Origin: Longimicrobiales bacterium
GTDB taxonomy: Bacteria > Gemmatimonadota > Gemmatimonadetes > Longimicrobiales > Gaopeijiaceae
Assembly: GCA_965219445.1 (NCBI GenBank)
Contig: CBDCNQ010000005.1
Coordinates: 736,001 to 800,000 of the forward strand
Length of the DNA stretch: 64,000 bases
Reading direction: 5' to 3'
The notes under the pieces were generated by a model. It was given only the letters and a program-made list of their open reading frames with translations. It ran no database searches and was not told the DNA's origin. Each line of letters opens with the position of its first letter. Position 1 is the first letter of the stretch. Position numbers and translations under genes: made by a program. Shown one piece after another: positions 1 through 64,000 of this stretch.

Positions 1-1448
1 TCCGAGATCGTGGAGTCCAAGATGCTCTCCACGTCGTCCAGGCGGCGTGCCTCGACCAGGAACTGGTAGCCGAACAGGGATGGCCAGATCCTGGCCAGGA
101 GCGAGGCGATGGAGTCGAGGAAACGCAGGATGGCGGATGCGCCCACCATATCCGTGATGGGCGGTCCGAACCCTCTCACAGCGAGCACCTCGAAGCCCTC
201 GCCCTCAAGTGTTCGACAAAAGGAGCGGATGGTGAACAGCCGGGTGTGGGTGAGATCCAGGATCCCCTTTTTCCCGTAGTTGAAGAAGCCCAGGGCGAGC
301 ATGATGCGCACCAGGACGTATGCCACGTTGCCGGTGCTGGCGAGCAACGTGCCTCCCGGCTTCATCGCCCTCCGGATCTCATGAAGGCTCTCTTCTGGTC
401 GCTGCAGATGCTCGATGACGTCGAGAGCCACAACGGTATCGGCCTTTCCCTTCAAGGCCTCCGTGGTCTCCTCGGCGAAGTCCCCATCGAGATCCAGCTC
501 GAGATAGGGAAAGGGCAGGTCCACATCGGGCTTGAGCAAGTCAACGGCCACCACGTCTGCGCCCTGCGCATGAAGGGCCTGTCCCACCCGGCCGTGGCCG
601 GCACCCAGCTCGAGGACCTTGGTGGACGACTCCCAAGGGCGCGCCAAGACGTGCTGGTGAACGGTGGCGGGAGCCGTCTTGAAGACGTACCCACCGTCGT
701 CGAAGACGTCGAATTTCGGATGGTGGACGAGGTAGATCCTGTTGGCCCGGGACCGCATCACCGTGGAAATGCAGTTCATGGCGTAGGCGATGCCGTCCAC
801 GTGGCAGATCTCGTCCCCGTAATACGTGGGGATGGGCACCTCGACGATCTTCTTCTCTCCGGCCAGGAGCTGGATGATGATCTCTGTGTCGAAATGGAAA
901 TTGTCGGTGTTGTATTGGAACGGAATCTCAGCCAGCACAGAGACGCGATAGGCTCGGTATCCCGAGTGGAACTCAGTCAGATCCGCGTTGAGGAGGCGGT
1001 TCTCAATTGTCGTGAGGATCCGGTTCCCCAGGCGCTTGTACAGTGGCATGCCTCCGCGCCGGGCGGCTCCCCGCGTCATCATGCGAGAGCCGAGGACGGC
1101 GGCGGTGTCGGGGTCCGAGAACGGGCTCAGAATCCGGGGGAGGACCTCGGGAGCATACTGTCCATCGCCATGAAGGAGCACCAGAACGTCGAACCGTCGG
1201 CGAATCGCGTAGCTGAAGCCGAGCTTTTGGTTTCCCCCGTACCCCTGGTTGAACGGGGTGGTGAACACCTCCAGGCCAGGTACCTCCGCCTTGAGGCCGG
1301 TGGTCACGTCCACCGTGCGGTCTACGCTCTTGTCGTCTATGACGTAGATGGCCGCTAGATGGGGGAGCAGGTCAGCGGGGATTCGACGCAGCGTCTCGCG
1401 GATGTGGGCTTCCGCGTTGTAGGCCACTACGAAGACGGCCACCCGCAT
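1..1448 (-). CDS. GT2 glycosyltransferase fused to a C-terminal SAM-dependent methyltransferase (runs off window start)
   Basis: Manual minus-strand translation from ATG 1448 (alternative GTG 1514): MRVAVFVVAYNAEAHIRETLRRIP...VIDDKS...NLGYGGNQK...LHGDGQY, then VLELGAG and LDVIEHL methyltransferase motifs. Absent from the ORF track because it has no stop in the window. Confidence 0.85.
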   Translation of the reverse strand, partial: MRVAVFVVAYNAEAHIRETLRRIPADLLPHLAAIYVIDDKSVDRTVDVTTGLKAEVPGLEVFTTPFNQGYGGNQKLGFSYAIRRRFDVLVLLHGDGQYAPEVLPRILSPFSDPDTAAVLGSRMMTRGAARRGGMPLYKRLGNRILTTIENRLLNADLTEFHSGYRAYRVSVLAEIPFQYNTDNFHFDTEIIIQLLAGEKKIVEVPIPTYYGDEICHVDGIAYAMNCISTVMRSRANRIYLVHHPKFDVFDDGGYVFKTAPATVHQHVLARPWESSTKVLELGAGHGRVGQALHAQGADVVAVDLLKPDVDLPFPYLELDLDGDFAEETTEALKGKADTVVALDVIEHLQRPEESLHEIRRAMKPGGTLLASTGNVAYVLVRIMLALGFFNYGKKGILDLTHTRLFTIRSFCRTLEGEGFEVLAVRGFGPPITDMVGASAILRFLDSIASLLARIWPSLFGYQFLVEARRLDDVESILDSTIS

Positions 1449-1657
1449 GGAGCGCACGACGCCGAGGCAGCCTGCCCATTCTTCGTCGGAAACCTGGGAC
1501 AAATCGGTCGACACTGAAGGATTCACCCTACAAACATAATGCCATCGGCCCCGGGATCGTTGGCGTTTCGTCAAGTGAACTGGAGTGAGAATGCGCCGTC
1601 CTTGCATACGCAATACTTTGCCGCGAGCGTGCACCGAATGTGGTGAACTCGAGACCT

Positions 1658-2564
1658 ATGAGGGGCGACGGCTATCGAGAGCGGACGCACGGTACCGGTT
1701 GATGCTGGCGGGCTGAGGCTTCGCGAGGACGCACGAGCGTGTCTCGACGCGGCGATCCAGGCGGTGGATCCCACGCGTCTGGTCACGGACGCGTTCGAAC
1801 GGCATCCAGAGAGCGTCGCAGGCAATGATCCCGTCCACATCGTCGCCGTAGGCAAGGCGGCGGCGGCCATGGCGCAGGCGGCGTGCGAGAGTCTCGGACT
1901 GCGGGTCTCGGGCGGAGTGGTCATCACCCCGCCCGACGTGGACATGGGCACACTGGGTAGGCTCCACGCCTTTCGTGGTGGGCACCCCTTCCCCACCGAG
2001 GGTAGCGAACGAGGTGCCCGAGCGGTCGCCGAGCTCGTCGACACGCTCGGTGCGGGAGATTTGTTGCTCTGCCTCATTTCAGGTGGCGGCTCGGCGCTGA
2101 TGACCCTCCCCCCATCCGGTGTTTCACTCCAAGATGTCTGCGAAACGACCGACCTGCTGCTCCGATCCGGAGCCACGATCGATGAGCTCAACTGTGTGCG
2201 GAAGCATCTCGACCGACTCAAAGGCGGCCGCATGGCGGAGATCGCCGCGCCGGCCAGGGTGTTGGGGTTGATCCTTTCCGACGTTTTGGGGGACCACCCT
2301 GACGTCATCGCGTCCGGGCCGCTGTCACCCGATCCGACGACATTCTCCGATGCTCTGGCCATCCTGGAGGGTCGCCAGGTTCGAGACCGGATGCCCGCCT
2401 CGGCCCTCGAATATCTGGAGGCCGGGGCACGGGGCGCAGTCCCCGAGTCGCCAGGACCCGATGTGCCGTGTTTCGCCGACGTGGACGTTCGCATCGTGGG
2501 AAGCAACCGAGTGGCTGCTCACGCTGCGCTTCTAGAAGCCGTGCGTCGGGGATATCGGTCTCGT
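1658..2564 (+). pseudogene. Glycerate 2-kinase (DUF4147/MOFRL), N-terminal part, interrupted by IS
   Basis: AVGKAA, LISGGGSALM, RKHLDRLKGG and LSDVLGD..IASGP motifs. The frame is open upstream of 1764 (LREDARACLDAAIQAVDP). ATG 1658 joins it if one G in the run at 1662-1665 is removed. Confidence 0.85.
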
Positions 2565-2641
2565 TCCGCCCTCTCTGCCAACTTACGTGAGACACGGAGC
2601 AGCTAAGGAATTAGAGTAGGGCGAAGGCAGAGAAACCGAGG

Positions 2642-3091
2642 ATGCTGAGACACCGAGAGAGAATGAAAGAGAATGGAATAGCCCCACCAACCTGGGACGG
2701 TAAGCGAAGCGCGGCAGCTCCTGCGGACTCGGAGGTGGTAGATAGGCCGCTGCGCCGGCGGTTCGCTCCGTCGTACAAGCTGCGGATCGTCGAAGAAGCG
2801 GACCGGTGCACGGAGCCCGGAGAGGTTGGCCGACTCCTACGGCGGGAGGGCTTGTACTCGTCGCACCTGACGACATGGCGCAAGGCGGCGCATAGCGGGT
2901 CCCTGAAAGCGCTGTCGAAGAAACGAGGCCGTAAGCGCGAGCGCAATCCGCTGGAGGAGAAGGTGCGCAAGCTGGAGCGCGAGAACACTCGCCTCGAGAA
3001 GGAGCTCCAGAAGGCGCACTTGATCATCGACGTCCAGGGAAAAGTTGCAGGGCTGCTGGGATTGAGCCTCGAGGACGGGACGAACTCATGA
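2642..3091 (+). CDS. IS3-family transposase OrfA (HTH plus coiled coil)
   Basis: RRRFAPSYKLRIVEEAD...LLRREGLYSSHLTTWR; leucine-zipper-like tail. Start may be ATG 2663. Confidence 0.85.
   Translation: MLRHRERMKENGIAPPTWDGKRSAAAPADSEVVDRPLRRRFAPSYKLRIVEEADRCTEPGEVGRLLRREGLYSSHLTTWRKAAHSGSLKALSKKRGRKRERNPLEEKVRKLERENTRLEKELQKAHLIIDVQGKVAGLLGLSLEDGTNS
3037..3043 (+). promoter_or_regulatory. Candidate -1 ribosomal frameshift heptamer G_GGA_AAA
   Basis: X_XXY_YYZ pattern in the OrfA frame; the -1 frame is open from here into OrfB. Confidence 0.5.
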
Positions 3092-4095
3092 AGGCGACCC
3101 AGGAGCTAGCCAAGCACGTAGGGGTGAAGCCCGCGTGCGATACGCTCAGGGTGCCGCGAGCCACGTTCTACCGTCGTCGGAGTGCATCGACCGGGCATCA
3201 GCAGCCCCGCCCGACCCCCGCCCGGGCCTTAAGTGAGAGGGAGCGGGACAAGATTTTCGACACCCTGTGTTCGGAGCGGTTCGTGGACCGGTCCCCAGCC
3301 GAGGTGGTGGCGACGCTGCTCGACGAGGACGTCTACCTGTGCAGCGAGCGTACGATGTATCGCGTTCTGGCTTCCCAGGTGCCGGTTCAGGAGCGTCGAG
3401 CGCAGCGGAGTCATCCCAAATACCAGAAGCCCGAGTTGATGGCGAGGGGCCCGAACCAGGTCTGGTCCTGGGATATCACCCGGCTGCTGGGGCCGAAGAA
3501 GTGGAGTTACTTCTACCTCTACGTGATCCTGGACATCTTCAGCCGCTACGTCGTGGGATGGATGGTGGCGGATCGGGAGAACTCTGCCCTGGCCAGCCGG
3601 CTGATCCAGCAGAGTTGCTTGAAGCATGGCGTCCAGCCCCACCTCCTGACCCTGCATTCCGATCGAGGGGCTCCGATGACGAGCCAATGCACGGCTCAAC
3701 TACTCGCCGATCTCGGCGTGACCCGCTCGTTGGGCCGACCCCAGGTCTCGGATGACAATCCGTTCTCCGAGGCTCAGTTCAAGACCTTGAAGTACCATCC
3801 CTCGTTTCCCGGCCGGTTCGGGGATCAGGGGCAAGCCAAGACCTTCTGTCGCTCGTTCTTCCGTTGGTATAATGCCGAGCACCGCCATGGCGGCATCTCG
3901 ATGCTGACCCCCGAACAGGTCCACTTCGGTCACGCCGATCGGATCATCGCCTGCAGGAAGGCCGTGCTCCGTGAGGCATGGGCCGCTCATCCCGAGCGCT
4001 TCGTCTCCGGTGAGCCGAAGCCTAAACCACTCCCGGAGGCCGTCTGGATCAATCCTCCCACCCCATCCCTCACGACACAGGAGATTGCTCTCTAA
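3088..4095 (+). CDS. IS3-family transposase OrfB (rve/DDE)
   Basis: WSWDIT, LHSDRG and FSEAQF give the D-D-E triad. In the -1 frame to OrfA with ATGA overlap. Confidence 0.92.
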   Translation: MKATQELAKHVGVKPACDTLRVPRATFYRRRSASTGHQQPRPTPARALSERERDKIFDTLCSERFVDRSPAEVVATLLDEDVYLCSERTMYRVLASQVPVQERRAQRSHPKYQKPELMARGPNQVWSWDITRLLGPKKWSYFYLYVILDIFSRYVVGWMVADRENSALASRLIQQSCLKHGVQPHLLTLHSDRGAPMTSQCTAQLLADLGVTRSLGRPQVSDDNPFSEAQFKTLKYHPSFPGRFGDQGQAKTFCRSFFRWYNAEHRHGGISMLTPEQVHFGHADRIIACRKAVLREAWAAHPERFVSGEPKPKPLPEAVWINPPTPSLTTQEIAL

Positions 4096-4126
4096 TTGAT
4101 TTCCAAGAGTGTCTCACTGGCGTTGA

Positions 4127-4573
4127 CTCCTCACGACGACGCTGAGCGGCGAAGCGAGTGACGTTGGACGCATGCTCGCTGAGCGAGGTCTCGAGATCAA
4201 AGGTGGTGCGGGCCCGATCGCACCCCCGGCATCTCTCATCACGTCCGGCGAGACGACCGTCGAAGTACGCGGTACGGGAAGAGGTGGGCGCAATCAAGAA
4301 CTCGTATTGGGAGCTGCGCTCGCGCTACACGATCGGGGCCCACTGCTGATGGCGTCGATGGGGACCGACGGCATCGATGGTGCGAGCCACGCCGCTGGGG
4401 CTTTCGCGGACCAGACGACGCTCGCTCGTGCCGAGGTGCTCGGGCTGGACGCCGCAGCCGCGCTGACCAACAATGACTCGACCCCCTTTTTCGAAGCGCT
4501 GAACGACCTCATCGTTACCGGTCCCACTGGCACCAACGTGATGGATGTTCAGGTCGTACTGATCCCGGAGTAA
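4127..4573 (+). pseudogene. Glycerate 2-kinase C-terminal (MOFRL) part
   Basis: LSGEASDVG, SGETTV..GRGGRNQE, GTDGIDG and TGPTGTNVMD motifs. Confidence 0.9.
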
Positions 4574-4673
4574 CCCCCGCTCTGTCCATCCAGTGAATGA
4601 CTCAGGTTCGGCGTACACTCGAACTTCATCCGATCCTTGCAGCATCGAGCACCTCCTACCCATCTTATCGCCC

Positions 4674-5990
4674 ATGTCCACGTCCACGTCCGATCCAGCT
4701 CCTCGCCCGAACGCCGAACTCGAGGGCCGGTCTCCGCCGCCTTCGCCCGCTGCCCATAGCGCACGGATCCCACTCACCCGAAGCCAGCTGTCCGCACTCA
4801 TCGAAGGTGCCCGGCGAGAGGGGATTTCGCGCCGCGACCTCATGAAGGTCTTTGCGGTCGGAGGCTTGGGAGCCGTGTTCGCCGCCTGTGAGCGACCACC
4901 GGACTCCTCCGGCTCCTCAGGCTCTGAGTTGGAGGTCGCGGACGTACCCTGGGTGAAGAACCCGGAGCCCTTCATACAGCATCCCACGAACCTCGAGACA
5001 CGTCTCGAGCTGCTCGACGGAGTGATCACCCCCAACGAGCTGTTCTTCGTTCGCAACCACGCGCCCACGCCCCGAATCGACGTCTCCGGGTATCGGCTCC
5101 GTGTTGAAGGGGACGCGATCGACGGGGTGGTCGAGGTCACGATGGATGACCTCCGCGCCCTGCCGAGTCAGTCCGTTGTGGCGTACGTCGAATGTGGGGG
5201 TAACTGGAGGAGCTTCTGGGGATCGGTCGTGGGTCAGGCGGCCGCCGGTGGTCAGTGGGGCACCGGTGGGATCAGCTGTGCGGAGTGGCGCGGGCCCACG
5301 CTCGCCTCGGTGCTCGCACTGGCGGGAGTCCGCACGAACGCCGTCGATGTCGACCTGATAGGACTCGACGAGGGCGAGTTCAGTCGGCCGATGCCGATCG
5401 AGCGCGCGCTTGACCCCACGACGCTTCTGGCTCACACCATGAACGGTGTGGATCTGCCGGCCGATCACGGTTTTCCGCTCCGGGTAGTGGTCCCCGGGTG
5501 GGTGGGGAGTAGCAGCATCAAGTGGCTGGGTCGCATCGTCGTGAGCTCTGAGAAGATCTGGTCGCGGAACAACTTGACCTCGTATGTGCTCGTCGGTGAG
5601 GATTGGCCGGCCGACGAGTTCGCGCCCGCCGATGGGGGTCCCATCACCACGGGTGTCGTCAAGAGCGCCCTGGCTCTCCCACGACCCGTGGAGCTCTCAC
5701 AAGGCTCGAATTTGATCTCGGGCTTCGCGTACTCCCCGAGCGGGCCTGTTCGGCGCGTCGAGTGGAGCACCGACGCGGGCTCGACCTGGCAGGCGGCCAG
5801 CATCCTGGACCCAGTGCTGCCTCATGCTTGGCAGCGCTTTCAGTTCCAGTGGGACGCGCCCGCCGGCAGTCACACGCTGCTCACTCGCGCCACCGACGCA
5901 GCCGGACAGAGCCAGCCCGACCAGATCGCCTACAACGACAGGGGATACTTGCTGAACATTGTGCTTCCTCATCCGGTCACGGTGAATTAG
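4674..5990 (+). CDS. Sulfite oxidase-family molybdoenzyme (SorA-like), Tat lipoprotein
   Basis: SRRDLMK Tat motif, FAAC lipobox, FFVRNH, Moco Cys in ECGGN, DHGFPLR, SIKWL, C-terminal dimerisation domain. Start uncertain (4593 or 4674). Confidence 0.88.
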   Translation: MSTSTSDPAPRPNAELEGRSPPPSPAAHSARIPLTRSQLSALIEGARREGISRRDLMKVFAVGGLGAVFAACERPPDSSGSSGSELEVADVPWVKNPEPFIQHPTNLETRLELLDGVITPNELFFVRNHAPTPRIDVSGYRLRVEGDAIDGVVEVTMDDLRALPSQSVVAYVECGGNWRSFWGSVVGQAAAGGQWGTGGISCAEWRGPTLASVLALAGVRTNAVDVDLIGLDEGEFSRPMPIERALDPTTLLAHTMNGVDLPADHGFPLRVVVPGWVGSSSIKWLGRIVVSSEKIWSRNNLTSYVLVGEDWPADEFAPADGGPITTGVVKSALALPRPVELSQGSNLISGFAYSPSGPVRRVEWSTDAGSTWQAASILDPVLPHAWQRFQFQWDAPAGSHTLLTRATDAAGQSQPDQIAYNDRGYLLNIVLPHPVTVN

Positions 5991-6030
5991 ACGGCCGGGC
6001 GAGCTTCGACGCGCGGTGGGGACGTAGCCG

Positions 6031-6423
6031 ATGTCCAGGCGAACCGGAGTGGCCTTGGCAGCCGGAGTGCTCCTGCTCACGGCGATAGCCGGCATCATTT
6101 CGCGCGGAACACTCGAGCGGAGAATCCGGGAGCGGGAGCTGGCCGCCGAGCTCTATCAGATGCGCTGTGCAGCCTGTCACGAATTCGAAGGAGGAATCGG
6201 CTCGCCACTCCCTCCCCGGGTCCTCGCTTCTTACCGCACTGCCCAGCTCCTCTTCAACTACGTGCGACTCGCGATGCCGTACGAGGCGCCACGGAGCCTT
6301 TCAAACGAAGAGTATTGGCTGGCCGTTGGGCATCTGCTCCGTTCCCGGGGGTTGGTGGATCGAGATGCGGTCGTGAATGAGGAGACGGCGGAGGGCATCA
6401 CGCTCGACGGTGGTGCGAGCTGA
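6031..6423 (+). CDS. Membrane-anchored monoheme cytochrome c (SorB-like)
   Basis: N-terminal hydrophobic helix, CAACH, YVRLAMPY distal Met; directly after the sulfite oxidase. Confidence 0.8.
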   Translation: MSRRTGVALAAGVLLLTAIAGIISRGTLERRIRERELAAELYQMRCAACHEFEGGIGSPLPPRVLASYRTAQLLFNYVRLAMPYEAPRSLSNEEYWLAVGHLLRSRGLVDRDAVVNEETAEGITLDGGAS

Positions 6424-6516
6424 AGCGGAAGCCGGCTACCTCCGGGGAGGCTTTCGTCGCACCGCGGCTCCTACTTCCCTGACGGGGGCGGCACCCTCGA
6501 GGCAATGGCCTCGGGG

Positions 6517-7404
6517 TTAACGGCCGCGTGTTCTCTCGAACTCCTCCGCCAACGTTGGCGACAGCGGGTACACGTCTCGGAATCGATAGCGCTTCTCCAA
6601 TAACAGCTCGAGCTGGAACTTCTCCCGGGCTTCGCTCTGAGCTGCATACTCCAACACGTCGCCGACAAGCTCCGGCGGGAAAAAGAAGACTCCGCCGCCG
6701 TCCCCGACCACGATGTCGCCGGGCAGCACCGTGACGCCGCCGATCCTGACCGGTGCATTGTACTCCACGCCGAGCCAGGAAGTAGTTTGTAGGTCCGAGA
6801 AACGGTGTAGAACCGGGAAGCCCTCGAATCGGTCGTCTTGTAGTCCGGCGAAGTCGCGCATGCCACCGTCGATGACGACACCGGCGGCTCCACGCATCTG
6901 GATTCCCGTGGCACCCATGTCACCGAATAGATTGTGGCCGTCAGTGCCCCCGAGCTCGGCGACCACGACGTCGCCGGGCTGGGCTTCCTCCGCCGCGCGC
7001 GAATAGTATCTGCGATCCCAGTCTCCCTCCTCGGCAAGGACATTGGCTGCCCGGACCAAGTCCGGTCGCGGGGGGAGGAACCGCATCGTCAGGGCCCGCC
7101 CCACCAGCCGTTCGCCGGGACGGGTGTTCGCGAATCCTCGCGCATAATTCGTGCGGTACTCGCCGACTGCACCAAAGATGGCCTCGAGAGGGATCGATCG
7201 GAGCTGATCGAGCTGCTCCTGCGTTACATCAGGCCGGCTCGGCGCCAGGACGTCCATGATCGCGGAGTAAGACGTCCGGTTGGTCCTGAGGCGGTCGGGC
7301 GCGGGCACATCGGGCCTGAAGGTCTGGTCGAAGGGCTCCTGCGCGTACGCCCCTCCGGCACAGAAGAGGAACGTCACCAGGGTGAGGACGTGAGTCGGGC
7401 GCAT
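6517..7404 (-). CDS. RraA/HMG-aldolase family protein with signal peptide
   Basis: LVGRALTMRF, FGDMGAT, GVVIDGGMRD, PGDIVVGDGGGV; signal peptide ending AYA-Q; GGAG upstream of ATG 7404. Confidence 0.8.
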   Translation of the reverse strand: MRPTHVLTLVTFLFCAGGAYAQEPFDQTFRPDVPAPDRLRTNRTSYSAIMDVLAPSRPDVTQEQLDQLRSIPLEAIFGAVGEYRTNYARGFANTRPGERLVGRALTMRFLPPRPDLVRAANVLAEEGDWDRRYYSRAAEEAQPGDVVVAELGGTDGHNLFGDMGATGIQMRGAAGVVIDGGMRDFAGLQDDRFEGFPVLHRFSDLQTTSWLGVEYNAPVRIGGVTVLPGDIVVGDGGGVFFFPPELVGDVLEYAAQSEAREKFQLELLLEKRYRFRDVYPLSPTLAEEFERTRGR

Positions 7405-7472
7405 GGGACTTTTCCTCCGAGTCCAGGTGTAGCGTCGGGAAGAGTTCACTGGGATCATACTCGGTAACGGCC

Positions 7473-9836
7473 CTATACGGCCACCTCTCCGTCCGCTTGC
7501 CGTACAAAGCGCAGTGGCAGCTCGACGGTGAACCGTGTTCGGCCCGGCTCGGAGTCGAGGCGAATCGAGCCTGCGTGCTTGTCGGCGACGATCTTGTAGG
7601 TGGTGTTGAGGCCGAGACCGGTCCCCTTCCCGGGTGGCTTGGTCGTAAAGAACGCATCGAACACACGAGACTGGGTCTCTTCAGGGATGCCGGGTCCGTT
7701 GTCCTCGATCTCGACGATGACGCTGTCTCCCGAGTGAGCGGTTCGTAGACGGATCTGTCCTTGGCCCTCCATCGCATCGACCGCATTGTCGATCAGGTTG
7801 GTCCACACCTGATTCAGCTCACTTCCGAGTGCCTCGATCTCGGGGAGGTCCGGAGCCAACTCCTGCTTCACCGTGACGCCCTCCTTCAGCTTGCTCCGAA
7901 GAATGACGAGTGTGTTTCGCAGCCCTTCGTTGACGTCCACGCTCTGGACCGGAGCCTGACCCAGATAGGAATAGGCCTTCATGGCACCGACGATCTCGGA
8001 GACCCGTCCCGAGCCCTGCTTGATCTCTTCCAGAAGCCGGTACACGCGGTGCGCATTCGCCTGCCATGACACGACCAGCCCGAGGCTGGCTGTCCCCACG
8101 CGGTCGAGCAGAGCGGCGAGATCATCGACGCTTTCGCCCCCTTCGACGAGGACGGGCGAGATATCCCACGGATCCTCGACGCCGTTCTCCTCGAGCCAAT
8201 CCTCGAGCTCCGCCTCGGCGTCGGAGCGCTGTAGTGGCGTCAGAAGGCATGGGCACGTCGCGGCTTCCCGGACTTTGTCGTTCAGCTCCACCAGAACCTG
8301 CTCGACTTCTGCTGAAAGCCGTGCGCCACGCAACTCCATCTGCGCCGTCTGCAGCGCGGCGAACGACGACTCGAGCTGCTCGGCCGCTCGCTGAGCCGCC
8401 GCCGCCGGGTTGTTGAGCTCGTGTGCGACGCCGGCGGCCAGCGTGCCCAGGGTTGCCATCTTCTCGGTCTGCCGGAGGGCGCCCTCCGCCGCCTTCTCCC
8501 GGGTGACGTCCGACCCGTAAACGAAGACGAACAGCCCCTCCGGCCCCTTGGCGTGCGTCAGAACGAAGTATCGTTCACCAATCTTGGACTCGACCGCGAT
8601 GGGTTCGTCGGAGGAGAGCACATGGGACCATGTGTCGTCATCGACGGCCGGGACCAAATCTAGCCAGCTCCGTCCCGGCAGGTCATCGCCTCCGAACACA
8701 GAGGCGGCAGCGCGATTCGCCAACAGCACCCGACCCTGGTGATCGAGTCGACATACCGGTCCGGGATTCATGTCGGGGAAGCGAGCCAGCTCGGCGAGGG
8801 CCCGCTCGGCTGCCTTCAACTCGGTGATGTCGGATCCGTACACGAAGACCTGATTCGCCACAGGCTCGTGACGCAGCGTGAAGGAATAACACCGGTCACC
8901 CACCTCGGCTTCGTGTTGGACCAGCTCACTTCCTCCGGCGATCCTATCCCAAAGCGCTTCATCGAATCCTGGGCACAGATCGAGCCACGACAGGCCCGCG
9001 AGGCTCTCCATTCCGAAGAGGTGACTCGCGGCGGGATTCGCCCGAACGACGGTGCCTTCGGCCGAAAGCCTGGCGACGGGTCCTGGGTTCATGGCCAGGA
9101 AACGGGCTCTTTCGGCCAACTCTTGCTCGGCGGCTTTCTCCACGGTCACCTCGGTCCCGTAGACGAAGATCTGATCCGTGTCCGACGGGTGCGTGACCGT
9201 GAGGCGAAACCACCGGTCTCCGACCGGAACGTCTTCCTGAACGAGCCCGCCGCCAGCCACGGCTTGACTACGGGCATCCTCGGGGAAGCCGGGGCAAACT
9301 TCCCAGAAACAACTTCCCTCGACGTCCGGACCGAAGAGCGCTTTCGCTGCCTCGTTGCTTCGGCGGATGGTGCCGTCCGTGTCGAGCCGGACGACCGGGC
9401 CGGGGTTCATCGCGGGGAAGTGCGCCATCTCGGCCACCAGGGCCTCGGCCTGCTTCCGGTCACCGATGTCGTGGAAGGTGGTCAGCAGAACATCTTCGCC
9501 GGCCATCTCGAAGCGTGACACGTCGGCTTGGGCCCAGCGGCATTCACCGGCGGCGGATCGGAGCCGTACCTCGACCGACCCTATACCGCCGGAGTTGTGC
9601 AGCTCGAAGGTGCGGTCACGGTCCTCCTCGACGAAGTGTAGTTGCCGGCCCGAGAGATCTGTCACAGCGTCGGTCGTGTGGCCGTAAGCCGACGTGAATT
9701 CTGGGTTGAGTCGCACGACGGTGTCGTCCGTGATGCGCGTGACCAGCACCGGCATGGGCAATCCGTCCACTACGCTTACGGCGATCTCGCCGCGCATCGG
9801 AAGGGCCGAAGCCTCGGGAGCTCCCTCAGGGGTCAT
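7473..9836 (-). CDS. Cytoplasmic multi-PAS sensor histidine kinase
   Basis: H-box VAHELNNP, N-box [28 protein letters not shown]; four PAS-like repeats. The ORF-track extension to 10598 overlaps real plus-strand genes. Confidence 0.88.
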
Positions 9837-9983
9837 GCCCGACCGATGCTCCGCAAGTCTGGAACCATTGCGCGTCTCCGATGATTCAAGGAACATGCTT
9901 CCCGTGCGCGCTGCGCACGGAACGCGCCGCACCGAACGGGACAGTTGATTACTCTGAGAACAAATACGCGGAGCCGAACGTCG

Positions 9984-10307
9984 ATGCCAGAGCACGACTC
10001 GCAGGGCCTCCCCGAGGCTTATCCGCGCACCATGCGGGAGTGGTGCGCTCTGACATGCAGAGGGTCCGTGGTCCTCAGGGGTCTCAAGCTCTGCCTGGTG
10101 GTCGGCGCGATCCTCATCGGAATCAATCACGGGGATGCGATTCTGGCCGGGGAGCTCACGCGGACCAGCTACCTGAAGATGGGTCTCACGGTCATCGTTC
10201 CGTATCTGGTGTCGGTGTTCTCGAGCGTCGGAGCCATGATCGAGAACGGCCGCGCGGCGCAAGATCCGACCAGGACGGCATTCTTCACTAGCCCGGATTC
10301 GAGATAG
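9984..10307 (+). CDS. nrtS: NrtS-like small membrane protein
   Basis: LVVGAILIGINHGD and LTVIVPYLVS motifs; two TM helices. Confidence 0.7.
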   Translation: MPEHDSQGLPEAYPRTMREWCALTCRGSVVLRGLKLCLVVGAILIGINHGDAILAGELTRTSYLKMGLTVIVPYLVSVFSSVGAMIENGRAAQDPTRTAFFTSPDSR

Positions 10308-10349
10308 ACGGGGTACTTCCGGGCCGAACTCGTTCCACGAGGCGCAGTC

Positions 10350-10904
10350 ATGAAGGCAAGGATAGCGATCTTCGGGGGTGTTGTGATTGTGCTGTCGCCT
10401 GCTGTGACAAGCGCCCAGGCCCCGACCTCGGCCACGGACGTCACCCGGGCTGAATGGCAGGCGGTACGTGACAGTCCGGACGGCGGTGTCGACCGTCAGG
10501 TGAAGATCGTGGACCTCGGCGACACGAACGTGGCAATCGGAATCCTTCACCGAAACGCAGTACAGAATGATGGTGGACCACCCCGCGGGATCGTTCATGC
10601 CCAGGTTACGGAGGTCTATTACATCGTTTCCGGATCCGGGACCCTGGTAACGGGCGGGACAGTCGTCGATGCCACCGAACCCTCAGGCCCAGACTCATTT
10701 CTCGCCGTGCTGGTCGGTCCGAGCTTCACAGGCGAATCGAGAAATGGCCAGATCCGGACGGTATCGGAGGGGGACATCGTCGTGATTCCCGCGGGTGTGC
10801 TGCACGGATGGATCGCAGTTCCGGATCACGTGACCTACCTCAGTGTGAGACCCGACCCCCTCAAGGTCTTGCCCGAGGGATACGTCAACCCCGCCATTCG
10901 ATAG
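10350..10904 (+). CDS. Exported cupin-domain protein
   Basis: Signal peptide; HAQVTEVYYIVSGSG and GDIVVIPAGVLH cupin motifs. Confidence 0.8.
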   Translation: MKARIAIFGGVVIVLSPAVTSAQAPTSATDVTRAEWQAVRDSPDGGVDRQVKIVDLGDTNVAIGILHRNAVQNDGGPPRGIVHAQVTEVYYIVSGSGTLVTGGTVVDATEPSGPDSFLAVLVGPSFTGESRNGQIRTVSEGDIVVIPAGVLHGWIAVPDHVTYLSVRPDPLKVLPEGYVNPAIR

Positions 10905-11112
10905 AGCAGACACCGCAGCCTTTGGGCCTGGCCCGATAGGTGGCGAAAGGGTTTCCCGTCATTGCTGGCGCCCTAGGAGCGGCTGGTTATATTGCGACTT
11001 GCACCGCCCCGAGAGGCCTTTCTTTCAGGCGGCCGTGCGCTTGTCGGCCTGTGAACGGTCCATCTCGCCCGACCCTTGGGCCCGACACGCCAACTATAGG
11101 GAGGTACCAGCC

Positions 11113-11832
11113 ATGAAGCTCTCACGGCGAGATGCGATTCGAGTCTCCGGGACGACGGTAGCGGGATTGTCCGTGGGGGTGGTGAGCGCAAACGACATGC
11201 TGGCGCAGGCCCCGCCCCAACAGGAGTGGCCGGACCGTCTCGTGGAGGGTGAACTCCGCCAACGGGTCCCGCTTCCGCTCAACCCCGACGGATCCGCTCC
11301 CGAGCACCCGCCGGAAGACGCGGGGGTAATCACGGGCACCATCTGGCGCTATACGGGCGGAGAGGCCCCCCAGATCGACTACGACTACCGGAACTTGGAG
11401 GTCAGGCTCGACTCGCGCGGGTTCGCACGATTGGGAGGGACCCTCCGGTTCAGCGATCTCGAGGACTTGCCTCGCCATTCGATGACGACCCTGCTGCAGT
11501 GTGGCGTGCCGGAGCCCACCGGCATCGTGAAGTGGACTGGCGTCCGATTCAGTGACTTCGCAGAGATGATCGGGGTTCAGCGGCCCGCGCACTACTGCCG
11601 AATCATTTCGCATGACGGCTATTGGGTCGACGAAGAGATGCCCACCATGATGCATCCACAGGTGATGCTGGCGTGGCTGATGAACGACGGGCCGATCCCC
11701 CCGATCAACGGTGCGCCGCTCCGGCTCGTCATCCCGTTCCGCTACGGGGCGCGCAACGTGAAAGCGATCTCTGAGATCACCTTCGGCTCCCCGGGGCTTC
11801 CGATGCGAGAGCCGCCCTCGGGCACGGGCTGA
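11113..11832 (+). CDS. Tat-exported molybdopterin-binding oxidoreductase (MsrP/YuiH-like, single domain)
   Basis: GGAGG SD; LSRRDAI; LQCG Moco Cys; WTGVRFSD; NGAPLRLVIPFRYGARNVK. Confidence 0.82.
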   Translation: MKLSRRDAIRVSGTTVAGLSVGVVSANDMLAQAPPQQEWPDRLVEGELRQRVPLPLNPDGSAPEHPPEDAGVITGTIWRYTGGEAPQIDYDYRNLEVRLDSRGFARLGGTLRFSDLEDLPRHSMTTLLQCGVPEPTGIVKWTGVRFSDFAEMIGVQRPAHYCRIISHDGYWVDEEMPTMMHPQVMLAWLMNDGPIPPINGAPLRLVIPFRYGARNVKAISEITFGSPGLPMREPPSGTG

Positions 11833-11970
11833 GACCACCTCCCATTCGGGGTGCTCGACCCGCGTTCGGCCATTCGAGGGTCCGTGAACACTTCGCCGGC
11901 GCGCTACTGGTGGCGTCCAAGGCACAGCGCTTACTTTACGCTGAAATCCTCTTTTTCTGGGAGATCGGTC

Positions 11971-13119
11971 ATGAAGTGGACGGTTCGGGAAGCAATGGGT
12001 CTCTTGGCATCGATCACCTTTGTGATCTTTCTTGGCTGCGGCGGTGGAGACGGTAGCGAGACCGCGACCGCGGGTGGCGAGGTGCCGGTGTTCGAGGTCG
12101 ACCCGAACTGGCCGACGATTCCGAACGGATGGGTGTTAGGCGTGGTGGCCAGCGTGGCGGTCGACAGCAGGGACCACGTGTGGGTGCTGCATCGGCCGGG
12201 CTCGCTGGGGCCCGAGGAGGCGTCGATGGCCGCACCGGCGGTGCTCGAGTTCGACCCCGAAGGCAACTACGTGCAGGGGTGGGGCGGCCCGAACCCACAG
12301 TACCATTGGCCGCAGTCGGAGCACGGCATCTTCGTGGACCACAACGACTATGTCTGGGTCGGGGGTAACGGTGCGGAGGACCAGGTGCTCAAGCTCACGA
12401 TGGGCGGGGAGCTCGTCATGCAGATCGGTCGGCCCGGCGAGAGCCAGGGCAACCTGGACACGCAGAACCTGGGCCGGCCGGCGGACGTCTGGGTTCATCC
12501 GCCGACGAACGAGCTCTTCGTCGCCGACGGGTACGGCAACCGGCGCGTCATCGTCTTCGACGCTGACACGGGGGAGTTCAAGAGAATGTGGGAGGCCTTC
12601 GGCAACGAGGTGACCGCTGGCCTCGAGGCGGACCCGGCCTGGGCTCTGGAGCAGGAGGGCTCGGGCCCCCCGCACTTCTCCCAGCCGGTGCACGCGGCCA
12701 AGGTATCCGACGACGGGCTCGTCTACGTCTCCGATCGTGCCGGCAAGCGCGTGCAGGTCTTCACGCTCGAAGGCGACTACGTATCACAGGTGTTCATCGG
12801 CCGCGAATGCTTGGCGCCGGAATGCGGCAACGGCACGACGGCTGCCAGCACGGCGTTTTCGGCGGACCCTCAGCAGCGTTTCCTCTACGTCGGAAACCGC
12901 AGTCAGGCGCGGGTCATGGTGCTCGAGCGTGAAACGCTGGAGATCCTGGATTCGTTCGGGCAATGGGGATCGGCGCCGGGCGACTTCGGCACCCTTCACC
13001 ACATGGACGTGGATTCGAGGGGCAACCTCTACGTCACGGAAGTCACACCCCTCGAGCCTGTGAACCGGAGGGTCCAGAAGTTCAACCTCACGGGCATGAA
13101 GCCCAGAACTGCGATGTAA
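11971..13119 (+). CDS. NHL-repeat beta-propeller lipoprotein, PAL-like (Tyr/His type)
   Basis: LGC lipobox; EHGIF, ADGYGNRR, VHAA, SDRAG, LHHMD. Confidence 0.85.
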   Translation: MKWTVREAMGLLASITFVIFLGCGGGDGSETATAGGEVPVFEVDPNWPTIPNGWVLGVVASVAVDSRDHVWVLHRPGSLGPEEASMAAPAVLEFDPEGNYVQGWGGPNPQYHWPQSEHGIFVDHNDYVWVGGNGAEDQVLKLTMGGELVMQIGRPGESQGNLDTQNLGRPADVWVHPPTNELFVADGYGNRRVIVFDADTGEFKRMWEAFGNEVTAGLEADPAWALEQEGSGPPHFSQPVHAAKVSDDGLVYVSDRAGKRVQVFTLEGDYVSQVFIGRECLAPECGNGTTAASTAFSADPQQRFLYVGNRSQARVMVLERETLEILDSFGQWGSAPGDFGTLHHMDVDSRGNLYVTEVTPLEPVNRRVQKFNLTGMKPRTAM

Positions 13120-13199
13120 GTGAGGCGCCCTCGCCCCGTTAATATTGTTCCTTAGTATGTGAACAATTGCGTAGCGGCCGGAGACGCTGGCGTCATTCG

Positions 13200-14210
13200 T
13201 CAGTGCGTAGTGACGAACTTCATCAGCTTCATTCCGGCGTTCTCGCCCCCGTACACGTTGCCCTGCCCATCCGCCGCCACGGTCTCGGCCACCCTCGAGG
13301 TCCCGGATTCCGGCACCGGAGCCTTGATGAAGGCCGTCACTGACCCATCTCTCGCGCTTCCGATCCGGATGCCTTCGGCAAAGTCGGCAACATAAAGCAT
13401 ATCGTCCGGGCTGATGAAGAGCCCGCTCGGCGACCCGAACTGCGTCCACACGTCGACGAAGCCCCCATCCTGGTCGAAGATCTGGACTCGATCATTCCCT
13501 CGGTCAGCCACGAACAATCGTCCTCTGGAATCGAAGGCGAGACCGTGGGCACCATCTAGCTCACCGGGGGCCGTCCCTTTTTGCCCCCACTGCTTAATGA
13601 ACGCGCCATCCTTCGAGAACTTCACGATCCGCATGTTCGTATCCATTCCAGTGTGTCCGTCGGCCACGAAGATGTCCCCGTTCGGCGCTATGGCGACATC
13701 GGACGGCCGATTGAACGTGTTGCGTCCTTCGCCCGCAACACCCGGCTGGCCCAGGGTCAGCAGGAGCTCCCCATCTGGGCTGAACTTGGTGACCGTATGA
13801 CCCTTTCCGTCTCCGCCACGGCCGTCCGTCACGTACACATTGCCCTCGTCGTCGACAGCGAGACCGTGCGGGAAGATGAACATGTCGGCTCCGAAGCTTT
13901 GGAGCAGCGTCCCGGAGGAGTTGAACTTCAGAATCGCTGGAAGGTCCGATTCGGAACATCCAGGGCCACTGTAGTCACCGCATCGTTCTAATACCCACAG
14001 GCTTTCCTGGTCGGGGTCCATCTCAACGCCGGTCGGGGCACCCCAGGTCCGTCCATCGGGCAGCCGAGCCCAGTCGTCGGCACCTCCATACGGGTGGATC
14101 ACAGGACCCGACTGCGCGTAGGCCTCGGCAGCCGGGATCAAAACGAACAGCGTAAGAAAAAGAACGGTAGTGGTCCTAAGCATGCCATTCACTCCGTCGC
14201 CAGGGCGCAT
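13200..14210 (-). CDS. Exported NHL-repeat protein, PAL-like (His/Glu type)
   Basis: GGAGG SD before ATG 14210; AYA-Q signal; PHGL, ADGH, AHGL, ADRGN, AETV. Confidence 0.85.
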   Translation of the reverse strand: MRPGDGVNGMLRTTTVLFLTLFVLIPAAEAYAQSGPVIHPYGGADDWARLPDGRTWGAPTGVEMDPDQESLWVLERCGDYSGPGCSESDLPAILKFNSSGTLLQSFGADMFIFPHGLAVDDEGNVYVTDGRGGDGKGHTVTKFSPDGELLLTLGQPGVAGEGRNTFNRPSDVAIAPNGDIFVADGHTGMDTNMRIVKFSKDGAFIKQWGQKGTAPGELDGAHGLAFDSRGRLFVADRGNDRVQIFDQDGGFVDVWTQFGSPSGLFISPDDMLYVADFAEGIRIGSARDGSVTAFIKAPVPESGTSRVAETVAADGQGNVYGGENAGMKLMKFVTTH

Positions 14211-14437
14211 CGCAGAGCCTCCCCTGAAAAGATTGTGTGTCACTCGTTAGGTGCCGGCTCCTATAGTGGCACCGTTCGCACGATCAGGGTAGACGATGGC
14301 GACAGTCGGAGCAACTGCCGAACTGCCGTAGCGGGTCCGAAGAGCCGTGTACCCATGCCCCGGAGAGTTGCCCGCGGCCACACGTCGGAGCACTTTGCGC
14401 CACTCCCGCAGACGCCCTGGAATCCTGAAGCGAGGAT

Positions 14438-15400
14438 ATGAACGATGAACCGGCACGCCCGATCATGACGGATGGGTCTGCAGCGCATGAGCCCAACCTG
14501 GAAATCAGCCAGTGGTTTCCGTCGGAGGTGGCAGCCGGTGCCGAGCTGACCTTCAAGGTCCGAATCGAATGTCCGTTCGGGTGTGACCTGCGGGGCACGG
14601 AAGTCGTGGTAGAGACTCCCGAGGATCCGGTCATAACGAGCGAACTCGTTTCGTGGGACGAGGGGATCAACGAGACGGGTGAGGTTACGCTAAGGGCTCC
14701 TTCGGAGGTCGGCGAATACGAGTGGAGCGTGGCGTCTAGACCTCAGACGAGTGAGCCCCCCGGGCATACGGGGACTTCTCTCCCCCTGCCCTTCAGCACC
14801 GAGGCCCACACAACCAGCCTCGTGATCTGGGACCTGCCTTCGCCAGCGGTGATCGGTGAGCCGTTCATGGCCAAGATAGGGGCCAAGTGCGCGGAGGGTT
14901 GCGATCTGCAGGGCCGGAGAATCGAGATCTACGACAGGTCGGGCGATAGACTCACGACCGCGGAGTTCGGAGAGGGGTTTTGGGCCGGATCGGACGCTCT
15001 ACACTGGACCGAAGTAGAATTGGTTGCTCCGGTAGCCGAGGGGGTGGTTTGCTGGTCGGTCGGATTTTCCGCCGCGGATCTGGAGCTCCCTCACCAGGAA
15101 GCATCTTCCAAGTTCAGTTTCGCGGCCACGAAGCCACCCGAGCACCGGCTCACGGTCGAGGTGGTCGAGACGGGATCGTCCGTCCCGGTCCCGAACGCAG
15201 CAGTGAGCCTCGGCGCGTATCGCACCTCTACCGGCGAGTCCGGGCGCTCGATCGTGTCGGTGGCCGGAGGCCGCTATGAACTATTGATCTGGAAGACCGG
15301 ATACGAAGCCCCCGTGACGGCTCTCGAGGTGTCCAAAGACCTCACCGTCAGAGTCGAGGCCGCGGTTCTCCCCGACCGGTCCAGCTGGGAAGACGACTAG
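14438..15400 (+). CDS. Hypothetical beta-rich protein with two CxxGCDL repeats and a C-terminal carboxypeptidase-regulatory-like domain
   Basis: GAGG SD; internal duplication (CPFGCDLRG / CAEGCDLQG); no signal peptide. Confidence 0.7.
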   Translation: MNDEPARPIMTDGSAAHEPNLEISQWFPSEVAAGAELTFKVRIECPFGCDLRGTEVVVETPEDPVITSELVSWDEGINETGEVTLRAPSEVGEYEWSVASRPQTSEPPGHTGTSLPLPFSTEAHTTSLVIWDLPSPAVIGEPFMAKIGAKCAEGCDLQGRRIEIYDRSGDRLTTAEFGEGFWAGSDALHWTEVELVAPVAEGVVCWSVGFSAADLELPHQEASSKFSFAATKPPEHRLTVEVVETGSSVPVPNAAVSLGAYRTSTGESGRSIVSVAGGRYELLIWKTGYEAPVTALEVSKDLTVRVEAAVLPDRSSWEDD

Positions 15401-15564
15401 CGGATCTCAGTACGGCTCGATCGCTAGGACTTGCATGTGGATAATACCGAACGTATATCGCTGGCCGTGGCGCAGAGTTGCTCCGCTGAGCGCCGGTGTG
15501 TGCTGGGGCGGAGCAAACGTGCGGGTCTGCCACTGCTATCCCTTGAAGACGAAAGGATGACGAA

Positions 15565-16056
15565 ATGAGGGGAGTGACGGTTCTTTCCTTCCTCACGCTC
15601 GTCGGTTCCGGCTTCTGGGGCTGCGCGCCACCGGGTCAGGCCGCCGCCGCCGGGCCCGCTCCAGTCGCCGCCGGGCCCGCTCCAGTCGCCCCCGGCGTAC
15701 AGCAAACTCCGCCGTCTATTTGGGATGGTGTGTTTTCCGAAGCGCAGGCCCGAAGGGGAGCAGAAGCTTATCGGAGCCGCTGCGCGGGGTGCCACGGCCC
15801 CGAACTCGTGGCGAACGGTTACGCCGTGAATCTGACGGGTCCCGCATTCACGTTCGGGTGGCAGCGAAAGACGATTGCCAACCGGTTCCTCATCATACGG
15901 GAGACGATGCCACCGACCCGTCTGACCCTATCTGATCAGGAATATGTGGATATCGTTTCTTATGTTCTCGAGTTCAACGGGTATCCCGCTGGGGAACAGG
16001 AACTCGAGCCCGACATGGCTCAGCTGGCAACGATTGTCATCGAGCCTGCCCCCTAG
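15565..16056 (+). CDS. Monoheme cytochrome c lipoprotein
   Basis: FWGC lipobox, Ala/Pro linker, CAGCH, ETMPP. Confidence 0.85.
   Translation: MRGVTVLSFLTLVGSGFWGCAPPGQAAAAGPAPVAAGPAPVAPGVQQTPPSIWDGVFSEAQARRGAEAYRSRCAGCHGPELVANGYAVNLTGPAFTFGWQRKTIANRFLIIRETMPPTRLTLSDQEYVDIVSYVLEFNGYPAGEQELEPDMAQLATIVIEPAP
15646..15690 (+). repeat. 21-bp in-frame tandem duplication (AAGPAPV x2)
   Basis: GCCGCCGGGCCCGCTCCAGTC repeated exactly. Confidence 0.9.
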
Positions 16057-16194
16057 CGCTTTCCTCGGTGAGGGTAACTTGCCATGCCGAGGGGGTGAGC
16101 GGTAGTGTGATGCGTAGTATGGTCCTGTTTTACGAGCCTGCTTGCTAGTTTACCAAAGAGGAGTGCCCATCCGGCATAGGGGGGAGATGTGAGC

Positions 16195-17841
16195 ATGGAC
16201 AAGAAGAAGACTAGGCGAGAGTTCCTTAGGGACAGCGCGGTTGTCGGTGTGGGCGCGGGTGCTTTCGCCCGACTCGGCCCGGCGGATGCACAGGAAATCG
16301 CGTGGGACCGCGAGGTCGACGTGGCGGTCATCGGTGCGGGTGCCGCCGGGCTGCCAGCCGCGATTGCGGCCCGGGACCAGGGAGTCTCGGTCCTGTTGGT
16401 CGAGCAGAATTTCGACATCGGCGGACGAGCGATCCTGAGCGGAGGAGCAGCCTACCTCGGTGGTGGAACCTGGCTGCAGAAGGCGGAGGGGATCGAGGAT
16501 TCACCAGATGACATCTTCCAGGACTGGTGCATCGACGACCACCCGATGAACCGCTACAACGACAGAGAGATCGTACGCACCTACGTCGAGAGTTGTGTTG
16601 CGACTTTTGACTTCCTGACAGATCAGGGGGTCGATTGGGCGCCGTTCAACGGGCGGATCGACCGCCTGGACACGGTTCCCAGGCGTGCGCGCCCCCATGA
16701 GTGGCCGGTCAGAAGCGAGGTCATCGTACCGGGCCAACGCGGTTCCGGTCTGATGAGGCCGCTGGAAAAGACTGCCAAGGCCAAGGGCGTCGAGTTCCTC
16801 ATGCAGCACCGGATGAGGACCTTCATTCGGGAGACGCCCACCTCCGGAAGGGTCATTGGCCTCACTGCCATGGAAGTGGACGACTACTACGAGCCAACAG
16901 GCCGAACCGTGAACATCCGTACAAGGAAAGGGATCGTGTTCTGCACGGGTGGCCATTCGAGCAACATCAACTTCCGTAGGATGTTCGACCCGAGGCTGAC
17001 CGAGGAGTACCAGGTACACGGTGACGGCTGGACCCCTCAAAATGCCGACGGGGAAATCGCCGCCATGGCGATCGGCGCGTCACTCTGGGGGACGGCCAAC
17101 CAGACGAACGAGTCGGATGGCCAGCTTTCGAAAGGTCGCTTGGCTACCAGATCGAACTATCACGGTCTCGAGTTTCCCCCTGACGCCCCGAACTTCTTCC
17201 GTGAAAAGGCTAGCGGGATACGTGCAAGCGATTTTCAGAACCTCATCCTCGTGAGGGAAAGCGGTAAGAGGTTCTACGACGAGACCGCGGGTATTAGGGA
17301 CTATCAGTATTTCTTCGCTGCGATGCAGTGGTCGGGCGATCTGAAAAAGCTGAACGGGGGCGGGCCGATCTGGGCCATCTTCGATGCAGCGGGCGTGGAG
17401 CGAGAGGAGTGGGTGGTCGAGCCTCCATACGTGGATCCGGACGGCTATTTCTTCAGGGCAGATACCCTCGAAGAACTCGCCGCCAGCATAGACAACAAGT
17501 ACCAGTGGCGGCCGATGGCTGGAGCCACCCTGCGGGAGACCGTGGAGCGGTATAATTCCTTCGTTGACTCCGGTGTCGATGAGGACTTCCATAAGCCTCG
17601 TCCGATGTACAAGATTCAACAGCCCCCGTTCTATGCGGCCTGGGCCACTCCCTGTGTCCACGATTGCTACGCGGGCGTTCGTACCAACACGAGTGCCCAG
17701 GTGTTGGACATGATGGGCGAAGTCATCCCGGGTCTCTATGCTGCCGGCGAGTCCCAAGGCGGAACCGGCATGCATGGTCTTGGTCCAAGTGTCGTCTATG
17801 GCCGCATCGCGGGTATGCATGTGGCTCAGCTGGACGATTAA
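16195..17841 (+). CDS. Tat-exported FAD-dependent oxidoreductase (FAD_binding_2, flavocytochrome c flavin-subunit-like)
   Basis: TRREFLRD; VIGAGAAG; LSGGA; IPGLYAAGE; YGRIAG. Confidence 0.87.
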   Translation: MDKKKTRREFLRDSAVVGVGAGAFARLGPADAQEIAWDREVDVAVIGAGAAGLPAAIAARDQGVSVLLVEQNFDIGGRAILSGGAAYLGGGTWLQKAEGIEDSPDDIFQDWCIDDHPMNRYNDREIVRTYVESCVATFDFLTDQGVDWAPFNGRIDRLDTVPRRARPHEWPVRSEVIVPGQRGSGLMRPLEKTAKAKGVEFLMQHRMRTFIRETPTSGRVIGLTAMEVDDYYEPTGRTVNIRTRKGIVFCTGGHSSNINFRRMFDPRLTEEYQVHGDGWTPQNADGEIAAMAIGASLWGTANQTNESDGQLSKGRLATRSNYHGLEFPPDAPNFFREKASGIRASDFQNLILVRESGKRFYDETAGIRDYQYFFAAMQWSGDLKKLNGGGPIWAIFDAAGVEREEWVVEPPYVDPDGYFFRADTLEELAASIDNKYQWRPMAGATLRETVERYNSFVDSGVDEDFHKPRPMYKIQQPPFYAAWATPCVHDCYAGVRTNTSAQVLDMMGEVIPGLYAAGESQGGTGMHGLGPSVVYGRIAGMHVAQLDD

Positions 17842-17875
17842 GACTAGGAGCGCAGACTGGCGGGTAGGACGGGAA

Positions 17876-17919
17876 GGAGGGGCCTCGGGCGCACTCACTT
17901 GTGCTACCCGGGGCCCTCC
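17876..17919 (+). terminator. Long GC-rich hairpin after the flavoprotein gene
   Basis: GGAGGGGCCTCGGGCGCAC...GTGCTACCCGGGGCCCTCC imperfect stem; no U-tract. Confidence 0.35.
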
Positions 17920-18054
17920 CGAGGGTCAGGTCGAGACGTAGCGCCCCAGGAACTGGTGACCCGGCGAGGGGTAGTTCTCAAGTGCAATGCGTGCGGCCCA
18001 GGTAGCCGACCCATTTGTGATCGTTCTGGGCCCCGGCGCCCGTCGGAGGGCTAC

Positions 18055-18801
18055 ATGGCTACGCTTACGTTCCAAAAAGCTTCGATCATACTCCTCACGG
18101 TGCTGTGTGGAATCCTGCTTTCTTTTCCACGCTCCACGCTCCACGCGCAAGCCCTTGGCTCCATGGCCGGAACCGTATTGAGTGTGTTGGACGATGAGCC
18201 GCTGAAGGGTGCGACGGTGACGGTGATTGAAGGTGATTTCCAGGCCGTGACCGATGAAGAGGGACGGTTCTTCTTTTCAGACCTTCCTACCGGCGAAGTG
18301 ACGCTGAGAGTTGAGTTGGGTGGGTATACTTCGCTCGTGGAGCGCGTGATACCAACGCCGGCCGAGGTGGGCGTTTTTCAAGTCAGGATCGCTCCCATTT
18401 GGGCGAGCCTTTCGGAGATTGTGGTGACTGCGGGCCAATCGACACGTCCCGCGTCCGCCGATGTTATCATAGCAAATAACGACGACGCCAAGACCGCGTT
18501 TGAACTACTCGCCGAGAAGATCCCCGGTTTGGGTACGAGCTTGAGCCAAGGCGCGGTGCGTGGCGGGTCCAGGATCCGGCTTCGAGGTAACAATTCGATC
18601 ACTTTCAGCAGCTTCCCCGCAATTTACGTGGATGGGATCCGCGTCAATAGTGAGGAAAGCAGTGGGCTTCAAGCTCTAGCGCGTATCCCCGCCGAGGAAG
18701 TAGCGGGCATTCGAATCCTCAGGGGTCCCTCTGCTACGAGCCATTATGGTGACGCGGCAGATGGGGTGATCCTGATCGAAACCCGTAAGGGCGGACGGTA
18801 A
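18055..18801 (+). CDS. Carboxypeptidase-regulatory-like domain plus TonB plug domain, no beta-barrel
   Basis: Signal peptide; TDEEGRF; IRLRGNNS, IYVDGIR, ILRGPSATSHYG..GVILIETRKG then stop. Confidence 0.82.
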   Translation: MATLTFQKASIILLTVLCGILLSFPRSTLHAQALGSMAGTVLSVLDDEPLKGATVTVIEGDFQAVTDEEGRFFFSDLPTGEVTLRVELGGYTSLVERVIPTPAEVGVFQVRIAPIWASLSEIVVTAGQSTRPASADVIIANNDDAKTAFELLAEKIPGLGTSLSQGAVRGGSRIRLRGNNSITFSSFPAIYVDGIRVNSEESSGLQALARIPAEEVAGIRILRGPSATSHYGDAADGVILIETRKGGR

Positions 18802-18842
18802 ACGAGGGAGGGGGACGCCCCGAGGACCCCCATTCGTGACCG

Positions 18843-19022
18843 TCAGGCCAGGCGGACCAGCGTCTTTCCGGAGTAGATTTGACCCGCTCTGAAGTCATCA
18901 CTCGGGTCGTCCTCGGGGGGGTCGGGGCGAGCATCTGGTTGAACGGGATCGACGCATGCTGTCAGTCCTAAAACCACCGCGGTCACCAACGCGGCGAAGA
19001 TCGGTCGACGAGGAAATTTCAT
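18843..19022 (-). CDS. Small lipoprotein/lipopeptide (59 aa), not in ORF track
   Basis: MKFPRRPIFAALVTAVVLGLTA-CVDPVQPDARPDPPEDDPSDDFRAGQIYSGKTLVRLA*; GGAGAG SD; LTAC lipobox. Confidence 0.7.
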   Translation of the reverse strand: MKFPRRPIFAALVTAVVLGLTACVDPVQPDARPDPPEDDPSDDFRAGQIYSGKTLVRLA

Positions 19023-19168
19023 CTCTTCTCTCCAACTTAATGCCTTGAGCCGGGGTGTCCCGATGATTCAACGGGAAGACCCTCTCCGTACACGACTACA
19101 CCAATACACCAAAGTACTTCGGAGTTTCCGAGGACGACAGACGCCTTGGCTCGTGCCTTCGACACCCC

Positions 19169-20693
19169 TCACACCGACGGCTCCACGTTCGCGTTCAAGC
19201 GGAATAGATTGTTCGGATCGTACCGGTTCTTTACCGCCACGAGCCGGTTGAAGTTGTCGCGGAAGTTGGCGTTGACGACCTCGGTCGTGGCGTCCGGGTC
19301 GAGGTCGTTCGTATAGAACCCTCGCGTGAAGGGCTCGAGGCCCGGCCAGAACTCACGGATCCAGGCGATGTGCTCGCTACCGTCACTGGGGTTGGGCCAA
19401 TCGACGATGCAGAGCAAGTTGGCCAATTCCTCGCGTTGCGCGAACGCCGTCGCCTCATCGGGGACTCGAGCGATCGCGCCTCCGCCCTGCACGAAGACGA
19501 GCCGAGTCAGCCGCTCCGGATGCCCCTCGAACCCGTCCTCGATCGCTGAGACCAGGCCCGCAGGGATTTCGCTGACGAAGCCGCTTTTCAGGTACGATGC
19601 TCGCGCCCTGAAATCCTCAACGTCTCCAGAGCTTTGTACCGCGACGTAGTCCATACCCTGAACGTTGTCCACGAGTGGGGTCCCAAGCTTTCGAAGCGGT
19701 GCGAGCACTTGGTCGGCTCGGCTCGGCGACCCAGAGTAGCAAATGCCGAAACCCGTGACTCCTGGTGCACCACCGGGAGGCACGGCCACCACGCAGTCCA
19801 ATTGGAGCTCGTCGGGGTGCCTGGGGCCCGTACTCGCCGTACAGGGTCAGTACATCACGAACCATCGAGATGGGATACATGATCTGACCAAAAAGAACCT
19901 GCCGCTGCATAGGATGGAGCCCGAATTCGAAGGAAGTGACGATACCGAAGTTTCCGCCCCCTCCGCGCACCCCCCAGAACAGGTCCGGATTTTCCTCGGC
20001 GCTCGCTCGCAGGAAGTCGCCGTCCGCCGTGACCACATCCACGGACAGGAGGGTGTCCACCGACAGCCCGAATCGGCGTGCCAGCCGCCCGAATCCACCA
20101 CCGGTCACCAGCCCGCCCACACCCGTGTGCGACACCGTGCCCATGGGGGTCACCAGATCATAGGCCATGGCCTCGTGATCCACCTGCCCCAATAGGCTCC
20201 CCCCCGTTACCCTGGCCCTTTGGGCGACGGGATCGACCCGTACGTTCCGGAAGGGCGACAGATCGATCATCATGCCCATGTCGTACGTGGACTTCCCTGA
20301 GTAGCTGTGACCCCCGCACTTGACCGCGAGCAAGAGCCCCTCGTTTTCTCGCGCGAAGTCGACGGCGGTTCGGACATCCGCCGCACCCGTCACCTGAGCA
20401 ATCAACGCGGGCCGCTTGTCGAAAGACGGGTTGAGGATCCGACGCGCCCCGTCGTAACCATCGTCACCGGCCACCAGCACACGACCTCTCAGCCGCGCAG
20501 CGAGGTCGGCGACGGCCTCGGAAGCCAGTGTGATTTCCCTGCCGTCCCCCGTAATCGCCCGGAGATCGGCCGGAACTGCAGGAGCCGGGCGAAAGACCGC
20601 GTCGGCAAAAGCCGCCTCGAGGCGCTCGGGAAAGGGAAGAGACGCCGCGGCGGCTGCGCCGAGGCCGGACCGAATGAAGGTGCGACGCTTCAT
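19169..20693 (-). CDS. Tat-exported FAD-linked oxidase (BBE/VAO family), +1 frameshift at ~19814-19817
   Basis: KRRTFI; CGGHS covalent-FAD His; GGGNFGIV; C-terminal KNRYDPNNLF. Removing one base joins YGPQAP|DELQLD. Confidence 0.85.
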
Positions 20694-20914
20694 GATTGGT
20701 CTCCTGTCGGTGGGATATCGACTAGGGGATGTACAGGTTAGGCGCGGCCCTCACGCGAGGCAAGGGTACAGGTCGCGGTGGGGCTGCACGATGCCTTGGA
20801 GTGGATCCGGGAGAGGGTCGCCAGCTGACCCAGCTACGCGCACACTGCGAATCGTCCTTCGCTTTTGTTTGGACCCCGTAAGGCCACGTCAGGCCCCGTC
20901 GGATCCAATCCGGA

Positions 20915-22330
20915 CTAGTCCGGTCCCCTAGATCCTTCGGCTGGAGCCCACGTCCGGTTGTACTTCTTCTGAGCGTAGCTGTCGATGTGGGTGAAGCGCG
21001 CGGGACTTTCATCGAGCGACTTCGCCAGCGTGTTCATCTGCTCCGGGTCCGTGCTTATCCACTGCCCTTGATCCAGGCGACGTTCCAACGTCTCGATTGC
21101 CGCCATGACCTCGGCCGGCGTGTAACCACAGTGAGTCGGTGAAAGGACGTACGCCGTTCGGTAGAGATCATCTCTGCCGTTCGCCCGAACCAAATCGTCG
21201 TAGCCCTGGACCAGACTGGGCGGAACCCGCGAGTCACCGATCTCCTGCATCCTGAGGAGTGGAACCTGCAGATTACCTTTCGCTGTCCGCCCTGGAGTGT
21301 TCCACCACTCCAGCGCGTAGTCGGAGGCCGAGACGCGGGGGAACGCATTGACCCGTTCGAGGTCCGCCTCGAGATCCAGACCGGCCTCCCGATACAGCCG
21401 CCGGACGGCTCCCTTGAAGAATTCGTTGCCGTTCTCGAAGAACTCCCGGTAGTCAACGTCCGTGTTCCAGGACAACTGCTGTCCGAGGGCGGCAAGCTCC
21501 TTCCTGATCCGGCTGTTGCCGCCCGGAGCTGAGGCAATCTCGAAAAGAACGTGGTACATGCTGTGTTGGAGCTCGGCCGCATTCTCGAGATTCGGCTGCG
21601 GCGTCAGCCGATTTGCCCAGGCCGGCCATTGGCCGAGAGTGAAGGCCAAAGCGATCCGCGCTCGGCCTTCTGGAGTCTGCTGCGCCGCATCGATCGCGCG
21701 GCGCCATGCCTGGGGAATCTCGGGCAGGATCTGACCCAAAGCCTCGAACGGGAGATCTGTGACCGGCAGATCAGGGGCGATCAGGGCCTTCAGGGCAAAC
21801 CACCCGTCGAGAAACGTATTCATCTGCCACACGGGAATATGTGCGGCCATGGCGACCGCCCCATCGATTCGGCGGGAAAAGTCCTCCGCAATGTTGAGCG
21901 TGACGGCCCCCCCGCCCGAGCATCCGAACTGGATCACTCGATCCGGTCTGCGGAAGCGCCGGTCGAACAGGTCGAGCACCCGATCGAGATTTGCGATCTC
22001 GACCGCCGGATCCCACCGGAGCGCCCGAAGGGGATGACGGCCGGTTCCAATCATGGCGTAACCCCTCTCGAGCAGGTACGAGTAGTTTCGCCAGCGGTCA
22101 CCGCTTCGGGCCCTCGACGCATAGTCCAGGTCCCTGATCACCGTGCCGGTCCAATTGGGCGGAACCCGCATCAGGTACGACGTGCCGTCCGGAAGCGTCC
22201 CGCCCTCCTCGGCGAAGGTCGCCTGTGCCGCAGCCTTGCCGTTTGTCGCCGCCGTCGCCGGGAGGAAAACGAGTACCGCCACGAGGACGCCCGTTAACAG
22301 CCCCCCACGAGCTTGATTCAATCGGTGCAT
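20915..22330 (-). CDS. Exported alpha/beta hydrolase with tannase-like CS-D-HC signature
   Basis: Signal peptide; GCSGGG nucleophile elbow; EIGD; THCG. Confidence 0.65.
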   Translation of the reverse strand: MHRLNQARGGLLTGVLVAVLVFLPATAATNGKAAAQATFAEEGGTLPDGTSYLMRVPPNWTGTVIRDLDYASRARSGDRWRNYSYLLERGYAMIGTGRHPLRALRWDPAVEIANLDRVLDLFDRRFRRPDRVIQFGCSGGGAVTLNIAEDFSRRIDGAVAMAAHIPVWQMNTFLDGWFALKALIAPDLPVTDLPFEALGQILPEIPQAWRRAIDAAQQTPEGRARIALAFTLGQWPAWANRLTPQPNLENAAELQHSMYHVLFEIASAPGGNSRIRKELAALGQQLSWNTDVDYREFFENGNEFFKGAVRRLYREAGLDLEADLERVNAFPRVSASDYALEWWNTPGRTAKGNLQVPLLRMQEIGDSRVPPSLVQGYDDLVRANGRDDLYRTAYVLSPTHCGYTPAEVMAAIETLERRLDQGQWISTDPEQMNTLAKSLDESPARFTHIDSYAQKKYNRTWAPAEGSRGPD

Positions 22331-22639
22331 GCGACGCCTCCCGTATCGTGGGCGACTGGGGTGACCGTCGAAAGACGATGGTCCATCCCGTTCACTGCGT
22401 TTACAGCCTATCCGAGTGACGACCCACCCGCAATGAGCGTGAATCCCTCCTTCCGATGGGGTCCCCCCCCCCGCTTCCCGTTCCTCGAATTCGGCCTTTG
22501 TCCAGCCACCACCTCCTGTAACGGCACGGCGTCACCCAGGGCCGGGCCGACCGCTTGACACCGACTAGCGGCCGGCCGAATATCGGCAGGGTACGCCATC
22601 CGTTCGCTTCCAATGTCCACCGGTCCAGCCACAGACCCA

Positions 22640-22996
22640 ATGATGAGCCTTGCGTCACTCTCCTGGTACTACCGGGCGGCGGTCTGCGCGCTTTCCCTGA
22701 CGCTGTCGCTCAGCACCCTGCCCGTCGCGGGGTCCAGCCAAGAGGTCGAGGGCTACGTTCGGGTCCCGACGAGCCACGCCAACGTGCACATGGGCCCCTC
22801 GTCAGGCCAGCAGCTCCTGTGGATGGCTCCTGAGGATACAGTCCTGCCCGTCATCGGTCGGCAGGGCGAATGGCTCATGGTCCAACTCTCGCCGGAGCTC
22901 AGAGAGACCGGGATCGTAATGCGATGGTACCGAAACGAGGACCGGGGCTACATGCATGAATCGACCGTGGAGTTCGTCGAAGAGCCGCGCGAATAA
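22640..22996 (+). CDS. Exported SH3-like domain protein
   Basis: Signal peptide; ANVHMGPS, LPVIGRQGEWLMV, GYMH. Confidence 0.65.
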   Translation: MMSLASLSWYYRAAVCALSLTLSLSTLPVAGSSQEVEGYVRVPTSHANVHMGPSSGQQLLWMAPEDTVLPVIGRQGEWLMVQLSPELRETGIVMRWYRNEDRGYMHESTVEFVEEPRE

Positions 22997-23039
22997 GGTG
23001 TCTCACTTATCGAGTCCCCTCCGTAAACGGAGGCCTTTG

Positions 23040-23972
23040 ATGCTCCTACCAGATCCATTCGTCTCGCTCAGGACGGGGCTGCTCCTACTGGTGACCTCAG
23101 GTCTCACGAGTTGCGGAGACATCCCGGGCTCGGATCAGTCGGAATCGATACCTCTGTCGGAGTCCGGAACACGGGAGTCCGGAGTTCCGAGAATGGGCAA
23201 CTACGAGGGGGTCCTAGATTGGCCACGGGGACTGCCGGATAGCTATCCCGGGGAGCACGATGGTTGGACCTGGGGGTCCCGCTTCCGGCGTCTGGGCGGA
23301 GAGCCCGGACAAGGTCTGGGTTGGACAGCGCGCCGAGATCGAGCTACCCCCTGGCGCCGAGCCCTGGATAGAGGGGTGCCCGGGCGCGGCCCGAACAACT
23401 TCAACCGGCCGACCGACATCAGCTGGCTGCCCGACGGAACGTTCTTCGTTGCAGATGGCTACGCGGGAACACGGGTCGCCAAATTCGACGCCGCCGGCAA
23501 CTTCCTGATGGACTGGGGGCAACCGCCAGTCGATCCAGACAACCCGGGTCCCTACGAATTCTGGTCGGTCCACAGTATCGGGATCAGTCGAGACCGCCGG
23601 ATCTTCGTCGCGGATCGCGAGCACAGCCGCATGCAGGTCTTCGACGAAAATGGCAACTTCCTCGAGATGTGGCCTACCGGACATGAATCAGCGGTGCTCG
23701 CCCATATCGTCACTGAGGATGACCACCTATGGGTCGCGGACTGGACAACGAACCGGCTCGTCAAGTACGACCTGGACGGACGGTACATTCTGGACATCGG
23801 GGGGCCCGGACCTCTTCCCGGGCAATTCGACGGTGCACACCAGATGCATGTGGACCAAGAAGGCAACCTGTACGTCTCGGAGATCGGGAACAACCGCACG
23901 CAGAAATTTCGACCCCTACCGGATGCCGATTCGGCGACCCTCGTAGCCCCCCAGGTGGGGGGCTGGCCTTAG
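23040..23972 (+). pseudogene. NHL/PAL-like lipoprotein with a frameshifted segment and apparent internal deletion
   Basis: GWTWGS, then +1 C at ~23280 gives ASGVWAESPDKVWV in another frame; it rejoins at ~23370 directly at GVPGRGPNNFNRPTD, lacking the blades present in the paralogues. Confidence 0.65.
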
Positions 23973-24042
23973 GCCCAGTGCTTTAGCGGGACCTTTCACT
24001 CACCCCTGAGGCCCTCGCAGATACACACCGTGGACTGGAGGA

Positions 24043-25185
24043 TCAGTTTTGCGTCCCGGTGAAGACTATCCTCCGCACGCCACGAGTGGCGCCGGCCACG
24101 TAGATGTTCCTCCGTGAATCTACGGCGATCTGGTGGCCACCACCGATCATTTCAGGCACCTGGATGCTGCCTAAGATCTCCAGTGATACTCGATCGACGA
24201 CAACGATGTCACCGCCCCCGCCCACATACAGATATTGCTGATCCGGATCAGGCGACAGCGTCAGATTGCGCGCGAAGGGTGCGGCGCCGCGAACCAGTTG
24301 CTTGAGGAACCTGCCATCGGTTGTAAACGTCTGCACCCGGCGATTTTCCCGATCGGCGACGTAAACGATCCCGTCGTGACTGACCCTGATCGCGTGCGCG
24401 ATGCTGAACTGATCGGGTCCCGGGCCATCCGGTACGCTGCGCAGGGACGGAGGTGGGCATTGGTAGTCATCCTCGGGTGGATTGCCAAAGGCACCCCACA
24501 TACGTTTGTAAGCCCCTGTGGTGGCATCGAACACGACGACCCTGTGGTTCCCATAGCCGTCTGCCACGAAGACCTCGTTGGTGGCCGCATAGACGGCTGC
24601 ATCGGCGGCCTGACTCAGATTCTCCCGGTCTGCATTGCCACGGCTTTCGCTGGCGCGGCCGATCTGCAGGAGGAACTCGCCTTCAGAGCTGAACTTGAGG
24701 ATCTGATCATCGTCGACGGGTTGCAGGCGCGGTAGTGCCCGGGCCGTGCAGTAATTGCCACCGAGCCAGACGTTGTCCGACTCATCGACATGAATGAAAT
24801 GCTCCCGCTGCGGCCACTGGTAGCCCGGACCGTCCCCACCCCACGCATCGATCACCTGCCCATCGGAGTCAAAGACCACGATCGGGGGGGCAGCGGAACC
24901 GATGTCTTCGTCCGACACGGTTCTGGGCCGATGTAGAAGCCACAGGTTGTCTTCACTATCCACCGCAAAGCTGGAGGCATCCTCCAGCTTCCACCCCGCC
25001 GGCAATTGTGGCCAGTCGAGATCCACCTCGTACTGCGAGCTGAAGTCCATCCCAGCAGCTTGCGCCGCGGTGAGGTCAGTGGGTACGAAGCCCTGCGCCA
25101 AGAGCAAGAGCGACACAAGGCCCACCGCCGGCAGTAGCATCGGTAGCGGAGATGGACGCACCGGAAGAATCGGATTCATCATCAT
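24043..25185 (-). CDS. Exported NHL-repeat protein, PAL-like (Tyr/His type)
   Basis: EHFIH, ADGYGNHR, AHAI, ADRENRR, GHQI; ATGA overlap with the upstream VOC gene. Confidence 0.85.
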   Translation of the reverse strand: MMMNPILPVRPSPLPMLLPAVGLVSLLLLAQGFVPTDLTAAQAAGMDFSSQYEVDLDWPQLPAGWKLEDASSFAVDSEDNLWLLHRPRTVSDEDIGSAAPPIVVFDSDGQVIDAWGGDGPGYQWPQREHFIHVDESDNVWLGGNYCTARALPRLQPVDDDQILKFSSEGEFLLQIGRASESRGNADRENLSQAADAAVYAATNEVFVADGYGNHRVVVFDATTGAYKRMWGAFGNPPEDDYQCPPPSLRSVPDGPGPDQFSIAHAIRVSHDGIVYVADRENRRVQTFTTDGRFLKQLVRGAAPFARNLTLSPDPDQQYLYVGGGGDIVVVDRVSLEILGSIQVPEMIGGGHQIAVDSRRNIYVAGATRGVRRIVFTGTQN

Positions 25186-26243
25186 GACATCTCGCAAACG
25201 TTTCCAAGGACACCACCGCCGCCGCAGTAGCTCACGTCCTGTAGCTGGATCCCAACCCCCTCCGGCCCGTCCACCAGAATCTCCGGCGTTGTACCCTCCC
25301 GCATTCTCACGTGGGCAGTCACTCCATGCTCGGCGAGCCGGGCCATGACCTCATCGGGATCGAACCCCTCCACGCCAAAGCCGACATGGTGCCGGAACGC
25401 CTCGGGGCCGCTGCCCTCGACTAGGGCAAGATGTTGAGGTCCGGATCCAACTCTGAGAACGGGGATCGGGGGTCCCTGGTATCCAGCCGTCCGCGGTCCC
25501 CCTTCGTGTTCCTGGTACGTCACGATCTTCATGTCGGTCAGCCGTTGATACCATGCGAGTGCGCTCTGGAGGTCCGTAACGTAATACTTGACGTGGTTCA
25601 TCGTACGTACCTGGATCGCGGGTGGGTCGCCTCGCCGTCGAACGGCGACGGCCGAAGTGTCGCACACCTCGCCCAAGAAGCCCACTCCGCCGCAAGCGAT
25701 TACAGGATTGAACTGGAGCGGAGCGCCGTCAAAGCCGTCGAAATTGACCCCGTTTATCGTCGTGCCTTCCCGGAGAACCGACCGCGCGAGAGTCGGCATC
25801 TCGGCGAGGGCCTGAAAAATCTGGTGGACGTTGAAATCCTCGATACCCCAACAGAAGTGTGGACGCCGGGTTGTTGAGGGGGTGCTGCCTGGCGCTCTCG
25901 GCGACAAGGCCATGTAGGCGGGGGCGTCGCGGCTCCCGACTCGGAGAACGGTTTGGCCCGATCCGCCGCCTCCGTAGTCTTGAAAAGCGTAACGTGGTAT
26001 GCCCAGGACCCTCTCGAACCACGCGACCGTGCGCTGCAGGTCGGCACAGCCAAAGCTGATATGGTTCAGCGTACTGACCCGGACCGGTAGATACGACTGG
26101 GCCGAGTGCACCTGGAGCGGACCTTGTCCCATCGCAGCCCGAGGTCGCCACATCACCATAGCCAAGAAGGAAAGGAGAAGATCCCTGCGTGTGATCTGAC
26201 CATCCTGATCCATTCTCGGCGCTTCTTCGGTCATCATTTTCAT
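25182..26243 (-). CDS. VOC/glyoxalase-fold protein, duplicated, Tat-like leader
   Basis: GGAGG SD; TRRDLL; LNHISF/HFCW and MNHVKY/HHVGF; each half ends CGGxGxLGxVC. Confidence 0.78.
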   Translation of the reverse strand: MKMMTEEAPRMDQDGQITRRDLLLSFLAMVMWRPRAAMGQGPLQVHSAQSYLPVRVSTLNHISFGCADLQRTVAWFERVLGIPRYAFQDYGGGGSGQTVLRVGSRDAPAYMALSPRAPGSTPSTTRRPHFCWGIEDFNVHQIFQALAEMPTLARSVLREGTTINGVNFDGFDGAPLQFNPVIACGGVGFLGEVCDTSAVAVRRRGDPPAIQVRTMNHVKYYVTDLQSALAWYQRLTDMKIVTYQEHEGGPRTAGYQGPPIPVLRVGSGPQHLALVEGSGPEAFRHHVGFGVEGFDPDEVMARLAEHGVTAHVRMREGTTPEILVDGPEGVGIQLQDVSYCGGGGVLGNVCEMS

Positions 26244-26358
26244 GGATGCCCTCCTTTCCACAATGTGGCTTAGCTCTCCGAGGAGGTTGGGACGAAGCCG
26301 GAGGGAAACATGGGCCGCCGTGAAACGCGGAGCAAGAAAACGAGCGACTATCCCGCCA

Positions 26359-27120
26359 CTAAATCGTCTCCAGTACCCCCACGGGGACCCACCCCACCCT
26401 GCCATCCTCCAACACGACCTCGGCCCACTCCTCGGAGAAGCGATCGATCCGTACCTTGGTCCCTTCGTGCACGGTGAAGACTGTGAGGGTCTCGTCGTCC
26501 AGGGGGGCGCTCATCACGTCGACCTGAAGTTGGAATACGATGGCCTCTTGGGCTCGCCCTATTTCGAACTCCCGAACGCCCAAGTTCAGTCCGAACAAGA
26601 GAAACACGACCCCGGAGGCGAGTGCGATCCGCCGACCCCAGACCGCCAGGAGCGCTCCCTTCTTCAGGATGAGCAAGAGGACGACGCCCGTCCCAACCAG
26701 GTAGGACGCTGCAACCACCGCAATGAGGAATGTCCTCGGCAGAAGGTCGACCCACCACTCCGCCGCACTGAAGAGCCAGAATCGCGGGAGTGGCTCGATC
26801 TCGTCGACGGTCAACGAGCGCGCGAGATCGAGGTTGGCCTGAACGTCTTCATCCCCCGGGAGTAGCCGGCGGGCACGCTCGTAATACAGGATCGATTGGG
26901 CGAGATCACCGAGCTTGAAATACGTGTTGCCGATGTTGTAATAGACCTCGCCGCTCTCGAATCCGGCCTCTACCAGTCGCAGGTAGCTGGCGAGCGCGTC
27001 CTCGAAGTTCCCTTCTTGATACAGGCGGTTCCCCTCCTGGTAGAACTCCACCTGAGTGGCCGTGGGACGAGGAGCCGATAGCACAGCGATCGCCATCACA
27101 GCGAACACCATCGCACGCAT
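26359..27120 (-). CDS. batE: BatE-like TPR/SH3 protein
   Basis: GNRLYQEG, YYNIGNTYFK TPRs; TM helices; HEGTKV...GWVP. Confidence 0.85.
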   Translation of the reverse strand: MRAMVFAVMAIAVLSAPRPTATQVEFYQEGNRLYQEGNFEDALASYLRLVEAGFESGEVYYNIGNTYFKLGDLAQSILYYERARRLLPGDEDVQANLDLARSLTVDEIEPLPRFWLFSAAEWWVDLLPRTFLIAVVAASYLVGTGVVLLLILKKGALLAVWGRRIALASGVVFLLFGLNLGVREFEIGRAQEAIVFQLQVDVMSAPLDDETLTVFTVHEGTKVRIDRFSEEWAEVVLEDGRVGWVPVGVLETI

Positions 27121-28913
27121 CAGGAGAGCGCCTCCTGCACGGAGGTCATCGCCTCTGCGGCCCGGTCGAAGAAGCCCGACTTCTCCTCTGCGCTGGAGCC
27201 TGGAGGGGCGAAGCGCGCACGGTCGCACTCACCCAGGCAAGCCAGGTATCCCCTCGTCGCTGCGTCCGGAACCCCACGCCTAAGGAGCTCCGCCTCGGCG
27301 ACATCGGACATGAATCCGGCCTCGGCGACGTTGAGCTTGTCGGCGAGAAACCCACGCAACGCCCTCTCGACTTCGGCGTAAAACGCACGGGCGTCACCTT
27401 CCGCCATCACCACGCGGGCCTGGCCGAGACGCTTCTTGGCGACCCGCCCGGCTCTCCGTCCCCTCGCATACGCCACATCACCCTCAAGTCGGTCCCAATG
27501 CCTTCGTAGGCCCAAGGCCCCCAGCAGAGCAACCAGAGGCAGCAAAGCCACGATCCAGAACCCTGACGTATCCGTGAGTGAGCCCCCCACGGTTCCAAGG
27601 CTCGGAGGGCCGATCTGGATGAACCGAATGTCCTCGCGCAGCGTCTCCACGCCGGTACGTCCACCCGCAGCCACGATGACGGCATCGCCCGTCACCTCGA
27701 GCCTGAGAGGTTCCGAGGCGGAACTGGCGTACAAGCCGCTCTCAGCGTCGAAGTAGCTCATCTCGACAGGAGGGATGATCTTTTCTCCCGGCGACCTCGG
27801 AATCAGCACGTATTGGTAGGTTCTGCTCCCGCGGACACGGGAACCACTGCGATCAATCGACTCGGTGACCTCGGGCGGGAAGGCCTCGAAGTCTCCGGGG
27901 AGGTCGATGATGGGCGCCGCCAAACTCCGAAGATTTCCCTCTCCCTCGACGATCACCTCGAGCGTCACCGCGTCGTTGGTCTCCACACTCGCTCGATCGA
28001 TCGAGGCGCTGACACCCAGCCGGCCTACCAGCCCGGTGAAGCTCTGAGGCCTCCCCTCCTCTGGTAGGGGCAAGACCTCGATTTCCACAGGGTCTGATAC
28101 GATCACGGCCGGTACTTGTGATCCGAAGAGTGAACCCCCTCCGAAGAAGTCGTCGAAAATGCTCCGGGCCTGCCGCCGAACCCGCACGCTGGCCTCGACG
28201 CTCATTGACTCGATCGTCCTGGTGCCCGGCCCCGCGGGAAAGAGGACGACCCGTCGGATCACGGCGGTCGTATAGGGCTGTCCCGCGCGCACCCTCTGTT
28301 CGACCGGAGGACTCTGTGGGCCGGGGACCTCCTCCACCCAAAAGCCCTCGCTCTCGCCCAGACTAACGAGGCTGTAGGAGGTCACGTTCACGCGCGTGAA
28401 AAGTCTGTAACTCACCTCGATGGGCTCGTTCTGGTACGCTCGAGCCCTGTCGACTTCCGCCACGATGAAGAGATCATCGGGACCGATACCGGACGGGTCT
28501 TCGGGTTCACCCCCACGCCCGGCCGCAGCCCCCGATGTGGACACAGTCAACGTGACCGGCTGCGTCCGGAGCACCTGGCCCCCGATTTCGACCTCCACCG
28601 CCCCGATCTCGAACGTGCCCTCCCGGATCGCCCGGTATCGGTATTGGATGACTATGGAGACGGTCGTTGCTCCGTTGATCATCTGCATGCTCGTGGAGGA
28701 GTTCCGGCCGATGTACCGCGAGAAGCTTCCTAGATCCGGAAGCGAGGGCTCCACGTTCGTCCGATTCGTGCCCCTCAGCTCCACCTCGAGCGTGAACTGG
28801 CCATTCAAGGGGACAACGGATGGGGAGACCGAGGCATGAGCCTCGAGCTGTACGGCGGCGAGCTTCAAAGGTGCGGCCAAACTCGAGGCGATGACCGCGA
28901 GGACGATCGTCAT
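27120..28913 (-). CDS. batD: BatD protein
   Basis: SSTSMQMING, GFWVEE, FTGLVG, GEGNL; operon position. Confidence 0.85.
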   Translation of the reverse strand: MTIVLAVIASSLAAPLKLAAVQLEAHASVSPSVVPLNGQFTLEVELRGTNRTNVEPSLPDLGSFSRYIGRNSSTSMQMINGATTVSIVIQYRYRAIREGTFEIGAVEVEIGGQVLRTQPVTLTVSTSGAAAGRGGEPEDPSGIGPDDLFIVAEVDRARAYQNEPIEVSYRLFTRVNVTSYSLVSLGESEGFWVEEVPGPQSPPVEQRVRAGQPYTTAVIRRVVLFPAGPGTRTIESMSVEASVRVRRQARSIFDDFFGGGSLFGSQVPAVIVSDPVEIEVLPLPEEGRPQSFTGLVGRLGVSASIDRASVETNDAVTLEVIVEGEGNLRSLAAPIIDLPGDFEAFPPEVTESIDRSGSRVRGSRTYQYVLIPRSPGEKIIPPVEMSYFDAESGLYASSASEPLRLEVTGDAVIVAAGGRTGVETLREDIRFIQIGPPSLGTVGGSLTDTSGFWIVALLPLVALLGALGLRRHWDRLEGDVAYARGRRAGRVAKKRLGQARVVMAEGDARAFYAEVERALRGFLADKLNVAEAGFMSDVAEAELLRRGVPDAATRGYLACLGECDRARFAPPGSSAEEKSGFFDRAAEAMTSVQEALS

Positions 28914-28941
28914 CCGACTGTCAAGCCACGCATCGTCCGGC

Positions 28942-29733
28942 CTACCAGGGCTTTATGGGGCGCCGCCCACGTAAGGGTGCTTGGCGACGGTTCACTTCAC
29001 CAGGGTCCTCCTGGACCCCTTGAAGCAGCCGTTGAGCCTCTTCCTCAGTCATCTCATGGGGCGCAGGCTCGGGCTGCTGGTCAGACTCAGGCGGCTCCTC
29101 CTCCGGAGGTTCTTCGGACTGCGGATCTTGATTCGGATTCTCATCGGGATCCTGCTCCTGCTCTTGATCCTCCGGCTCCTGGTTCTGCTCCCCTTCCGGA
29201 TTCTCTTGATCCTGGCTCTGATCCTCGTCCTGCTGGCTCTCATCGTCGTTCTCGGACTCGGGGGCCTGCTCGGGCTGCTCCATCTGCTGCTCGAGCGCCA
29301 ACTCGAGGTTGTGCTTGTAGTCGATCTGTGCGGGGTCGATGCGGAGGGCCTCCTTGAACGCTTCGGCACTTTCCTGAAACCTCTGCTGCCGGTATAGGGC
29401 GTTTCCCAGGTTGTACCAAGCGGGTGCGGCAAGCGCCGCGTCGCCCGACTCGATCGCTCCGAGGTACGCATCCAAAGCCCGAGCGTATTCCTCGGATTCA
29501 TAGAGTGCGCTGCCATCGTTGAAGAGGGCGAGTGGAAAATCGGGCGCGTCTCGCAGGGCCTCCAGGTATTTTTCGTGGGCCTCCCCGAAGCGGCCCTCTT
29601 CGTAGAGGCGGTTTCCCTCGTTGAGCTCGGCACGGCCCCGTTGTGCCGTGATCCCGCTCGGCAGAGCGCCGATGAGTGCCGCCGACACCAAAAGCCCAGT
29701 CAGCCATCTCATCGAGAACCGTCTTTCGTTCAT
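28942..29733 (-). CDS. batC: BatC-like TPR protein
   Basis: TPRs (WYNLGNALYRQQ), Q/E/D-rich linker, MTEEEAQRLL, C-terminal KPW. Confidence 0.85.
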   Translation of the reverse strand: MNERRFSMRWLTGLLVSAALIGALPSGITAQRGRAELNEGNRLYEEGRFGEAHEKYLEALRDAPDFPLALFNDGSALYESEEYARALDAYLGAIESGDAALAAPAWYNLGNALYRQQRFQESAEAFKEALRIDPAQIDYKHNLELALEQQMEQPEQAPESENDDESQQDEDQSQDQENPEGEQNQEPEDQEQEQDPDENPNQDPQSEEPPEEEPPESDQQPEPAPHEMTEEEAQRLLQGVQEDPGEVNRRQAPLRGRRPIKPW

Positions 29734-30761
29734 GAAAACCTCCCGGCCCACGCCTCTTTTTTCCGCCGGCGTTCGGGGATCAAACCCTCCGCGAGCAGTA
29801 GGACCAGCGCAAGACCCAAGAAGACCTGGAACTGTTCATCGAACTGCGTGATCTCACGTGCTTCGAGTTCGCGGCCCTCTGCACCGGTGATCTCCTCGAC
29901 CAAGGGATCCAAGTTCGCACCGGGCCCTAGCGCAGGAAAATATCGACCTCCGGTGGCCTGTGCGACACGCTCCAGCGTCGACTCGTCGAGCCTAGTGGTC
30001 ACCACGGCGCCGCCTTCGTCTCGGACGAACCCGCTTCGCATGCCCGAGGCGTCGAATTCCGGGATCGGGACCCCGTCGAGCGACCCGATTCCTACCGTGT
30101 GAATCTGTACCCCCTCGTCGAGGGCTCGCTCCAGCGCCCCTTCGATCTCACCCTCGTGGTCCTCCCCGTCCGTGACCACGATGAGCACCCGATTGTCTCG
30201 ACTTCCCTCTTCGAATGCATCCAATGCCACCGTGAGCGCCTCGCCCAAGTTGGTTCCCTGGATGGGGATCAGATCGGGGCCCATGGCGTTCAGGAAGAGG
30301 GCAGCCGCACCGTAATCCACAGTGAGTGGGCTCTGAACGAAGGCATTTCCTGCGAAAGCGACGAGGCCGATACGATCTCCGTCCAGGCGTTGAAGGATAC
30401 GCATGATATCCAAGCGTGCTCGCTCCAACCGGTTCGGGGCCACGTCCTCGGCCAGCATCGAGCGAGACACGTCGAGCGCCACCATCACGTCCTGTCCTTC
30501 ACTCCGCACCGTCTCGACGCGAGTCCCGAACTGTGGACGAGCGAGGGCCAGGATGAGGGAGGCGACCGCCACAAGCATGAGTATGCTCTTCGCCGCCCTC
30601 CCCCTTTGGCTGAGCGTCGCGCTCAACTTCCGCACCAACTCCAGATCTCCGAACTGAGCGAGCGCCCGTCTTCGCGCCTGCCGCGTTCCCCAGAAGAACG
30701 CTCCCAGAACCGGGACCAGGAGCAGCCCGAAGAGGATCTCGGTCGAGACGAAACGGAACAC
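29730..30761 (-). CDS. batB: BatB VWA protein
   Basis: LARPQFG, DVSRSM MIDAS, PLTVDY, TDGEDHEG. Confidence 0.88.
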   Translation of the reverse strand: MFRFVSTEILFGLLLVPVLGAFFWGTRQARRRALAQFGDLELVRKLSATLSQRGRAAKSILMLVAVASLILALARPQFGTRVETVRSEGQDVMVALDVSRSMLAEDVAPNRLERARLDIMRILQRLDGDRIGLVAFAGNAFVQSPLTVDYGAAALFLNAMGPDLIPIQGTNLGEALTVALDAFEEGSRDNRVLIVVTDGEDHEGEIEGALERALDEGVQIHTVGIGSLDGVPIPEFDASGMRSGFVRDEGGAVVTTRLDESTLERVAQATGGRYFPALGPGANLDPLVEEITGAEGRELEAREITQFDEQFQVFLGLALVLLLAEGLIPERRRKKEAWAGRFS

Positions 30762-30788
30762 GGCGGTACGAATCTCCCTCCTGAACGG

Positions 30789-31781
30789 TTACGGCAACTT
30801 ACGAAGGACGGTCTGGCCGAGGCCGACCTCGAGGAGCAAGAGCAGCAGACCCGCAGCGAGAGGATAATGGAAGAGCTCCCCGTAGCTCGTGAAGTTCTGC
30901 ACTTCGATCTCCGTGGTCTCGAGGGCGTCTATTTCCTCATAGATCCGGCTGAGGCTCTCCCGGTCAGTCGCGCGGAAGTACCGGCCACCTGTGGTCTCCG
31001 CCACCTCCTGAAGTGAGGCCTCGTCGATGTCGACCTCGACATTGACGTACCGGCGACCCCGGAGTCGATCGTCGATCGGCATCCGTGCCATGCCCTGGCT
31101 ACCCGCCCCGATCGAATAAACCCTCACACCCAGCGCCTGCGCCATTTGGCCGGCGGTCACCGGGCCGATCTCGCCCATGTTGCTCCGCCCATCCGTGAGC
31201 AGCACCACCACCTGCGACGCGGCGTCCGAGGCCTGGAGCCGTTTGACGGCTGTAGCGAGTCCCATGCCCACCGCGGTCCCATCTTCGATCATGCCAACTT
31301 CCATCTGGCCGAGCAGGTCGGTGACAACCGAATAGTCGAGTGTCAGAGGAACCTGTGTAAACGCCTCACCGGCGAATACGACCAAACCGATGCGGTCGTC
31401 GCGTCGGCCCTCGACGAACTCCGCAGCCACCGCCTTCGCGGCCTCCAAGCGGTTGGGCTCCAGATCCTCGGCCAGCATTGAACTCGACACGTCGATCGCG
31501 AGAACGATATCGATCCCCTCCGCATTCACGGTCTCGCCGGTGACCCCGGTTTGCGGGCGGGAGAACGCGACGATGAGCGCCGCAAGCGCGAGCACCCGCA
31601 GGACGAACAGCGCGTGCCGATTCCGACCTGTGCGCCGAACATCGGACTGCTTGAGGGACGCCACGTCCGAGTATCTGATGGCTCCGGAGCGAAGACGGCG
31701 CCTGCCTACGTATACATACACCAGGGCCAGAATCGCCAGGCTGAGAATCAGAAATTGGGGATCCTCGAAGCGGTACATCAC
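30789..31781 (-). CDS. batA: BatA VWA protein
   Basis: EGIDIVLAIDVSSSM, DGTAVGMG, LTDGRSNMG, GGRYFRATD. Confidence 0.9.
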   Translation of the reverse strand: MMYRFEDPQFLILSLAILALVYVYVGRRRLRSGAIRYSDVASLKQSDVRRTGRNRHALFVLRVLALAALIVAFSRPQTGVTGETVNAEGIDIVLAIDVSSSMLAEDLEPNRLEAAKAVAAEFVEGRRDDRIGLVVFAGEAFTQVPLTLDYSVVTDLLGQMEVGMIEDGTAVGMGLATAVKRLQASDAASQVVVLLTDGRSNMGEIGPVTAGQMAQALGVRVYSIGAGSQGMARMPIDDRLRGRRYVNVEVDIDEASLQEVAETTGGRYFRATDRESLSRIYEEIDALETTEIEVQNFTSYGELFHYPLAAGLLLLLLEVGLGQTVLRKLP

Positions 31782-32848
31782 CCCCCCTCGCTATGGGCCG
31801 GGGATGGCGCAGGCTCGAGCGCATCATGGTCATCTGCGTTCGGCCTGGCCCCCACAGGGAAGAGCTCGGCATCGCTGGCATCGCTGCCTGCCGGTGCGGC
31901 TCCTCCCGAGCCTGGGCCCCCGTTGAGGTGGTCTACGCGCGGCTGGGTCCGATGCACGAAAGCACGAGCGGCCTCGAGGATGTCCCGGCAGGCGTCGGGC
32001 GCCGGCCGAAGCTTGGCGAATTTCACGAGGTCGCAGCGGCTGGCGAATCCCCCGAAGGCGTGGACCGCATCCTCAGGGACATCCGTGCACCGAAGACGCT
32101 CAACGACCTCTCCCGTGGTCATCTCCAGGGCGTACACGCCGAACCGGCCCTCGACGTATGTCCGGATGATTTCAGAAGCCAGGATGTGGTACTCCTTGAT
32201 CTCTCCGCGCTCCAGAAGGTCGGAGGCCTCGAGGCGATCGAGGGCTTCGTAAGCGTCCTCATGGGGAAAGCGAGGAATAACGACCGAGCGGCGTGGGCTG
32301 GCCTCTGGACGCCTGCGTTTGACCCACAGCCAGTACGCGAGCCCAACGAGGAGCACCAGCAGAAGGATCCAAGGCAAAACGTAAATCACGTTCAACGGGA
32401 GGCCGAGCGGCCCTCGGATGGCGCGAATGTCCCCTCCCTCGTCCAATCCCACACTCTGAACCGTGATCAAATAGCGGTCCGTCGAAAGCGTATTCGAGGG
32501 CCCGTCTGGCGTCTCCACCCGGACGTCGAAACTCGGAATCTCGAGGTCTCCGAGCTCGAATGCCGCCAGGGTGAAACTCGCGCCCGTGATGGAACGCCCC
32601 TCCTCACTGGCTGGCGGAAAGAGCTCTGCGCCAAGCACCTCGACGGCGCCCAGGGCGAGTGAATCCGGCCAGACCACGGTGCTGGCCGGATCGTGCTCCA
32701 CCCGCACCGTGAGGACCATTCGGTCCCCGACCGAGACCAAGGCCGTGTCCAACTCGGTGAAGATCCGGGGCACCTGAGCTCGGAGCGGTACCGGGGCCAA
32801 AGCGATCAAGAGTGCAATCAGGCACGTCGTGTCCACCCGCAGGCTCAT
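31778..32848 (-). CDS. Bat-operon membrane protein (DUF4381-like)
   Basis: Signal peptide, single TM, IRTYVEGRFG..ALEMTT, DLVKFAK. Confidence 0.75.
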   Translation of the reverse strand: MSLRVDTTCLIALLIALAPVPLRAQVPRIFTELDTALVSVGDRMVLTVRVEHDPASTVVWPDSLALGAVEVLGAELFPPASEEGRSITGASFTLAAFELGDLEIPSFDVRVETPDGPSNTLSTDRYLITVQSVGLDEGGDIRAIRGPLGLPLNVIYVLPWILLLVLLVGLAYWLWVKRRRPEASPRRSVVIPRFPHEDAYEALDRLEASDLLERGEIKEYHILASEIIRTYVEGRFGVYALEMTTGEVVERLRCTDVPEDAVHAFGGFASRCDLVKFAKLRPAPDACRDILEAARAFVHRTQPRVDHLNGGPGSGGAAPAGSDASDAELFPVGARPNADDHDALEPAPSPAHSEGG

Positions 32849-33723
32849 CGGAAGCGCCCCTCCCGCTCCTTGAAGAAGAGCATCAGGGGCTGCACATACG
32901 GCTGGTCCGTCTTGATGTCGATGACGTCCACTCGGCTGTGCTGAAAGATCTGTCCCATTTCAGCCTCCACCCGGGCTGTTCGCTCAGCGAACTCCGCCCG
33001 AAAGCGAGGATCGGCCGTATTCACCGTATGAAGCTCACCGGTCTCGGCGTCCTCGAATTCAACGTACCCAAGTGGGGGAAGTGAGGTCTCCCGGTCGTCT
33101 CCCATACGCACGGCGATCAGGTCGTGCCGCCTTCCTGCTACCGCGAGCGGCTTCTCGAAGCGGGGAGCCTTGAAGTCCGACACGAGGAACACAACCGCTC
33201 GACGCTTGATCACGTGGGTCAGATATTCGAGCGCACCCCGGACATCGGTCCCACGTCCCTCGGGCTTGTGGTAGAAGAGCTCCCTCAGCACGCGAAGCAC
33301 ATGAGGACGACCCTTTCTGGGGGGCACGAACTTCTCGATGCGGTCGCTGAAAATGATCAGGCCGACTTTGTCGTTGTTCTTGATGGCGGAGAATGCCAGC
33401 AAAGCGCAGATCTCCACCGCCACCTCACCCTTCATCCGCTCGCGCGTCCCGAAGTCGCCGGATGCGCTTACGTCCACGACCAACATGACCGTGAGCTCCC
33501 GCTCTTCTTCGAACACTTTCACGAAGGGATGCCCTGTGCGGGCCGTCACGTTCCAATCGATGCTGCGGATATCGTCGCCGTACTGATACTCCCGTACCTC
33601 GGCGAAATTCATCCCCCGTCCCTTGAAGACCGAGTGGTACTCACCCGAGAAAATCTCGTTCACGAGACCCCGGGTCCTGATCTCGACCCGACGAACCTTC
33701 TTGAGGATCTCCCGCGGGATCAT
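32845..33723 (-). CDS. DUF58 protein
   Basis: FKGRGMNFAEVREYQYGDDIRSIDWNVTAR. Confidence 0.92.
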   Translation of the reverse strand: MIPREILKKVRRVEIRTRGLVNEIFSGEYHSVFKGRGMNFAEVREYQYGDDIRSIDWNVTARTGHPFVKVFEEERELTVMLVVDVSASGDFGTRERMKGEVAVEICALLAFSAIKNNDKVGLIIFSDRIEKFVPPRKGRPHVLRVLRELFYHKPEGRGTDVRGALEYLTHVIKRRAVVFLVSDFKAPRFEKPLAVAGRRHDLIAVRMGDDRETSLPPLGYVEFEDAETGELHTVNTADPRFRAEFAERTARVEAEMGQIFQHSRVDVIDIKTDQPYVQPLMLFFKEREGRFR

Positions 33724-33777
33724 CGACCTATACTCCCCACCGACTCCGAGAAGGCTGCGGAAGAACTTCCATAACCT

Positions 33778-34821
<1,044 letters not shown>

Positions 34822-34951
34822 TGGGTTCTTTCCGTCTCCAACTGTCTCGAAGAACAATGCCACGAGACGATCGCGCCTCTGGTCGATTCGCCCGTGGATC
34901 CACCGGGGGAATATACCAAACGAAGCGCCCTCGGGGTTCCCCGATATCAGA

Positions 34952-35012
34952 TTGAGGAAGTCACTAAAGACGTTGCCTCGAAGGCTCTTGACCGTACTTC
35001 CTCAACAGCCTG
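34952..35012. repeat. Inverted repeat resembling an IS-end-derived miniature element
   Basis: TTGAGGAAGT (34952-34961) and ACTTCCTCAA (34996-35005), followed by CAGCCTG. Confidence 0.4.
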
Positions 35013-35061
35013 CCCGCTCCAACTTCGAGGAGATTGAGGGGTCCTCGAACGGGGTGGGGTC

Positions 35062-36216
35062 TCAACCAGGCAGCCGACCCCGCAACTCGGTGAAGGACGC
35101 GTCACCCAGATCGTTTTCGCCCAGGAGCCGTCTCATCGCTCGCGCCTGCACCTCATCGGAGAAGGCACCCGCGTATACGCGGAGCGCTCCGGCCTGGGAC
35201 GGGTAGGTGACCCGAAGCACAAAGGCCGGTATAGAAAGCTCCGCGAGCGCCTGTACGCGGCCATTCGCCTCTCCCAGGGTCTCGTATTCACCTAGAAGGA
35301 AGGAGTACGGGGCCTCCTGGACGGCCCAGCTCTCGGGATCGGGGTTCAGAAGATCAAAGGCTATGCCGAGGGGAGCCCTGAGCTCCTCCGCCTCGGCCGC
35401 GCTGTATGCGGGACCCACCAGCAGTACGTATTGGCGATCGCCGTCGATCGAGAGCGGGGTGACAAAACCGAGAAGCTCTGGCATCCGCTCGCGGAGCGCA
35501 TCTGCCCATGCCCGCGGGGTCTCGGCTTCGCGCCATGTATCGACAAGAATCACGTGGCTCATCACTGGCGTCTCCGGTTGCGGGCCGGATGGTGCCGCCG
35601 GAGCGCGGACGGCGAAGCGGGACCACTCCGAAAGCGTGATCCCAGGGATCTCAACGACACCCCAGTAGAAAGCCGCGAATCCCCCGCCACCGACAACGAG
35701 GACAGCCGAGACAGTCATGAGCCGTCGCGCCCGCTTGCTCCGCTTTCGCCGCCGCTCCAGTGCCTCAAGACCACGGTGTCTCGCCTTCGGCCTTGCGTCG
35801 TCGTCGGTGGGCGTCGGCAGTAAGAGGGAGGCCTCATCATGATCTGCGATTCTCAGATCGACGTGACTGGAGACGGCGCGATCCGAGACGGTGCGATGGA
35901 CATCCAATGATCCGCCGAAATCCCGGTCCACCACAAGATCTTCCATCTCGAGGTGTTGGTCACCTCCATCCGGCACGTCCTCGAGGTCGAACCCGGCACC
36001 GGTCTCGAACCCCTCCATGTCGAACGAGGTCTTAGCCGCCTCCTTCGTCGCATCTTCATCCGCGTCGACGGCCGCCCCCATGTCTACTACGAGAGCGTCG
36101 GCCTCGTCTACACCGTGCCCTTTACCCTCATCGCCGACGGTCGGCTCGGATTCTTCGGGTCCGAAGCCAAGTGAATCTCCGGCTCCGGGCAGTCCGGATT
36201 CTTCGTCGTCAATCAC
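35062..36216 (-). CDS. Bitopic membrane protein with acidic N-terminus and SPOR-like periplasmic domains
   Basis: D/E-rich region, RRRKRSKR then TM, LLVGPAY and RVYAGAF SPOR-like strands. Confidence 0.6.
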   Translation of the reverse strand: MIDDEESGLPGAGDSLGFGPEESEPTVGDEGKGHGVDEADALVVDMGAAVDADEDATKEAAKTSFDMEGFETGAGFDLEDVPDGGDQHLEMEDLVVDRDFGGSLDVHRTVSDRAVSSHVDLRIADHDEASLLLPTPTDDDARPKARHRGLEALERRRKRSKRARRLMTVSAVLVVGGGGFAAFYWGVVEIPGITLSEWSRFAVRAPAAPSGPQPETPVMSHVILVDTWREAETPRAWADALRERMPELLGFVTPLSIDGDRQYVLLVGPAYSAAEAEELRAPLGIAFDLLNPDPESWAVQEAPYSFLLGEYETLGEANGRVQALAELSIPAFVLRVTYPSQAGALRVYAGAFSDEVQARAMRRLLGENDLGDASFTELRGRLPG

Positions 36217-36360
36217 CGACGCGCTCCTCTCATCCTATCGCTGGTCGAATCTTCGGCTCGCCTATAAATCAAGTGCCAGCTTGCAGAAGATTGCAAGGAG
36301 TTTGAGCAGCGATCCCCGGCGGGCCGCGATCGCCAGCGCCACCGCAAGTCGTCAGGACTT

Positions 36361-37380
36361 CTACCGCGCCATGTGCTTCCGAAGTGCACGGGGACCGACC
36401 TCCGCACCGTAGACATTTCCCTCGTTGTCCACCGCGACGCCCTCGGCGGCGCTCGTTCCGCCCGGGTTGGTCTCGGGATCGGGGATGAAGGCGATGACGT
36501 AGCCGCTGTCGAGGTCCATCACGCGGATTCCGCGCCTGAATCCCGGGTTGCGTTGGTAGGTGGATTCCGAGTCCGCCACGTAGAGCTTGTTGTTGCGGAT
36601 CGCGATTCCGCTGGCCCTTCCCATGTTATAGAAGTCGCGAACGAAGGTGCCATCCTGCTCGAACACCTGGATCCGCCGGTTGCTGCGGTCTCCCACGTAG
36701 AGGAGGCCGTCGTCATCCATCGCGAGGGCGTGGGGCGTCCTGAACTCCCCAGGGTTGGAGCCCTCCTTGCCCCACTCCATGAGATACCTGCCATCGCTCG
36801 AGTACTTGACAATGCGATTGTTTCCTCCAGCGGCCGAATGCCCGTCGGCCACGAAGATGTCTCCGTTGGGCGTCACCAACACGTCGTTGGGCTCATTGAG
36901 CGTGGTCCGCGTCCTCCCCCCCACCCCCGCCGTGCCCAGGCGTAGCAAGACCACTCCCTCGGGGCTGAACTTGATCACCTGATTGCCCCGCATGAGGTCC
37001 TCGTTCCCCCGGGCATCCGCGATCCAGATGTTGCCGTCGTCATCCACATCGATCCCGTGAGGCCAGACGAACATCCCGGCTCCGAACTGCTTGAGGATGT
37101 TACCCATCTTGTCGAACTGGAAGACGACGTCCAGGTCGTCGTGACCCACACAGTTGTTCTCTCCGCAGCGATCGACGGCCCAGATCGTTTCGCCGTCCGG
37201 GGAGACCTCCACCAGGCTGGTCGAACCCCAATCCCGTCCGTCGGGCAGCGGCGCCCACACCCCGGGCACCGTGCGGTATGGGTTGGGCTCACTATTCTGC
37301 GCTTGCATCGGTGCCGCCGTTGCACCCACACCCGCTCCGACCATAACGAACATCAAACCCACTCGACTCGCATACGACAT
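36361..37380 (-). CDS. Exported NHL-repeat protein, PAL-like (His/Glu type)
   Basis: GGAG SD; signal peptide; PHGID, ADGH, PHAL, GDRSN, AEGV. Confidence 0.85.
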   Translation of the reverse strand: MSYASRVGLMFVMVGAGVGATAAPMQAQNSEPNPYRTVPGVWAPLPDGRDWGSTSLVEVSPDGETIWAVDRCGENNCVGHDDLDVVFQFDKMGNILKQFGAGMFVWPHGIDVDDDGNIWIADARGNEDLMRGNQVIKFSPEGVVLLRLGTAGVGGRTRTTLNEPNDVLVTPNGDIFVADGHSAAGGNNRIVKYSSDGRYLMEWGKEGSNPGEFRTPHALAMDDDGLLYVGDRSNRRIQVFEQDGTFVRDFYNMGRASGIAIRNNKLYVADSESTYQRNPGFRRGIRVMDLDSGYVIAFIPDPETNPGGTSAAEGVAVDNEGNVYGAEVGPRALRKHMAR

Positions 37381-37600
37381 AGAAATATCTCCCTCAACAG
37401 ATGGAAGTGGAGCGGCGCCGGCCAGCGCCGCCACTGGCGGTTCCAAAGGGGCTCGTGAGCCCTGCCGACTGGGACCATAGGGTAGAGATATTGAACGGGC
37501 AAGTGTCCTTCCTTGCTCCTCAACTGTCGCACTATCATACTGCCTCAGGTCATCGACCATGACTCCTAACTGCATGAGCGAGGCGGGCCCAGGTAGGCGG

Positions 37601-37960
37601 ATGAAACGGCGTGACTTTCTCCGGTTCAGGACCGAGCGGGACACCCGTACGGTCGAAATCTCCTGCCAGCGGCTTTACATGGATTACCTCGAGAGGCGCG
37701 CGACGGGCGGCCCGCCGGACACAGGCGGCCAATCGGACGGAAATTTCGATCCGGCGGAGGAGGGCGAGCCACCAACGGCTTTCGATGAGCGGACGACCGA
37801 AGAGCTCTTCGCGAATCTGGAACGCGACCTGGACGGTGCCGATGTCTTACGCGTGACCGGGCACCGCTGGCTGTCGGAGGGGGACGGCGAACTGCTGAGG
37901 GAGTTCGAAAGACTAGTGTCGTCGTTTAGAGCCCGCGGCGGGCGCGTGGAGTTCGGCTGA
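37601..37960 (+). CDS. Hypothetical protein
   Basis: Fills the gap co-directionally before the channel gene; MKRRDFLRF start without a hydrophobic stretch. Confidence 0.55.
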   Translation: MKRRDFLRFRTERDTRTVEISCQRLYMDYLERRATGGPPDTGGQSDGNFDPAEEGEPPTAFDERTTEELFANLERDLDGADVLRVTGHRWLSEGDGELLREFERLVSSFRARGGRVEFG

Positions 37961-37965
37961 GAACC

Positions 37966-38865
37966 GTGCGGGCAGCGGGCGACCTCCGGCCCTCCATCGA
38001 GGCCTCACCGCGCAGGCATCGTACTTTCGCGGTCATCTTCGGTCACGATACCCCAGCCGGCCGGCTTTTCGACGTCCTCTTAATCCTCGCCATCCTCACC
38101 AGCGTGCTCGTGATCATGCTGGAGAGCGTCACCTCGTTTCGTGCGGAGTACGGTCGCCTGCTCCGAGGAGCGGAGTGGTTCTTCACGCTGCTCTTCACCG
38201 TCGAGTATGTAACCCGCCTCTGGTGCGTCGGGCGCCCCCTCACGTACGCGAAAAGCTTCTTGGGCGTCATCGACCTGCTAGCCGTACTTCCGACTTACGT
38301 CTCAGTGCTCGTCCCCGGAGGGCAGGTCATTACGGTCGTGAGAATCCTGCGGGTGCTCAGGGTCTTCCGCATACTGAAGCTGGCGCACTACGTCGGGGAG
38401 GCCCACGTCTTGGCTCGGGCGATGAGGGCCAGCCGCCGCAAGATCACCATCTTCGTTCTCACGATCGTGACGATCACGGTCATCGTCGGCTCGCTCATGT
38501 ACCTGATCGAGGGGCCCGACCGTGGCTTCACGAGCATTCCCCGTGGGGTCTACTGGGCAATCGTCACACTCACGACCGTAGGCTTCGGCGACATCACGCC
38601 TCAGACACCATTCGGCCAAATCCTTGCTAGTCTCGTGATGATCATGGGGTACCGCGTCATCGCCGTCCCGACTGGGATCGTGACAGCCGAGATCGTACAC
38701 TCCTCGCGCTCGCAGGATGGCCCAGAATGCACCGGGTGTGGCCAGCGCATCCACGACATCGACGCGAGACACTGCAAATGGTGTGGGACGAGCCTGCGGC
38801 AGGCTTATCAGACAGAAAGTCCAACCGTGGTTCACGCCGATGATCCTGATTCCGACGGTCCGTGA
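37966..38865 (+). CDS. Voltage-gated potassium channel (6TM ion transporter)
   Basis: S4 RILRVLRVFRILK, filter TTVGFGD, C-terminal CxxC...CxxC. Confidence 0.9.
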   Translation: MRAAGDLRPSIEASPRRHRTFAVIFGHDTPAGRLFDVLLILAILTSVLVIMLESVTSFRAEYGRLLRGAEWFFTLLFTVEYVTRLWCVGRPLTYAKSFLGVIDLLAVLPTYVSVLVPGGQVITVVRILRVLRVFRILKLAHYVGEAHVLARAMRASRRKITIFVLTIVTITVIVGSLMYLIEGPDRGFTSIPRGVYWAIVTLTTVGFGDITPQTPFGQILASLVMIMGYRVIAVPTGIVTAEIVHSSRSQDGPECTGCGQRIHDIDARHCKWCGTSLRQAYQTESPTVVHADDPDSDGP

Positions 38866-38909
38866 TTGCGTGATTTCAATTGTTCTCGATCAGTAGCGGT
38901 CGCACCTGC

Positions 38910-39512
38910 TTATTCGGGCAGCTCCAGCAGCTGTCCCTCGGGCCCCGCGTTCAGCACCAGGGCCCGTCCCACTGTGGAGCGCTGCCCCCAGCATCCGTGA
39001 ATGTGTCCGCACACGACCAAACGTGGAGACGCCCGCTCGATCGCGTCGAGTACGGCCTGGCTTCCGAGGTGCCGGCCACCGGCCTCATCCACATGCCCAT
39101 GAGGAGGGGAGTGGCTGACGAGCACACCCTCGTCGGGGCATCCGGCCAGCATGGCATCCGCTTCGTCCTCCGTTAGATCGAAGCTCCAATCACCGAAGGG
39201 CGTCACGGGAATGCCCCCTCCGATCCCGTAGAACGGGATCCCCTCCAATGTGGCGACCTCACCGTGGAGGACATGAGCGGAGGCCCACCCCGCACAGGCC
39301 TCCTGTAACTCGACGTCGGACTCACCGTTGCCAGGGACAAGAACGGTGGGCTTGTCGACTTCGCGGAGAATCTCGATCACGTCGTCGATGCCGTGCCGCA
39401 TGACGGCGAAATCCCCGGCGCCCACGAGGACGTCCGCCTCGCCGGAGCGCTCCACCAGGGATCGGGCCGCGTCTCGATCTCGGTGCAGATCACTCAAGAC
39501 GAGGAGTTTCAT
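38910..39512 (-). CDS. Calcineurin-like metallophosphoesterase
   Basis: SDLH, GD, GNGE, HSPP, GHIH. Confidence 0.88.
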   Translation of the reverse strand: MKLLVLSDLHRDRDAARSLVERSGEADVLVGAGDFAVMRHGIDDVIEILREVDKPTVLVPGNGESDVELQEACAGWASAHVLHGEVATLEGIPFYGIGGGIPVTPFGDWSFDLTEDEADAMLAGCPDEGVLVSHSPPHGHVDEAGGRHLGSQAVLDAIERASPRLVVCGHIHGCWGQRSTVGRALVLNAGPEGQLLELPE

Positions 39513-39632
39513 GGATGAGTACTCCTTATCGGTCCGTCGTCGCGTACCGAGCGGCGAGCGGGCGTTGCTGCCGGCCCGGCCGTCCGTTGGAATGGTCGGA
39601 CAAGGTAGCAAGACCCGTGCCGTGCGGAGCCC

Positions 39633-40520
39633 TCAACCTACTGGGGGCGTATCCGCTTCGACGTAATCCGAACCCGTGGCTCGGGACCCATAGACCTCCG
39701 GGACCCACCGCCAACCGTCGGTCGGGGGAAGCCGATAGTCGGGGTCCATCTGGAGATCCGGCAACTCCACCGGCTCATCCGGGACTTCCTGCCACGGAAT
39801 CGTCTGTAAGAGGTGGTGGATACAATTCAAGCGGGCGTGACGCTTGATGTCCGCTCCGACTACGTACCAAGGGGCGTCATCGGTATCGGTATTTTCGAGC
39901 ATCTCGTCCCTCGCACGGGAGTAATCGATCCAATGGGCGCGGGAGGCGATGTCGATCGGTCCAATTTTCCAACGCTTCCTCGGATCGTCCAGCCGATCCC
40001 TGAATCGCTGCTCCTGCTCCTCCGGGCTGATCGCGAACCAGTACTTGATCAGGGTGATCCCCGACTGGACCAGCATGCTCTCGAACCCCGGACACGACCG
40101 CAGAAAGTCCCGGCACTCGGCCTCGGTACAGAATCCCATGACTCTCTCTACGCCCGCCCGGTTATACCAACTGCGATCGAATAGGACCATCTCTCCCGCC
40201 GCGGGAAGGTGAGTGACGTAGCGCTGGAAGTACCACTGGCTTCGCTCCCGCTCGGTCGGGATCCCGAGGGCTACGACGCGGGCTATACGATGATTGAGTC
40301 TCTGCGTGATCCGCTTGATGACGCCGCCCTTCCCCGCGGCGTCACGGCCCTCGAAGATGACGGCCACCCTGAGGCCCTCTCGCTTGATCCACTGCTGTAG
40401 ATCGACCAGGTCTTCCTGGAGCCTGAGGAGCTCTCGGTCATAGGACTTTCCGGTGATGCGTCCGTCCGGCCGATATTCTAGCGGCTCTTCGACCCTGCTC
40501 TCTCGCGATCCTTGGGCCAT
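39633..40520 (-). CDS. ppk2: Polyphosphate kinase 2
   Basis: FEGRDAAGKGG, QWYFQRY, DRSWYNRAGVERVMGF. Confidence 0.93.
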   Translation of the reverse strand: MAQGSRESRVEEPLEYRPDGRITGKSYDRELLRLQEDLVDLQQWIKREGLRVAVIFEGRDAAGKGGVIKRITQRLNHRIARVVALGIPTERERSQWYFQRYVTHLPAAGEMVLFDRSWYNRAGVERVMGFCTEAECRDFLRSCPGFESMLVQSGITLIKYWFAISPEEQEQRFRDRLDDPRKRWKIGPIDIASRAHWIDYSRARDEMLENTDTDDAPWYVVGADIKRHARLNCIHHLLQTIPWQEVPDEPVELPDLQMDPDYRLPPTDGWRWVPEVYGSRATGSDYVEADTPPVG

Positions 40521-40613
40521 CCGGCAGTCTCGCCCCTCTCGTCGTGACCGGTTTCGATGCAGAACGGTAACCCCCGGCGCTGTACACGGGCTAACCATCG
40601 GCTGCCCGGGCCG

Positions 40614-41411
40614 TTACCCCTCCGTGAAATCCAGAACGATCTCTGCCGCTCCGCCCGGACCCAAGCTCACCCACCGCTGCCGCACACCGAGGGACGGATG
40701 CCATGCGGTGATGGAATACGCCCCGGGCGGGATGTCATCGATGACGAAGGTCCCGTCCTCTCGCGTGACCGCCCAATAAGGACTGTCAGCCGCGTAAATC
40801 CAACTCTGCATGAAGTCGTGAGCATCACATTCCAGCCGCACCACATTGCCGAGCCTCGGTCGAAGGTGCTGGACAATGACTTCCTCGGACGGAGGCTGGC
40901 CCAGGTTGAACAAGGATCTCCCCGACCCGTCTACGAGCTCGTAGGCGTGAACGTTGTGCAAGACTGGGTCGCTGTTGAGGATGTCCACGTCCGACGCCTT
41001 GGGAACCACCAGGAGATGCGGCAGGAAAACGCAGTCCCTTTGATCGAGGACGTGTCGGGTCCGCGACTCTGGCCACGCCTTCCCCTCTTGGACGCCCTCC
41101 ACCGCGACCACGACGCCGGCAAGCCCCTGGTTTTCTCCAACCACCACCTCGGTGCGCTCCAGGTACCCGAATCCGCAAACCTCCTCGTCCTTTGTTACGA
41201 GGAGTCGCCGCGGCACCGGAACTTCCCCGCGGAAAACGGCCGTCCCCACCAGCTCAGCACCGTCGGCTACAGCGACCTCCGTGTAGAAGCCCTGACTCAC
41301 TCCGGGTGTAACGCCTCCGATCCACGGAAGTGCCACGAGCAGCAGAGCGCAGGTCCCGCAGCGAACACCGAAGCCGCTACGGCGGTATGATGGGTGGTCA
41401 ACGAAGGCCAT
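40614..41411 (-). CDS. Exported cupredoxin-like protein with carboxypeptidase-regulatory-like domain
   Basis: DQRDCVFLPH, HNVH, CDAHDFM, PPGAYSITAWH. Confidence 0.72.
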   Translation of the reverse strand: MAFVDHPSYRRSGFGVRCGTCALLLVALPWIGGVTPGVSQGFYTEVAVADGAELVGTAVFRGEVPVPRRLLVTKDEEVCGFGYLERTEVVVGENQGLAGVVVAVEGVQEGKAWPESRTRHVLDQRDCVFLPHLLVVPKASDVDILNSDPVLHNVHAYELVDGSGRSLFNLGQPPSEEVIVQHLRPRLGNVVRLECDAHDFMQSWIYAADSPYWAVTREDGTFVIDDIPPGAYSITAWHPSLGVRQRWVSLGPGGAAEIVLDFTEG

Positions 41412-41419
41412 AGGCTAAT

Positions 41420-42940
41420 TTGACACTTCTGGTCGGAAAGGAGATCCATTTGGGGTGCGGAGAGCCCACCTCGGGCGTTGTGATCGGTTTAGCGTTCCTG
41501 AGTTCGGCGCTGGCATTCGGAGGACGTGAGGTCCCCGGGACCGCCGGGTCCACCACATCCGCTGCATTGGCCGCGTCTCGTCTGCCATGGATCAGCCACG
41601 ACGCCCAGGCGGTGCCTTATGGCGAGGTCCAGCGTCTTCTGGCCGAGAAGTGTACATCCTGCCACACTGGCATCGACGCGGCACAAGGTCTGCGCCTGGA
41701 TTCCTGGGAGGCACTCTTCGCGGGCTCTGACCACGGCGAGGCGGTCATCCCCTTCGACGCCGCTCGCTCTCTGTTGGTCGAGTTGACGACCAAGCTCGTG
41801 GGCGGTCCGCATCCTGCCGAGGTGGGTGGGGAGACCCTGAACGACACCGAAGTGGCGCTCCTGAGCGAGTGGATCAACGAAGGTGCGCCGTCGGAAGCCG
41901 GGGAGATCCCGTTCGCCGACGCGCGACACCTCCTCTACGCCGCCAATCAGAGTGTAGCTGTGGTGTCCGTGATCGACATGGAGACGAACCAGGTGGTCCG
42001 CACGGTGGATCTTCAGCCGCTGGGATTCCCCGAGAACGCGTGGCCCCACCACTTCGCGGTCGAACCGGATGGCTCTCACTGGTACGTTTCGCTCATCGCC
42101 AGTAACCAGATCCTCAAATTCGACCGAAACAACGAGTTGGTGCAGCGGATCGACTTCGTCCGGCCGGGCCTTCTGGCGCTCGATCCCGACGGCGAAAACC
42201 TCTACGCAGCCCGCTCGATGGCTGCCGTGTCACCGCCGCAGGACATCGGCGTGATTCGCCGATCGGACATGACGTTCGAAGAGGTGGGCATCTTCCTCCC
42301 GAGGCCCCATGCCTTGGCCGTTCGACCAGGTGAGGGCACGGTCTATACAGCCAGCCTGGCGGTCAATCAGATCGCTACGCTTTACCCCGAGGATGAAGCG
42401 GTCGAACTCTATGAGCTGGAGGGCGACCGCCCTCACACATTCATCGGGTTCGCAGTGTCGCCGGACGGACGATGGATGGTGGGAACGACCGAGCTCACGG
42501 CCACGGTGTTCGTGTTCGATCTCGATAAGGAGCCCGACATGAGCCCGGTGGATACGATCGCCGTGAACGCAGCTCCGTGGCATCCGGTCTTCACACCGGA
42601 CGGACGCTGGGTCTACGTGGGCAACAACTGGGACAACACGGTCAACGTAATCAACATGAATACGAGAACCCTCGCCAAGGTCATCGAGGGGAACGGGCTC
42701 GCACAGCCCCACGGAGCCGCCGTATCACCGGATGGACGCTTTGCCTACGTCGCCAGCCGGAATCTCGAGATGCCCGAGGGCCACAGTAAGTATGGCCACA
42801 TGTACACGCCCCGCTACGACCTGGCGGATAACGCGCGCGCGGGCACGGTGGTGGTCATCGACACAGAGAGTCAGGAGATCGTGAAGGTCATCGAGATCGA
42901 GGGGTATGGGGCGGGGCTGGGGGTGGCGGCGGCGAACTGA
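41420..42940 (+). CDS. Planctomycete-type cytochrome c fused to a YVTN/YncE beta-propeller
   Basis: CTSCH...GLRLDS...WINEGA; repeated PDG.W.YV blades. Start may be GTG 41480. Confidence 0.78.
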   Translation: MTLLVGKEIHLGCGEPTSGVVIGLAFLSSALAFGGREVPGTAGSTTSAALAASRLPWISHDAQAVPYGEVQRLLAEKCTSCHTGIDAAQGLRLDSWEALFAGSDHGEAVIPFDAARSLLVELTTKLVGGPHPAEVGGETLNDTEVALLSEWINEGAPSEAGEIPFADARHLLYAANQSVAVVSVIDMETNQVVRTVDLQPLGFPENAWPHHFAVEPDGSHWYVSLIASNQILKFDRNNELVQRIDFVRPGLLALDPDGENLYAARSMAAVSPPQDIGVIRRSDMTFEEVGIFLPRPHALAVRPGEGTVYTASLAVNQIATLYPEDEAVELYELEGDRPHTFIGFAVSPDGRWMVGTTELTATVFVFDLDKEPDMSPVDTIAVNAAPWHPVFTPDGRWVYVGNNWDNTVNVINMNTRTLAKVIEGNGLAQPHGAAVSPDGRFAYVASRNLEMPEGHSKYGHMYTPRYDLADNARAGTVVVIDTESQEIVKVIEIEGYGAGLGVAAAN

Positions 42941-42952
42941 GCCGCCCTCGAG

Positions 42953-44575
42953 CTACGGGAGCGGCCGGAGCGTCACCTCCACGCCCTGCTCCCCCAAACG
43001 GCCCCAGGAGTCACACGGCACGGAGTCGGTCTCGGGAAAGTCGAGGCGTGTGTGCAGCCCCCGGCTCTCCTCTCTCGCGCGAGCCGACATCGCCATGATC
43101 AGGCCGGCGAGCGAAATATTGCGAAGCTCGGCCAGGTCCGAGGACGGCTTGTTCGTCCGGTAAAAGTGCTCCGACCAGTCTCGCATTTCCGCCAACCGGG
43201 AAACGGCGCGATCCAGCCGCCCGCGTGATCGGACCAATCCCATGTAGTCCAGCATGAGGCTGCGTACGGCGTCCCACTCGTGGTCGAGGATCACTCCCTG
43301 GTCGGCCAGCGGCGGGTCCGTTCCCGGGGAGAGTGGTGGGGGCGGTTCGGGTCCCTCGGCGGTCTGCGGCGCGATGGCTCCGGCCCGTTCGGCCAGCACC
43401 GAGGCCTCGAGCAGTGAGTTGGACGCAAGCCGGTTGGCTCCATGGACACCCGTGAACGCCACCTCACCCGACGCGAAGAGGCCGTCGATCTCCGTACGGC
43501 CATCCAGGTCGACGGCGACCCCGCCGCACATGTAGTGCGCCGCAGGAACAACCGGAATGGGGTCCCGACCCGCAACGATTCCGTACGTCTCGAGTCGTGC
43601 CGAGATCACCGGAAACCGCTCCCGAAATTGCTCCTCACCGATGCTGGACGCATCGAGGACGGCGAACTTATCGCCTCGGCGCTTGGTCTCCCGGTCGATC
43701 TCTCGGGCGACCACGTCACGTGGGGCCAGTGAGCCAAGGGGATGGCAGTCGTTCATGAACTCCTCACCGGCAAGGTTTCGGAGGACCGCACCCTCCCCGC
43801 GCACCGCCTCGGAGATCAGGAAGCTCTTCGCGTCGGGATGATGAAGACAGGTCGGGTGGAATTGGACCATTTCCATGTTCACGAGCGAACATCCGGCCCG
43901 AGCCGCCATCGCGACGCCATCGGCAGTGGCGATGTCGGGGTTGGTCGTATACCGGTAGACCTTCCCACAGCCCCCGGTGGAAAGCATCGTCTGTTCCGCA
44001 CGAGCCAACCCGGTGGCTCCGGTCTCCTGGTCGAGGAACGACGCACCATAACACCGGCGGTCTGCGGCATCCGCGCCCACCCAGAGATCGAGCGCGAGGT
44101 GGTGCTCTAGGAGTGTGATTTCCGGGTGCTTCGCCACGGCAGCGAGGAGTGTACTCTCGATCTCCTGCCCCGTGCGATCCTTCGAGTGCACGATTCGTCG
44201 TCGGCTGTGCCCGCCCTCCAGGCCCAGATCCAGTCCGTCGGAATCGTCGGCTGTATGCGCGAACGTCGCTCCCAATTCCGTCAGACTGCGAACGAGAGCG
44301 GGCCCTTCCCGTACCACGACCTCGACCACATCTCGCCGGCACAGACCCGCGCCCGCCTCGAGGGTGTCCGCTACGTGCAGATCGAAGGAGTCCGTGGGAT
44401 CGAGGACCGCCGCGAGCCCACCCTGAGCTCGGTTGGTGGAGGAGTCGCTCTGGAACTTCTTGGTCAGTATGAGGACCGGCCCGAATTGGGCCGCACGGAG
44501 CGCATAGGTCAGGCCAGCCACACCACTACCCAATACGAGTGTGGTGCACTGGTGCGTGACGAGATCTGCGCTCAT
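42953..44575 (-). CDS. nadB: L-aspartate oxidase
   Basis: AQGG, EGGHSRRRIVH, QFHPT, LISEAVRGEG, AHYMCGG, HGANRLASNSLLE. Confidence 0.95.
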   Translation of the reverse strand: MSADLVTHQCTTLVLGSGVAGLTYALRAAQFGPVLILTKKFQSDSSTNRAQGGLAAVLDPTDSFDLHVADTLEAGAGLCRRDVVEVVVREGPALVRSLTELGATFAHTADDSDGLDLGLEGGHSRRRIVHSKDRTGQEIESTLLAAVAKHPEITLLEHHLALDLWVGADAADRRCYGASFLDQETGATGLARAEQTMLSTGGCGKVYRYTTNPDIATADGVAMAARAGCSLVNMEMVQFHPTCLHHPDAKSFLISEAVRGEGAVLRNLAGEEFMNDCHPLGSLAPRDVVAREIDRETKRRGDKFAVLDASSIGEEQFRERFPVISARLETYGIVAGRDPIPVVPAAHYMCGGVAVDLDGRTEIDGLFASGEVAFTGVHGANRLASNSLLEASVLAERAGAIAPQTAEGPEPPPPLSPGTDPPLADQGVILDHEWDAVRSLMLDYMGLVRSRGRLDRAVSRLAEMRDWSEHFYRTNKPSSDLAELRNISLAGLIMAMSARAREESRGLHTRLDFPETDSVPCDSWGRLGEQGVEVTLRPLP

Positions 44576-44733
44576 GATCCTTGTAGGTGACGGGCCTGGG
44601 TGGAAGTGACGAGCATCGGCGGCAGCAACGTGATCGTTGGCAGTAAAACGAGTTTCGGCGGCAGTGTAGACCATCCGGCGCCGGAACGACAGATTGCGGG
44701 TTTCGTTCCAGTCACGGTGCACCGAGGATCCCG

Positions 44734-45234
44734 ATGGCCAAGAAGAGTTCGTTCGATGTCTCCACCGGCGTCGATCTCCAGGAGGTTGACAACGCAGTGA
44801 ATCAAGCTCGCAAGGAAATCGCCACCCGTTACGACTTCAAGGGCACGGACTGCACGGTGGATTTCGACCGGAGCGGCGGGGCGATCAGGCTGGAGGCGGA
44901 TGACGAATATCGCCTGACGGCCGTCCTTCAGGTTGTCCGTGAGAAGCTCTCGCGGCGAGGCGTTCCGGTGAAGAACCTGGATCAAAGCGGCGTTGAGATC
45001 GGATCCTTGGGGCGGGCCCGCCAGACCGTGGGCCTCAAACAGGGGATCGACCAGGAGACCGCCAAGAAGATGGTAAAGGCGGTCAAGGGCCACGGTTTCA
45101 AGAAGGTACAAGTCCAGATTCAAGCGGATGAATTGAGGGTGACGAGCCCCTCCAAGGATGAGCTTCAGCAGGTCATGACGTTCCTCAGAGGAGAGGACTG
45201 GGGGATGGAGCTCCAGTTCGGCAATTACCGATAG
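44734..45234 (+). CDS. yajQ: YajQ-family nucleotide/c-di-GMP-binding protein
   Basis: SFDV, EVDNAVNQ, RYDFKG, LQFGNYR. Confidence 0.93.
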   Translation: MAKKSSFDVSTGVDLQEVDNAVNQARKEIATRYDFKGTDCTVDFDRSGGAIRLEADDEYRLTAVLQVVREKLSRRGVPVKNLDQSGVEIGSLGRARQTVGLKQGIDQETAKKMVKAVKGHGFKKVQVQIQADELRVTSPSKDELQQVMTFLRGEDWGMELQFGNYR

Positions 45235-45323
45235 GGGGCCCGGCAAGCCCGATCCGATCAGCCTGCGTTTTGGCACTTTAAAACGCCCGTGTGTTTGACA
45301 ATCCGTCTTTAGGAGGAGTCAGA

Positions 45324-45827
45324 ATGCTTAGAGGTCAGTATCGTTGGTCGGTTCCGGTGGGCAGCGTTCTCGCCGTCGTTTTCTTCGCCACAGCGGCGGC
45401 TGCGCAGCAAAGAGGTGCACCGACCGCCCCTCCGGGCCCTTCGGCCGCCCAAGCGATGGCGGCGCTCGCGGCCGCCCAAGAGGCAGCGGAGGCGCTGGGA
45501 GTCAGTCTCAGTTGCGCGGTCGTCGATTCCCGCGGAGACATGATCGCGCTGGCCCGCATGGACGGGGCTCGGTTCTACACCACCGACGTCGCGCGCGGCA
45601 AGGCACGCATGTCGGCGCTGTTCGGGCAACCGAGCGGAGACATGGCGGACTTCGGCAACTCTCCCGCGTTCCAGAGCTTCAACGAGACGATCCCGGGGCC
45701 GCTTTATGCGTTCCAGGGCGCCCTACCAATCATGAAAAATGGCGAATTGATCGGCGCTATGGGCTGCAGCGGCGCGGCATCTCAAGTGGATGAAGACGCG
45801 GTGCGCTCCGCGCTTTCCGTTTTCTAG
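45324..45827 (+). CDS. GlcG/HbpS-family heme-binding protein, exported
   Basis: AGGAGG SD; signal peptide; AVVDSRG, RMDGA, KA, IGAMGCSGA..DE. Confidence 0.85.
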   Translation: MLRGQYRWSVPVGSVLAVVFFATAAAAQQRGAPTAPPGPSAAQAMAALAAAQEAAEALGVSLSCAVVDSRGDMIALARMDGARFYTTDVARGKARMSALFGQPSGDMADFGNSPAFQSFNETIPGPLYAFQGALPIMKNGELIGAMGCSGAASQVDEDAVRSALSVF

Positions 45828-45860
45828 GTCACCACGTCGATTCCCTCTGGAGAATAATCG

Positions 45861-46361
45861 ATGAACAGGATCACAAGAATCGCGCGGGCCCTGCTCGCGA
45901 TCCTGCTCGTAGGTGGAGGCCTCGGCGCACCGCTGAGACTCGCGGCGCAGGCCGGCCCACAACGAATCACGCTCAACGAAGCTCAAAGCATCATCGCGGC
46001 TGCTCAAAGAGATGCCGCCAGCAAGAACCTTCGACTCAGCATCGCCGTGGTCGACGGTCGGGGCGACCTGATCGCTGCCGCCCGGATGCCGGATGCGCGC
46101 CCCACGACCATGGACACGGCGATCGGTAAGGCCATGGGCGCCGCGATCTTCGGGCGGCCGAGCGCCGACCTCGCTGCACAATCGACTTCTCCCCTCTATC
46201 AGAATATGAACGAGGCCACAGGCGGCCGGCTGCGATTCTTCCAGGGTGCGGTCCCGATCGTGCGAGACGGTTATACCGTGGGAGCGGTCGGCGCGAGTGG
46301 AGCGTCGGCCCAAGACGACGAGGACAATGTGAAAGCGGCACTCGCGGCAGTGGGGCTGTAG
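45861..46361 (+). CDS. GlcG/HbpS-family heme-binding protein, exported (second copy)
   Basis: Signal peptide; AVVDGRG, FQGAVPI, VGAVGASGA..DE. Confidence 0.85.
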   Translation: MNRITRIARALLAILLVGGGLGAPLRLAAQAGPQRITLNEAQSIIAAAQRDAASKNLRLSIAVVDGRGDLIAAARMPDARPTTMDTAIGKAMGAAIFGRPSADLAAQSTSPLYQNMNEATGGRLRFFQGAVPIVRDGYTVGAVGASGASAQDDEDNVKAALAAVGL

Positions 46362-46454
46362 AGGTTGCAAGGGAGATTCCAGGGGAGGCTCTGCAGGCAG
46401 GAGCACCCCCAATTTGGAGGGAAACATTCGCGTGGTCGGCGGTAATCATTCCCT

Positions 46455-47582
46455 ATGAAGACGAACGTCCCAGTGCGATGGGCGGCCCGGATGGAGGGCC
46501 TCCTGGGCGCCTACGTGCACGTGTTGGTCGGAACCGCGGTCCTCGCCGCCGCCTGTGCCACACTGGCCCTCCTGAGTATTCCGGCGCCCTCCCAGGCTCA
46601 GGAACTGGCGTGGGGGCTCACGGCGATTCCCGGTCTCAAGGTCGGGCACTTTACTCTTAGCGAGCGTCCGACCGGTTGCACCGTGGTGCTGGCCGAGGGT
46701 GGGGCGGTGGGAGGGGTAGACGTCCGCGGCGGCGCCCCCGGCACGAGAGAGATCGCTCTGCTCGATCCGGTGAATACCGTGCAGGTTGTGCACGCGGTCG
46801 TACTCTCGGGCGGGAGCGCCTTCGGATTGGACGCCGCAAGCGGAGTCATGCGGTATCTGGACGAGCGGGACATCGGCTACCGGGTCGGGCCTAACGTCGT
46901 TCCGATCGTGGCCGGCGCGATCCTCTTTGACCTGCCGGTGGGCGACGACCCGCGTGTCCGGCCCGACGCTGAGTGTGGTTATCGTGCGGCGACCGATGCC
47001 AGCAGCGAGACTCCGGCCGAAGGCAACGTCGGTGCCGGTGCCGGGGCCACGGTCGGTAAACTGCGTGGCCGGGCCCGCGCCATGAAGGGCGGTGTCGGAA
47101 CAGCCTCGATCACCGTGGACGACGGACTCACGGTGGCGGCCATCGTCGCGGTCAACGCGGCGGGGGACATCATCGATCCGGCGACCGGGTCGGTCGTCGC
47201 GGGTGTTCGTACGGAGGATGGGCGCGGGCTCGCCGATGCACGCATACTGCTTCGGACAGGAGCGTCGATCGAGCCCCAAAGTGGGGCCAACACGACCATC
47301 GGTGTGGTTGCGACCAACGCCACGCTCACAAAGGCCGAGACCACCAAGGTCGCGCAAATGGCCCAGGATGGCCTGGCACGTACGATCTATCCCGCCCACA
47401 CGGCTGGGGACGGGGACACGGTATTCTCCTTGGCCATGGGCACGTTCTCCGGAGATGAGTCGGTATCGAGGATCGGAGCCTTGGCCGCCGACGTGATGGC
47501 CGAGGCGATCTTGCGTGCCGTGCGCGCCGCTACCGGAATCCCGGGGATCCCCGCCGCAAGCGACATCAGCATGGGCAGGTGA
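46455..47582 (+). CDS. P1/S58 (DmpA-like) self-processing amidohydrolase
   Basis: DVRGGAPGTRE, LSGGSAFGL, GNVGAGAG, NTT, DGDTVF. Confidence 0.9.
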   Translation: MKTNVPVRWAARMEGLLGAYVHVLVGTAVLAAACATLALLSIPAPSQAQELAWGLTAIPGLKVGHFTLSERPTGCTVVLAEGGAVGGVDVRGGAPGTREIALLDPVNTVQVVHAVVLSGGSAFGLDAASGVMRYLDERDIGYRVGPNVVPIVAGAILFDLPVGDDPRVRPDAECGYRAATDASSETPAEGNVGAGAGATVGKLRGRARAMKGGVGTASITVDDGLTVAAIVAVNAAGDIIDPATGSVVAGVRTEDGRGLADARILLRTGASIEPQSGANTTIGVVATNATLTKAETTKVAQMAQDGLARTIYPAHTAGDGDTVFSLAMGTFSGDESVSRIGALAADVMAEAILRAVRAATGIPGIPAASDISMGR

Positions 47583-47607
47583 GCGACCCCTTTCCAAGCC
47601 GTCGCCC

Positions 47608-49014
47608 TTGAATCCGACCCTCTTTCTACTACTCGCATACTCGGCGGGGCTCATCGGCCTCGGCGTGTGGATCGGCCGTCGCGTCGAGAGCAGCGGGGGC
47701 TTCTTCGTGGCCAATCGCCGCCTGAGCGCCGCGCTTCTCTTTTCGACCGTCCTCGCGGCCAACATCGGTGTCGCCAGCACAGTCGGGGCCGCTAGCCTCG
47801 GGTATCGAGACGGGCTCTCGGCCTGGTGGTGGGTGGGGTCGGCCGCGGTGGGTACGATGATCCTGGCCTTTTGGATCGGCCCTAGGATCTGGCGAGTCGC
47901 GACGAAGCATGGGCTCTACACCGTCGGCGACTACTTGGAGCACCGCTACGGTGGGTCGGTACGAGCTGTAGTCACCAGCCTCCTCTGGGTCGCGACCCCC
48001 GCGGCCCTCGCCGCGCAGCTCATCGCCCTGGCCAAGATCCTGGAGTTCGTTGCGGGCGTCCCCGAGTTGGCCGGCGTCCTCACGGGTGCCGTTGTGATGA
48101 CGGTCTATTTCACGGCCGGAGGCCTCCTCACGTCGGCGTGGGTAAACATGGTGCAGCTTGTCGTGATCACCGTGGGATTCGCGATCGCGGTACCCTGGGC
48201 CCTGATCGCCGCTGGTGGCTGGAGCGCTGTGGTGGCCGCGGCCCCTGGGACGAGTGACTACATGAGCTTCTGGCAGGGGGGGAGCTCCGGTTGGGTCTAC
48301 CTGGCACTCGTGGCCCCCAACTTCGTCGTTTCTCCGGGGCTGATCCAAAAAGCCTACGGAGCGGTGGATGAACGAGCGATCCGCGTCGGCTTAGGCGCGA
48401 CCGCGGTGGCACTTCTCGCGTTCGCGATCGGACCCCCGTTGTTCGGCATGATCGCCCGCGTCTACGACCCGAGCCTGGTCGACATCGAACACGCCTTGAT
48501 GGTGGTGTTGACGACAGGGCTCCCGACCATGGTGGGGAGCCTCGGGCTGGCCGCGGTGGTATCAGCGGAAATCAGTTCGGCCGACGCCATCCTCTTCATG
48601 CTGTCCACGTCCCTCTCCAAGGATCTTTACAAGCGATTCGCCCGCCCGAACGCCAGTGACGCTCAGGTGCTGAAGGTGGCGCGAGGGGCCGCCGTCGGGG
48701 GCGGAGCGTTGGGCGTGCTCCTGGCACTCGTTTTGCCTTCCGTCATCGCGGCTATAAGCGTTTTTTACGCCCTGATGGCGGTCTGCCTCTTCGTGCCTCT
48801 GGTGGCGGGTCTCTACACCCGCCTAGCGGGCGTCCCCGAGGCGATGGCCGCCTGCGGCGTCGGCGTGGTCACACTGATCTCCGTCGAGCTCGCCGGCCTC
48901 TCCGACGTGTACCCATTGCTGGACCGTAGCCTGCTCGGACTCCTGGCCTCGGCAGCAGCATTCGGTTTCGTGGCGTTATGGCGGTCTCGGAGAACGGCCC
49001 TGGTGCAACGCTGA
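47608..49014 (+). CDS. Sodium:solute symporter (SSS)
   Basis: FFVANR, YTVGDYLEHRYG, GGL, SAEISSAD; many TM helices. Start probably TTG 47608. Confidence 0.88.
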   Translation: MNPTLFLLLAYSAGLIGLGVWIGRRVESSGGFFVANRRLSAALLFSTVLAANIGVASTVGAASLGYRDGLSAWWWVGSAAVGTMILAFWIGPRIWRVATKHGLYTVGDYLEHRYGGSVRAVVTSLLWVATPAALAAQLIALAKILEFVAGVPELAGVLTGAVVMTVYFTAGGLLTSAWVNMVQLVVITVGFAIAVPWALIAAGGWSAVVAAAPGTSDYMSFWQGGSSGWVYLALVAPNFVVSPGLIQKAYGAVDERAIRVGLGATAVALLAFAIGPPLFGMIARVYDPSLVDIEHALMVVLTTGLPTMVGSLGLAAVVSAEISSADAILFMLSTSLSKDLYKRFARPNASDAQVLKVARGAAVGGGALGVLLALVLPSVIAAISVFYALMAVCLFVPLVAGLYTRLAGVPEAMAACGVGVVTLISVELAGLSDVYPLLDRSLLGLLASAAAFGFVALWRSRRTALVQR

Positions 49015-49026
49015 GTCGGGTCTCCG

Positions 49027-49875
49027 TTATCCCGCGATCCGCTCGGCCCCCGCGTATACGTTGAAGCCGTCCGAGCGAGTGAAGCCGAGCAGGCTCATGT
49101 TGAAGCGCCGCGCCAGATCCACCGCGAGACTCGAGGGGGCCCCCACAGCGACGACGAGCGGTATGCCCGCCGCCAAGGCCTTCTGCATGATTTCGAATGA
49201 AGTCCGTCCCGAGACCGCCAAAACGGCCCTTCCCAACGGGAGCTCCCCGGCCAGAAAAGCCTGACCCACGACCTTGTCGACGGCATTGTGCCGCCCGACA
49301 TCTTCGCAGACCGATACGAGCTCACCGGCCTCGTCGAAGCGGCCCGCCGCGTGGAGGCCACCCGTGCGGTCGAATAGCCCCTGCTGGGCTCGGAGCTTCT
49401 CCGGAAGGCCGCGCAGGATCGCGGGGTCCAGCCTCAGGCCCTCGTCCGGGATCTGCTCGCACCCTCGGACCTCTACCGCCTCCAAAGACGCCTTCCCGCA
49501 CACCCCACAGCTCGAGCTCATGTAGAAATTTCTCGAAAGGGTATCGGGATCGAACGGGGCTCCAGGTCGAAGCCCCACGACGACGATGTTGTAGGTCTGA
49601 GGCCCGTCGGTCTGGCAGTAGCTGATCTCGGTGACATCCTCTCGGCGGCGCACGAGCCCCTCACCATAAAGGAAACCTGCCGCCAGCTCGAAGTCGTCCC
49701 CCGGCGTGCGCATCGTGACCGATACAGCAGAGGTCTCGCGGACGCCGTCCCGGGTGAACTCCACGCGGATCTCCAGCGGCTCCTCGACCGTCACGACGTC
49801 CTGCCGGGTGGTGAACCGGCCGTTGGCCAGGCGAGAGACCTTGACCCGCGACAGACCCTTCCCCGGCGTGATCAC
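49027..49875 (-). CDS. fdhD: Formate dehydrogenase sulfurtransferase FdhD
   Basis: EEPLEI, TMRTPG, SSCGVCGK, TGGLHAA, EDVGRHNAVDK. Confidence 0.93.
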   Translation of the reverse strand: MITPGKGLSRVKVSRLANGRFTTRQDVVTVEEPLEIRVEFTRDGVRETSAVSVTMRTPGDDFELAAGFLYGEGLVRRREDVTEISYCQTDGPQTYNIVVVGLRPGAPFDPDTLSRNFYMSSSCGVCGKASLEAVEVRGCEQIPDEGLRLDPAILRGLPEKLRAQQGLFDRTGGLHAAGRFDEAGELVSVCEDVGRHNAVDKVVGQAFLAGELPLGRAVLAVSGRTSFEIMQKALAAGIPLVVAVGAPSSLAVDLARRFNMSLLGFTRSDGFNVYAGAERIAG

Positions 49876-49877
49876 CG

Positions 49878-50703
49878 TCAGGATTCCTCGGACGCCGCGG
49901 GAACGAAGGCCACGATCCGAAGCGGACCACCACTCCCGCCGCTGATCTTCATAGGTAACGCGACCACGAAGGCACCCTCCTCGGGAAGCTCCTCCAAATT
50001 CGCCACGTTTTCGAACCCGGGGATGTTGGCGCTGTAGAGGGTCACGTGAGCCTCGAACCCGGAAGACTGACCATAGTCGATGCTCGGTGTGTCGATGCCC
50101 ACCGCCGCGACGTTCCGTTGATCGACAATCCAGCGGGCCGCATCCGCATGGATACCGGGGAAGTGGAGCTCGGCGACGGCCTCCGGCCCGGTGCGCTCCG
50201 TTCCCAAGTAGCTGAGCCGGTCCGGCCAGCGGTCTCCCCAACCCGTCCGTAGGAGCAGAATGGCGCCGTCGGGAATGCGACCGTGGGCCTGCTCCCACGC
50301 TTCCAGATCTCCGACCTCGATCAGGTAGTCGGGGGTGGCGCGGACCGATACGTCCACGACCACGGCCGGGGCGATCAGTCGATCGAGTGGGATCTGTTCC
50401 GTGGACATCCCACCCCGAGAGAAATGAATCGGCGCATCGAGATGGGTTCCGCCGTGCTCCGCCGTCGAGATGTTGTAAGCGCTGTAGAAATAGCCCAACT
50501 CGGTCTCGCCGTAAGCAACTTCATCCAGCCGGAATCCGTCAGCCGTAGGCCAAAAAATGGTCTCTTCGGAATAGGGCGTAGGTGAGGTCGATCCAACGTC
50601 CTCCCGAACCATCGAACACGGCCGAGAAATCGGGCTCACCGGAGGAAGCCTGACAACCGGCGAAGATGATCAAGCTCAATGCCCCCACGAGCGATATCCG
50701 CAT
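49878..50703 (-). CDS. Cyclase/kynurenine formamidase-family lipoprotein, +1 frameshift at ~50574-50576
   Basis: FAGC lipobox; WIDLTYA|YSEETIFWP after removing one base; HGGTHLDAPIHF, GIDTPSID, ENVANL. Confidence 0.85.
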
Positions 50704-50746
50704 GACTCCCTTCTCCGACTCGGCCATTGCCATCCTCCCCGGTACG

Positions 50747-52795
50747 CTACCCGCCCATCGAGGCCAACTCCCGGACGGTAGCCGACAGCATGCGCACCTT
50801 GGCCGCGTCCCGCGGCCCTCCGGACTCGGACGACAACTCGTCGGCTATCCGGGCGAGCGCCTCCCGCCGGGCGGCCCCTGAGGCGCTCTGGGCGGCCGTG
50901 AGCTCCCGCCGTGTGGACTCGATCCGTGACGCCGACAGCCCGCCGGATCGCTCGAGTTGATCAAGGTACGCTCCCGCGAGGGCGAACGTGGTCGGCCAGA
51001 CGAACTGGGGCTGGCCCTGGGCGTTCAGGTGGTCGAGCGTGACCGACACGGCAGCGTCGATCTCGTTCTGCGAAAGGAGCGGGCTCGGCGTGAGCTCGAA
51101 GATGTCGAGCCCACGGGCGATCTCAGAGTTCACGATCACACCGTTGTACCAATAGACCGACCAGCTCCCGCCCATCCGCATGCGGTCAGGATCCACGGGC
51201 CCGCGGTCGTGGAACGCGATCTCGACCGGGCTCGCAGGATCGGTCCAGTCGAAGACCGAGATCCCTCCTTGATACCATCCCTGCACCATCACATCGCGGC
51301 CCGGGATGGGGATGAGCGAACCGTTGTGCGCCACGCAGTTTTCCTGCGGCGTCTGGGGTGCCGGCAGCTTGTAGTAGCTCTGGAACTCCATCCGTCCGTT
51401 TTCCAGCGTAAAGATCGCGTCGGCACCCCATTCTTTGGGATCGGAAGGGCGGCACTTGGGCCCGCCGCCGCCACCCCATTCGTCCGTGAAGAGGACCTTC
51501 GTGCCGTCGTTGTTGAATGTCGCCGAATGCCAGTAGGCGAAGTTCTCGTCGCTGACCTCCCCGATGCGCTCGGGATTGACCGGATCGCTGATGTCGAGGA
51601 GGAACCCGTAGCCCCCGCAGGCGCCACCGGCCAACCCAATTTCCGGATACACGGTGATGTCGTGACACTGCGTGGGACCGGTGCCGGGACCGGCATCGGC
51701 CGCCCGAGCGGCTACCTGATCGAGAAAAGTTCTCAGGGCGGCGCTGTCTGCCGCCGTCGGCGCGCCGTCACCCCCGCGCTGGGCCACGACTTGGGAGAGC
51801 AGGTCGGCGACCTGGCGGTCCGGCAGTATCTGCGGTTCATCGGGGAACTCAACGATGAAAGCACCGCTCTCCCGCGCCTCTTCGATGGAAGCGAGATCAT
51901 CAGGCGCCAGGCCATGGACCGGTGGCGCGACGAGGTCGGTGAAGATCCGGGGCGAACTCACGATGGCGGCCTGCTCGGGATTGGCGAGCGGCACCCTGAT
52001 CACTTCGATCCTGAAGAGGGCGGAATTCGCGTCCTCTTCCAGCGGAGCGCCGGAGCATCCAGGAAGCTCCTCGGCGGGACGCACCGGAGCGGAGCCGGAG
52101 ACGTAGACGTACACGTTCTCGTTGTCGTTCGGATCTTTCAGGACCGTGTGCGTATGCGACCCACGGCAGGTCTGGACGTTAGCCACGTATTCGGGGTTTC
52201 GGATGTCGCTGATGTCGAAAATCCGGATGCCACGAAGACGCTCCGGACTCACCGCCTCATCGACGCCTTCCGTGCCACAGTCAAGTCGGCCGCCGAACCC
52301 CTCGCCGGACACGAACATGAGGTCCCCGTAGACCGAGACGTCACTTTGCGACGCCGGGCAGACATAACCCGTCACGAGCAATGGCTGGCGGGGATCCTCG
52401 ATATTCCAGACCTGAATGCCGTGGTAGTTGCCCTGGAACGCGTAGTTGCCCTTGAAGGCGAGGTCGGAGTTCGTGATGCCCACGAAGTCCTCCGGAGGAG
52501 GTGTAGTCGACACCAAGCGCAAGTTCCATATCGCCTCCTCGGCATCGAAGAGCCCAGGTTCGAGGCCAACACGGGGGTCCGGGCTCGGCGAAGTTTCGGC
52601 CGCCACTCGCGCGAGCGGTGTGGGGGCCGTCCCCGAGGTGGCGGAGCCAGACGCGCAGCCAGCGATAACAAGGACGCCCGCAGCGATCGGGAGTGCCAAG
52701 AAACGGCGCACGGTCGTCCAGGAGGTGCTGGGGTTGGCCAAGAGCTTGCTGGTCATGACGAACATCCCGGAATTAGAGTGATGGCCTTTGATCAA
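50747..52795 (-). CDS. LVIVD-like repeat lipoprotein
   Basis: IAGC lipobox; NSDLAF, CRGSHTHT, QCHDI, YWHSA, NCVAHN. Start may be ATG 52756. Confidence 0.75.
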   Translation of the reverse strand: MIKGHHSNSGMFVMTSKLLANPSTSWTTVRRFLALPIAAGVLVIAGCASGSATSGTAPTPLARVAAETSPSPDPRVGLEPGLFDAEEAIWNLRLVSTTPPPEDFVGITNSDLAFKGNYAFQGNYHGIQVWNIEDPRQPLLVTGYVCPASQSDVSVYGDLMFVSGEGFGGRLDCGTEGVDEAVSPERLRGIRIFDISDIRNPEYVANVQTCRGSHTHTVLKDPNDNENVYVYVSGSAPVRPAEELPGCSGAPLEEDANSALFRIEVIRVPLANPEQAAIVSSPRIFTDLVAPPVHGLAPDDLASIEEARESGAFIVEFPDEPQILPDRQVADLLSQVVAQRGGDGAPTAADSAALRTFLDQVAARAADAGPGTGPTQCHDITVYPEIGLAGGACGGYGFLLDISDPVNPERIGEVSDENFAYWHSATFNNDGTKVLFTDEWGGGGGPKCRPSDPKEWGADAIFTLENGRMEFQSYYKLPAPQTPQENCVAHNGSLIPIPGRDVMVQGWYQGGISVFDWTDPASPVEIAFHDRGPVDPDRMRMGGSWSVYWYNGVIVNSEIARGLDIFELTPSPLLSQNEIDAAVSVTLDHLNAQGQPQFVWPTTFALAGAYLDQLERSGGLSASRIESTRRELTAAQSASGAARREALARIADELSSESGGPRDAAKVRMLSATVRELASMGG

Positions 52796-53478
52796 GGGCG
52801 CAGGCCGGTCGCCGCCGACTCCTGTAGCATGCGCTCCATCCGCGCGATCTCGGTCGCCTGATCCACTTGGATGTCGGACGCGATCTTGAAGACCGCCTCG
52901 TCGAGCGCCGCTCCGTCGGTGGCGAAGAGGTCGTGAACCATGGTCACGGCCCCTCCGTGGTGTTGAATCATATAGGTAAGAAAGAGCCGGTCGAAGTCCG
53001 CACCCCTCGCCTCGTCGAGTTCCCCCATCTGCTGACGCGTCAGCATCCCCGGCATGAGCATCCCGTCATCCGAAACTCGCACCGGAGAGCCAACTCCGTC
53101 GGTGTAAACCTCGGGAACCGGCTGCCCTCGATCCCGTAGCCACTGCTGCATCGCGACGATCTCGTCTTGCTGAGCGTTGATGGTGCGGGCCGTCAGGATC
53201 TGCACCGGCGGGCTGGCCCCGCGCGTGGGGGCGAGACCCGCCATCTCGAGCGCCTGGGCGTGATGGCTGATCATGCCGGTCATGAAGCGGACATCGGCCT
53301 CGGTGAACCGCGCGAGGGCACTGTCCGTGCGGGCGCGGTAAAGCGCCTCCAGATCGGCAGTCGAAGCGGCAACCGGAGATGGGGACGTCTCCGCTCCCAT
53401 CCCCGCGCTGCCGCAGGCAGCGCCGGCGACCACCGCGAACAGGGCGGCGCTCGTCCAACGGCCGTGTGAAGCCCTCAT
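52792..53478 (-). CDS. DUF305 (ferritin-like) lipoprotein
   Basis: ADVRFMTGMISHHAQALEM and FLTYMIQHHGGAVTM. Confidence 0.88.
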   Translation of the reverse strand: MRASHGRWTSAALFAVVAGAACGSAGMGAETSPSPVAASTADLEALYRARTDSALARFTEADVRFMTGMISHHAQALEMAGLAPTRGASPPVQILTARTINAQQDEIVAMQQWLRDRGQPVPEVYTDGVGSPVRVSDDGMLMPGMLTRQQMGELDEARGADFDRLFLTYMIQHHGGAVTMVHDLFATDGAALDEAVFKIASDIQVDQATEIARMERMLQESAATGLRP

Positions 53479-53485
53479 CAGAGCG

Positions 53486-55732
53486 TCATCGATTCAGGTT
53501 CGTCGGGGTGCAGCTGGAGGCGATGTGCTCGCACAGCGCGTTCGTGTAGACCTCTATCATCGTGACGTAGCTGGCGAAATCGAAGGCCGCTCCATGCGCA
53601 CCGGGAGGAAAGAAACGGAACTCCGCATCCTTGCCGGCCCGCGCGAGCGCCGTCAGGAGCTGCATGGTGTGCTGCGGCTGCACGTTCTCGTCCATTCCGG
53701 AATGGACCAGGAGGAGCTGGTCCTCGAGGGCTTCGACCCAGTTCAGGGTCGAGCTCCCCTGGTACCCGTCCTCGTTCTCGCCGAGAAGGCCCATGTACCG
53801 TTCGGTGTAGATCGTGTCGTAGAGCCTCCAGTCGGTTGCGGGCGAGTTGGCGATACCCAACACGAACACCCCCGGGTGCCTCAGCAACGTCGAGATCGAC
53901 ATGAAGCCCCCGTAACTGGTGCCCTGGATCGCCATGCGATCGCCGTCGACCCACGGTTGCGACGCCAGCCATCGCGCCACTTCTGCGAAGTCGTTCGCCT
54001 CCCACTTGCCCAACTCGCGATACACGACCTCCATGAAGTCACGGCCGTAGTTGCCCGACCCACGGTTGTTGAGGCCGACCACGATGTAGCCCTGCTGGGC
54101 GAGGTACTGTTGCCAGCCGTCCGTTGCCCACTGGTCGGACACCTGTTGGGATCCGGGGCCACCATAGATCGACACCACCACCGGGTGTCGCTGCGACGGG
54201 TCGAAGTTCGGCGGCCTGATCATCGAGCCGTCGAGCTCGACTCCGTCGGACGTCGTGAAGCTGAACAGCTCGGTGGGTGAGTAAGCGTGGGAGCTGACGT
54301 ACTCCGCAACCTCTGCGTTGGCCTCCAGCGTGGTCAGCAGCTCGCCTCCGCGATGCCCGCTCCGGAGCTCGACCTGCCGTGGCCGACTGCTGCTCGACCA
54401 CGTGTCGATGTAATAGTCCATGTTCGGGGACATGTCGATGCCGTGGGTACCCGCAACGGATGTCAGCCGCTGCTTGTTCCGGCCATCGAAGTCGACTGCG
54501 TAGAGGTGACGCTGGAGTGGGCTCTCCTCGGTGCCTGTGTAATAGATCGTACCGGTCTGGGCGTCGATGCCCTCGACGCGTGTCACTACCCACTCGCCGC
54601 TCGTCACCTGGTTCAGCAACTCACCGTCGTATGAATAACGGTACAGGTGGTTGTAGCCGTCCCGGTCGCTGATCCAAAAGAACTCCCGCAAACCCTCGGG
54701 AAAGAGGAAGTAGTGCTGCACACCGGCGAAGAAGTCGAACACGTCGATCCACGCGTCGCTCCGCTCCTCCATCACGAGGCGCCGCTCACCCGAGCGCACA
54801 TCGAAGAAGTACAGCCGGAGGTCGTTCTGGTGGCGGTTCAAGGTGACGACGGCCAGCGTATTCGGGTCGCTCGTCCAGTAGATCCGCGGAACGTAGTACT
54901 CACCGGCAAGACCCACTTCCATCCAGCGCGTCTCGCCCGAGGCCACGTCCACCACACCGATGCGCATTTCCGAGTTGTCCTGCCCGACCTTCGGGAAGGG
55001 CATCACCGTCCACTCCGGGTACTGGCCCTCCCAGTCCGTGATCTGGATGGTGGGGACGTCCGCCACGTGCGTCTGCCAGTACGCGATTCGCCGGCTGTCG
55101 GGGCTCCACGTCCATGCCTGCGTGAGGCCGAACTCCTCCTCGTAGACCCAGTCGAACACGCCGTTCCAGACGATGTCGCTGCCGCTCGACGTCAGCCGAC
55201 GCTCCCGCTCGGCATCCATGTCGTAGACGAACAGGTCACCTCCCCGCTCGTATCCGAGGAGAGCGCCGTCCGGCGACAGCTCCGCGGTGCGCGCGTCGTC
55301 GGCCGCCAGCACGAGCGACTCGTTCTCCACTCCGTACACGTAAAAGTCCGCGATGCCCGAGTATCGGTAGATCGGCCGGAAATCGGCCTGGAAGACGACG
55401 TGCCGCGAATCCGGGGCCCAATCGAACGAACGGTACCGCAGCGGTTCCGACCCTCCCGGTACAGTCAATACCCCCGGATCGAAGAGCAGCTCGTCGCTGC
55501 CCGACTCCGGGTCGTACGCTCGGACCTCCGGTCGGCGCGTTTGGGTGTTCACGAGCGTGTACGAGTACCGTCCACCCTCGTCGATCCAGTTCACCCCGGC
55601 CGGGCCCGCACGGCCGGACAGCCGACCCGAGATGCTCAGCGCTTCCTGGACACTCCCGATCCGCTCCTGGGCCCGTAGCGGGATCACGCTCACCAGCGCC
55701 AGTGCCACTACGAGGCTCGCATGCAATCTCAT
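53486..55732 (-). CDS. S9B dipeptidyl-peptidase IV-like protein
   Basis: DWVYEEE, YGGPGSQ, GTSYGG, DENV, GAHG. Confidence 0.92.
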   Translation of the reverse strand: MRLHASLVVALALVSVIPLRAQERIGSVQEALSISGRLSGRAGPAGVNWIDEGGRYSYTLVNTQTRRPEVRAYDPESGSDELLFDPGVLTVPGGSEPLRYRSFDWAPDSRHVVFQADFRPIYRYSGIADFYVYGVENESLVLAADDARTAELSPDGALLGYERGGDLFVYDMDAERERRLTSSGSDIVWNGVFDWVYEEEFGLTQAWTWSPDSRRIAYWQTHVADVPTIQITDWEGQYPEWTVMPFPKVGQDNSEMRIGVVDVASGETRWMEVGLAGEYYVPRIYWTSDPNTLAVVTLNRHQNDLRLYFFDVRSGERRLVMEERSDAWIDVFDFFAGVQHYFLFPEGLREFFWISDRDGYNHLYRYSYDGELLNQVTSGEWVVTRVEGIDAQTGTIYYTGTEESPLQRHLYAVDFDGRNKQRLTSVAGTHGIDMSPNMDYYIDTWSSSSRPRQVELRSGHRGGELLTTLEANAEVAEYVSSHAYSPTELFSFTTSDGVELDGSMIRPPNFDPSQRHPVVVSIYGGPGSQQVSDQWATDGWQQYLAQQGYIVVGLNNRGSGNYGRDFMEVVYRELGKWEANDFAEVARWLASQPWVDGDRMAIQGTSYGGFMSISTLLRHPGVFVLGIANSPATDWRLYDTIYTERYMGLLGENEDGYQGSSTLNWVEALEDQLLLVHSGMDENVQPQHTMQLLTALARAGKDAEFRFFPPGAHGAAFDFASYVTMIEVYTNALCEHIASSCTPTNLNR

Positions 55733-55915
55733 TTTTCTTCTCGCTCGATTCTGAGGGTCTTGTGACAGTCGAACAGGCCAGACGATCACGTTTTCGGGGC
55801 GACGGACAAGGTAGGCACGGACCTCAGTGCAGTCGAGCGTACATTCGAACCCTGGTCCGGGACGTTCGCCCGAGGCGAAGGGGATGGCAGTGCAATTCTC
55901 AGACGCTACAACGGA

Positions 55916-55950
55916 AACCCCCGGAAAACCGAGGCGATTCTCCGGGGGTT
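55916..55950 (-). terminator. Probable intrinsic terminator
   Basis: AACCCCCGGA/TCCGGGGGTT 10-bp stem just downstream of the 55979 stop. Confidence 0.6.
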
Positions 55951-55978
55951 CGTGGACGTCGGCCCGCCGCGGTACCTT

Positions 55979-56758
55979 CTAGGAGGGATACCAATCCAAT
56001 ACGCGCACCTCGATATCCGCCTCGCCTCGGAGAGCCTCGACGAATTCGTCGACCGGCTGCTCACGGTTGTGATACGGGTAAACGACCGCGGGCCTGATGA
56101 TCTTCACGCAATCCGCCGCAGCCGACGGCACCATCCGGCCATGGGGTAGGTTCACCGGCATGAAAGCGATGTCGATGTCCTCGAGCGTCTGGATCTCAGG
56201 GACACACTCCGTCACTCCCGAGAGATAGATTCTCTGACCGCCGAGGCTGAGGACGTACCCGTTGCCCTCACCCCGCGCGTGGAACGGGGAGCCGGGGAGG
56301 AGATCGTACATAGGCACGGCCTCCACAGGCACACCCGCCAGCGTAGCGACATCGCCGTTGTTCATGATCATGGCGTCGGGAACTCGCAGAACCCGTTCGC
56401 GCCCTCCCTCGTCCCTCGCATCCTCGGGAGTAGAAGGAAGTACGACCGGAGCCCCGGGCTTACGAAGCCGTTGGATCAGATCTGGGTCGAGGTGGTCCCC
56501 CGGTGTATCGGTGATCAGGATGAGGTCGGCCGGCCTCGCGTTGGTGTAGTCGCCTCGGCTCCAAGGGTCGACGTGGATTACCGTCCCGGCGAACTCGAGC
56601 TGCACGCCGGCTCCGACGTACGACGTAATTTCGACATCACCGGCATCGGCCGCGGGCCCCATCTCGTCATCAGCTCCCCCCGGACCGCAGGAGCCGACCG
56701 CAGCGGTCAGCGCGAGGAACACACCACCCGAAGCCAGACTACGAGCAACTTTCTTCAT
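55979..56758 (-). CDS. MBL-fold lipoprotein (UlaG-like) with degenerate HxHxDH
   Basis: VGSC lipobox; IHVDP, ITDTPGDH, HARGEGNGY, YPYH. Confidence 0.78.
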   Translation of the reverse strand: MKKVARSLASGGVFLALTAAVGSCGPGGADDEMGPAADAGDVEITSYVGAGVQLEFAGTVIHVDPWSRGDYTNARPADLILITDTPGDHLDPDLIQRLRKPGAPVVLPSTPEDARDEGGRERVLRVPDAMIMNNGDVATLAGVPVEAVPMYDLLPGSPFHARGEGNGYVLSLGGQRIYLSGVTECVPEIQTLEDIDIAFMPVNLPHGRMVPSAAADCVKIIRPAVVYPYHNREQPVDEFVEALRGEADIEVRVLDWYPS

Positions 56759-56819
56759 CCGTGACACTCCTTTCCTTAGAACATCGCAATGCCGTTGATC
56801 GCCTAACGAGCCACCTGCC

Positions 56820-58864
56820 TCAGGGGAGAGGGAGGCGTAGCGCGACGAGAGATCCGGGGAGGCCGCGCCCGGACACGGCGGTCACGATGTACTGCCTGCC
56901 TTCGTGCAGGTACGTCATCGGGGCCGTGTCCGTGGTAGCTGGCAACTGGACCGTGCCGAGCCGCTCCCCGGTACGCTTGTCCACAGCGTGCATGCGCGGC
57001 TCCCCCGACCGCCCTTCGCCATAGATGAGGAGACTCTGCGTAACCATGGCCGTCGCGTGAGACGCCTGACCGGTATTCGGAAGATCCACGCCCTGAAGCA
57101 TGGGGTGATTCCTGATGCGCTCCGGCGTGTCCCCGTTGGGAATCCACCACAGGTGTTCCCCGGTATTCATATCGATGGCGGTGATCCGCCCGTAGGGGGG
57201 TTTAAGCATCGGAAGTCCCTCAGGACCGCGGAAGCCCCCCGGCACCGGGTTGTGATGCCACTCGACGACAGTTGTACCGGACTGCCCCGTCATTACGGCA
57301 TCCCTCACCTCCCCCGGCACCAAAACGAAGGCGCTACAGGTCTTCACGGACGCCACATACATGATCCCGCTCTGCGGATCCATCACGGTACCGCCCCCGA
57401 TGTTGGACCCGCCTCCTGCCGCGGGGCAGAACACGGCTCCCTTCTTGCCCTCCGCGTTCTCAGAGTGGAGCGGCGGGTTGTACATGGGACCGAGGCGCCA
57501 CTCGCTCGCGATCTCACGCGCCAATGAGTTGATGGCCGGCGTGAAGTCGATGAGGTCGTCTTCGGTGATCCCCTGCATCTCGTACGCAGCGGGTCGGGTG
57601 GGGATAGGCTGGGTGGGTGAAGTCTGCTCGGTCGGAACGTCGGACTGAGGCACCGGCTGTTCCTCGATGGGCCAAATAGGCTCTCCGGTCACGCGATTGA
57701 AAGCGTAAACGAAGGCCTGTTTGGAGCTCTGCACCAGTGCGGGAATCTCCCTACCGTCCACGGTGAGGTCCACGAGATTCGGAGGAAGGGGGAAATCCCG
57801 GTCCCAAACGTCGTGGTGGATCGCCTGAAAGTGCCAGATCCGTTCGCCCGTCCGGATGTCCAGGGCCACGATGCTGTTTCCGTAGAGATTGTTGCCGGGC
57901 CGGAAGCCACCGAAGTAGTCGTTGGTCGGCGCGTCGGTCGTGATGTAGATGATTCCCCGTTCCGGATCGGCAGAAAGGGGCGGCCACGTGTTGACGTTCC
58001 CAGTCCAGGACCAAGCGTCGTTCTCCCACGTTTCGTGTCCGAACTCACCGGGTTGCGGTACGACATTGAACTTCCAGAGATGCTCTCCGGTGCGGGCGTC
58101 GTATGCGAGGATGTCTCCAGGTACGTTCTCCCGGCGGGTATCGAGGCGCCCCGTCAAGTTCGAGTTCCCCATCACCACCACTCCATTCACGACGATCGGG
58201 GGCGAAGTATTCGTGATATACCCGATCGAGTCGGGGATGCCATACTCCGGGTCCATGGGTGGCCCAGATCCTTCAGCAGATCGACCGTGCCGCCCTCTTC
58301 GAATCCATCGACGGGCACGGGCGCACCAAAGCCCTCGATCGGGCGTCCCGTTTCGGCGTCCAGAGCGTGCAGGAAAAAGGCCGGCGTGACGAGATAGATC
58401 ACGCCCCGTCCATCGATCTCGGTGTAGGCCACACCCTTCCCGTGGCTCTTTCTCGACGAGCGCTCCCACCGCGTCGTGTGGGGCTCACGGTAGATCCAGA
58501 GCGTCTCTCCGGTGGCGGGGTCGAGGGCCGAGACCGTACGGCTCTGCCCAGCCACGGTATAAAGCTTTCCGTTCGCGTAGATCGGCGTTGCACGCAGAAT
58601 GTAATCGAGGGAGGGGCCGAAGTTGTCGCCTCGCCAGACCCAGGCCTGCTCGAGGTCATTGAAGTTGTCGGCGTTGATTTGATCGAGGGGCGAGTACCGT
58701 GTGCTCCATGCATCAGCGCCCCAGTAGCGCCACTCCCCGAAGGGCGTACCCCGATCCTGAGCATAAGCTGAAGTCGAAGCCAACAGGATTCCGATCAGCG
58801 CAAGTGATCGGGCCAAGCCCGAGGGAAAAATCGACGGCAAAAAGCGACTCCGGTCCCGCATCAT
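56820..58864 (-). CDS. PQQ-dependent dehydrogenase (glucose/quinate type, no N-terminal TM domain), -1 frameshift at ~58253-58254
   Basis: RYSPLDQINADN, WHFQAIHHDVWD, KPPYGRITAID, PMTY..GRQYI. Adding one G restores HPW|DPEYG. Confidence 0.87.
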
Positions 58865-59020
58865 GAATGCCCTCTGTTCCTGGGATCCGCCGACCCCACG
58901 CGCACTCCAGGGCGCGATGGGCAAACGGCGTGCTGGGCAGCGCGCCAGCCGGCTCACCGATACGGTGCTTTCGGGGTTGTGTCAAGTAATTACGAGCAGT
59001 GTCGGGGGGTACTGGAGACG

Positions 59021-60646
59021 CTATCGCGCCGCCCCGACAATCCTCGCAAACTCCGACCACGCCACCGGCGACCCGTGGATCGGAACGATCGTCTCGACGT
59101 CGAGCCCGAGGCGCTGCACGTGGCCCAAGAGCGACCGGTTGGCCGGGGTGACCCCGGCCGGGGAGGGGAGGCCAGAACCGGATGAGTCGAAGAGATCGGC
59201 CTCGATCAGGATCCGCTCGGTCGGGAGATAGGCGATCAGCATGCCCTCCACGTGCGCGAGCGGGTGCACGTAGGAAACATGCATCGAGCGCTCTCCGTCG
59301 TTGAGCCAGTAGTTCTCCCGCACCGTCTCGTACTGATAGCCCTCCGCGAGTTCCGTCGGTGGCCACAGCGAGACCATATCGGGAGCGAGCGTCCGGGGTG
59401 CGTAATTGAGCACGTCCCGCGTGTAGAAATCGTAGTTCTTCCATTGTGTGATGATCGTGGCACCGATGTGCATGTACGTCCGGAGACCACCGATGTGGTC
59501 GTGGTGCTGGTGCGTATTCACCAGGAACCGGATCGGCTTGTTCGGTGCGAGGCGCGCGACCTCGTCGATGACGGCGAGGCTGCGCCGCTCGTCCACGGGA
59601 GCTTCCACGACCGCTAGGTAATCTTCGAACTCCACGGCCACGCTGTTGTGTGACGACCCCCCGAGGAGCCACACACCGTTGGCCAGCTCCCGGGTGGTGA
59701 CCACGGTCGGGAACTCGGCTTGTCGCACCACGTCCGGGACCGTGACCGGGTCGTCGCAGTCGTTCGCACGGATGTCGTCAAGTGTACCGCCGAACGCATT
59801 GTGTCCGGCGTTGACGCTCTGGGCCTGGTAGTTGTCGTCCCATCCCTCGTGCTGATGCCAGCCCGTGGGAAAGCGCACGCCGTCACCGATGTCCACGTAG
59901 CTCGCGTTGGTGAATTCGTGCTCGTAGTTCATATCGCCGAGCACGGGGTCGGGTACCCAGGTGTGGATGCGCTGGAGCATATTCTCGCTGTTGATGGTGG
60001 CGTCCACTCTGTACTTCCCGAGGACGGTGATCGAGACGATGGTGACCCTCTCGGGCACCGTGGTCGCGCCGTCCCGACCCATCTCCCCCAGCTCCCATCG
60101 CCAGGTCGCCTTGGGATCGGCACCGGGCATCATTGCCGCCTTGAGGAAGTCGTGGGGGTTGATCCACATGTCGAGCTGCCATCGCTCCGCCTCCTCGGGC
60201 GGTACCGGAATGGGTTCGCCCCCCCGCCCATCGATGTGCCAGGCATGTTCTCCGTTGACCACGAAGCGCTGGTGGGTATTTCGTTGGATCGGCGTCCCCC
60301 CTCGCCACCCGAGCCCGTGCTTCCACGAAGCGGGGTTTTGGCCCGGCTCACGGTCGAATTCCTCGACCATGGTTCCGGCATCCCAGTTCATGGTCCGCGT
60401 GTAGTTCGTCAGGGGTCGGCCTCGTGGCCAATCCACCTCGAACCCATTCAGCCTCTGCTGCCCCACCATGCCCGCGTAGGCGGTCCCTGAGATCGCCACG
60501 CAGCGCAGGTTAGAGGCCCCGATGGCCTCGGCGGCGGCTCGCAGTATGGGAGCCGGATCGAGATAGCCAGGCGGGAGCTCCTGAGAGGCCGCCGGCCCGC
60601 CCATTAACGTCGCCGCGACGATGAGACCTGATAGCCGGATAGACAA
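59021..60646 (-). CDS. Exported protein with C-terminal MBL-fold hydrolase domain
   Basis: GAGGAGG SD; signal peptide; THQHHDHIGG, AHVEG, EADL, PIHG. Confidence 0.8.
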   Translation of the reverse strand: MSIRLSGLIVAATLMGGPAASQELPPGYLDPAPILRAAAEAIGASNLRCVAISGTAYAGMVGQQRLNGFEVDWPRGRPLTNYTRTMNWDAGTMVEEFDREPGQNPASWKHGLGWRGGTPIQRNTHQRFVVNGEHAWHIDGRGGEPIPVPPEEAERWQLDMWINPHDFLKAAMMPGADPKATWRWELGEMGRDGATTVPERVTIVSITVLGKYRVDATINSENMLQRIHTWVPDPVLGDMNYEHEFTNASYVDIGDGVRFPTGWHQHEGWDDNYQAQSVNAGHNAFGGTLDDIRANDCDDPVTVPDVVRQAEFPTVVTTRELANGVWLLGGSSHNSVAVEFEDYLAVVEAPVDERRSLAVIDEVARLAPNKPIRFLVNTHQHHDHIGGLRTYMHIGATIITQWKNYDFYTRDVLNYAPRTLAPDMVSLWPPTELAEGYQYETVRENYWLNDGERSMHVSYVHPLAHVEGMLIAYLPTERILIEADLFDSSGSGLPSPAGVTPANRSLLGHVQRLGLDVETIVPIHGSPVAWSEFARIVGAAR

Positions 60647-60769
60647 CGGTCCTCCTCAGCTCATGCCAGTGGGATCAAACTGCCTGTCGGCGGCTGGCGC
60701 TTCGCTCCCCGACTCGTCTACAGAAACGGTCGGTCTGGTGGCACGAAAACGGCTAGGCGGTGATCGCCG

Positions 60770-61228
60770 TCACGACCCTCCGGACGTTGACGGAACGAAC
60801 GCAACCATCTGCAGCGGCAACTCCCCGGTCTCGAGACGCACGAGTTCGATCTCGCTGCCGTCCGGCCGACTGAGGTCCGCGCAGCACATGCCGTAGGTCC
60901 CTGGTGCTCGTGACGGCTGACCAACGGCCCTGATCGGGTCACCAGCCTTGAGAGTCTCAGCGTGCCAGCCACGGCGGGACATGTTCACGGCCCCACCCAA
61001 CTCGACTTCCCATTCCACCACCTCGCCATTTTCGTTCTCCGCCTCGATGTAGAGGAACGAGTGCGGGTTCCGGAAATTGAATCTCAGGATGGAACCAACT
61101 GCCTCCACGCTCCTGTCGGGGTCGTAGAACGGCGCGCTGCTATGGTGCGCCTCAGCCGGGAAATCCGTGATTACGAGGCCGAGGACCACGAGGGCGGCGA
61201 GTGACGATATCCAGAGAAGTGGTTTCAC
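60770..61228 (-). CDS. DUF6152-family exported protein
   Basis: AEA-HHS..YD, NPHS, W.VE, LKAGD. Confidence 0.8.
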   Translation of the reverse strand: MKPLLWISSLAALVVLGLVITDFPAEAHHSSAPFYDPDRSVEAVGSILRFNFRNPHSFLYIEAENENGEVVEWEVELGGAVNMSRRGWHAETLKAGDPIRAVGQPSRAPGTYGMCCADLSRPDGSEIELVRLETGELPLQMVAFVPSTSGGS

Positions 61229-61283
61229 CGGTCGGTCTCCTAAAAGTTGCCTATCTTATCCGAGCCTTATCGGTTTATTGGTC

Positions 61284-62039
61284 TTATCGGTACTTCGGGA
61301 TCATGTACTTCACTGCACGACGCGCATCTACCGCATCACATTCGTACGGATTGAGCCTGTAGCCCTCGGGAGCCGGGAGCCAGCGGGTCGTGTATGACGC
61401 AGGTTCCCTGAGGAACATCGGATCCTCGACGGTCAGGGTCAGGCGCAACTCCTCTCCTTCGCGCCAGTACCTCTCGGTCACCTTCTTGAGCTGGGACGAC
61501 GGGATCCCGTTGTAATCGTCGAATCCCGTGATATCGAAGACGAAGTGGGTTGTTTCGACGAGGAGCGCGTCGCCTTCGTATCGACCGACCGAGAAACCCT
61601 GGACGCCGTATCCGTTTAGGGGCGGATCGCGCCCGTCCAGCCAAACAGTTCGGAGCTGGTCGTCCTTCTCGTACCGGAACATGACCCGATCCGGCCACTG
61701 CACGACTTCCATGAAATAGGGGTCATACTGGAGCGCCGGCGACGCCGATGGAACGCAATCGTACTTCGGTGCGATCGCCTCATCGAAAACCTCCTGATAG
61801 GCGAGCGCACGCTCGTTGAGCACGGGGAAATTGTCCGGCGTCCAGGGCATGTTCGGTCCGTTGACCGGACGCGCACTGCCGCGGCCGTCCCACATCCCCA
61901 CCAAGTCGGGAATCGCCGCCACGGTCGATTGGGCGGTGACCTCCGCCGGAGCCCCACCAATCCCCACCGCAAACAAGGCAGCCGCTGCGGCCAAGCACGC
62001 GAGCGATCGAGAAAGCACCGGGCTGTCCGTCCTCCTCAT
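61284..62039 (-). CDS. Exported hypothetical protein (DUF6152 partner type)
   Basis: PDLVGMW, DCVP, GFSVGRYEGDALLVET, VTERY, VEDP, YEC. Confidence 0.75.
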   Translation of the reverse strand: MRRTDSPVLSRSLACLAAAAALFAVGIGGAPAEVTAQSTVAAIPDLVGMWDGRGSARPVNGPNMPWTPDNFPVLNERALAYQEVFDEAIAPKYDCVPSASPALQYDPYFMEVVQWPDRVMFRYEKDDQLRTVWLDGRDPPLNGYGVQGFSVGRYEGDALLVETTHFVFDITGFDDYNGIPSSQLKKVTERYWREGEELRLTLTVEDPMFLREPASYTTRWLPAPEGYRLNPYECDAVDARRAVKYMIPKYR

Positions 62040-62296
62040 CCTCCCTCTCCTTGTTTCCGGCAATCCTCGAGGATTTGCGATACCGTCACACCTAATTCAC
62101 GGGACGCAATTCACGGAGGTGAATCTACAGCGGCTCCCGACTTAGGGATAGATGGCCCGCGAAGGTCCGGGCCGGGCCCCGCCTCGCGCTCAGAGAACCC
62201 TGGCGGGCGCCCGCCTCCCAGAGTATCCTTGGTCCCGAACAGGACCGGAGTCTACGGAGTCCTAAGGCCAAGTTTCCGATGAAAGGGAAAAATCAC

Positions 62297-62852
62297 ATGA
62301 AGCGCCTCCTTTAATGTGGCAACCGCCACCGCCTTCTTCGCGCTGTCGGCGCCTGCGGATTCGTCCGCGCAAGCGAGCGTGTTCTTGGGCGGGGGCACAA
62401 CGATTCCCACGAGCGACTACAACGACTTCGCCAAGGTGGGATGGCAGGGACACGGCGGGGTGCTTGTCCCTGTGGGTGAAATGGGCGTCGTGGTGGGAGC
62501 CGAGGGCTACTACGGTAGCAACGGCCACGACACCGACGGTGACAAGACGAACCTGTACGGTGGCGTAGCTTTGGTCGGTTGGCAGGGTGGGGACCCCGAC
62601 GGGATATCGCCCGGCGTCTACGCGGGATTGGGCTCCATGACCCACTCGTTCAAGTCGGACAATACCCCCCTCTTGGAGGGCTCGGACACGAGCCTGGCCG
62701 CGGGCGGGGGGGCGGGCGTCAGCTTCCCACCCGGAAGCATCAGTGGCTTCGTGGGCGCTAATTTCGTCACGGGCTTCAGCGACAACTCTGGAACGAAGTA
62801 TTTCGGGTTCGGCTTCAGCGCGGTCATCCCGGTCGGCGGCGGCGGCATGTAG
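62297..62852 (+). CDS. Small outer-membrane beta-barrel protein, +1 frameshift at ~62310-62312
   Basis: ATG AAG CGC CTC CTT (T) AAT GTG gives the signal peptide MKRLLNVATATAFFALSA; alternating Gly/aromatic strands. Confidence 0.72.
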
Positions 62853-62877
62853 TCGTGCGGGCCGACCGCTCGAAGAC

Positions 62878-62948
62878 CTGGCGGCAACAGGGAGCTGGCA
62901 GCGACAAGGGGCTGGCAGCAACAAGGGGGCTGGCAGCAACAAGGGGGG
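62878..62948 (+). repeat. Four tandem 17-19 bp repeats (CTGGCAGCAACAAGGGG)
   Basis: Units at 62878, 62895, 62912 and 62930; no spacers. Confidence 0.9.
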
Positions 62949-62980
62949 AGGTCCTGCACGGGCCTCCCCCCCTTCCTTTC
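62941..62980 (+). terminator. Intrinsic terminator-like hairpin
   Basis: AAGGGGGGAGGTCC-TGCAC-GGGCCTCCCCCCCTT followed by CCTTTC. Confidence 0.65.
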
Positions 62981-63134
62981 CAGCGCTCTCGGGGACCAGC
63001 TCACCAAGCGGATGCGTGGTGGATAGAGAGGCCGATCGGACTCGCGCGTTTGCCGCCCCACCCCACCCTTCCTATTATCATCAGCCAGCCTCCTCGGCAG
63101 GCTCGAATCCACCATGCCCGCGAGTGACCAAACG

Positions 63135-63203
63135 ATGACGATGGACATCTCTCAACCATGACGCCGGACGTTTCTCGACCATGACGCCGGACATCTCTCG
63201 AAG
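63135..63203 (+). repeat. Three diverged 23-bp tandem repeats spanning the fdnG start codon
   Basis: ATGACGATGGACATCTCTCAACC / ATGACGCCGGACGTTTCTCGACC / ATGACGCCGGACATCTCTCGAAG. Confidence 0.9.
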
Positions 63204-64000
63204 AGACCTCCTCAAGGTCTCCGCCCTCGCGAGTGGGGCCACCGTCGTCAACGCGTTGGGCTTCAACTTGAAGCCCGCGTACGCGGCCGCCCGCGAGCTC
63301 AAGATCTCCAACGCCCGCGAATTCAAGACGGTGTGCCCATACTGCGCCGTCGGGTGCGGGGCGATCGCGTACGTCCACGGGAGCGGCGGCCTCAACACGG
63401 TGAACTCCATCATCCACGTGGAGGGAGATGCGGACAGCCCCATCAACGGTGGGACACTGTGCCCGAAGGGGGCCGCCCAGATGCAGCTCGCCATGAGCCC
63501 GCGCCTCGAGAAGGGCCCCAAATACCGTGAGGCGGGCGCTTCGGAGTGGACCGATGTCACCTGGGACTTCGCGATGGACTGGTTCGCCAGGAAGTTCAAG
63601 GATTCGCGAGACGCCTCGTTCGTGGAGCGGGACGAGGAGGGCCGAACGGTCAACCGCTGCGAGGGCATCGGCTGGGTGGGAAGCGCCACGGTGGCCAACG
63701 AGGACGCCTACTTCATCACCAAGACGATGCGCGCCATGGGGTTGGTCTACATCGATCACCAGGCCCGGATATGACACAGCCCCACAGTGGCCAGTTTGGC
63801 CGCAACGTTCGGGCGGGGCGCCATGACGAACCACTGGACGGACATCAAGAACACCGACGTGGTGCTGGTCATGGGCGCCAACCCGGCGGAGAACCACCCC
63901 TGCGGGTTCAAGTGGGCGCTCGAGGCCAGGGATGAGCGCGGCGCCCGGATCATAACGGTCGACCCCCGTTATACCCGCACCTCCGCCGTCGCCGATCATC
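63181..64000 (+). CDS. fdnG: Formate dehydrogenase-N/O alpha subunit, selenoprotein (partial)
   Basis: SRRDLLK Tat motif; CPYCAVGC...LCPKG; DHQARI-TGA(63772)-HSPTVASLAATFGRGAMTNHW continues in frame to the window end. Confidence 0.95.
63772..63803 (+). promoter_or_regulatory. Sec codon plus bacterial SECIS hairpin
   Basis: TGA followed by GTGGCCA-GTT-TGGCCGC (63787-63803), with GT in the loop about 20 nt after the UGA. Confidence 0.85.

What the first reader, a model, noticed from the sequence alone, without database searches (positions are those of the whole stretch)
63124..63203. Chain of ATGA-coupled mini-ORFs leading into the selenoprotein fdnG
Seen: the first 23 nt of fdnG occur three times in tandem (18/23 and 19/23 identity to the genic copy). 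Because 23 is not a multiple of 3, each copy is an 8-codon ORF (MTMDISQP*, MTPDVSRP*) whose TGA overlaps the next ATG as ATGA, stepping through all three frames into fdnG. A further GTG ACC AAA CGA TGA (63124-63138) overlaps the first ATG the same way. No Shine-Dalgarno sequence is evident before 63181. Inference: a termination-reinitiation relay could replace the RBS. All stops are UGA, so the relay might respond to UGA decoding. The divergence between copies argues against an assembly artefact, but neutral slippage is possible.
Basis: partly seen in the sequence, partly recalled or inferred. Interest (0 to 1): 0.72.

Follow-up and report, generated by a model that had tools for sequence, protein, structure and literature searches.

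The report
Duplicated gene start relays ribosomes
The first 23 bases of a formate dehydrogenase gene are copied in tandem just ahead of it; across related marine bacteria the copies drift like neutral DNA except for their start/stop overlap, so they likely pass ribosomes into a gene that has no good binding site of its own, a new origin for a known trick, with no sign that it senses selenium.

Summary
The gene is fdnG of an fdnGHI-fdhE operon; its closest named relatives are Longimicrobiales (Gemmatimonadota). Of 16 close loci, 14 have an ATG mini-ORF ending on fdnG's ATGA and 2 are leaderless; none has a Shine-Dalgarno match of 4 nt or more at fdnG. The sister lineage and outgroups have one copy and an SD. 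In 13 aligned proximal copies, positions 5-23 change at the rate of four-fold degenerate sites, while ATGA never changes (likelihood-ratio p about 1e-6; column-permutation p 0.004). So the overlap is selected and the peptide is not. Best reading: ribosomes load on an upstream copy and reach fdnG by termination-reinitiation. This is inferred; no RNA or ribosome data were found. Selenium sensing is unsupported: ATGA forces UGA, the only SECIS sits at the Sec codon, and SD-led relatives have the same Sec cassette. RTGA-coupled uORFs are known (mycobacteria, Sinorhizobium, MIRU), and this scan noted similar self-duplicated chains on other DNA. New here: origin from the gene's own start, and SD-led, uORF-coupled, leaderless and operon-fused states within one genus.

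The parts
62943..62971 (+). Terminator-like hairpin closing the upstream unit; makes fdnG the first gene of its transcript (inferred)
   Evidence: one such site found against 1.1 expected in shuffles, so weak alone
63050..63078 (+). Sigma-70-like promoter, TTGCCG-17-TATTAT; transcript start predicted near 63085
   Evidence: the same promoter is present in 15 of 16 clade loci although upstream genes differ, and two leaderless relatives place ATG 7 nt after this -10
63114..63161 (+). Longer form of the first mini-ORF from an in-frame ATG (MPASDQTMTMDISQP*); poorly conserved start
   Evidence: ATG at the homologous place in 8 of 13 leaders
63124..63138 (+). 4-codon ORF VTKR*, overlapping the GAGTGA remnant of the old SD region and an A-rich spacer; stop overlaps ATG 63135
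   Evidence: RTG 11 nt before the first unit in 10 of 12 loci with the spacer (8 GTG, 2 ATG), and the TGA kept in 12 of 12
63135..63161 (+). Distal 23-nt copy, mini-ORF MTMDISQP*; keeps the ancestral ATG-GAC start at 63141; likeliest de novo entry point (inferred)
63158..63184 (+). Proximal 23-nt copy, mini-ORF MTPDVSRP*; its TGA overlaps the fdnG ATG. The conserved link.
63181..64000 (+). fdnG, formate dehydrogenase-N alpha subunit with twin-arginine leader; runs past the window (998 codons with Sec), followed by fdnH, fdnI, fdhE
   Evidence: TIGR01553 1335.9 bits against cut-off 814.2; TIGR01582 and TIGR01583 over cut-off; FdhE below cut-off
63769..63827 (+). In-frame UGA (63772-63774, Sec) and SECIS
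   Evidence: Rfam SECIS_3, E 3.7e-10, 49.8 bits, below the gathering score of 63; selA, selB, selD and tRNA-Sec in the genome

Best explanation
The repeat is a tandem duplication of fdnG's own first 23 bases whose upstream copies form ATGA-overlapping mini-ORFs that likely deliver ribosomes to fdnG by termination-reinitiation, standing in for a Shine-Dalgarno site that fdnG lacks. Shown: the sequence, its spread, and the rate contrast. Inferred history: the ancestor started at an SD-led ATG-GAC; a 23-nt duplication moved the coding sequence 23 nt away from that SD and out of frame; because 23 is 2 modulo 3 and the unit begins ATGA, the upstream copy ended exactly on the second copy's ATG, so expression survived. 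The genic copy then lost its old ATG (codon 3 is ATG in only 1 of 16 clade loci), the SD decayed, and the gene came to depend on the relay. Further slippage added a second copy in several lineages, as here. Inferred working in this genome: a 30S loads at ATG 63135 (weak GAG, A-rich spacer) or at 63124/63114, translates 8 codons, restarts at 63158, translates 8 codons, restarts at 63181. The peptides would be by-products. No regulatory input is required by the evidence.
For: (1) 14 of 16 close loci have an ATG mini-ORF ending on the fdnG ATGA, the other 2 are leaderless, and none of the 16 has an SD of 4 nt or more at fdnG; none of the other 100 distinct loci at >=70% identity was classed as ATGA-coupled. 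(2) In 13 proximal copies, columns 5-23 evolve at scale 3.3-3.4 against 3.5 for 53 four-fold sites of fdnG; columns 1-4 show 0 changes, against 26 parsimony changes over 11 other columns that are invariant in the genic copies. Two-rate test p 1.2e-6; neutral simulation kept an in-frame ATG in all 13 tips in 3 of 3000 runs. (3) Two of the three other invariant columns are C's where a C-to-T change would give an in-frame stop in most copies (picked after seeing the data). (4) Variation is not concentrated at third codon positions (7, 11, 7 extra states), so the peptide is not selected. (5) rpoB puts the SD-led G003 and G009 as sister (100%) to a clade (100%) of 6 uORF-coupled genomes and 1 leaderless genome; outgroups have one copy, an SD, and a -10 about 23 nt closer to the gene. 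(6) Escapes from the relay supply ribosomes another way: leaderless in L007 and L099; in L004 the promoter is gone and a 329-aa cyclase gene is joined by TGATG to the mini-ORF, which ends on fdnG's ATGA. (7) Contig ends in runs X7 and X10 show further diverged units, again with ATGA 23 nt before fdnG. (8) Experimental precedents: uPPE2/PPE2 (PMC11260477, passages); Sinorhizobium uORFs including a 4-aa one before glnK (PMC13285730).
Against: No RNA, ribosome or protein evidence: the one RNA run laid gave nothing. The 14 loci share one origin and are not 14 tests. Restricted to the 6 ancestral-type proximal copies the invariance is weak (P 0.03 for ATGA, 0.07 for ATG), and the model-free column test gives 0.004 for ATGA and 0.02 for ATG. 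Absence of in-frame stops alone is not significant (458 of 3000 neutral runs). The fdnG gene trees place SD-led L008 and L010 inside the clade, L008 next to leaderless L007 with 93-100% support, in conflict with rpoB, so the order of events is likely but not proven. The entry point is not identified: the SD before 63135 is only 3 nt, and duplex energies for 63135 (-4.9) and 63181 (-4.6) hardly differ. About a fifth of called starts here have no anti-SD match at all, so fdnG could start unaided. Three loci (L004, L005, L035) also have in-frame upstream starts. In E. coli, removing the SD lowered reinitiation in 4 of 5 pairs (PMC6728339, passages).
Confidence: 0.62

Rival explanations
1. The mini-ORFs are translated but act as a damper: a ribosome on a start 23 nt upstream covers the fdnG start, and each extra hand-over loses ribosomes, so the copies hold FDH-N expression down or set it by copy number.
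For: In Sinorhizobium, shortening an ATGA-coupled uORF from 39 to 24 nt lowered downstream output through spatial conflict (PMC13285730 section 19); 24 nt is this unit's size. Copy number is one or two among relatives. The same invariant ATGA is predicted.
Against: A damper needs a strong genic start to damp, and fdnG has none in the clade. A repressing uORF need not end exactly on the start codon. Lineages that lost the leader became leaderless or operon-coupled. No copy-number variation was seen among contigs of this strain type.
Confidence: 0.15
2. Neutral slippage scar: fdnG starts by SD-independent initiation at its own ATG, and the copies persist or are renewed by repeated slippage without any role.
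For: Columns 5-23 evolve neutrally; copies are gained, lost and refreshed from the genic copy (L003 differs from its gene at 2 of 23); some invariant columns arise by chance (13% of four-fold sites; 8 of 33 columns in the 5' leader block); the 6-copy subset test is marginal.
Against: Renewal resets all 23 positions alike, yet only ATGA stays fixed while copies differ from their own gene at 2-11 positions; all 13 proximal copies keep exactly 23 nt while the 5' leader has several indels; L004's junction is exactly coupled.
Confidence: 0.13
3. The conserved ATGA(C) words are binding sites for a DNA- or RNA-binding regulator, or part of an RNA structure, and the reading frames are incidental.
For: Direct repeats downstream of a promoter can be operators (general knowledge). 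The GGA in each copy changes more slowly than the rest (p 0.05).
Against: No CsrA match in the genome (91.8% complete). No consensus pairing involves the upstream copy and no pair covaries; the leader folds no better than shuffles (z -0.48). Spacing between words varies (21, 23, 13 nt) upstream of the last link; GTG swaps with ATG; L004 keeps the frame without the promoter.
Confidence: 0.06
4. Selenium or UGA-decoding sensor: read-through of the mini-ORF UGAs changes how many ribosomes reach the selenoprotein gene.
For: The gene is a selenoprotein gene with full Sec machinery; read-through of the proximal UGA would carry the ribosome past the fdnG start out of frame.
Against: Bacterial Sec insertion needs a SECIS right after the UGA (recalled); Rfam finds one only at 63769-63827 and folds after the mini-ORF stops differ among relatives. 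UGA is forced by the overlap. SD-led relatives have the same Sec codon and SECIS region. No such repeat precedes selA, selB or selD by eye. Read-through would lower fdnG when selenium is plentiful, the wrong direction.
Confidence: 0.04

Closest known systems
RTGA-coupled small upstream ORFs of mycobacteria (Shell et al. 2015, PMC4633059; passages read)
   Same: Short ORF whose TGA overlaps the downstream RTG; the paper reports cases where the coupled architecture is conserved and the peptide is not, and proposes ribosome delivery.
   Different: Those uORFs are mostly leaderless and single; here the uORF is a copy of the gene's own start, occurs as a chain of up to three links, and lies inside a leader in this genome.
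uPPE2-PPE2 of Mycobacterium tuberculosis (PMC11260477; passages)
   Same: Main gene lacks an SD, shares an AUGA overlap with a uORF, and depends on it, mainly by termination-reinitiation.
   Different: That uORF has its own SD and sits under a B12 riboswitch; no riboswitch or conserved structure is found here, and the uORF SD is weak.
ATGA-coupled uORFs of Sinorhizobium meliloti (PMC13285730; passages and sections 19-20)
   Same: Short leader uORFs, down to 4 aa before glnK, raise expression of the first gene of an operon.
   Different: Both starts carry SDs in the glnK case; no duplication origin or chain appeared in the parts read.
MIRU, mycobacterial interspersed repetitive units (as described in review PMC12548453, passages; Supply 1997 not read)
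   Same: Short repeat at a start codon whose ORF is coupled to the gene at -4, so expression is preserved.
   Different: MIRUs are dispersed and apparently mobile; this unit occurs nowhere else in the genome and derives from the gene it precedes.
Translational coupling by termination-reinitiation at ATGA/TGATG gene overlaps (Huber et al. 2019, PMC6728339; passages)
   Same: Same junction geometry; this operon uses TGATG (fdnG-fdnH) and ATGA (fdnH-fdnI) overlaps too.
   Different: Described between full genes; the SD usually helps reinitiation in E. coli, while here only a GGA lies 12 nt upstream.

Membership tests
RTGA-coupled ribosome-delivery uORF | Short ORF whose TGA overlaps the start of the downstream gene (RTGA) | tested here: met
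RTGA-coupled ribosome-delivery uORF | On the same transcript, upstream of the gene | tested here: inconclusive
   Conserved promoter upstream; transcript start not mapped; RNA run gave no cover
RTGA-coupled ribosome-delivery uORF | Architecture conserved, peptide not | tested here: met
   weaker in the 6-copy subset
RTGA-coupled ribosome-delivery uORF | uORF is translated and the downstream gene depends on it | not testable with these tools
   needs ribosome profiling and reporter mutants
MIRU-like element | Dispersed copies at many loci of the genome | tested here: not met
   No other copy within 4 mismatches in the 4.56-Mb genome
MIRU-like element | Internal ORF coupled at -4 to the gene at the site | tested here: met
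Selenocysteine-sensing leader | SECIS directly after the leader UGA (requirement recalled) | tested here: not met
Formate dehydrogenase-N alpha subunit, Sec type | Full-length match to TIGR01553 over cut-off, in an operon with beta and gamma subunits | tested here: met
Formate dehydrogenase-N alpha subunit, Sec type | In-frame UGA with SECIS, and selA/selB/selD/tRNA-Sec in the genome | tested here: met
   the SECIS scores below Rfam's gathering score

The most novel reading that the evidence does not exclude
A gene's own start codon region, copied head to tail, has become an expandable multi-step reinitiation ladder. Every frame of the leader funnels through NTGA junctions into fdnG, and the number of hand-overs sets or conditions formate dehydrogenase output, for example through release-factor or recycling-factor availability. 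One genus would then show, step by step, how a bacterial gene swaps SD-led for uORF-fed, leaderless or operon-fed initiation.
Probability: 0.15. Interest if true: 0.7.

Novelty: new variant of a known kind. Interest (0 to 1): 0.47.

Why it matters
A 2025 review (PMC12548453) lists ribosome delivery by a short uORF as proposed and possibly widespread, but evidence that such uORFs are kept by selection for the overlap alone is thin. Here the unit's source is known, the non-functional columns give an internal neutral clock, and only ATGA is frozen. The set of natural leaders (one copy with SD, one or two extra copies, leaderless, fused to an upstream gene) in front of a protein 89-98% identical at its N-terminus is a ready-made series for measuring how efficient successive reinitiation is without an SD, and how new uORFs arise and become indispensable. 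It does not reveal a new selenium sensor.

Tried and rejected
Assembly artefact: rejected. Genome-wide habit: rejected; start duplications are not enriched, and short ATG uORFs ending on NTGA occur before 97 of 818 lead genes against 63 of 818 in a control frame, with no excess in SD-less genes (12 of 139 against 59 of 486) (my own gene calls). Dispersed element: rejected. Conserved RNA structure or Rfam family in the leader: none. CsrA sites: no CsrA match. Leaderless uORF as the general entry: NTG stands 6-7 nt after the -10 in 9 of 13 leaders (4 GTG, 1 ATG, 4 CTG) but not in this genome, and CTG is a poor start (recalled), so it stays a lead. A position-weight score of start contexts favoured the first copy over the genic ATG in most loci but also scored SD-led outgroups low, so I did not rely on it. 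The probability printed for the RTG spacer is a pattern likelihood, not a tail probability, and was discarded. 'All leader stops are coupled' is true but uninformative, as outgroup leaders also hold few stops. RNA run X17 gave no cover; runs X17-X22 hold under 0.11 of the words and are no evidence. Paper searches: searches returned coupling papers; (fdnG, formate dehydrogenase, uORF, coupling, leader; at least 4 terms) returned none, none of 14 papers held 'tandem duplication' in a bacterial uORF context by their listing. Subscription papers are mostly outside the library; no supplements were opened.

Full report
Observation. A 23-nt unit stands 2.9 times at 63135-63201, the upstream copies match the genic one at 18 and 19 of 23, and VTKR*, MTMDISQP* and MTPDVSRP* each end on the next ATG as ATGA. 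Contigs from five runs of two studies span the repeat without a substituted letter; one may be the source sample, and two come from a single sample. A sigma-70-like promoter at 63050-63078 and a terminator-like hairpin at 62943-62971 lie upstream, so the chain sits in a predicted leader of about 95 nt.

The gene. Read through the UGA at 63772, the ORF matches formate dehydrogenase-N alpha far over cut-off and is followed by beta, gamma and an FdhE-like gene, joined by TGATG and ATGA overlaps. Rfam finds SECIS_3 at 63769-63827 and nothing in the leader. selA, selB, selD and tRNA-Sec are present. The closest named relatives are Longimicrobiales and other Gemmatimonadota assemblies.

Genome background. 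With my own gene finder (4047 genes, 3808 with refined starts; start choice used SD strength, which inflates SD counts), 56% of starts have a contiguous anti-SD match of 4 nt or more, against 26% of internal ATGs and 71% of 90 near-unambiguous starts; 22% have none. fdnG has only a GGA 12 nt upstream. It ranks first of 3808 for duplication across the start, and such duplications are not enriched genome-wide. Short ATG uORFs ending on NTGA precede 97 of 818 lead genes, against 63 in a control frame. The unit occurs nowhere else in the genome. So this is a feature of one locus.

Relatives. Searches of 41 related genomes, metagenome contigs (best 80 of 179 kept) and genome contigs (best 80 of 115 kept) gave 190 loci. 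After dropping those under 70% identity, those without the N-terminus or 60 nt upstream, and identical copies, 116 remained. Sixteen loci at 91-100% identity, grouped by hand, have no SD at fdnG: 14 have an ATG mini-ORF ending on its ATGA (13 starting at -23, L004 at -17) and two (L007, L099) have the ATG 7 nt after the -10. Of the other 100, 45 have an SD of 4 nt or more, 18 look leaderless, 37 were unclassed, and none was ATGA-coupled; most start ATG-G and could not be. Upstream copies number one or two, and in L002, L032 and L034 the distal copy is 21 nt and fuses in frame with the proximal one. The rpoB tree, independent of the feature, puts SD-led G003 and G009 as sister to the seven genomes with duplicated or leaderless starts, both at 100%. 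Outgroups have a single ATG-GAC start, an SD, and a -10 box 52-57 nt before the position of codon 1, against 78 nt in three single-duplication loci. Against this, fdnG trees place L008 beside L007 (93-100%) and L010 inside the clade with low support, which points to exchange of fdnG between lineages. The direction SD-led to coupled rests on the outgroups and rpoB; no formal topology test was run.

Selection test. The 14 loci descend from one event, so their count is not the evidence; the rate contrast is. On a tree from the fdnG coding sequence of the 13 loci with a full proximal copy, columns 5-23 evolve at scale 3.3-3.4 and 53 four-fold degenerate sites at 3.5. Columns 1-4 never change. At the 11 other columns that are invariant in all genic copies, and so have a known source whenever a copy was renewed, there are 26 parsimony changes. 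The chance of an unchanged ATG at that rate is about 5e-5 (0.005-0.007 at half the rate); the two-rate test gives p 1.2e-6 for ATGA; neutral simulation kept an in-frame ATG in all tips in 3 of 3000 runs. More cautious figures: column permutation 0.004 for ATGA and 0.02 for ATG, and 0.03 and 0.07 for the six ancestral-type copies alone. Lack of in-frame stops is not significant by itself (458 of 3000), though two further invariant columns are the C's whose transition would create stops (noticed after the fact). Changes are not biased to third codon positions, so the peptides are not selected. Upstream, an RTG stands 11 nt before the first unit in 10 of 12 loci and the TGA that ends its frame in 12 of 12; L003, which lacks that spacer, is the one locus whose first copy lost the TGA. 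In L031 the first copy's ATG became CTG, with the third-codon ATG and an upstream GTG left in frame. In L004 a cyclase gene replaces the promoter and is joined by TGATG to the mini-ORF. Contig ends in two more runs show diverged units with ATGA again at -23, one of them a two-contig consensus with 0.65 agreement.

Mechanism. Shown: the geometry, its distribution, and constraint on ATGA. Inferred: ribosomes enter upstream and are handed on by termination-reinitiation. The entry point is the weak step. The first copy's ATG lies 10 nt after a GAG, the same distance as between GAG and the start in SD-led L008, behind an A-rich spacer; two relatives have AAGGA before an upstream ATG. Several relatives have GTG or ATG at the predicted transcript start, in frames that run into the chain; this genome does not. 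Energies do not separate 63135 from 63181. No conserved structure involves the copies. No expression data were found.

Selenium. ATGA can only use UGA, and -4 overlaps are this genome's commonest junction (350 of 3808). No SECIS follows the mini-ORF stops. All 15 outgroup and sister loci that cover the site have the same Sec codon and nearly the same SECIS without any relay. Read-through would lower fdnG when selenium is available. I put this at 4%.

Comparison. It works like the RTGA-coupled uORFs of mycobacteria (PMC4633059, passages), uPPE2/PPE2 (PMC11260477, passages) and the Sinorhizobium uORFs (PMC13285730, passages and sections 19-20); membership is met on geometry and conservation, and untested on translation. 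It resembles MIRUs as the review describes them (PMC12548453, passages) but fails the dispersed-element test. The Sinorhizobium paper also shows that a 24-nt coupled uORF can hinder a downstream start that has its own SD, which keeps the damper reading alive. Searches showed no paper on an fdnG leader relay or on uORFs born by duplication of a gene's own start; the library lacks most subscription papers. This scan's earlier notes record similar self-duplicated ATGA chains in other genomes, unchecked by me; they suggest the route recurs and gave me the MIRU lead.

Verdict. Real, selected for its overlap, probably a ribosome-delivery relay that replaced an SD (62%); damper 15%, neutral scar 13%, binding site 6%, selenium sensor 4%. 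New variant of a known kind; interest 0.47.

Noticed in passing
window 62878-62947: A second tandem repeat, period 17-18, about 4 copies, directly before the terminator-like hairpin; the unit is found nowhere else in the genome within 2 mismatches.
   Followed up: partly
window 62297-62852: The upstream gene (178 aa from GTG 62316, no Pfam or NCBIfam match) seems to have a broken 5' end: ATG 62297 reads MKRLL and stops, one base out of frame with a signal-peptide-like continuation. Could be a pseudogene or an assembly slip; not covered by the reads laid.
   Followed up: partly
L007 and L008, fdnG coding region: fdnG is 91-98% identical along its length between G001 and G003, although rpoB puts them on different sides of the genus split; suggests transfer or recombination of fdnG.
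   Followed up: partly
run X5, loose end before window 63177: One contig end suggests a relative with no 23-nt copy in which the GTG 4-codon ORF couples straight to fdnG, with a short duplication of the GAGTGA word upstream. Single contig, not verified.
   Followed up: no
L005, L035, L004 leaders: Upstream ATG or GTG codons in frame with fdnG would give N-terminally extended twin-arginine leaders.
   Followed up: no
116 fdnG loci at >=70% identity: This gene family switches often between SD-led and leaderless-like starts (45 with SD, 20 leaderless-like only, 37 unclassed, 14 coupled), and the gene upstream of the promoter differs in nearly every close relative.
   Followed up: partly
G000:C5 near 87120-88043, minus strand (L209): selD carries one in-frame TGA, so it is probably itself a selenoprotein gene.
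   Followed up: no
G000:C5 window-relative 66177-66290 (L191): fdnH has about 38 residues before its family profile begins, starting at the TGATG overlap with fdnG.
   Followed up: no
G000:C3 minus 135645; C4 minus 146541; C4 plus 870255: A few other gene starts have tandem copies with a period of 2 modulo 3 (29, 17, 20 nt) and RTGA starts, which would form similar coupled mini-ORFs.
   Followed up: no
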